NCBI RefSeq assembly: GCF_009831105.1
Contig: NZ_WUUQ01000003.1
Span: 30,001 to 62,000 of the forward strand
From: Copranaerobaculum intestinale
GTDB lineage: Bacteria > Bacillota_I > Bacilli_A > Erysipelotrichales > Erysipelotrichaceae
Reading direction: 5' to 3'
Length of the DNA stretch: 32,000 nt
This document shows positions 1 through 32,000 of the stretch, in pieces. Each line of letters begins with the position of its first letter. Position 1 is the stretch's first letter. Made by a program: the position numbers and the translations under genes. A model generated the notes under the pieces. It did not search any database. It was given only the letters and a program-made list of their open reading frames with translations, and had not been told where the DNA came from.

Positions 1-540
1 AATACGCTGAATCAGGTAACCAATGACCCTGCCCGCATGTCGGTAACGCTGAATAAAGATAATGACACCATGCAGACAATTGCAAAGAGCGGACGCTTTG
101 CGGCGATCGTGTTAAGTGAATCGACAAATATGGAGCTCATTAAAACATTTGGTTTTCAATCTTCTAAGGATACGGATAAATTTTCAGGATACGATACCAA
201 GATGGATGAACTAGGTTCACCATACATCACTGATCATGCAACAGCAAGATTCACTTGCAAAGTTGTGAATCAGATTGATTTGGGAACACACGTTATGTTT
301 ATCGGTGAAGTGGAAAGTGCAGAGGTACTCAGCGAAGAGCCGGTCATGACGTATGCGTATTATCATCAGGTGAAGAATGGTGCGACACCGAAGAATGCCC
401 CAAGCTATCAAAAGGAAACAAAGAAGGTCGGTTGGCGCTGTACGATCTGCGGTTATATCTACGATGGTGATCCGCTTCCTGAGGATTATATCTGTCCGCT
501 GTGCGGTGCTCCGGCAAGCGCATTCGAAAAATTATCATAA
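1..540 (+). CDS. Flavin-reductase-like domain fused to a C-terminal rubredoxin (Hrb-like flavoprotein); 5' end outside the window
   Basis: The frame is open from nt 1, with no stop before the listed Met at 37. The C-terminus [13 protein letters not shown]...YICPLCGAP carries the two CxxC pairs of a rubredoxin. The upstream part resembles an FMN-binding split-barrel flavin reductase. Composition is host-like and AT-rich. Confidence 0.75.
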
Positions 541-565
541 ATACTGGCAACGCCAGTATTTTTTA
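541..565 (+). terminator. Rho-independent terminator
   Basis: Stem ATACTGGC (541-548) pairs with GCCAGTAT (552-559) around a 3-nt loop, followed by a T-run immediately after the stop codon. Confidence 0.8.
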
Positions 566-649
566 CAATCGAATTATATGAAGCTAGATCATGAATGTAT
601 ATAAAATGGGGAATAAGAAGTGATTTCTAACCATTAAGAACAAAAATTA

Positions 650-678
650 TTGACACCACTATAAAAAACCTTTAAAAT
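650..678 (+). promoter_or_regulatory. Sigma-A-type promoter of the rplM-rpsI operon
   Basis: TTGACA at 650-655, a 17-nt spacer, then TAAAAT at 673-678, about 60 nt upstream of the rplM ATG. Confidence 0.6.
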
Positions 679-683
679 ATTAA

Positions 684-719
684 AAGGCACGTTTATGCCT
701 TTGTAGCCCCGGAAACTAC
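684..719 (+). promoter_or_regulatory. Structured 5' leader of rplM (possible L13-type ribosomal-protein autoregulatory leader)
   Basis: Two small hairpins lie between the promoter and RBS: AAGGCA/TGCCTT (684-701) and GTAG/CTAC (703-719). Firmicutes rplM operons are known to carry an L13 leader. I cannot test covariation here. Confidence 0.3.
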
Positions 720-738
720 ATTGGAAAGGAAAAAGATT

Positions 739-1176
739 ATGCGCCAGACTACTTTTATAAAACCTGCTGAAGTACAGCGTACTTGGTACGTTGTTGATGG
801 AGCAGGAAAAAACTTAGGTCGTATTGCTACAGAAGTAGCATCGGTTTTACGTGGTAAAAACAAACCGACATATACACCGAACGTCGACTGTGGAGATTAT
901 GTTATCATTTTAAATGCTGACAAAATTGAACTGACAGGAAACAAATTTGAGAATAAAAAATATTATTCACACTCTATGTATCCAGGCGGACTGCGTGTTC
1001 GTACAGCACGCACTATGAAGGACAAATATACGGTTGAATGGGTTGAAAAAGCTGTTTACGGTATGCTTCCTCATACAAGACTTGGAAATGTACAGCGTAG
1101 ACATCTGTTTGTTTATACAGGTACAGAGCATCCGCATGCAGCACAGAAACCAGTTGAACTGGTTATCAAAGGTTAG
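739..1176 (+). CDS. rplM: 50S ribosomal protein L13
   Basis: MRQTTFIKPAEVQRTWYVVDGAGKNLGRIATEVASVLRGKNKPTYTPN... is a textbook L13 N-terminus. ATG 739 follows GGAAAGGA. The track's TTG at 721 is an upstream extension. Confidence 0.97.
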   Translation: MRQTTFIKPAEVQRTWYVVDGAGKNLGRIATEVASVLRGKNKPTYTPNVDCGDYVIILNADKIELTGNKFENKKYYSHSMYPGGLRVRTARTMKDKYTVEWVEKAVYGMLPHTRLGNVQRRHLFVYTGTEHPHAAQKPVELVIKG

Positions 1177-1188
1177 GAGGAATAAGAG

Positions 1189-1593
1189 ATGGCAGCTAAG
1201 AAAAATACAGTTACTTACAACGGCACAGGTCGCCGTAAAACATCAGTTGCTCGTGTCTTTATGACTCCGGGTAAAGGAAATATCGTTGTAAACGGTAAAA
1301 CACTTGAAGAATACTTACCACTGGAAACTCTGCGTATGGTTGTTCGTTCACCGCTTGAACTGACCGAAACTCTTGGCCAGTTTGACATTAAGATTAATGT
1401 CCAGGGCGGAGGATACACCGGACAGGCAGGTGCGATGCGCCATGGTATCACAAGAGCATTGATGGAAGCAAGCGCTGATTACCGTCCTGCGTTGAAAGCA
1501 GCTGGATTCGTTACCAGAGATCCACGTGCGAAAGAGCGTAAAAAGTACGGTCTCAAAGCAGCTCGTCGCGCTCCGCAGTTCAGCAAGCGATAA
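1189..1593 (+). CDS. rpsI: 30S ribosomal protein S9
   Basis: [12 protein letters not shown]...[19 protein letters not shown]...[25 protein letters not shown] is canonical S9. AGGAGG lies upstream and the gene follows rplM directly. Confidence 0.97.
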
Positions 1594-1628
1594 TCGACTG
1601 CTCAGACTATATCAAAATGGTTCAAAAA

Positions 1629-1661
1629 CCCCGGAAAATCAAGGTTTTCCGGGGTTTTCTT
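1629..1661 (+). terminator. Rho-independent terminator of rplM-rpsI
   Basis: CCCCGGAAAA (1629-1638) pairs with TTTTCCGGGG (1645-1654) and is followed by TTTTCTT. Confidence 0.85.
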
Positions 1662-1699
1662 ATACCTAAATGGGCTGATATGGTTTGACCAAATTTGAC

Positions 1700-1815
1700 A
1701 AAACGAGAGCCGTTTTCACCCAATTTTTAGTGGTCCGCAAGTGGTTAACCGGCCAAAAAGGGGGTAAAAAGAGGGTCAAGTGGTTCCCAAAGTGGTTAAC
1801 CGAGAGCCGATTTGG
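1700..1815 (+). repeat. Cluster of iterated short motifs at the element's left end (candidate recombinase/RDF or partition-protein binding array)
   Basis: AGTGGT(T/C) occurs four times, starting at 1729, 1740, 1779 and 1791. The 8-bp palindrome GGTTAACC occurs twice (1743-1750, 1794-1801). GAGAGCCG(T/A)TTT occurs twice (about 1705 and about 1802). The ORF called here (1685-1888) has no RBS and looks non-coding. Confidence 0.45.
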
Positions 1816-1990
1816 GGGGTGTTTTGGGGGCGCTTTTCAGCCCTCCTTCCCCTCGTTTTTTTGGCTGTGGCAGTTTGGCATAGTTTGAGCTAATTTGAAT
1901 AATTGAATATGAATTTGATGTAGCACACAGATCACATAAATGACTGGGTGCTTTTTTCATTTCAGGAACTCGTATTCCGGCGATAGAAAG

Positions 1991-2030
1991 AGCCGTCACT
2001 TCACTTTTTATTTTGGAGTGGCGGCTTTTT
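1991..2030 (+). terminator. Terminator-like hairpin upstream of parA
   Basis: AGCCGTCACT (1991-2000) pairs with AGTGGCGGCT (2017-2026), with one G-U pair, followed by TTTT at 2027-2030. It sits 46 nt before the parA ATG. Confidence 0.4.
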
Positions 2031-2075
2031 CTATTTCCAGAAGCAACAGCAACAATTAGAAATGAGGTGAAGTTA

Positions 2076-2897
2076 ATGAACACGCAAATCATTGCCATTG
2101 CCAACCAGAAAGGCGGCGTTGGCAAGACAACGACCTGTGCCAACTTGGGAATCGGGCTGGCGCAGGCCGGAAAGAAAGTCCTGCTGATCGACGGGGACCC
2201 GCAAGGGAGCCTGACAATCAGCCTGGGCCATCCCCAGCCGGACAAGCTGCCCTTTACGCTGTCGGACGCTATGGGGCGTATCCTGATGGATGAGCCGCTT
2301 CGTCCCGGCGAGGGTATCCTGCACCACCCAGAGGGTGTAGACCTGATGCCTGCGGACATCCAGTTATCCGGTATGGAAGTATCCCTGGTAAACGCCATGA
2401 GTCGCGAGACTATCTTGCGGCAATATCTGGACACGCTGAAGGGGCAATACTCCCATATCCTCATCGACTGCCAGCCCTCCCTGGGTATGCTCACAGTCAA
2501 TGCGCTGGCCGCTGCGAACAGGATCATCATTCCCGTTCAGGCGGAGTATCTGCCCGCCAAAGGGCTGGAACAGCTGCTCTCCACGGTAAACAAGGTAAAG
2601 CGGCAGATCAACCCCAAGCTCCAGATAGACGGTATCCTGCTGACGATGGTGGATAGCCGAACCAACTTTGCCAAAGAGATCTCCGCGCTCCTGCGTGAGA
2701 CCTATGGCAGCAAGATCAAAGTATTCGGCACAGAGATTCCCCACTCTGTCCGGGCTAAGGAAATTAGCGCTGAGGGAAAAAGTATTTTTGCCCATGATCC
2801 CGGTGGCAAGGTGGCAGAGGGGTATCGAAATCTGATGAAGGAGGTGTTGAAACTTGAAAAGCAGCGCGAAAAAAATAGAGCTGGTCTCGGTAGATGA
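2076..2897 (+). CDS. parA: ParA/Soj-family partition ATPase
   Basis: MNTQIIAIANQKGGVGKTTT is the deviant Walker A, and ILIDCQPSLG is Walker B-like. ATG 2076 follows GAGGTGA. The track's start at 2013 is an extension running through the hairpin. Confidence 0.92.
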   Translation: MNTQIIAIANQKGGVGKTTTCANLGIGLAQAGKKVLLIDGDPQGSLTISLGHPQPDKLPFTLSDAMGRILMDEPLRPGEGILHHPEGVDLMPADIQLSGMEVSLVNAMSRETILRQYLDTLKGQYSHILIDCQPSLGMLTVNALAAANRIIIPVQAEYLPAKGLEQLLSTVNKVKRQINPKLQIDGILLTMVDSRTNFAKEISALLRETYGSKIKVFGTEIPHSVRAKEISAEGKSIFAHDPGGKVAEGYRNLMKEVLKLEKQREKNRAGLGR

Positions 2898-3780
2898 TCT
2901 GTTCTCCACCGAAGAAGTCCGTCAGGATGCAAAGCTGGAAAAGATTCAGGAGATTCCGCTGTCTGAACTGCATCCCTTTAAGAACCACCCATTCAAAGTC
3001 AAGGATGACGAAGCCATGATGGAGACCGCTGACAGTATCAAGCAGTATGGCGTTCTGGTTCCGGCGATTGCTCGACCGGACCCGGAGGGCGGTTATGAGC
3101 TGGTAGCCGGACACAGGCGGCACAGAGCCAGTGAGCTGGCAGACAAGGAGACCATGCCGGTCATTGTTCGGGATTTGGATGATGATGCCGCCACGATCAT
3201 TATGGTTGACAGCAATCTGCAACGAGAAAGCCTGCTTCCCAGTGAAAGGGCCTTTGCCTATAAGATGAAACTGGATGCCATTAAGCACCAAGGAGCCAGG
3301 ACGGATTTAACCTCGGCCCAAGTTGGGCCGAAGTTGACTGCGGCAGAAAAAATCGCGGAGAACAGTCCAGATAGCAAATCACAGATTAAAAGATTTATCC
3401 GTCTGACCGAGCTGATTCCCGAACTGCTGGACATGGTGGATGAAAAGAAAATTGCCTTAAATCCTGCTTATGAGCTGTCCTTCCTCAAAAAAGAGGAACA
3501 GAGAGATTTGCTGGATGCAATGGACAGCGAACAGGCTACCCCTTCTCTTTCTCAAGCCCAGCGGCTCAAGAAATACAGTCAGGAGGGGCATCTGACCCTC
3601 GATATGATGCGTGTCATCATGGGTGAGGAAAAGAAAAGCGATCTGGACCGAGTGACATTTACCTCTGACACCTTGCGGAAGTATTTCCCTAAAAGCTATA
3701 CGCCCCAGCGGATGCAGGACACTATCATCAAGCTGCTGGAGGCATGGCAGAAAAAGCGTCAGAGAGACCAGGAACGATGA
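2854..3780 (+). CDS. parB: ParB/Spo0J-like nuclease-domain partition protein
   Basis: HPFKVKDDEAMMETADSIKQYGVLVPAIARP...GYELVAGHRRHRAS is a ParB N-terminal domain. TTG start is 9 nt after AAGGAGG. It overlaps the parA 3' end. Confidence 0.88.
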   Translation: MKSSAKKIELVSVDDLFSTEEVRQDAKLEKIQEIPLSELHPFKNHPFKVKDDEAMMETADSIKQYGVLVPAIARPDPEGGYELVAGHRRHRASELADKETMPVIVRDLDDDAATIIMVDSNLQRESLLPSERAFAYKMKLDAIKHQGARTDLTSAQVGPKLTAAEKIAENSPDSKSQIKRFIRLTELIPELLDMVDEKKIALNPAYELSFLKKEEQRDLLDAMDSEQATPSLSQAQRLKKYSQEGHLTLDMMRVIMGEEKKSDLDRVTFTSDTLRKYFPKSYTPQRMQDTIIKLLEAWQKKRQRDQER

Positions 3781-3792
3781 AAGGAGCCGCCT

Positions 3793-4071
3793 ATGAGGGA
3801 TATTTCAGCCCGTGAGCTGAAAGGACATAACATTCTTGCCGTAGAGAGGTTTTGGGATAACACCCGCTGGATGATTGAGTTTTCCGTCCTGCGTCCCAGC
3901 ACAGCTTACGGTAGCCCCGGAGAGGAAATACGACTGTTTTTGACTGAGGACGGGTATCGGGCCGCCCTGCAAAGCCAGCAGCGTCGGGAGATCAAGATCA
4001 AGCGTTACGCTCGTGTGATTGAGGGACATATCCTCGATTTCAAACCGGGAAAACACCGCCGCCACTCATAA
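3793..4071 (+). CDS. Small conserved ICE protein, paralogue A (unknown function)
   Basis: RBS AAGGAG upstream. It shares VERFxxxTRxMIxFxVL...RLFLTExGY...IKI...GH with the product of 5641-5952. Confidence 0.7.
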   Translation: MRDISARELKGHNILAVERFWDNTRWMIEFSVLRPSTAYGSPGEEIRLFLTEDGYRAALQSQQRREIKIKRYARVIEGHILDFKPGKHRRHS

Positions 4072-4103
4072 ACAAATCATTACTGCGAAAGGAAAGGATT
4101 GAA

Positions 4104-4289
4104 ATGTGTACTGTAAAGGAAATCCGGGAAGCAATCCGGGAGGATTGCCATTCCCAGCATGGTATGGAATTTATAGAGATTGACCGTGTTCTGCAAACTC
4201 TGCCATTCTCTCAGGGAAATGACCTGTTGGACAGACCGCCCATTCCCAAGCGCCCCTACCGGCGCAGAAAAAGTGAACAAAACAGCTGA
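4104..4289 (+). CDS. Hypothetical 61-aa protein
   Basis: ATG follows GGAAAGGA. It is the last ORF before a clean terminator. No family recognised. Confidence 0.45.
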   Translation: MCTVKEIREAIREDCHSQHGMEFIEIDRVLQTLPFSQGNDLLDRPPIPKRPYRRRKSEQNS

Positions 4290-4291
4290 CT

Positions 4292-4326
4292 GCCACAATT
4301 CTTTTTACAGGATTGTGGCTTTTTTC
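4292..4326 (+). terminator. Rho-independent terminator ending the parAB module
   Basis: GCCACAAT (4292-4299) pairs with ATTGTGGC (4312-4319), followed by TTTTTT. Confidence 0.8.
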
Positions 4327-4358
4327 ATACCCTGAGAAATTTGGAAGGAGTGAGGTCA

Positions 4359-5237
4359 ATGGCCGTATTTCGCATTGAACGAACCAGAGATTATACCGTG
4401 ATGAGCAATCACCATTTACGCAACGGGAAACTGTCCCTGAAAGCCAAGGGGCTGCTTTCCATGATGCTGTCCTTACCGGAGGACTGGAACTATACCACCA
4501 GAGGGCTTGCCGCCATCTGCAAAGAGGGCGTGGACGCTATCGGCGGCGCGCTGCGGGAGCTGGAAACTGCCGGGTACATTGTCCGCCATCAGCTGCGAGA
4601 CCGGCAGGGTCGGATCAGCGATACCGAGTATGTTATCTACGAGCAACCACAGCCGAAGAACCCGGATACGCCCCAGCCGGATACGGCTTCACCAGATACG
4701 GAAAACCCGGATATGGTAAAACCGGATACGGAAAAGCCCGCAGAATTAAATATAGAGAAATCAAATACAGAAAAAACAATTACTTATGGATCAAGTACCG
4801 ATTCTATTCCCTTCCGGGAGCCAGCGGCAGCACAGCTGCCGGAACGGAAAGGAAGGGATGCGATGTCTGTCTCAGAGATGGAAAGTTATCGGGATTTGAT
4901 TCTGGAGAACATCGAGTATGACCACCTGTGCCGGGAGTTTACCACCTATCGGGAGGACCTGGACGAGATTGTGGAGCTGATGGTGGAGACCGTCTGCGCC
5001 AAGCGGAAAACCACCCGGATCGCTGGCAGCGACTTCCCCCATGAGGTGGTCCGCTCCCGTTTTTTGAAGCTGGATTGCTCCCACATCGAGTTTGTCATGG
5101 AATGCCTGCGGAACAATACCACCGAAATCCGCAACATGAAGCAGTATCTGCTTGCGGTGCTGTTTAATGCGCCGACCACGATCAGCAACCACTACACCGC
5201 ACAAGTTAACCACGATATGTACGCAGGCGGCTGGTAA
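4359..5237 (+). CDS. Winged-HTH replication-initiator-like / ICE maintenance protein (DUF6017-like C-terminus by recollection)
   Basis: MAVFRIERTRDYTVMSNHHLRNGKLSLKAKGLLSMMLSLPEDWNYTTRGLA...ELETAGYIVRHQLRD is the N-terminal HTH typical of phage/ICE replisome-organiser-like proteins. ATG 4359 follows GGAAGGAG. Confidence 0.7.
   Translation: MAVFRIERTRDYTVMSNHHLRNGKLSLKAKGLLSMMLSLPEDWNYTTRGLAAICKEGVDAIGGALRELETAGYIVRHQLRDRQGRISDTEYVIYEQPQPKNPDTPQPDTASPDTENPDMVKPDTEKPAELNIEKSNTEKTITYGSSTDSIPFREPAAAQLPERKGRDAMSVSEMESYRDLILENIEYDHLCREFTTYREDLDEIVELMVETVCAKRKTTRIAGSDFPHEVVRSRFLKLDCSHIEFVMECLRNNTTEIRNMKQYLLAVLFNAPTTISNHYTAQVNHDMYAGGW
4662..4738 (+). repeat. Five tandem 15-nt units (CCGGATACG core) encoding a PDTxx pentapeptide-repeat linker
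   Basis: The encoded sequence is NPDTPQ-PDTAS-PDTEN-PDMVK-PDTEK, between the N- and C-terminal domains of the 4359-5237 product. Confidence 0.85.
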
Positions 5238-5285
5238 ACAGCCGCTTTTCTGCTGCCCGAAAACACCGGGAGAAAGGATTTTGCC

Positions 5286-5648
5286 ATGAAACGACCTCTT
5301 GCCTACATTACGGCTCCCTGGAGCAACAGCCAGTATGAGAACGCCGAGAACGCTGCGGCCTACTGCCGTCAGGTGTACGATGCCGGGTATTCGCCCATCT
5401 GCCCGGTGCTGTTCCTGCCTACCTTCCTCAAAGACGAGATTCCCCAGGAACACAAGGACGGGCTGGATATGGCGCGGGACTACCTGCGCCGGTCCCATGT
5501 GCTGGTGGTCTGCGGCCACGGCATCGACGAGACCGTGAAGAATGACATTGCCACCGCCGAGCGCCTGCGGATCACCGCCACCACCCTGGACGGTATCCTG
5601 GCCGTGAAGGGCCAGGGACGCGGGAAAGGAGGCGCACGCCATGCCTGA
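5286..5648 (+). CDS. Nucleoside 2-deoxyribosyltransferase-like small protein (DUF4406/DUF1937-like; tentative)
   Basis: The pattern AYITAPWS...N...A...GYSPICPVL...D...L..SHVLVVCG...ET.ND resembles this Rossmann-like family. An HMM search is needed. Confidence 0.45.
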   Translation: MKRPLAYITAPWSNSQYENAENAAAYCRQVYDAGYSPICPVLFLPTFLKDEIPQEHKDGLDMARDYLRRSHVLVVCGHGIDETVKNDIATAERLRITATTLDGILAVKGQGRGKGGARHA

Positions 5649-5952
5649 GCGTAAGACCGTGGGCCAGCTGATGGAGGAAATGCGCCTCAAAGCCGGGGCG
5701 CAGAACTACCACGGCCATGAGTACATGGATTTGGAGCGGTTTGCCGAGGACACCCGGCACATGATTATCTTCGATGTGCTGACCGACGATTCCCCGGTGG
5801 ACTGGAAAGGTGAACGAACCCGCCTGTTTCTGACGGAGGCCGGATACCAGAAAAGCCTGGAGAACCAGGAAAAGGGCCACATCAAGATTCTCAGCCATGC
5901 CAAAGTGCGCCAGGGTCATCTGTACTATGAACGCTCCGACCAGCTGCGCTGA
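5641..5952 (+). CDS. Small conserved ICE protein, paralogue B of 3793-4071
   Basis: LERFAEDTRHMIIFDVL...RTRLFLTEAGYQKSLENQEKGHIKIL..AKVRQGHLY aligns colinearly with paralogue A. It overlaps the upstream stop by 8 nt. Confidence 0.7.
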   Translation: MPERKTVGQLMEEMRLKAGAQNYHGHEYMDLERFAEDTRHMIIFDVLTDDSPVDWKGERTRLFLTEAGYQKSLENQEKGHIKILSHAKVRQGHLYYERSDQLR

Positions 5953-6053
5953 AAGGAGCCTGCCATGCTGAAATACCTGCTGCGGCGGCTGGTGGTCCCG
6001 CCTTAGTATCAAGTGCCACCCCTGCAAAATCCGTGGAAAGGAGGCGATGACCT

Positions 6054-6554
6054 ATGCAGGAGGAAGTGGAAAACAGGACTTTGACGCTGGTAGTCAGCGG
6101 AACAAAGTTTACCGGGCGGTTGATGAAAGCCGCCATCACCAAGTACCTTGCCCACCGCAAGGAAAAGAAGCTGCAAAAGCAGAGAAGCCGTGATGCGCCT
6201 GTGAAGCCCCAGGGCAAGCAGACGGTGAAACAGCTGATTGGTCAAAACCAAGGGGTTTCCAACATTGAGATCACCGACCCCTCCATCAAGGAGTTTGAGA
6301 AGATCGCCCGGAAATACGGCGTGGACTATGCGGTGAAGAAGGACCGCAGCAGCTCCCCACCCAAGTACCTGATCTTTTTCAAGGGTCGGGACGCGGATGC
6401 CCTGACCGCTGCTTTTACCGAGTACACCGGGAAAAAGGTCAGGAAGGCGGAGAAATCCGAGCGTCCGTCTGTGTTGGCAAAGTTGAGCCAGTTCAAAGAG
6501 CTGGTGAAACACGCCGTCGTGGACCGGAACAAGCGGAAGGAGCTGGAACGATGA
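6054..6554 (+). CDS. pcfB: PcfB-family (DUF3801) conjugation protein
   Basis: The position immediately upstream of the coupling protein is characteristic. The sequence has TLVVSGTKFTGRLMKAAI...IKEFEKIARKYGVDYAVKKD...YLIFFKGRDADAL. GGAGG lies 9 nt upstream. Confidence 0.7.
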   Translation: MQEEVENRTLTLVVSGTKFTGRLMKAAITKYLAHRKEKKLQKQRSRDAPVKPQGKQTVKQLIGQNQGVSNIEITDPSIKEFEKIARKYGVDYAVKKDRSSSPPKYLIFFKGRDADALTAAFTEYTGKKVRKAEKSERPSVLAKLSQFKELVKHAVVDRNKRKELER

Positions 6555-8074
6555 AAAAGCAGCTGAACATCAAAAAGCTCATTTTGCTGAACCTGCCGTA
6601 TATCCTGATGGGGCTTTTCTCCACCAACTTCGGTGAAGCGTGGCGGATGGCCGTGGGTGCGGACGCTTCGGCAAAAATGCTCTCGTTCTTCTCCACGCTG
6701 CCGGTGGCGCTGACCAGCTGGTGGCCCAGCCTGCACTCGCTGGACCTGCTGGTGGGCCTGTGCTGCGGCGGCGGCCTGCGGCTGGCTGTGTACCTGAAAA
6801 GCAAGAACGCCAAGAAGTACAGGCACGGCATTGAATACGGTTCGGCCTGCTGGGGAACCCGTGAGGATATTGCACCTTACGTTGATCCTGTATTTCAGAA
6901 CAACGTGATTCTGACGAAAACAGAGAGCCTGACAATGAACAGCCGCCCCAAGGACCCCAAGACCGCCAGAAACAAAAATGTGCTGGTGATCGGCGGCTCC
7001 GGTTCCGGTAAGACCCGATTCTGGCTGAAACCCAACCTGATGCAGATGCACAGTTCCTATGTTGTGACGGACCCGAAAGGAACAATTCTTGTGGAGTGCG
7101 GAAAAATGCTCCAGCGGGGCGCACCCAAGCTGGGGAAAGACGGAAAGCCTATGAAGGATAAGCACGGCAAGGTCATTTATGAGCCGTACCGAATCAAGGT
7201 CCTAAATACCATCAACTTCAAGAAGTCCATGCACTATAACCCTTTCGCCTATATCCATAGCGAAAAGGACATCTTGAAGCTGGTAACAACGCTGATCGCT
7301 AATACCAAAGGTGAAGGCAAGGCCGGAGACGATTTCTGGGTAAAAGCAGAAACCTTGTTGTACTGCGCGCTTATTGGCTATATCCATTATGAGGCTCCGG
7401 TGGAGGAACAAAACTTCTCCACCCTCATTGAGTTCATCAACGCCATGGAAGTCCGTGAGGATGACGAGGAGTTCAAAAACCCCGTAGACCTGATGTTTGA
7501 TGCACTGGAAGCCGAGAAGCCAAACCACTTTGCGGTGCGCCAGTATAAGAAATATAAGCTGGCCGCTGGAAAAACAGCCAAGTCGATTTTGATTTCCTGC
7601 GGCGCTCGCCTTGCCGTGTTCGACATTGCAGAGTTGCGTGAGGTCACGGCTTATGATGAGCTGGAGCTGGATACTCTGGGAGACAGGAAAACTGCTCTGT
7701 TCCTCATTATGAGTGATACGGATGACAGCTTTAACTTCCTGATCTCCATGTGTTATACCCAGCTTTTCAATCTGCTCTGCGAAAAAGCCGACGATGTGTA
7801 TGGCGGCAGGCTTCCGGTTCATGTGCGCTGTTTGATTGATGAGTGTGCTAACATCGGGCAGATTCCGAAACTGGAAAAGCTGGTGGCCACCATCCGAAGC
7901 CGTGAGATCTCTGCCTGTCTGGTGTTGCAGGCACAGAGTCAGCTCAAGGCGATCTATAAGGATAACGCAGATACCATCATCGGCAACATGGATACATCCA
8001 TCTTCCTGGGCGGTAAAGAGCCGACTACCCTCAAAGAGTTGGCTGCCGTGCTGGGAAAGGAAACCATCGACACC
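6551..8074 (+). CDS. traG: Type IV coupling protein (VirD4/TraG family), exon 1 (aa 1-508)
   Basis: N-terminal TM helices, Walker A VLVIGGSGSGKTRF and Walker B-like VRCLIDECANIG. The homology ends exactly at ...GKETIDT, where GTGCG begins. ATGA overlap with pcfB. Confidence 0.9.
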
Positions 8075-8649
8075 GTGCGCCCAGATAGGGCGTTGAGCAA
8101 AGTAGTGTAAGGCACTACCCCGTAAGATAACACGGGAAACAACCTGCCTAACCGAAAGGCGAAAGCTGAAACGGGAACACAGCACGGCAGGAAAGCAGTA
8201 AGTCACCTAAAGATAACTTGGTGCGACTGAACTGCAATGTTAAGTGGATATGAGGCTTAAGTTGGGTTTACTGAACGCAAGTTTCTAATTTCTGTTATCG
8301 GTCAGACGGAGGAAAGTATCTGTAACCTCTGGCACACTGGCGATTGGTTATAGGTGTCAATCAATCGGTTATCAAAAACGGTGTGCAATCTGTAGGAGAA
8401 CCTATGGCAAGGAAACGAAAGCGGAGACCGACAATCCACATTTGCCTATGCTCAACGCTAACTGGGGATGCCCTAAACAGGAACGCCAACCGAAGGAGGT
8501 GAAAATTCGGCTATGGCTGTAGAGCCTGAAAATCCTGCATGGGCACGGAACGCCCGTAGTAGTCCGAGAGGGGTAATGACCCTCACATGGCGAAGGGGCG
8601 TAGTTATTGTGTACTAAAAGAAAAGTTGATTAGGGAGGAAAACCTCAAA

Positions 8650-10449
8650 ATGCAACCAACAACCGAAATTTTAGCAAGAATCAGTAGAAACTCACTCGCA
8701 AATAAAGATGAAATTTTTACCAGACTGTATCGCTATATGCTGAGGCCAGACCTGTATTTTCTGGCATATAAAAATCTGTATGCCAACAGTGGTGCCGCAA
8801 CTAAGGGTGCAAACGATGACACGGCAGATGGATTCAGCGAAGCCAAAATCGCAAATATCATCCAAAGGCTCGCTGATGAAACCTACCAGCCCACACCCGC
8901 CAGAAGAACCTATATCCAGAAGAAGAACAATCCCAAGAAAAAGCGACCTCTGGGAATCCCGACATTCACAGATAAGCTGGTACAGGAAGTTCTGCGGATG
9001 GTTCTCGAAGCGGTGTATGAGCCTGTTTTCTTGCCAGTTTCCCATGGATTCAGACCCAAAAGGAGCTGCCATACCGCACTGAAATCCTTAAAAATGGAGT
9101 TCAATGGTATGCGTTGGTTCGTGGAGGGTGACATCAAAGGGTGCTTTGACAATATCGACCACAGCGTTCTTGTAGGCTTGATTCATAGTAAAATCAAGGA
9201 TGCCCGGTTGATAAAGCTGATTTACAAATTTCTAAAGGCTGGATATTTGGAGGATTGGAAATATCACAAAACCTACAGTGGTACTCCACAGGGCGGTATC
9301 ATTTCTCCGCTCCTTGCTAACATCTATCTGCATGAGCTGGACAAATTTGTAATGAAGCTGAAAAGCGAATTTGATACCCATGGGCAAGAACCTGTCAGGA
9401 CAGAATATCGCCTCCTAAGCAATGACCTCCAGAAACTTTCCTATCACATCGGCAGACGCACCGGGGCAGAAAGAGAACAACTGCTTTCCGAATACAACGA
9501 AAAGCGGAAGCTCATGCTGAAAATGCCCTGTACAGCTCAGACAAAAAAGTGCATCAAGTATATCCGCTATGCGGATGACTTTATTCTCGGTGTGAAAGGA
9601 AGTCAAGAGGACTGCCAGTGGATAAAGAGTAAACTTTCTGAGTTTATCCGTGAAACCTTAAAGATGGAACTCAGCGAAGAAAAAACACTCATCACTCACA
9701 GCAGCGAAAGGGCAAGATTTTTGGGGTATGATGTTCGTGTTCGCAGAAGCAGCATTATCAAGCATGGTGGGCCAGGCAAAAAGACAAAACGCACCCTCAA
9801 CAATTCCTGTGAACTGTCTATCCCATTCGATGATAAGATTCACAGCTTCATTTTCGCCAAGGAAATTGCGATACAGAAACCGGATGGGAAACTCATGCCT
9901 GTCCGCCGTAAATCTCTTTTGCGACTCACAGATTTGGAAATCGTTTCTGCCTACAATGCGGAACTGCGGGGAATCTGCAACTACTATGGAATTGCCAGCA
10001 ATTTTTATAAACTGTGCTACTTTTCCTATCTCATGGAATACAGTTGCCTCAAAACCCTCGCAAGTAAGCATAAATGCACCATAGCCAAGGTGGTTGAGAA
10101 ATTCAAAGACCACTACGGAGAATGGGGAATCCCCTACGAAACCAAAACGGGGCAAAAACGATGCTATTTTGCAAAATACTCCGATTGCAAGGATAAGGCC
10201 AATCCGACGGACATCGTATGCAATGCTGCGGTGGAGTACGGATATTCCCGAACAGCCTTGGAGCAGAGATTGAAAGCAAAGGTCTGTGAGCTATGCGGTA
10301 CGACCGAGAGCGATTGTTACGAAGTTCACCATGTCAACAAGCTCAAAAACCTTAAGGGCAAGCAGGCATGGGAGGTTGCAATGATTGCAAAACGGCGTAA
10401 AACGCTGGTTGTGTGCAAAAAATGCCATGTTGCAATCCACAACCAGTGA
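8650..10449 (+). CDS. Group II intron-encoded protein: reverse transcriptase / maturase (X) / HNH endonuclease
   Basis: RT blocks are RPLGIPTFTDKLVQE, GDIKGCFDNIDH, GTPQGGIISPLLANIYL and IRYADDFILGV (YADD). The X domain has YNAELRGICNYYGIASNF. The C-terminal HNH is CELCG...EVHHVNKL...VCKKCHVAIH. ATG 8650 follows GGGAGGA. Confidence 0.95.
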   Translation: MQPTTEILARISRNSLANKDEIFTRLYRYMLRPDLYFLAYKNLYANSGAATKGANDDTADGFSEAKIANIIQRLADETYQPTPARRTYIQKKNNPKKKRPLGIPTFTDKLVQEVLRMVLEAVYEPVFLPVSHGFRPKRSCHTALKSLKMEFNGMRWFVEGDIKGCFDNIDHSVLVGLIHSKIKDARLIKLIYKFLKAGYLEDWKYHKTYSGTPQGGIISPLLANIYLHELDKFVMKLKSEFDTHGQEPVRTEYRLLSNDLQKLSYHIGRRTGAEREQLLSEYNEKRKLMLKMPCTAQTKKCIKYIRYADDFILGVKGSQEDCQWIKSKLSEFIRETLKMELSEEKTLITHSSERARFLGYDVRVRRSSIIKHGGPGKKTKRTLNNSCELSIPFDDKIHSFIFAKEIAIQKPDGKLMPVRRKSLLRLTDLEIVSAYNAELRGICNYYGIASNFYKLCYFSYLMEYSCLKTLASKHKCTIAKVVEKFKDHYGEWGIPYETKTGQKRCYFAKYSDCKDKANPTDIVCNAAVEYGYSRTALEQRLKAKVCELCGTTESDCYEVHHVNKLKNLKGKQAWEVAMIAKRRKTLVVCKKCHVAIHNQ

Positions 10450-10473
10450 GTAACTGCTGACCGAACGATAACA

Positions 10474-10568
10474 GAGCCGGATACATTGAGAGATGTAAGT
10501 CCGGTTCCCGGAGAGGGTGGTGCGAACCTACCATAGTAATATGGCAAGGCGGTGCCTCCCTACTCCAC
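10474..10568 (+). ncRNA. Intron ribozyme domains V and VI
   Basis: GAGCCGGATACATT-GAGA-GATGTAAGTCCGGTTC is a 34-nt domain V with the AGC triad and a tetraloop. GGAGAGGG...CCCT(A)CTCC forms the domain VI helix with a bulged branch-point A. Confidence 0.85.
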
Positions 10569-10874
10569 TACAACACCGGAGAGAGCCGTGGGAGGGAAAC
10601 CTCCCATTCACTCAACTATCAAAAATTGGGGAAAGAGCTGATGAGCCAGGATGAGCTTGCTGTTATGGATGGAGGCAAGTGTATCCTCCAGCTGCGCGGT
10701 GTGCGTCCTTTCCTTTCGGATAAGTACGACATCACCAAGCACCCCAATTTCAAGTACACTGCCGACGCGGATGATAAGAACGCTTTTGACATTGAAGCAT
10801 TCTTGTCTGCAAGGCTGAAACTCAAGCCCAATGAGGTCTGCGATGTATATGAAGTAGACACAAAGGGCGCTTAA
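10569..10874 (+). CDS. traG: Type IV coupling protein, exon 2 (C-terminal 101 aa)
   Basis: YNTGESRGRETSHSLNYQKLGKELMSQDELAVMDGGKCILQLRGVRPFLSDKYD is the conserved T4CP C-terminal region. It lies in the same codon phase as exon 1. Confidence 0.88.
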   Translation, partial: YNTGESRGRETSHSLNYQKLGKELMSQDELAVMDGGKCILQLRGVRPFLSDKYDITKHPNFKYTADADDKNAFDIEAFLSARLKLKPNEVCDVYEVDTKGA

Positions 10875-10988
10875 TTTCGTTCCGCTTTAGAAGGGAGTGA
10901 TCTTATCTATTCGCCGCACTTGCCCTCTATGGGCCATTGGCGTACAAAGCGGACAATCGCGAGAAAAAATAATGAAAAAGGAGGACAG

Positions 10989-11036
10989 CCGGAATCATGC
11001 CCCCGGAAACCGGGCGGCAGATTGTTCCGGCTTTTG
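10989..11036 (+). terminator. Rho-independent terminator after traG
   Basis: A long interrupted stem, GCCGGAA...TGCC-CCCGG-aaa-CCGGG-GGCA...TTCCGGC, followed by TTTT. Confidence 0.65.
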
Positions 11037-11093
11037 TATGCCTATGAAACATGACAAACCTATTTTTTAATCAGATTCCGGCTAACAAACTAT

Positions 11094-11312
11094 ATGGCAT
11101 TTTTTGAACAGGCAATCACCGTTCTTCAGACCCTCGTTATCGCGCTCGGTGCCGGTCTCGGTATCTGGGGCGTTATCAACCTGCTGGAAGGTTACGGCAA
11201 CGACAACCCCGGCGCCAAGAGCCAGGGCATGAAGCAGCTCATGGCCGGTGCTGGTGTAGCCGTGGTAGGCATGATCCTTGTACCTCTGCTCTCCGGGCTT
11301 TTCTCTGTCTAA
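11094..11312 (+). CDS. Maff2-family small membrane protein (pilin/VirB2-position protein of Firmicutes ICEs)
   Basis: The product is 72 aa with two hydrophobic helices around the NLLEGYGNDNPGAKSQGMKQLMAG motif. Confidence 0.75.
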   Translation: MAFFEQAITVLQTLVIALGAGLGIWGVINLLEGYGNDNPGAKSQGMKQLMAGAGVAVVGMILVPLLSGLFSV

Positions 11313-11334
11313 GCGTCTCCGTATGAAATCCTTG

Positions 11335-11360
11335 CCGCTCCCGCAGTTTTGCGGGGGCGG
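11335..11360 (+). promoter_or_regulatory. GC-rich intercistronic hairpin without a U-tract
   Basis: CCGCTCCCGCA (11335-11345) pairs with TGCGGGGGCGG (11350-11360) around a GTTT loop. It is directly followed by the RBS GGAAAGGAGG of the next gene. Confidence 0.5.
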
Positions 11361-11381
11361 CGGAAAGGAGGTTGACACCGT

Positions 11382-12251
11382 ATGGATTTCTTACTTGAAG
11401 CCCTGACAAATTGGCTGAAAGAAATGCTGGTGGGCGGCATTATGAGCAACCTTTCGGGGATGTTTGACAGTGTAAATCAGCAGGTCGCGGATATATCCGT
11501 ACAGGTAGGCCAGACCCCACAGGGATGGAATGGCAATATTTTCAGCATGATTGAGAATCTGTCCAACTCCATCATGGTGCCGATTGCAGGCGTGATCCTG
11601 GCTATCGTGATGACCGTAGACCTGATCCAGATGATCGCAGACAAGAACAACCTGCATGATGTGGACACCTGGATGATTTTCAAGTGGGTGTTCAAATCAG
11701 CCGCTGCCATCCTCATTGTCACAAACACATGGAATATCGTGATGGGCGTCTTTGATATGGCGCAGAGCGTAGTGGCGCAGGCGGCAGGGGTTATCAATTC
11801 GGATGCGTCCATTGACATTTCCTCAGTTATGACCGATCTGGAACCGAGGCTGATGGAAATGGATCTGGGACCGCTGTTCGGACTGTGGTTCCAATCCCTC
11901 TTTATTGGCATTACTATGTGGGCGTTATATATCTGTATCTTTATCGTTATTTATGGCCGTATGATCGAAATCTACCTTGTGACTTCGGTGGCTCCCGTTC
12001 CAATGGCTGCAATGATGGGTAAAGAATGGGGCGGTATGGGCCAGAATTATCTCCGATCCCTGCTGGCGCTGGGCTTTCAGGCGTTTCTCATTATCGTCTG
12101 CGTGGCAATTTATGCTGTGCTGGTGCAGAACATCGCTCTGGAAGATGACATCATCATGGCAATCTGGAGCTGCGTGGGCTACACCGTACTGCTATGTTTT
12201 ACGCTGTTCAAAACCGGCAGTCTCGCCAAATCAGTCTTTCAGGCGCACTAA
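11382..12251 (+). CDS. VirB6/TrbL-like polytopic membrane channel protein (CD1112-family by recollection)
   Basis: The product is 289 aa with multiple hydrophobic spans. It sits between the Maff2 and PrgI-like genes and has a strong RBS. Confidence 0.75.
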   Translation: MDFLLEALTNWLKEMLVGGIMSNLSGMFDSVNQQVADISVQVGQTPQGWNGNIFSMIENLSNSIMVPIAGVILAIVMTVDLIQMIADKNNLHDVDTWMIFKWVFKSAAAILIVTNTWNIVMGVFDMAQSVVAQAAGVINSDASIDISSVMTDLEPRLMEMDLGPLFGLWFQSLFIGITMWALYICIFIVIYGRMIEIYLVTSVAPVPMAAMMGKEWGGMGQNYLRSLLALGFQAFLIIVCVAIYAVLVQNIALEDDIIMAIWSCVGYTVLLCFTLFKTGSLAKSVFQAH

Positions 12252-12271
12252 AACGGAAGGAGGTTTCCACA

Positions 12272-12727
12272 TTGGCTTATGTACCCGTACCCAAGGACTT
12301 AACAAAAGTCAAAACAAAGGTCATGTTCAATCTGACCAAGCGGCAGCTTATCTGCTTCACGGGCGGAGCGCTTATTGGCGTACCGCTTTTCTTTTTGCTC
12401 AGAAAACCTACCGGAAACAGTGTAGCGGCTATGTGTATGATGCTGGTTATGCTGCCATTCTTTATGATGGCTATGTACGAAAAGCATGGACAGCCCCTGG
12501 AAAAGATCGTGGGCAACATTCTCAAAGTAGCTGTGATCCGTCCCAAGCAGCGTCCCTACCAGACCAATAACTTTTATGCCGTATTAAAGCGGCAGGAAAT
12601 GCTCGATAAGGAGGTGTATGACATTGTTCACCGCAATAAAAAAATGGCTGCATCGGATGTTCGGGAAAACCGAGGAAAAAACTGTGCAGCCGGTAAAGAC
12701 AAAGAAAAAGCTGTCCCGCGCCGATAA
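12272..12727 (+). CDS. PrgI-family conjugation membrane protein (VirB3-like position)
   Basis: (M)AYVPVPKDLTKVKTKVMFNLTKRQLICF followed by two TM helices. TTG 12272 lies after GGAAGGAGG. The track's 12194 start overlaps the upstream gene. Confidence 0.7.
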   Translation: MAYVPVPKDLTKVKTKVMFNLTKRQLICFTGGALIGVPLFFLLRKPTGNSVAAMCMMLVMLPFFMMAMYEKHGQPLEKIVGNILKVAVIRPKQRPYQTNNFYAVLKRQEMLDKEVYDIVHRNKKMAASDVRENRGKNCAAGKDKEKAVPRR

Positions 12728-15083
12728 GAAGCAGATCGAAGCGGCCATTGTCCGCGCCAACCGCACGGACAAAAAAGGAAAATCTGCGCAGGACAGTATC
12801 CCTTATGAACGGATGTGGCCGGACGGAATCTGCCGCATATCGGACAGCCACTACACAAAGACCATTCAGTTTCAGGACATCAACTATCAGCTCTCCCAAA
12901 ACGAAGATAAGACGGCAATCTTTGAGGGTTGGTGTGATTTCCTCAATTATTTTGACAGCTCGATTCATTTCCAGCTGTCTTTTTTGAACCTTGCGGCATC
13001 GGAGGAGACCTTTGCTAACTCCATTTCCATCCCGCCCCAGAGGGATGCCTTTGACAGTATCCGCGAGGAATACACCACAATGCTGCAAAATCAGCTGGCC
13101 AGAGGTAACAACGGTCTCATCAAGACCAAATACCTGACTTTTGGTATCGACGCAGACAGCATCAAAGCTGCCAAGCCCCGTCTGGAGCGTATTGAGACCG
13201 ATATACTTAATAACTTCAAGCGTCTTGGTGTAGCTGCCAGAACGCTGGACGGTAAAGAAAGGCTTTCTCAGCTTCATGCAGTATTCCACATGGACGAACA
13301 GCTCCCATTTCAGTTTGAATGGGACTGGCTGGCCCCTTCCGGTCTGTCCACAAAGGATTTTATTGCACCAAGCTCCTTTGAGTTCCGCACCGGCAAGCAG
13401 TTCCGTATGGGCAAGAAATACGGGGCTGTTTCTTTTTTGCAGATTCTCGCACCGGAGCTGAATGACCGTCTGCTGGCTGATTTTCTGGATATGGAAAGCT
13501 CGCTCATTGTGAGTATGCACATTCAGTCGGTGGATCAGGTGAAAGCCATCAAAACGGTAAAGCGCAAGATTACCGACCTTGACCGCAGTAAGATTGAGGA
13601 ACAGAAAAAAGCGGTCCGCGCCGGATATGACATGGACATCATTCCCTCTGACCTTGCCACATACGGCAGTGAAGCGAAAAAACTCTTGCAGGATTTGCAG
13701 AGCCGCAACGAGAGAATGTTCCTTTTGACCTTTCTGGTGCTGAACACAGCGGACAATCCCCGTCAGCTTGGCAACAACATTTTCCAGGCAGGCTCCATTG
13801 CCCAGAAGTATAACTGTCAGCTGACCAGGCTGGACTTCCAGCAAGAAGAAGGGCTGATGAGCTGTCTGCCCCTGGGACTCAATCAGATCGAGATCCAGCG
13901 AGGACTGACCACCAGTTCTACGGCCATCTTTGTACCGTTCACCACACAGGAATTATTCCAGAACGGCAAAGAAGCTCTGTACTACGGCATCAACGCCCTG
14001 TCCAACAATCTCATCATGGTGGATCGAAAGCTGCTGAAAAACCCCAACGGCTTGATTTTGGGTACGCCGGGTTCCGGTAAGTCCTTCAGCGCAAAACGAG
14101 AAATCGCAAACTGCTTTTTGCTTACCAGTGATGATGTTATCATTTGTGACCCGGAAGCGGAGTATGCACCTCTGGTGGAGCGTCTGCATGGGCAGGTCAT
14201 CAAGATCTCGCCTACCTCCACCAACTACATCAATCCGATGGACCTGAACCTGGACTACTCGGATGATGAAAGCCCGCTGTCCCTCAAGTCTGACTTTATT
14301 CTCAGCTTGTGTGAGCTGATCGTGGGCGGTAAGGAGGGCTTGCAGCCGGTGCAGAAAACCATCATCGACCGCTGTGTGCGTCTGGTCTATCAGACTTACC
14401 TCAATGACCCGCGCCCGGAGAATATGCCCATACTGGAGGATCTGTATAACCTGCTTCGGGAACAGGAGGAAAAGGAAGCTCAGTATATCGCTACGGCCCT
14501 TGAAATCTATGTAACCGGCTCCCTCAATGTGTTCAACCACCAGAGCAATGTGGACATCAACAACCGCATTGTCTGCTATGACATCAAGGAACTGGGCAAG
14601 CAGCTTAAGAAAATCGGTATGCTGGTGGTACAGGATCAGGTGTGGAACCGTGTTACCATTAACCGTGCCGCCCACAAGTCCACCCGTTACTATATCGACG
14701 AGATGCACCTGCTTTTGAAGGAGGAACAGACCGCTGCCTATACGGTGGAAATCTGGAAGCGATTCCGTAAATGGGGCGGTATTCCGACAGGTATTACCCA
14801 GAATGTCAAAGACCTTTTGAGCAGCCGCGAGGTAGAGAACATCTTTGAAAACTCCGACTTCGTGTATATGCTCAACCAGGCAGGCGGAGACCGTCAGATA
14901 CTTGCCAAGCAGCTGGGCATTTCCACACACCAGCTTAGCTATGTGACCCACTCCGGTGAGGGCGAGGGCCTGCTGTTCTATGGCTCCACAATTCTGCCTT
15001 TCGTGGACCACTTCCCGAAGAATACCGAGCTGTACCGCATTATGACCACCAAACCCCAGGAACTGAAAAAGGAGGATGAATGA
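12618..15083 (+). CDS. virB4: VirB4-family conjugative ATPase (CD1110-type)
   Basis: SIPYERMWPDGICRI is the N-terminal signature. Walker A is LGTPGSGKSF and Walker B-like is RYYIDEMHLL. The start is uncertain among 12618, 12624 and 12657. Confidence 0.93.
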   Translation: MTLFTAIKKWLHRMFGKTEEKTVQPVKTKKKLSRADKKQIEAAIVRANRTDKKGKSAQDSIPYERMWPDGICRISDSHYTKTIQFQDINYQLSQNEDKTAIFEGWCDFLNYFDSSIHFQLSFLNLAASEETFANSISIPPQRDAFDSIREEYTTMLQNQLARGNNGLIKTKYLTFGIDADSIKAAKPRLERIETDILNNFKRLGVAARTLDGKERLSQLHAVFHMDEQLPFQFEWDWLAPSGLSTKDFIAPSSFEFRTGKQFRMGKKYGAVSFLQILAPELNDRLLADFLDMESSLIVSMHIQSVDQVKAIKTVKRKITDLDRSKIEEQKKAVRAGYDMDIIPSDLATYGSEAKKLLQDLQSRNERMFLLTFLVLNTADNPRQLGNNIFQAGSIAQKYNCQLTRLDFQQEEGLMSCLPLGLNQIEIQRGLTTSSTAIFVPFTTQELFQNGKEALYYGINALSNNLIMVDRKLLKNPNGLILGTPGSGKSFSAKREIANCFLLTSDDVIICDPEAEYAPLVERLHGQVIKISPTSTNYINPMDLNLDYSDDESPLSLKSDFILSLCELIVGGKEGLQPVQKTIIDRCVRLVYQTYLNDPRPENMPILEDLYNLLREQEEKEAQYIATALEIYVTGSLNVFNHQSNVDINNRIVCYDIKELGKQLKKIGMLVVQDQVWNRVTINRAAHKSTRYYIDEMHLLLKEEQTAAYTVEIWKRFRKWGGIPTGITQNVKDLLSSREVENIFENSDFVYMLNQAGGDRQILAKQLGISTHQLSYVTHSGEGEGLLFYGSTILPFVDHFPKNTELYRIMTTKPQELKKEDE

Positions 15084-15463
15084 TGATGAACCCCAACATT
15101 TTGAATCAAAACCCGTTGATGTTTTTTGACAGGGCGGTAAATGCCCAGCGCAGCCAGCTGCTTACGGTCATGGCCGATGCGGTAAGTGAGTGCCGCACGG
15201 CGGCAGATCAGGCAGCCGAACTGAATGAGACCGGTCAGGTGGGGCTGCTCCGTCTGGCAGAGGTCTGGAGCACCATCCGTGCCAAGGAAGGTATGAGTGG
15301 TCTGGTTCTGGAAGGAACCGAAGCGAAAATCCTGTCCGATGTGGTGGCACAGTTTTACGCCTACCTGTCCGGTTGTATGTTCAACGATCCTGTGGGAATG
15401 GCCATTTATGCAGAGCTGCACTACATGATGTCCTCCCTCATGCTGGGAGAATGGTTTGAATAA
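15080..15463 (+). CDS. Hypothetical soluble 127-aa protein within the T4SS operon
   Basis: ATGA overlap with the virB4 stop. Composition matches the flanks. No recognisable motif. Confidence 0.5.
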   Translation: MMMNPNILNQNPLMFFDRAVNAQRSQLLTVMADAVSECRTAADQAAELNETGQVGLLRLAEVWSTIRAKEGMSGLVLEGTEAKILSDVVAQFYAYLSGCMFNDPVGMAIYAELHYMMSSLMLGEWFE

Positions 15464-17192
15464 GGAGCCGCGCCTGCGCTTTACTGATGAGGAACGGTCT
15501 GACCCTGCACTGGAAAAGCCGATCCGTAAAGCGGAGAAAGCTGCGGCCAGAGCAGATAAGGCGCAGGCCAATATCCCAAAGAAAAAGGTCAGGCAGACGG
15601 TCATCGACCCGGATACCGGAAAAAAGACCTCGAAGCTGACCTTTGAGGACAAGAAAAAGCCACCCTCCAAACTTTCTCAAGGGGTCAAGGAAGCTCCCGT
15701 CCATCTGGTTGTGGGCAAGCTCCACAAAGAGATCCGGGAAACAGAACAGGACAATGTGGGCGTGGAAAGCGCCCACAAGTCCGAGGAAGCGGTGGAGACC
15801 GGCGCTTATCTGGTGCGGGAGGGCTATCGCAGCCACAAGCTGAAGCCGTACCGCAAAGCAGCACAGGCAGAGCGCCAACTGGAAAAGGCAAATGTAAATG
15901 TTCTGTACCAGAAATCTTTGCAGGAAAATCCCCAGTTTGCCAGCAATCCACTTTCCCGCTGGCAGCAAAAGCAGGCCATCAAAAAGCAGTATGCCGCCGC
16001 CAAACATGCCGGTCAGACTGCTGGAAATACTGCCCAGGCTGCATCCAAAACAGGAAAAGCCGCAAGGACGGTAAAAGAAAAGGTACAGCAGGCAGGGGCA
16101 TTCGTCATGCGCCACAAGAAGGGTTTCCTGATGGCAGGGGTTTTGTTCCTCATTACCTGTATGCTGATGAATACCATGTCCTCCTGCTCCATGATGGCGC
16201 AGAGCATCGGTTCCGTTCTCTCCGGCACCACCTATCCGTCGGATGACCCGGAAATGCTGGCGGTGGAGGCAGATTATGCAGCCAGAGAAGCCCAGTTGCA
16301 GGAGGAAATCGACAACATAGAAAGCAGCCACCCAGGGTATGACGAGTATCGCTATGACCTTGGTATGATCGGCCATGACCCTCATGAGCTGGCAGCATTT
16401 CTGTCTGCCGTTTTGCAAGGCTACACCCGGCAGAGCGCTCAGGCAGAGCTGGCGCGTGTGTTTGCAGCACAGTATCAGCTGACGCTTACTGAGGAAGTGG
16501 AGATTCGCTACCGCACGGAGACCTCCACCGACCCGGAGACCGGCGAGACCACCTCAGAAGAAGTCCCCTATGAGTATTACATTTTGAATGTGAAACTCGC
16601 CAGCAAGCCCATTTCCGCTGTGGTGTCGGAGCTTCTGACCCCGGAGCAGATGAAAATGTATCAGGTTTACCGGCAGACCATGGGCAATAAGCCGCTGTTG
16701 TTTGGCGGCGGCTCCCCTGATACCAGCGGCTCGGAAGATCTGTCCGGTGTGCAGTTCATTAACGGTACCCGCCCCGGCAATCCTCAGCTGGTGGAACTGG
16801 CCAAGCGTCAGGTGGGCAATGTGGGCGGTTATCCCTACTGGAGCTGGTACGGCTTTGACTCCCGTGTGGAATGGTGCGCCTGCTTCGTATCCTGGTGCTA
16901 TAACCAGGCAGGAAAAAGTGAACCGCGCTTTGCAGGCTGTGAGTGGCAGGGCGTTCCGTGGTTCCAGTCCCATGGACAATGGGGTGCAAGAGGCTATAAC
17001 AATCTGGCTCCCGGAGATGCAATTTTCTTTGACTGGGATTTGGATGGGACAGCAGACCATGTAGGTATCGTGATCGGTACGGATGGCAGCCGTGTTTATA
17101 CCGTGGAGGGAAATTCCGGCGATGCCTGCAAGATCAAAAGTTATGACCTGAATTATCAAAGCATTAAGGGCTACGGCCTGATGAACTGGTAA
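15456..17192 (+). CDS. Membrane-anchored cell-wall hydrolase with C-terminal CHAP domain (VirB1 analogue; CD1108-type)
   Basis: Lys-rich N-terminus and a TM segment GFLMAGVLFLITCMLM. The CHAP motifs are WCACFVSWCYNQAG (Cys) and DHVGIV...VEGN (His). TTG start. Confidence 0.85.
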   Translation: MNKEPRLRFTDEERSDPALEKPIRKAEKAAARADKAQANIPKKKVRQTVIDPDTGKKTSKLTFEDKKKPPSKLSQGVKEAPVHLVVGKLHKEIRETEQDNVGVESAHKSEEAVETGAYLVREGYRSHKLKPYRKAAQAERQLEKANVNVLYQKSLQENPQFASNPLSRWQQKQAIKKQYAAAKHAGQTAGNTAQAASKTGKAARTVKEKVQQAGAFVMRHKKGFLMAGVLFLITCMLMNTMSSCSMMAQSIGSVLSGTTYPSDDPEMLAVEADYAAREAQLQEEIDNIESSHPGYDEYRYDLGMIGHDPHELAAFLSAVLQGYTRQSAQAELARVFAAQYQLTLTEEVEIRYRTETSTDPETGETTSEEVPYEYYILNVKLASKPISAVVSELLTPEQMKMYQVYRQTMGNKPLLFGGGSPDTSGSEDLSGVQFINGTRPGNPQLVELAKRQVGNVGGYPYWSWYGFDSRVEWCACFVSWCYNQAGKSEPRFAGCEWQGVPWFQSHGQWGARGYNNLAPGDAIFFDWDLDGTADHVGIVIGTDGSRVYTVEGNSGDACKIKSYDLNYQSIKGYGLMNW

Positions 17193-17221
17193 CAGAGATT
17201 TTTAAGAAGGAGTGATAGACG

Positions 17222-17476
17222 ATGGCAAAGAACAAAATTGAGCGCATTGACCAGGAGATTACAAAGGTCCGCGAGAAGATCGCAGAGTATCAGGAAAAGC
17301 TCAAGGCGCTGGAAGCACAGAAAACCGAGGCAGAAAATTTGGAGATCGTTCAGATGGTTCGTGCGTTACGCATGACTCCAGCACAGCTGAACGCTATGCT
17401 TTCCGGTGGAATGAACCACGGCAGAGATACAGCACTGTCGGAATCAAATAATCAGGAGGCTACCGCTTATGAATAA
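17222..17476 (+). CDS. DUF4315-like coiled-coil protein
   Basis: [57 protein letters not shown] upstream. Confidence 0.65.
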
Positions 17477-18230
17477 AAGAATTTGCAAAACACTTTCCGC
17501 CTTTTGCCTGACAATGGTTGTGGCATTTGGCTTTACGATCCCTGCTTTTGCACAGGGGTCAGAACAGGCTCCGGCGGCACCGGCAGAGGATTCTACCAAT
17601 GACAGCAATGTGATTGTGGAAGAAACAGAACCGGCACCGGCACTTACACCAGATGGCAATGCCGCTCTGGTGGATGATTTTGGTGGCAATAAGCAGCTCA
17701 TTACCGTTACTACCAAGGCTGGCAACTATTTTTACATTTTGATCGACAGGGCTAATGAGGATAAAAAGACTGCTGTTCACTTTCTGAACCAGGTGGATGA
17801 AGCGGATTTGATGGCACTGATGGAAGATGGAAATGCCAAAGAGGAGCCGCCTGCGGTGTGCAGCTGCACGAAGAAATGTGAAGCAGGGGCAGTCAATACG
17901 GCCTGTCCGGTCTGTGTAACGGATAAGAGTAAATGTACGGGAAAAGCACCGGAACCTCCGGCAGAAACACCGAAGCCAGAAAAAGAGAAGCCTGCCGGAC
18001 TGAACCCGGCTGCGCTGATCCTGCTGCTGGCTCTGCTTGGTGGAGGTGGTGTATTTGCCTACTTGAAGCTCGTTAAGAACAAGCCTAAGACCAAGGGCAA
18101 TGACAGTCTGGACGATTATGATTATGGCGAGGAAGATTCCGAGGAATGGGAAACCGAGGATGAGGAGTCGGACGAGCCGGATGCTGACGGGGGCAGCGCA
18201 GAAGAAGATGACGAGGACAGCGTGAAATGA
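17469..18230 (+). CDS. Secreted/anchored DUF4366-like protein
   Basis: Signal peptide ending in AFAQG. DUF4366-like core [35 protein letters not shown]. Cys cluster [21 protein letters not shown]-terminal TM segment and acidic tail. Confidence 0.7.
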
Positions 18231-18421
18231 CCCGTTTCACAGACAGTCCCTATGAACGCATGATGACACGCAGGCCGGAGGGCGGGAAGGAAACTTCCCG
18301 TCCTCCCTCTTTGCCCCAAAGCCACCCCTGTTATGGCTGCGGAAATTATGGAAGCCCCTGCGTAGGTGTCTGCCACCGTGAGATGGAACGATGGCTCAAA
18401 GAAAGGAAACGAAAAAAATGA
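18227..18421 (+). CDS. Small cysteine-rich protein (Cys_rich_VLP-like, tentative)
   Basis: [20 protein letters not shown] motif. ATGA overlaps at both ends indicate translational coupling. Confidence 0.5.
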
Positions 18422-19110
18422 GTGTTCTGATTATATTTATCAAGCTGATTGCTGTTTTTGACCTGCTGGTGATCGCCGTGTATTTTGGCGGCGACATTCT
18501 TTCTACCATGTTAAACAAACTTCGGAGAAAGCCAAAGCAAGATGACCCCTTTGATTTCTCCTTAGATACCGTGACAGTTTCATTGTCCATAGATTCTATC
18601 CGTCAGCTTTATTCCGGTGACGCGGCAGAGTTTGTGGAAGAAAAGATCCTGCCAAATGCGGGGAAAACAATGGCCGTTTTAACGGAACAAGAACAGACGG
18701 CGACTCGTCTGCTCTTATCTGCTCTGATCGGTTTTCTTGCAGCAGAAGCTCCTATGGATGAACAGAGCTTTCCTTTGATGATGGAACTTCTGAACTGCAT
18801 GGAAGGGGAAAAAGAAGATGGTTGCCAGGATGCAGTAGATAGTTTACTTGAAGATGCCGCCTGCAATACCCGCCGTCACGAAGAATATTACAGCAATTAT
18901 CAACGCTACCAGCTGATGCAGGTGGATAAAACCCGTGTCATTTTGGCTTGCCGCATCATCATCAATGACCTGCTGGGGAAACTGTACCGCTATGACTACC
19001 GGTTTGGTTATAACCTGCTACTGGATGAGGAAAACAGCATAGAGAAAAAACTGCACACGCCTGTGCGGGAAGAATGGGAGGTTGAAGAATATGAAGCTGG
19101 TGATTGCTGA
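18418..19110 (+). CDS. Single-pass membrane protein with a domain resembling the all-alpha domain of the element's own T4CP
   Basis: N-terminal TM segment [56 protein letters not shown] matches traG's TLLYCALIGYIHYEAPVEEQNFSTLIEFINAME. Single 60-nt lines give 42-43% GC here against 63% in topB. Confidence 0.7.
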   Translation: MSVLIIFIKLIAVFDLLVIAVYFGGDILSTMLNKLRRKPKQDDPFDFSLDTVTVSLSIDSIRQLYSGDAAEFVEEKILPNAGKTMAVLTEQEQTATRLLLSALIGFLAAEAPMDEQSFPLMMELLNCMEGEKEDGCQDAVDSLLEDAACNTRRHEEYYSNYQRYQLMQVDKTRVILACRIIINDLLGKLYRYDYRFGYNLLLDEENSIEKKLHTPVREEWEVEEYEAGDC

Positions 19111-21190
19111 AAAACCATCAGTTGCCCGGAGTTTGGCGGCGGTGATCGGTGCAACTGCCCGTAAGGACGGGTATCTGGAGGGCAACGGCTGGCGTGTCAG
19201 CTGGTGTGTGGGCCATCTGGCCGGTCTTGCGGACGCAGACAGCTATGACCCCAAGTACGCCAAGTGGCGATATGATGACCTGCCTATTCTGCCGGAGCAT
19301 TGGCAGATGGTAGTGGGAAAGGATAAGAAAAAGCAGTTTGATATTCTCAAAAAGCTGATGAACGCCCCGGATGTGACGGAGGTAGTAAATGCCTGTGATG
19401 CCGGACGCGAGGGCGAGCTGATCTTTCGCAGCGTCTATGAGCTGGCAGACTGTCAAAAGCCTATGAAAAGGCTCTGGATTTCTTCGATGGAGGACTCTGC
19501 CATAAGGGAAGGCTTTGCAAATCTGCGCCCCGGTGCGGATTATGACGGACTTCGGGATGCTGCCCTCTGCCGTGCCAAGGCCGACTGGCTGGTGGGGATC
19601 AATGCGACAAGGCTTTTTTCCGTGCTGTATCACCGAACCCTCAACATCGGGCGCGTGATGTCCCCGACGCTGGCGCTTATTGTTCAGCGAGAAGCTGAGA
19701 TCGACACCTTTAAGCCGGTTCCCTTTTATACCGTGGCGCTGGAACTGCCCGGTCTTACCATATCCGGGGAGCGCATGGCGGATAAGGCCGCTGCTGAGCA
19801 GCTGAAAGAAGCCTGCCAGGGTGCAGCTGTCACGATCAAAAAGGTGGAGTGCAAGGAAAAATCCGAAAAGCCGCCTGCCCTCTATGACCTGACTACTCTG
19901 CAAAGAGATGCCAACCGCCTGCTTGGATTTACAGCCCAGCAGACCCTGGACTATCTGCAAAGCCTGTATGAAAAGAAGCTCTGCACCTATCCCCGTACTG
20001 ACAGCCGCTATCTGACCGGTGATATGGCAGACAGCCTGCCGGTGCTGGTGAATCTGGTTGCCAATGCTATGCCATTTCGCAAAGGGATCGCCATTACCTG
20101 TGATCCGCAGACGGTCATCAACGACAAGAAAGTAACCGACCACCACGCAGTAATCCCTACCAGAAATCTCAAGGATGCAGACCTTTCTGCCCTTCCTGCG
20201 GGAGAAAAAGCGGTGCTGGAGCTGGTGGCCCTGCGTCTGCTGTGTGCCGTGGCCCAGCCCCATATCTATTCGGAAACCGTTGTGATTGCAACGTGTGCCG
20301 GTAGGAAGTTTACTGCCAAAGGAAAAACGGTGAAGCACCCCGGATGGAAAGCACTGGAGGACGCCTACCGTGCCAAAATGAAGGATGCAGAGCCGAAAAA
20401 AGAGGGCGCAGAGAAAGCCCTGCCGGAGCTGACCGAAGGACAGATCCTTTCGGTTGCTGCTGCAATCGTCAAAGAAGGCAAAAGCAGTCCGCCCCAGCAC
20501 TTTACGGAGGACACCCTGTTGTCCGCGATGGAGACTGCCGGAAAAGAGGATATGCCGGAGGATGCCGAACGAAAAGGTCTGGGGACACCGGCCACCCGTG
20601 CCGGTATTTTGGAAAAGCTGGTATCTGCCGGTTTTCTGGAACGAAAAAAGAGCAGGAAAACGGTGCAGCTTCTCCCTTCCCATGATGCAGTTTCCCTGAT
20701 CACCGTTCTGCCGGAACAACTGCAATCGCCGCTTTTGACTGCCGAGTGGGAGTACCGCCTGGGCGAGATCGAGCGCGGGCAGCTTGCCCCGGAGGAGTTT
20801 TTGGACGGGATCAGCACCATGCTGAAAGACCTGGTGGGGACTTATCAGGTCATCAAGGGAACGGAGTACCTGTTCACTCCGCCCCGTGAGGTGGTGGGCA
20901 AATGCCCTCGCTGCGGCGGGGAGGTTGCAGAACTGCAAAAAGGCTTCTTCTGTCAGAATGATTCTTGCAGATTTGCAATCTGGAAAAACAACAAATGGTG
21001 GGCTGCCAAGAAAAAAGAGCCGACCAAAGCTGTGGTGTCTGCGCTGCTGAACGATGGCCGTGTCCGTGTGACGGGGTTATATTCGGAGAAAACCGGCAAG
21101 ACCTACGATGCCACTGTGGTTTTGGAGGACGATGGACAGTATGCCAATTTCAAGCTGGAATTTGACCAGCGGAAAGGAGGCAGCCGATGA
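19091..21190 (+). CDS. topB: DNA topoisomerase III
   Basis: Toprim motifs MKLVIAEKPS and NACDAGREGELIF. The active-site region is CTYPRTDSRYL. C-terminal zinc ribbon CPRCGGEV...CQNDSCRFAIWK, plus a terminal repeat. Confidence 0.93.
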   Translation: MKLVIAEKPSVARSLAAVIGATARKDGYLEGNGWRVSWCVGHLAGLADADSYDPKYAKWRYDDLPILPEHWQMVVGKDKKKQFDILKKLMNAPDVTEVVNACDAGREGELIFRSVYELADCQKPMKRLWISSMEDSAIREGFANLRPGADYDGLRDAALCRAKADWLVGINATRLFSVLYHRTLNIGRVMSPTLALIVQREAEIDTFKPVPFYTVALELPGLTISGERMADKAAAEQLKEACQGAAVTIKKVECKEKSEKPPALYDLTTLQRDANRLLGFTAQQTLDYLQSLYEKKLCTYPRTDSRYLTGDMADSLPVLVNLVANAMPFRKGIAITCDPQTVINDKKVTDHHAVIPTRNLKDADLSALPAGEKAVLELVALRLLCAVAQPHIYSETVVIATCAGRKFTAKGKTVKHPGWKALEDAYRAKMKDAEPKKEGAEKALPELTEGQILSVAAAIVKEGKSSPPQHFTEDTLLSAMETAGKEDMPEDAERKGLGTPATRAGILEKLVSAGFLERKKSRKTVQLLPSHDAVSLITVLPEQLQSPLLTAEWEYRLGEIERGQLAPEEFLDGISTMLKDLVGTYQVIKGTEYLFTPPREVVGKCPRCGGEVAELQKGFFCQNDSCRFAIWKNNKWWAAKKKEPTKAVVSALLNDGRVRVTGLYSEKTGKTYDATVVLEDDGQYANFKLEFDQRKGGSR

Positions 21191-21465
21191 AGCTCTCTTT
21201 AGTGGAACGGGAAACCATTCTCCTCTATAACCAGGAAGAACCAATGGCTGAGGTTTACACCCACGATCCCCATCTGATGGAGAAGCTGGAACTGCTGGCA
21301 AAAAAGCACCCCGACCAGATCATCCGAAAGGACGCCCATAACTTTACCGTCCCCAAGCGGTGTGTATCAGTCAGGGAGCCATACAGCGCAGAACGCCGCA
21401 AAGCTGCCAGTGAGCGTGCGAAAGCTGCCGGATACCAGCCTCCTGTGAGAAAGCCCAGCAGTTAA
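21187..21465 (+). CDS. Hypothetical 92-aa protein
   Basis: ATGA overlap with the topB stop. No family recognised. Confidence 0.5.
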   Translation: MKLSLVERETILLYNQEEPMAEVYTHDPHLMEKLELLAKKHPDQIIRKDAHNFTVPKRCVSVREPYSAERRKAASERAKAAGYQPPVRKPSS

Positions 21466-21471
21466 AGGCAC

Positions 21472-24400
21472 ATGGCAGAGAATGTATTTGAAGCAGTCAA
21501 GCTGTCAGTCAGCACCAGAGAAGCGGCAGAGTTTTATGGGATAAAAGTCAGGCGAAATGGCATGGCCTGCTGTCCTTTTCACGATGATAAGAACCCCAGC
21601 ATGAAGGTAGACCAGCGGTTCCACTGCTTTGGCTGCGGTGAAGATGGGGATGTGATCGACTTTACCGCAAAGCTCTTTGACCTCTCCCCAAAAGAAGCGG
21701 CGGAGAAACTGGCACAGGACTTTGGCCTGATCTATGACAGTCAGGCCCCGCCCCGCAGGAGATATGTCCGGCAAAAAACCGAGGCACAGAAGTTTCGGGA
21801 GGATCGACAGCGCTGTTACCGTGTACTGTCCGATTACTACTATCTGCTGAAAAAATGGGAAGCCGACCGTTCTCCCAGGACACCGGAGGAAGAACCGCAC
21901 CCCCGCTTTGTGGAAGCAATCCAGAAGAAAACCTATGTAGAGTACCTGCTGGACCTTTTTCTTTATGAAAGTGAAGAAGAACAAAAGGCATGGATTGCAG
22001 AACACACAGCAGAAATCACACACTTGGAAAGGAGATTGAAAATCATGGCTGAGAATAAACCCACCAACCGAGAACGGCTAAGGGAAATCACAGATGGCAT
22101 CGAGCAGGGTATCAAAGAACTGTTTGAAAGCGAAAAGTATATGCGTTATCTGTCCGTCATGTCCCGATTTCACCGCTATTCGGTAAACAACACCATGCTC
22201 ATCTATATGCAGAAGCCGGACGCCACTTTGGTAGCCGGATACAATAAGTGGAAAGACCAGTTTGAGCGTCATGTAAAAAAGGGCGAGCATGGCATTACCA
22301 TCATTGCCCCCACACCGTATAAGAAGAAAATCGAGGAGCAGAAACTGGACCCGGATACCAAGGCTCCGATTCTGGATAAAGACGGAAAGATCGTCACAGA
22401 GGAAAAAGAAATCGAAATCCCCATGTTTCGTCCGGTCAAGGTCTTTGATGTGAGCCAGACCGACGGGAAACCTTTGCCGGAGCTTGCTTCCTCCCTTTCC
22501 GGCAATGTGCCAAATTATGAGGCATTCATGGAGGCTCTGCGCCGCAGTGCGCCGGTGCCGATCACTTTTGAAGCAATGGCCGCCGATACGGACGGCTATT
22601 TTTCTGCCGATCATCAGAAAATCGCCATTCGTCAGGGCATGAGTGAGGTGCAGACGGTTTCGGCCACAGTACACGAGATTGCCCACAGCAAGCTCCACAA
22701 TCAGAAAAAGATTCAGATTGCCAATGACGAGCAATATCAGGAGATCGAGCTGTTTGATAAACCCGGTCTGTTCTCCAATGGGCGGATTGTCCGTGATAAT
22801 CTGCCGGAGGGCGTTTATTGCTATGACCTGTGCGGTTCTGACTACGACCCCGGAGAGCCGGTCTGTGTAGAAGAACAAGTAGTTGTAAACCATGCAGGTT
22901 CCGTTCTGCTGACAGAGCCGCTGGAGCTGGCGGAAGATGGACGCCTGATGCTGACCGAGGAAGAAGGGCTGAATTTTGTTGGCGGCTTTTCTACCCTCAC
23001 CCAGTTTTTGCAAGAACAGAGGAAAGACCGCCACACGGAGGAAGTGGAGGCTGAAAGCATCTCCTATGCGGTCTGCAAATATTTTGGCATTGAGACCGGA
23101 GAAAACAGCTTCGGCTATATTGCAAGCTGGAGTCAGGGCAAGGAACTGAAAGAGCTGAGAGCCAGTTTGGAGACCATCAATAAGACCTCCGGCACTTTGA
23201 TCTCTGACATTGAGCGCCACTATAAGGAAATCTGCAAAGAGCGTGGGATTGATCCCCATGCAAAGGCAGAGCCGGAAACCGCCCCGATAGAGCAGCCAAC
23301 CGGCAATCTGACTTACTATGTGGCAGAGTGCATGGAGTTTCCAAACCTCGGAGAATACCACGATAACCTGTCTTTGGAGGAGGCGGTCCGCATCTATCAG
23401 GAAATTCCGGCAGAGCGAATGAACGGGATCAAAGGAATTGGTTTTGAGCTGAAAGACGGAAGCGACTATGAAGGACCGTTTCCGATTTTGACCGGGCAGA
23501 CCATTGACCTGGACACTATTCAGGCAATCGACTATTACCGTGACAATCCGCTGGTACAGAAAGCGGTAAAGGAACTGGCTGCGACCATGCCGGAAATGGA
23601 GGTACTGGGGGCGGATGCCAACCAGCAGGAGGCTTTGTTTCTGATCAACGATACTACCTATCTTCATATCCAGCCTTGTGACAGCGGATGGGACTACACT
23701 CTTTACGATGCTGCGTCCATGAAAGAGCTGGATGGTGGTCAGCTGGATATGTCGGAGCTTTCCCGCAAAAATGCAGTTCTCCAGATTTGTGATGACAACA
23801 ATCTGGACAGCACTTCGCTCAGACACGCTCCTATGTCCATGATTGAGACCTTGCAGGAAGCGGCCTATCAGCAAATGCAGGCAGAGACCAGTCAGATGAT
23901 TGCTTCTTCCCAGTTGCCGGAGGCACAGGAGCAGGCACTGGATGAATACCCCATGCCGGATGAGCAGGTCTCCACACCGGATATGCAGGAATATGGCTAC
24001 TCCTATGATGGGATGCTCCCTGTTACCAGAGAACGGGCGCTGGAACTGGATGCCGCCGGTTTGACCGTCTATGTGCTGCATGAGGACAATACGGAGAGCA
24101 TGGTGTTTGACCCGCAGGAAATCATGGATCATGGCGGTCTTTTCGGTGTGGACCATGAGGAATGGGAGAAAAGCCCTCAGTTCCACGAAAAGGTCATGGA
24201 GCGTCAGGAACATCAGCAGGAACGCGAACAGGCATTTCTATCCCAGAACAGAGATTGCTTTGCCATCTATCAGGTGAGCCGTGACGATCCGCAGAATGTG
24301 CGCTTTATGAATCTGGATTGGTTAAAGTCCCATGACATTTCCATAGACCGCAGCAATTATGACCTCATTTACACAGCTCCGCTAAGTGCGTCTGGCACTG

Positions 24401-24840
24401 TGCCGGAGCAGTTGGAAAAACTCTATCAGCAATTCAATCTGGAAAAGCCCGTGGACTTTCGCAGTCCCTCCATGAGTGTCAGTGACATCGTTGCGATCAG
24501 ACAGGACGGTAAGGTATCCTGTCATTACTGTGACAGTGTTGGCTTTACCCAGATCCCCGGATTTCTGCCGGAAAATCCGCTGAAAAATGCGGAGATGGCC
24601 GTGGAGGATGATTACGGCATGATCGACGGTATCATCAATAATGGCGTAAAGGAACCTACGGTGGCAGAGCTGGAACAGCAGGCCCGCAGCGGTCAGCCCA
24701 TTTCCCTGATGGATCTGGCTGCCGCTGCCCATCGGGAGGAACGGGAAAAGAAAAAGTCCGTCATGGAGCAGCTGAAAAGCCAGCCCAAGGCAGAACACAA
24801 AAAGACAGCGCCCAAAAAGAGTGCGGAAAGGGAGATTTGA
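21472..24840 (+). CDS. Polyvalent protein: CHC2 primase zinc finger + ArdC-N-like ssDNA-binding domain + HExxH metallopeptidase + YodL-like and DUF4316-like C-terminal modules
   Basis: CCPFHDDKNPSMKVDQRFHCFGCGEDGDVIDF at 21568-21663. YSVNNTMLIYMQKPDATLVAGYNKWKDQFERHVKKGEHGITIIAP at about 22138-22310. HEIAH at 22672-22686. CFAIYQVSRDDPQNVRFMNLDWL at about 24255. AVEDDYGMIDGIINNG at about 24600. Confidence 0.85.
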   Translation: MAENVFEAVKLSVSTREAAEFYGIKVRRNGMACCPFHDDKNPSMKVDQRFHCFGCGEDGDVIDFTAKLFDLSPKEAAEKLAQDFGLIYDSQAPPRRRYVRQKTEAQKFREDRQRCYRVLSDYYYLLKKWEADRSPRTPEEEPHPRFVEAIQKKTYVEYLLDLFLYESEEEQKAWIAEHTAEITHLERRLKIMAENKPTNRERLREITDGIEQGIKELFESEKYMRYLSVMSRFHRYSVNNTMLIYMQKPDATLVAGYNKWKDQFERHVKKGEHGITIIAPTPYKKKIEEQKLDPDTKAPILDKDGKIVTEEKEIEIPMFRPVKVFDVSQTDGKPLPELASSLSGNVPNYEAFMEALRRSAPVPITFEAMAADTDGYFSADHQKIAIRQGMSEVQTVSATVHEIAHSKLHNQKKIQIANDEQYQEIELFDKPGLFSNGRIVRDNLPEGVYCYDLCGSDYDPGEPVCVEEQVVVNHAGSVLLTEPLELAEDGRLMLTEEEGLNFVGGFSTLTQFLQEQRKDRHTEEVEAESISYAVCKYFGIETGENSFGYIASWSQGKELKELRASLETINKTSGTLISDIERHYKEICKERGIDPHAKAEPETAPIEQPTGNLTYYVAECMEFPNLGEYHDNLSLEEAVRIYQEIPAERMNGIKGIGFELKDGSDYEGPFPILTGQTIDLDTIQAIDYYRDNPLVQKAVKELAATMPEMEVLGADANQQEALFLINDTTYLHIQPCDSGWDYTLYDAASMKELDGGQLDMSELSRKNAVLQICDDNNLDSTSLRHAPMSMIETLQEAAYQQMQAETSQMIASSQLPEAQEQALDEYPMPDEQVSTPDMQEYGYSYDGMLPVTRERALELDAAGLTVYVLHEDNTESMVFDPQEIMDHGGLFGVDHEEWEKSPQFHEKVMERQEHQQEREQAFLSQNRDCFAIYQVSRDDPQNVRFMNLDWLKSHDISIDRSNYDLIYTAPLSASGTVPEQLEKLYQQFNLEKPVDFRSPSMSVSDIVAIRQDGKVSCHYCDSVGFTQIPGFLPENPLKNAEMAVEDDYGMIDGIINNGVKEPTVAELEQQARSGQPISLMDLAAAAHREEREKKKSVMEQLKSQPKAEHKKTAPKKSAEREI

Positions 24841-24841
24841 T

Positions 24842-25057
24842 ATGGGAAACTTTACTTTTGAGGAAATGAACCTGATGTGCATTTACAATACCGGTAGCCG
24901 CACCGGACTGATCGACAGCCTGCGTGAGATGCGCGGCGAGCTGGCCCCGGAGGAAACCGAGCTGCGGGAGTTGACAGACAGCGCACTGGGCAAGCTCCAG
25001 GCCATGAGTGATGCCGAGTTTGCCGAGCTGGAGTTGTATCCGGATTTTGACCAGTAA
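24842..25057 (+). CDS. Transposon-transfer-assisting (TTRAP-like) small protein
   Basis: MGNFTFEEMNLMCIYNTGSRTGLIDSLREMRGEL... ATG 24842 follows AAAGGGAG. Confidence 0.6.
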   Translation: MGNFTFEEMNLMCIYNTGSRTGLIDSLREMRGELAPEETELRELTDSALGKLQAMSDAEFAELELYPDFDQ

Positions 25058-25076
25058 ACACTATAATCGCAGGGAT

Positions 25077-25106
25077 GGGGTGGCAATATGCCACCCCACC
25101 TTTTTA
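25077..25106 (+). terminator. Rho-independent terminator
   Basis: GGGGTGGC (25077-25084) pairs with GCCACCCC (25090-25097), followed by ACCTTTTT. Confidence 0.7.
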
Positions 25107-25135
25107 CCCCAAAACTGAAAGGAGGACAGAACACT

Positions 25136-28100
25136 ATGCCAACCAAAGCTGAACTATATGCACAGATGGCGGAGAAGGTAACAACGCAGCTCACGGGGAG
25201 CTGGCAGGAATGGGCAGGGTTTCTCACCACTGCTTCCCGACTTTACAAGTACCCGTTCCATGAGCAGTTGATGATCTACGCCCAGCGTCCGGACGCCACC
25301 GCCTGTGCAGAGTACGATTTGTGGAATGAAAAGATGGGCCGGTATGTAAGGCGCGGCTCCAAGGGAATTGCTCTGGTGGACGATTCCGGGGACAGGCCCC
25401 GCCTGCGCTATGTTTTTGATATTTCCGACACCGGAACCCGTGAACATTCCCGCACTCCCTGGCTGTGGCAGCTGGAGGAGAGCCATTTGGATTCGGTGCA
25501 GGCCATGCTTGAGCGCACCTATGATGTTTCCGGTGATGACCTTGCCGGACAGCTCACCGAGGTAGCCGGAAAACTGGCTGAGAAATACTGGACGGAGCAT
25601 CAGCAGGACTTCTTCTATATCGTTGACGGTTCCTTTTTGGAGGAATATGATGAGTATAACATCGGAGTGCAGTTCAAGGCAGCCGCCACCGTCAGCATCA
25701 CTTACGCTTTGATGTCCCGCTGTGGACTGGAGCCGGAACGCTACTTCGACCACGAAGATTTCATGGCGATCTTTGATTTCAACACCCCGTCCACCATCGG
25801 GGCGCTGGGAACAGCGGTCAGCCAGATCAACCAGCAGGTGCTGAGGCAGATCGGCGTTACCGTCCGAAATGCAGAGCGCGAAGCCAACCAAGAAAGGAGC
25901 AAACAAGATGAACAATCCCATGACCTATATCCAGAACGGAGACTATCTGATTCCCGACCTGAAGCTGAGCCAGCAGCCGGAGAAACCCTTGGGCAAGTAC
26001 GGAAGGATGAGGAAAACCTACCTGAAGGAACACCGTCCCATCCTCTACAACCAGATGCTGCTGAGCGAGAAGCTGTACCCGCACCTTCTGGAGATCGACG
26101 AGACCGCCCAGAGCAGACTGGAGCAGATGATGCCCCAGCTGGCGAAGGAAGCGGGAGCCACCGAGGAACTGAAAGCCAGCGATCCCATGAAGTGGGTGGG
26201 GCTGATGAACACCTGCAAAGCTCAGGCCGAGGAAATCCTGATGGCGGAGCTTATCAACAGCTGACCCTAAACCTGTTCCTTTCCGAAGCGGAGCAGATCC
26301 AATCCATAGATGAAGCAGAGAATGTAGCGCATACATCCTCTGCTTTTTCTTTTGCCCAAAATGATATTGACCATGTGCTGCGTTTGGGCGGCAATACAGA
26401 TCGTCAGAGGGAGCGTGTGGTTGCAGCATTTGAAAAGCAGAAAACCACCGCTGAGATTGCCGAGATACTGAAAACGCTGTACCACGGCGGCAACGGCCTT
26501 GGCAGTGTGAGTGCATGGTATGCCGAGGATGGTATCCATCTTTCCCACGGGAAGTCTGTCCGTTATGACAGGTCTGCCCAGGTCATTTCCTGGGAGAGTG
26601 CCGCAGAGCGCATCGGGGAACTTTTGGAAAGTGGCCAGTTTGCCTCCAATGTGGAGCTTGCAGAAGCGGCAGGCTATGAACGCTCCCTCCTTGCAGAAAA
26701 ACTTTGGCATCTGTACCACGATTTCAGCGATAAAGCCAGAGATTCCGGGTATCTGTCCTGTCTGTCCGGTATTCAGAGAACCGGGTTCCCGGAAGAAACT
26801 GCATGGCTTGCCGAGCAGCTGAGTGACCCGGCTTTCCGCCAGACCCTCAAGGAAGAATACGCCGCCTTCTGGACTGCCTATCAGCAGGACCGTGACCTGT
26901 TGCGCTTTCATTACCATAGGCCAAGGGAAATTTGGGAGAACCTGAAGGATCTTGACCTGCCACGCAGAACTTTTTCTTCGGACCTTTCCCAAGTGCCAAT
27001 CGTCCAGCACTTTATTACCGAGGATGAGATCGACGCCGCCATGACCGGCGGAAGCAGTTTCGCCGGAGGAAAAGGCCGTATCTATGCGTTCTTCATGGCA
27101 AACCATACGGATAAGGAGAAAGTGAGATTCCTCAAAGACGAGTATGGCATTGGCGGACGCTCTCATGCCTTGTCCGGCGCAACACACAGCGGCGAAGATC
27201 ACGATGGGAAAGGACTGCACTATAAAAAGCAGGACTGCCCGGATGTTCACTTGAACTGGGAAAAGGTTGCCAAGCGCATTACCTCACTTGTCCAGAAAGA
27301 CCGCTATCTTACCGAACAGGAACAGGCGCAGTATGACAAAATCCAGGCTGAAAAGGAACTGGCAGAAGAAGATGTCATTCAAACACAGCAGCCGGAGGTG
27401 GAGAAAGAAACGCCAAAGCCTATCCTTCGGGAGCAGTTTGAGCAGTATAAGCCTGTGGTGACTGCCGCTATTTCCGAGGATGCCGCATACCGCAATGCCT
27501 GCGGGCATTCTGACCGTGAAAATGCTGTCATCGAGGGCAATGCCGCTGTGCGCCGTGCGGTTCTTGGTTCTAAGGATATGGAGCTGATCCGACTCTATTC
27601 GGATGTGCCGGAGTTCCGTCAGCGTCTGCACCGGGAAGTGATCGACGAGACCTATCCAAAGCTCCATGAACTTCTGCGCCCTCTTTCTCAGGAAGATATT
27701 GATACTGCCCTTTGTGCATGGAACGGCAATATCGAGAGTAAACACGCTGTTGTCCGCTATATGAAAGACCATGCAAGAGAAAAAGATACCGCCGCATGGC
27801 TGGCTCAGGAATACGGCGGCAGTAACAGCAACAGCCTGTTCGTTGTCCGTGCCGGCAGCCCGGAGGAAACGCAGCTGCCCTGGACGAAGGTACAGCGCAG
27901 GCTTGCCCAGCTCATTCAGGAGGACCGGTTCTATACCGAAGAAGAACAGGACCGTTTTGACGACATCGACCCCATCGCCATCCGGGAAGCTCTGGAGGAA
28001 AGAGGGATCGTCAACGGCCAGGTGGCAGACCCGGAAAAACTGGACAATGATCCGTTTATCCAACAGGTGATGTCGGATGTAGAGCAGATCGCAGCTGCTG

Positions 28101-31100
28101 AGACAGAGCAGACTTCCGAAGTTGCTATTTCCGATGAGGAATATGATGCAGTTCGCCGCCCAATTCCGCAAAGAACATCCTATGACCCAGCTGCCCCGGT
28201 CTATGCCGTGGGCGATACCGTGTATATCGAGGATGACGCCTATCAGATCACCGAGCTGCGGGAGGACACCGTACAGCTTCTGCCCACCGGGATGGTATAT
28301 CCCATCTACCGGGCAGAGCGCAAAGAACAGTTCGAGCAGCTGCTTCGGGCAGACCGCCGCAATGCTTACTATACCGAGTTTCTTCCTACTGACCCGGACA
28401 AGGCAGATCAGGACTTGCGGGATGTATTGGCTCATGGACTGATGGATGAAGCGGATAAAAAGCAGATTTCCACGCTGCTGCAATCCGGCAGGAGCAACAG
28501 CGAGATCGCCTACTGGCTGAGCAGAGCCTATTCCGGTGAGATCGAGACACTGAATCTGGAGACCGGCGATATTGCCGATTACCGTACCACGGCACAGGGC
28601 ATAGAACTGGAAGTCATGGATGCAGAGGAAAAGCGTCTGGCTATGCTGTATTTCCGCTGGGATGAGGTTGCGCCTTTGCTGCGCGGGATGTATGCCCGTC
28701 AGCAGGACGGTTTTGGACAGGAACAGCCCCAACCGGCTGCCGAATCCCCGGCCTTCCATTCCGAGACTGTGGCCGTCTATCCGGGCGATAAGAACAATCT
28801 GCCTTATGATGTGGTGGTGGAACGACTGCATATCGAGGAGCCGGAGCCGCCAGCCCCTGTGACTGAGCCGGAGAAAACCTTTGAGGAAGTGTTGGATGAA
28901 CACCCGGTTTCCATTCAGGTCAATGGCCAGTGGCAGACCTTTCCCAATGCCAAAGCTGCCGAGGAAGCATCTTATGAGGAATACAAGGCTAACCTGCGCC
29001 GCAATGCAAAAAACTTCCGCATTACCGATGAGCATTTGGGCGAAGGCGGTCCGAAAGCCAAGTTCCAGGCAAATGTCAATGCGATTCGTTTGCTGAAAGA
29101 GCTGGAAGCTGCCGGACAGCAGGCAAGCCCCGAACAGCAGGAGGTTCTTTCTCGATACGTGGGCTGGGGCGGTCTCTCTGATGCCTTTGACCCGGAGAAA
29201 CCGGCATGGGCTTTAGAGTATGCCCAGCTGAAAGAGCTGCTGACCACGGAGGAATATGCCGCCGCCAGAGGCTCCACCTTAAACGCCCATTACACCAGCC
29301 CTACGGTCATTCAGGCCATCTATGAAGCGGTGGACCGTATGGGATTTGAGACCGGAAATATTCTGGAGCCGTCTATGGGTGTGGGCAATTTCTTTGGTAT
29401 GCTGCCGGAGAAAATGCGAAACAGCCATTTGTACGGTGTGGAGCTGGACCCGGTTTCCGGGCGCATCGCAAAGCAGCTCTATCCCAAGGCGGACATCACA
29501 GTAGGCGGCTTTGAGACCACAGACAGGCGTGACTTCTTTGACCTTGCCATCGGCAATGTGCCGTTCGGTCAGTATCAGGTCAATGACAAAGCCTACAACA
29601 AGCTGAATTTCAGTATTCATAACTATTTTTTTGCCAAAGCACTCGACCAGGTGCGTCCCGGCGGTGTGGTAGCTTTTGTGACCTCTCGATATACCATGGA
29701 CGCCAAGGATTCCACCGTGCGCCGCTATCTTGCCCAGCGTGCTGAGCTGCTGGGAGCTATCCGTCTGCCTAATGACGCGTTCAAAAAGAATGCCGGTGCC
29801 GAGGTGGTATCGGACATCATCTTCCTCCAAAAACGGGACCGCCCGTTGGACATCGTGCCGGAATGGACCCAGACCGGACAGACGGAGGACGGGTTTGCCA
29901 TCAACCGGTATTTTATCGACCACCCGGAAATGGTGCTGGGCAGACAGGAGCCGGTAAGCACTGCACATGGTATGGACTACACCGTGAACCCCATCGAGGG
30001 ACTGAAGCTTTCCGACCAGCTGCATGATGCTGTGAAGTACATTCATGGCACTTATCAGGAGGCAGAGCTGCCGGAGCTGGGCGAAGGCGAAGCCATTGGC
30101 ACCTCCATTCCTGCCGATCCTAATGTGAAGAACTATTCTTATGCCATTGTAGACGGGCAGGTGTACTACCGGGAAAACAGCCGTATGGTGCGCCCTGACC
30201 TCAACACCACCGCAGAAGCCCGCGTAAAAGGTCTTGTGGGACTGCGTGATTGTGTGCAGGAACTGATCGACCTTCAGATGGATGCAGCGGTTCCAGACAG
30301 CACCATTACCCAAAAGCAGGCGGAACTGAACAGCCTCTATGACAGCTTTTCTGCCAAATACGGTCTCATCAATGACCGTGCAAACCGTCTGGCCTATGCA
30401 GACGATTCTTCCTATTACCTGCTCTGTGCGATGGAAGTCATCGACGAGGACGGAAAGCTGGAGCGCAAGGCAGATATGTTCACCAAGCGGACCATCAAGC
30501 CCCATCAGGCGGTGGCTGTGGTGGATACGGCAAGTGAAGCACTGGCGGTGTCCATCTCGGAAAAAGCCTGCGTGGATATGGACTATATGAGCCAGCTTAC
30601 CGGAAAAACAAAAGAAGAACTGGCCGGAGAGCTGCAAGGCGTAATCTTCCGTGTACCGGGACAGTTGGAGCAGGACGGAACGCCCCATTATGTGACCGCC
30701 GATGAATACCTTTCCGGCAATGTACGCCGCAAACTGCGTCAGGCGCAGCGGGCCGCACAGCAGGACCCGGTTTATGCAGTCAATGTGGAAGCTCTTAGCG
30801 CCGCCCAGCCCAAAGACCTGGATGCGTCGGAGATCGAGGTGCGTCTGGGCGCTACCTGGATCGACAAAGAGTACATCCAGCAGTTTATGTACGAAACCTT
30901 CAACACCCCGTTTTATCTCCAGCGCAGTATCGAGGTCAACTATTCGTCCTTTACCGCTGAATGGCAGATCAAGGGGAAATCTTCCGTATCCTACAACGAT
31001 GTGGCAGCCTACACCACCTACGGAACCAGCCGTGCCAATGCCTACAAGATTTTGGAGGACAGCCTGAACCTGCGGGATGTCCGTATCTATGACACCATAG

Positions 31101-32000
31101 AGGACGCAGACGGAAAAGAGCGCCGCGTGCTGAACGCCAAGGAGACCACCCTGGCTGCCCAAAAGCAGCAGGCTATCCGGGAAGCCTTCAAGGACTGGAT
31201 CTGGAGAGACCCGGAGCGCCGACAGACTCTGGTGCGCCAGTACAACGAGGAAATGAACTCCACCCGTCCCCGCGAGTATGATGGCAGCCACATCACTTTT
31301 GGGGGCATGAACCCGGCCATTACCCTGCGGGAACATCAGCTGAATGCCATTGCCCATGTGCTGTATGGCGGTAATACTCTGCTGGCACACGAAGTGGGCG
31401 CAGGCAAAACATTTGAGATGGTGGCCTCTGCGATGGAGGCTAAACGCCTGGGCTTATGCCAGAAATCTCTCTTTGTGGTTCCAAACCACCTGACCGAGCA
31501 GTGGGCGTCGGAGTTTCTGCGCCTCTATCCTTCTGCCAACATCTTAGTCACAACCAAAAAGGACTTTGAGACCCATAACCGCAAAAAGTTCTGCGCCCGT
31601 ATTGCCACCGGTAACTACGACGCCATCATCATGGGACACAGCCAGTTTGAGCGTATCCCCATCAGCCGGGAGCGTCAGGAACGGCTTCTCTATGAACAGA
31701 TCGACGAGATCACCGAGGGCATCGCAGAGGTGCAGGCCAGCGGCGGCGAGCGTTTTACCGTCAAGCAGCTGGAGCGTACCAGAAAGTCTCTGGAAGCCAG
31801 ACTGGAAAAGCTGCAAGCCGAGGGGCGAAAAGACGATGTGGTAACCTTCGAGCAGCTGGGTGTGGACCGTTTGTTTGTGGACGAGGCCCACAACTATAAA
31901 AACCTGTTTCTATACACAAAAATGCGGAATGTGGCTGGTCTTTCCACATCGGACGCGCAGAAATCCTCCGATATGTTTGCCAAGTGCCGCTATATGGATG
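25136..32000 (+). CDS. Giant polyvalent protein (more than 2288 aa, 3' end outside the window): ArdC-N-like domain, four diverged repeat modules, N6-adenine DNA methyltransferase, SNF2/DEAD helicase
   Basis: This gene is not in the ORF track because its frame (phase 2) has no stop before nt 32000. Every listed + ORF after 25136 is in phase 0. ATG 25136 lies 9-10 nt after GAAAGGAGGA. The ArdC-like part is YKYPFHEQLMIYAQRPDATACAEYDLWNEKMGRYVRRGSKGIAL. MTase motif I is ILEPSMGVGNFF (about 29357-29397) and motif IV is NVPF (29555-29566). The helicase has AHEVGAGKT (31391-31411) and DEAH (31880-31891). Confidence 0.85.
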   Translation, partial: MPTKAELYAQMAEKVTTQLTGSWQEWAGFLTTASRLYKYPFHEQLMIYAQRPDATACAEYDLWNEKMGRYVRRGSKGIALVDDSGDRPRLRYVFDISDTGTREHSRTPWLWQLEESHLDSVQAMLERTYDVSGDDLAGQLTEVAGKLAEKYWTEHQQDFFYIVDGSFLEEYDEYNIGVQFKAAATVSITYALMSRCGLEPERYFDHEDFMAIFDFNTPSTIGALGTAVSQINQQVLRQIGVTVRNAEREANQERSKQDEQSHDLYPERRLSDSRPEAEPAAGETLGQVRKDEENLPEGTPSHPLQPDAAEREAVPAPSGDRRDRPEQTGADDAPAGEGSGSHRGTESQRSHEVGGADEHLQSSGRGNPDGGAYQQLTLNLFLSEAEQIQSIDEAENVAHTSSAFSFAQNDIDHVLRLGGNTDRQRERVVAAFEKQKTTAEIAEILKTLYHGGNGLGSVSAWYAEDGIHLSHGKSVRYDRSAQVISWESAAERIGELLESGQFASNVELAEAAGYERSLLAEKLWHLYHDFSDKARDSGYLSCLSGIQRTGFPEETAWLAEQLSDPAFRQTLKEEYAAFWTAYQQDRDLLRFHYHRPREIWENLKDLDLPRRTFSSDLSQVPIVQHFITEDEIDAAMTGGSSFAGGKGRIYAFFMANHTDKEKVRFLKDEYGIGGRSHALSGATHSGEDHDGKGLHYKKQDCPDVHLNWEKVAKRITSLVQKDRYLTEQEQAQYDKIQAEKELAEEDVIQTQQPEVEKETPKPILREQFEQYKPVVTAAISEDAAYRNACGHSDRENAVIEGNAAVRRAVLGSKDMELIRLYSDVPEFRQRLHREVIDETYPKLHELLRPLSQEDIDTALCAWNGNIESKHAVVRYMKDHAREKDTAAWLAQEYGGSNSNSLFVVRAGSPEETQLPWTKVQRRLAQLIQEDRFYTEEEQDRFDDIDPIAIREALEERGIVNGQVADPEKLDNDPFIQQVMSDVEQIAAAETEQTSEVAISDEEYDAVRRPIPQRTSYDPAAPVYAVGDTVYIEDDAYQITELREDTVQLLPTGMVYPIYRAERKEQFEQLLRADRRNAYYTEFLPTDPDKADQDLRDVLAHGLMDEADKKQISTLLQSGRSNSEIAYWLSRAYSGEIETLNLETGDIADYRTTAQGIELEVMDAEEKRLAMLYFRWDEVAPLLRGMYARQQDGFGQEQPQPAAESPAFHSETVAVYPGDKNNLPYDVVVERLHIEEPEPPAPVTEPEKTFEEVLDEHPVSIQVNGQWQTFPNAKAAEEASYEEYKANLRRNAKNFRITDEHLGEGGPKAKFQANVNAIRLLKELEAAGQQASPEQQEVLSRYVGWGGLSDAFDPEKPAWALEYAQLKELLTTEEYAAARGSTLNAHYTSPTVIQAIYEAVDRMGFETGNILEPSMGVGNFFGMLPEKMRNSHLYGVELDPVSGRIAKQLYPKADITVGGFETTDRRDFFDLAIGNVPFGQYQVNDKAYNKLNFSIHNYFFAKALDQVRPGGVVAFVTSRYTMDAKDSTVRRYLAQRAELLGAIRLPNDAFKKNAGAEVVSDIIFLQKRDRPLDIVPEWTQTGQTEDGFAINRYFIDHPEMVLGRQEPVSTAHGMDYTVNPIEGLKLSDQLHDAVKYIHGTYQEAELPELGEGEAIGTSIPADPNVKNYSYAIVDGQVYYRENSRMVRPDLNTTAEARVKGLVGLRDCVQELIDLQMDAAVPDSTITQKQAELNSLYDSFSAKYGLINDRANRLAYADDSSYYLLCAMEVIDEDGKLERKADMFTKRTIKPHQAVAVVDTASEALAVSISEKACVDMDYMSQLTGKTKEELAGELQGVIFRVPGQLEQDGTPHYVTADEYLSGNVRRKLRQAQRAAQQDPVYAVNVEALSAAQPKDLDASEIEVRLGATWIDKEYIQQFMYETFNTPFYLQRSIEVNYSSFTAEWQIKGKSSVSYNDVAAYTTYGTSRANAYKILEDSLNLRDVRIYDTIEDADGKERRVLNAKETTLAAQKQQAIREAFKDWIWRDPERRQTLVRQYNEEMNSTRPREYDGSHITFGGMNPAITLREHQLNAIAHVLYGGNTLLAHEVGAGKTFEMVASAMEAKRLGLCQKSLFVVPNHLTEQWASEFLRLYPSANILVTTKKDFETHNRKKFCARIATGNYDAIIMGHSQFERIPISRERQERLLYEQIDEITEGIAEVQASGGERFTVKQLERTRKSLEARLEKLQAEGRKDDVVTFEQLGVDRLFVDEAHNYKNLFLYTKMRNVAGLSTSDAQKSSDMFAKCRYMD
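25908..26264 (+). CDS. tnpV: TnpV-family protein, nested out of frame inside the giant ORF
   Basis: MNNPMTYIQNGDYLIPDLKLSQQPEKPLGKYGRMRKTYLKEHRPILYNQMLLSEKLYPHLLEIDETAQSRLEQMMPQLAKE...ASDPMKWVGLMNTCKAQAEEIL matches my memory of TnpV proteins of clostridial transposons. It has its own RBS, GAAAGGAG, 7 nt upstream. Confidence 0.75.
   Translation: MNNPMTYIQNGDYLIPDLKLSQQPEKPLGKYGRMRKTYLKEHRPILYNQMLLSEKLYPHLLEIDETAQSRLEQMMPQLAKEAGATEELKASDPMKWVGLMNTCKAQAEEILMAELINS

Follow-up and report, generated by a model that had tools for sequence, protein, structure and literature searches.

A probable out-of-frame nested gene pair on conjugative elements: tnpV within the gene of a giant polyvalent protein

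Several phages carry complete genes in an alternative frame of another gene, such as Rz1 inside Rz in lambda, and E inside D and B inside A in phiX174; both frames of these pairs are maintained, and one of them typically is compositionally odd or disordered. In bacteria, very few out-of-frame nested genes have been characterized, most of them encoding fewer than 50 residues, and comS, which lies within srfAB of Bacillus subtilis, is one of these few (PMC11230408). Polyvalent proteins, in which several unrelated effector domains share one polypeptide, have been described from conjugative elements (Iyer et al., 2017; PMC5512222), and that account does not touch on TnpV, overlapping genes, or linkers. 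For TnpV itself, an Xis-like role has only been postulated (PMC3158075), and our literature search retrieved no prior description of this protein in connection with nesting or overlap. Here we analyze a window of 32,000 nucleotides from Copranaerobaculum intestinale (contig NZ_WUUQ01000003.1), in which a tnpV gene lies within the open reading frame (ORF) of a giant polyvalent protein.

The arrangement resembles comS/srfAB in that a small gene with a start of its own lies entirely within a multidomain gene of very large size, on the same strand but in a different frame; co-transcription with the host gene, as of comS with srfAB, would be a further shared trait. Unlike comS, which is restricted to Bacillus and whose product has 46 residues, tnpV encodes a 118-residue member of a Pfam family that is also found standalone, and its nesting is conserved across mobile elements of Clostridia and Bacilli. 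The host frames differ as well: that of srfAB encodes part of an enzymatic domain, whereas the giant frame appears to encode a disordered linker devoid of amino-acid constraint. As in the phage examples, a mobile element carries one complete gene inside another, in an alternative frame. However, phage genomes are compact and under size pressure, whereas tnpV resides on a conjugative element that spans tens of kilobases, and it is the larger, outer gene that carries the unconstrained frame in the tnpV/giant pair. Standalone TnpVs of Tn4451/Tn4453-type mobilizable transposons and resistance modules belong to the same family (PF14198), share 34–57% identity and also reside on Firmicutes mobile elements, but their genes are not overlapped: six of them contain 3–14 stops in the same -1 frame.

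The last stop in phase 2 (position mod 3 = 2) is found at 25064–25066, and this frame then remains free of stops to the end of the window at base 32000, including the whole of tnpV, as an earlier reading made from the sequence only had claimed. The giant ORF (25136–32000, plus strand, more than 2288 codons) starts at ATG 25136, a position fixed by the present analysis in addition to that reading, and runs off the window end. A putative Shine-Dalgarno (SD) sequence read from the DNA, GAAAGGAGG, is located at 25117–25125, 10 nt 5' of this ATG, and protein homologues called by others start at the same Met, their alignments beginning at query residue 2. A scan for promoters and terminators around the locus gave counts not above those in shuffled sequence, the only notable site being a hairpin plus T-run at 25076–25098, 5' of the giant ORF. 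A search of Rfam yielded no match in the overlap, and a plasmid search for near-identical DNA found none.

The giant ORF would encode, in this order, an N-terminal domain, a linker, further domains, an Eco57I-type methylase and the start of an SNF2/ResIII helicase; Pfam matches in its distal part are Eco57I, ResIII, SNF2-rel_dom, and DEAD. Methylase and helicase, unrelated effector domains, thus share one ORF. As in the polyvalent proteins described by Iyer et al. (2017), methylase and SNF2 helicase are combined with more domains on an element with a type IV secretion system (T4SS), and the gene lies beside that of another polyvalent protein: the neighboring ORF at 21472–24840 contains ArdcN, LPD16, LPD28, YodL, and DUF4316, and the window also encodes ParB, a T4 coupling protein, TrbL-like and VirB4-like proteins, a CHAP hydrolase, and a topoisomerase. 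Unlike the proteins in that account (PMC5512222), the N-terminal domain matches no LPD or ArdC family of Pfam, and no named LPD or ArdC-N domain was found by Pfam anywhere in the giant ORF.

This conserved N-terminal domain (25136–25906, plus strand) shows a phase-2 dN/dS of 0.04–0.17 (all dN/dS values given here stem from simplified in-house scripts), and its variation falls mostly on the third codon position of phase 2. AlphaFold predicts helices up to residue 259. Homologues are numerous (5125 cluster representatives at E ≤ 0.001), and searches of Pfam, PDB sequences, and PDB folds (Foldseek) gave no match; an ArdC-like identity, considered for this domain, was dropped on these grounds.

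Within the giant ORF, on the same strand and in phase 0, tnpV (25908–26264) comprises 118 codons followed by TGA and is fully contained. Its product, recognized as TnpV-like in the sequence-only reading, matches Pfam PF14198 over the full length of the model (150.1 bits with a cut-off of 27, E = 2.8e-44, model positions 1–111 of 111); NCBIfam yielded no TnpV model match. The AlphaFold model (pLDDT 83.6) consists of a beta-hairpin and five helices, with no match to PDB sequences and none to the folds of solved structures, so that the postulated Xis-like role gains no structural support. A ribosome-binding site of its own, which that reading had also proposed, is present in the form of GAAAGGAG at 25892–25899, 8 nt 5' of the ATG and embedded in the giant-frame codons Glu-Arg-Ser. 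The motif GA[AG][AG]GGA[GCT] stands exactly 8 nt from the tnpV ATG in 60 of 60 non-redundant nested loci. It is kept at positions that are synonymous in the outer frame and includes AGG, which is the least frequent among the 153 Arg codons of the giant ORF (11 occurrences), while the sequence of the 8-nt spacer is not conserved and only ATG and spacing are invariant. These features argue that the inner gene has an independent initiation signal. No obvious SD precedes the tnpV of a Clostridium botulinum plasmid, and internal initiation within an actively translated ORF may be inefficient. Predicted peptides of TnpV are TYLKEHRPILYNQMLLSEK.

In the -1 frame of tnpV, the giant ORF encodes a predicted disordered linker (25901–26281, residues 257–383 of the query). 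Its AlphaFold pLDDT is mostly 26–38 (block means reach 45), secondary structure is absent, and helices restart at residue 385, about 20 nt past the tnpV stop, so that the predicted disorder coincides almost exactly with the span of tnpV. The peptide is of low complexity, as had been read from the translation: Pro, Glu, Gly, Arg, Asp, and Ser abound, and Ile, Phe, Trp, Met, and Cys are absent from the overlap part. Likewise in agreement with the earlier reading, no ATG, GTG, or TTG with an SD that could restart translation in phase 2 follows the tnpV stop. Codon-position composition is normal in the TnpV frame and aberrant in the linker frame, and T occupies a fraction of 0.08 of the third TnpV codon positions in the overlap vs 0.19–0.23 elsewhere. 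The tryptic peptides predicted for the linker are LSDSRPEAEPAAGETLGQVR and DEENLPEGTPSHPLQPDAAER.

The nesting is shared by all but one of the related loci. In 80 of 80 genomic relatives, which are 51–97% identical over the first 636 residues of the giant ORF and 62–100% identical in TnpV, an intact tnpV is found at the same place and in the same -1 frame, and the giant frame is open. Five more distant plasmid loci from Subdoligranulum, Cohnella, Monoglobus, and C. botulinum, with TnpV identities of 34–52% and GC contents of 25–56%, have the same structure, bringing the nested loci with both frames open to 85 of 85. An assembly indel was excluded, because the structure is common to more than 85 independent assemblies. 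The question raised earlier, whether homologues lack about 120 residues at this point, has to be answered in the negative: the linker is present in relatives, and the best 120 protein homologues that reach it (down to 52% identity) all carry it except for two partial-deletion variants. Across nested lineages, TnpV identity correlates with N-domain identity (Spearman 0.78), and this covariation indicates that the nesting is old. Additional TnpV protein searches returned mostly close relatives (71–98% identical), among which the ratio of nested to standalone genes is biased; they served the structure alignment.

The single locus without tnpV is a divergent contig (L092), which misses the stretch corresponding to 25838–26260 between short CAR-CAG...CTGA microrepeats. 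It looks more like a deletion, since 21 conserved residues of the N-terminal domain are gone as well. On this contig, the N-terminal domain is joined directly to the downstream domain with no tnpV in between, and this direct fusion is an independent sign that both domains belong in one polypeptide.

Whether an open giant frame could be expected by chance was assessed by shuffling synonymous codons within tnpV and counting the resulting giant-frame stops. Shuffled versions of the tnpV in the window contained on average 2.9 stops, and only 2.9% of them were free of stops. None of 31 diverse nested tnpV genes has a giant-frame stop, with per-gene P values of 0.002–0.38 apart from one uninformative gene (L050; P = 1, 0 stops expected); for two further lineages, P was 0.0002 (the AT-rich C. 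botulinum plasmid) and 0.49. The shuffles predict 0–5 stops per gene, and about 1–5 in all but two. Multiplied over 23 well-diverged lineages, the per-gene P values give approximately 1e-30 if treated as independent; taken singly, GC-rich lineages give modest values (as high as 0.49), and the strength of the test lies in the combination of lineages, which are not fully independent. Both frames are kept beyond chance among diverged relatives.

The pattern of substitution changes at the borders of the overlap. Upstream of the overlap, mean pairwise diversity amounts to 0.20/0.15/0.43 at codon positions 1/2/3 of the giant frame; the corresponding values are 0.32/0.18/0.12 within the overlap and 0.29/0.22/0.48 downstream of it. 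Thus, where the overlap begins and ends, codon-position variability switches between the pattern of the giant frame and that of the TnpV frame, as seen at a resolution of 60 nt. In the TnpV frame, dN/dS is 0.11–0.25, and codon position 2 varies least and position 3 most; purifying selection acts on TnpV at its nested site. The giant frame has a dN/dS of 0.08–0.31 in the downstream flank. Within the overlap its dN/dS is about 2.0–2.3 and the overlap-aware ratio dNN/dNS 1.2–1.9, and neither measure detected purifying selection on its amino acid sequence. When sequence pairs are binned by flank identity (binning on the identity of the overlap biases the result), dS of TnpV amounts to 0.62–0.68 of flank dS, a drop of 32–38%. 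Of the suppressed synonymous variation that the earlier reading had suggested looking for in both frames, the reduction in TnpV dS is therefore present, but purifying selection on the linker peptide is not. Signs of a second constraint in the overlap are limited to this drop and to stop avoidance. What is selected in the giant frame would mainly be that it stays open.

We consider it probable that the two ORFs form a conserved same-strand, out-of-frame nested pair, in which tnpV is translated from a separate start and its sequence is read through in the giant frame as a disordered linker. This was the interpretation favored by the sequence-only reading, one continuous giant polypeptide plus a complete tnpV in another frame, and the comparative evidence supports it together with the first of its two suggested explanations, genuine dual coding; none of the homologues is interrupted by a phase-2 stop ahead of tnpV, and the match to the TnpV profile is strong. 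The giant gene would be translated from ATG 25136 straight through tnpV, and its N-terminal domain (to about 25906) would be tied to the rest of the protein via a disordered linker of about 125 residues, the codons of which are the -1 frame of tnpV. TnpV would be made as a separate protein from its own SD (25892–25899) and ATG within the same mRNA. Selection would act on the TnpV amino acid sequence and, in the giant frame, essentially only on the absence of stops, which may be avoided by shunning T-ending TnpV codons before AA, AG, or GA. Openness alone could suffice, because a linker needs length and flexibility but no particular sequence. Presumably both products are made; the two pointers to translation of the linker are stop avoidance and the need to join two constrained domains. 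The nesting would also link the production of TnpV to transcription of the transfer-region operon. With regard to its origin, we infer that two genes were fused across an intervening tnpV, because codon-position composition is normal in the TnpV frame and not in the linker frame; alternatively, tnpV may have been acquired by an ancient capture.

The nesting might even be ancestral for the whole TnpV family, which would then have arisen or diversified in the linker of the giant gene, with standalone genes as repeated escapes. A neighbor-joining tree, in which standalone TnpVs are interspersed among nested ones, is compatible with this scenario, as is the correlated divergence of TnpV and the N-terminal domain, but the composition of the two frames favors tnpV as the older one and argues against birth in place; on balance, we regard an ancestral nesting as rather unlikely. 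If true, TnpV synthesis would hinge on ribosomes moving along the giant ORF and at the same time compete with them, and the locus would be a translational switch that couples an excision or transfer function to the expression of the polyvalent protein.

A different picture emerges from existing gene calls. That annotators would report only one of the two genes, as the sequence-only reading expected, is borne out: in one set of calls, the giant ORF stands alone. The records at NCBI for near-identical elements contain TnpV, a truncated giant gene and an antisense ORF, and leave the N-terminal domain uncalled; in three of them (L087–L089), the giant protein starts at GTG 26192–26194 (plus strand), 72 nt before the tnpV stop, and giant products of near-identical elements comprise 2575 residues but still lack the N-terminal part. 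Taken at face value, these calls suggest three separate products: the N-terminal region would lie outside the giant protein, or the antisense ORF would be real, tnpV would be an ordinary gene, the giant protein would start at GTG 26192 or later, and the open phase 2 would be incidental. The annotated Monoglobus plasmid, where an SNF2-related protein starts 1.9 kb downstream of the annotated TnpV, fits the same scheme. However, no conserved start signal was seen at GTG 26192, which we take for an annotation artefact, and phase 2 is open across all 119 codons in every lineage, not just past this position. The antisense ORF (25154–25921, minus strand, 255 codons), present in the ORF list and annotated in the records L086–L089, was judged to be a spurious shadow ORF: 1–4 stops interrupt it in 23 of 57 non-redundant loci, whereas the plus frame is uninterrupted in all 57, and its first codon position falls on the plus-strand position that varies most. 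The N-terminal domain, moreover, is constrained in plus-strand phase 2, and since no stop follows, translation must continue through tnpV. Continuous proteins are indeed encoded on L092 and called in C. botulinum, for whose plasmid PGAP itself predicts a protein of 2220 residues. Three separate products are thus very improbable.

Programmed frameshifting is equally improbable. SD-like elements within a coding region can stimulate this process, as in prfB and dnaX, and such an element is present here; a +1 shift near it would produce an N-domain::TnpV fusion, a -1 shift near the 3' end of tnpV would produce TnpV::giant, and tnpV would be a recoded domain. Databases contain a few N-domain::TnpV fusion proteins (P0361, P0410), but the one inspected at the DNA level (P0361 on L093) results from one 1-nt indel in a contig of 2.4 kb. 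In all of 57 loci, the TnpV frame is devoid of X XXY YYZ heptamers, and a variable spacer sequence with invariant ATG and 8-nt spacing fits initiation rather than slippage. Furthermore, frameshifting would make an open phase 2 unnecessary, yet this frame stays open. The second explanation of the sequence-only reading, a passenger cassette in the linker, considered here as a recent insertion or as a decaying relic in a host frame that is open by short-lived accident, is suggested by the standalone tnpV genes that travel with cargo and resistance modules and by the contig without tnpV, but it is largely refuted and hardly credible, given the same site and frame in all 85 other nested loci, the divergence of TnpV in step with the N-terminal domain, purifying selection on TnpV in place, and the conserved N-domain residues missing from that contig.

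Compared with characterized bacterial cases, the nesting of tnpV within a continuously read giant gene would be unusual, as it concerns a 118-residue Pfam-family protein in no fewer than 85 loci across Clostridia and Bacilli, at 25% to about 56% GC, with selection signatures on both frames, which for the giant gene consist in frame openness. It thus offers a natural system, replicated in many lineages, for studying how two frames share one sequence, and it may illustrate how a disordered linker can be encoded by out-of-frame read-through of another gene. In practical terms, thousands of conjugative elements of gut Firmicutes appear to be inconsistently annotated at this locus, and such calls skew domain architectures, protein-family statistics, and pangenome counts. 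The arrangement also provides a handle on TnpV function, since TnpV would have to tolerate, or might gain from, its co-expression with a polyvalent methylase-helicase.

The phase-2 reading frame (position mod 3 = 2) has its final stop at 25064–25066 and is then free of stops to the end of the window. In this frame the giant ORF starts on the forward strand at an ATG at 25136 (preceded by GAAAGGAGG at 25117–25125) and reads straight through tnpV, as the sequence-only reading had claimed. The nested gene itself (25908–26264, phase 0) encodes 118 residues that span the whole Pfam TnpV model (PF14198; 150 bits, E 2.8e-44), and its proposed ribosome binding site was likewise found: GAAAGGAG lies at 25892–25899, 8 nt upstream of the ATG, and is nearly identical in string to the Shine–Dalgarno (SD) sequence of the giant ORF. 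A motif GA[AG][AG]GGA[GCT] stands exactly 8 nt 5′ of the tnpV ATG in all 60 non-redundant nested loci and contains AGG, the Arg codon least used in the giant ORF (11/153), while the 8-nt spacer varies freely. In none of the loci scanned does the TnpV frame contain a −1 slippery heptamer. This pattern fits ordinary internal initiation rather than recoding.

In the explanation that, on comparative evidence, we consider quite probable as a whole, one mRNA would give rise to two products: a giant polyvalent protein whose interdomain linker would be the −1 reading of tnpV, and TnpV, which would be initiated internally within the giant ORF. When synonymous codons were permuted within each tnpV, with the encoded protein and the codon usage of that gene kept constant, 0–5 stops per gene were expected in the giant frame (about 1–5 in all but two), but none occurred in 33/33 diverse nested genes (per-gene P 0.0002–0.49; one gene, with an expectation of 0, is uninformative). 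The sharpest case is the AT-rich tnpV of Clostridium botulinum (4.4 stops expected, P = 0.0002). The other alternative frame of nested tnpV genes contains 6–19 stops, and six standalone tnpV genes have 3–14 stops in the −1 frame, near the shuffle expectation. T is depleted at third positions of the window's tnpV (0.08 vs. 0.19–0.23 elsewhere).

Across 57 non-redundant loci, codon positions 1/2/3 of the giant frame had mean pairwise diversities of 0.20/0.15/0.43 in the N-domain (the first ~257 residues), 0.32/0.18/0.12 in the overlap, and 0.29/0.22/0.48 downstream; in 60-nt windows this pattern switches at the window starting at 25914 and reverts at that starting at 26274. Pairwise dN/dS in the giant frame was 0.04–0.17 in the N-domain and 0.08–0.31 downstream of the overlap; within the overlap it was 0.11–0.25 in the TnpV frame and about 2.0–2.3 in the giant frame. 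An OLGenie-style overlap-aware partition gave omega values of 0.12–0.24 for TnpV and 1.2–1.9 for the giant frame. With sequence pairs binned by flank identity, TnpV dS was 0.62–0.68 of flank dS (bootstrap intervals 0.44–0.86 in two bins, 0.41–1.03 in the third), which indicates a modest second constraint. The check for suppressed synonymous variation proposed in the sequence-only reading was thus borne out in part: dS is lowered in TnpV, and the amino-acid sequence of the linker shows no purifying selection. On these values, TnpV is the constrained protein in the overlap, and the giant frame is constrained mainly to remain open.

The low complexity noted for the phase-2 peptide across the overlap also stands: it contains much Pro, Gly, Glu, Arg, Asp, and Ser but no Ile, Phe, Trp, Met, or Cys. 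In an AlphaFold model of giant residues 1–636, helices extend to residue 259 and resume at residue 385, and residues 257–383 have mostly pLDDT 26–38 and no secondary structure. The predicted disordered stretch (~25901–26281) coincides almost exactly with tnpV. TnpV was modeled confidently (pLDDT 83.6) as a beta-hairpin followed by five helices, without a match among PDB folds. In Tn4451, an Xis-like role of TnpV has been postulated (PMC3158075).

GC contents at codon positions 1/2/3 are normal in the TnpV frame (0.55/0.31/0.82) and aberrant in the linker frame (0.82/0.55/0.32), which suggests that of the two frames tnpV is the older, with the giant gene formed by fusion across it. Alternatively, standalone tnpV genes might have escaped from an ancestral nested state, since standalone and nested TnpVs are intermixed in a neighbour-joining tree. 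Standalone tnpV genes in L097, L098, and the related plasmid matches H13–H29 adjoin aac(6′)-Ie/aph(2″)-Ia, tet(O/W/32/O), and IS elements, on plasmids from Salmonella, Klebsiella, Campylobacter, Streptococcus, and Enterococcus; tnpV has therefore spread far beyond Clostridia. Two 207-residue proteins on contigs of <1.2 kb (P0121, P0122) reach 423 bits with the 118-residue TnpV as query, ~2x a single copy, and may be tandem or assembly duplicates.

The nesting is conserved. Searched at the protein level, the first 636 residues of the giant ORF gave 3237 clusters, of which the best 120 were compared (52–98% identity over the aligned part); all those reaching the linker align across it, except the partial-deletion variants P0029 and P0110. 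When one genome from each species was scanned, 497 relatives were confirmed, and each of the best 80 (51–97% identity; Lachnospiraceae, Oscillospiraceae, Ruminococcaceae, and others) carries an intact tnpV at the same place (62–100% identity), with the giant frame at TnpV frame plus 2 and open across it. The same arrangement follows a homologous N-domain in five plasmid loci, with TnpV identities of 52 and 39% in two Subdoligranulum plasmids, 48% in Cohnella (class Bacilli), 45% in Monoglobus, and 34% in C. botulinum pGA0702E1CS (locus GC 25%). As TnpV and N-domain identities co-vary across nested lineages (Spearman 0.78), the arrangement is old.

Had a cassette been inserted into a pre-existing linker, homologues lacking about 120 residues here might be expected. 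The sole variant found without tnpV is a Logan contig (SRR24136775; L092:41-1897), in which the equivalent of 25838–26260 (141 codons) is absent between short Gln-Gln/CTGA microrepeats (CAR-CAG...CTGA) and the N-domain is joined straight to the downstream domain; because conserved N-domain residues are also missing, it is probably a deletion. This contig lends independent support to both domains belonging to one polypeptide; its giant ORF is additionally split into genes of 618 and 1685 residues. On another contig (2.4 kb; L093:425-1552), a 1-nt indel near the beginning of tnpV creates a 375-residue N-domain::TnpV fusion ORF, likely an error or mutant, and the linker frame stays open in the third frame. 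An assembly indel as the source of the nesting, which would separate an upstream gene, tnpV, and a downstream gene, is ruled out by independent assemblies with the same structure.

The window is part of a conjugative element whose products include ParB, a protein with DUF6017, a type IV coupling protein, proteins resembling TrbL/VirB6 and VirB4, a CHAP hydrolase, and a DNA topoisomerase with Topoisom_bac and Toprim domains. Pfam matches of the coupling-protein gene (6551–8110) end short of the model ends, and it is probably split by the group II intron that follows (region 6551–10568; RT/maturase/HNH ORF at 8587–10449, Rfam Intron_gpII match at 10472–10568). Two genes upstream of the giant ORF, a first polyvalent protein (21472–24840) combines a primase zinc ribbon, ArdC-N, a weak metallopeptidase match, LPD28, LPD16, YodL, and DUF4316. 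Between them lies a small ORF (24843–25057), in place of which related loci have a gene matching TTRAP (PF14203). After this small ORF comes a terminator-like hairpin with a T-run, at 25076–25098. The giant ORF encodes an Eco57I-type methylase and the beginning of a SNF2/ResIII helicase, and ArdC-N is absent from it. Its N-domain has no match to a Pfam family, PDB sequence, or PDB fold, and the label ArdC-like was therefore dropped.

As anticipated, annotations report only one of the two genes in full. In the large protein collection the giant ORF is called as one continuous gene beginning at Met 25136, and TnpV is called chiefly on short contigs or in NCBI records. For near-identical elements, the latter list three genes, namely a minus-strand gene of 255 residues that covers the N-domain, TnpV, and a shortened giant protein beginning at the GTG equivalent to 26192 or later. 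The antisense ORF (25154–25921, minus strand, 255 codons) was rejected as a real gene, with 1–4 stops in 23/57 loci and codon position 1 as its most variable site, and is judged to be a shadow ORF of the N-domain. The annotated SNF2 protein of the Monoglobus plasmid starts 1.9 kb downstream of tnpV, and the C. botulinum plasmid is annotated with a continuous 2220-residue protein but without TnpV.

Nested or overlapping genes are known from phage Rz1 in Rz and from phiX174, and comS in srfAB is an example of the same kind as tnpV in the giant gene. Few bacterial cases have been characterised (PMC11230408), and no description of the tnpV nesting was found in the literature searched, including the polyvalent-protein paper (PMC5512222). 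The kind of nesting is thus already known and tnpV in the giant gene is a new instance, notable for its long inner gene, its depth across the phylogeny, its clear signatures of selection, and the errors that it systematically introduces into annotations.
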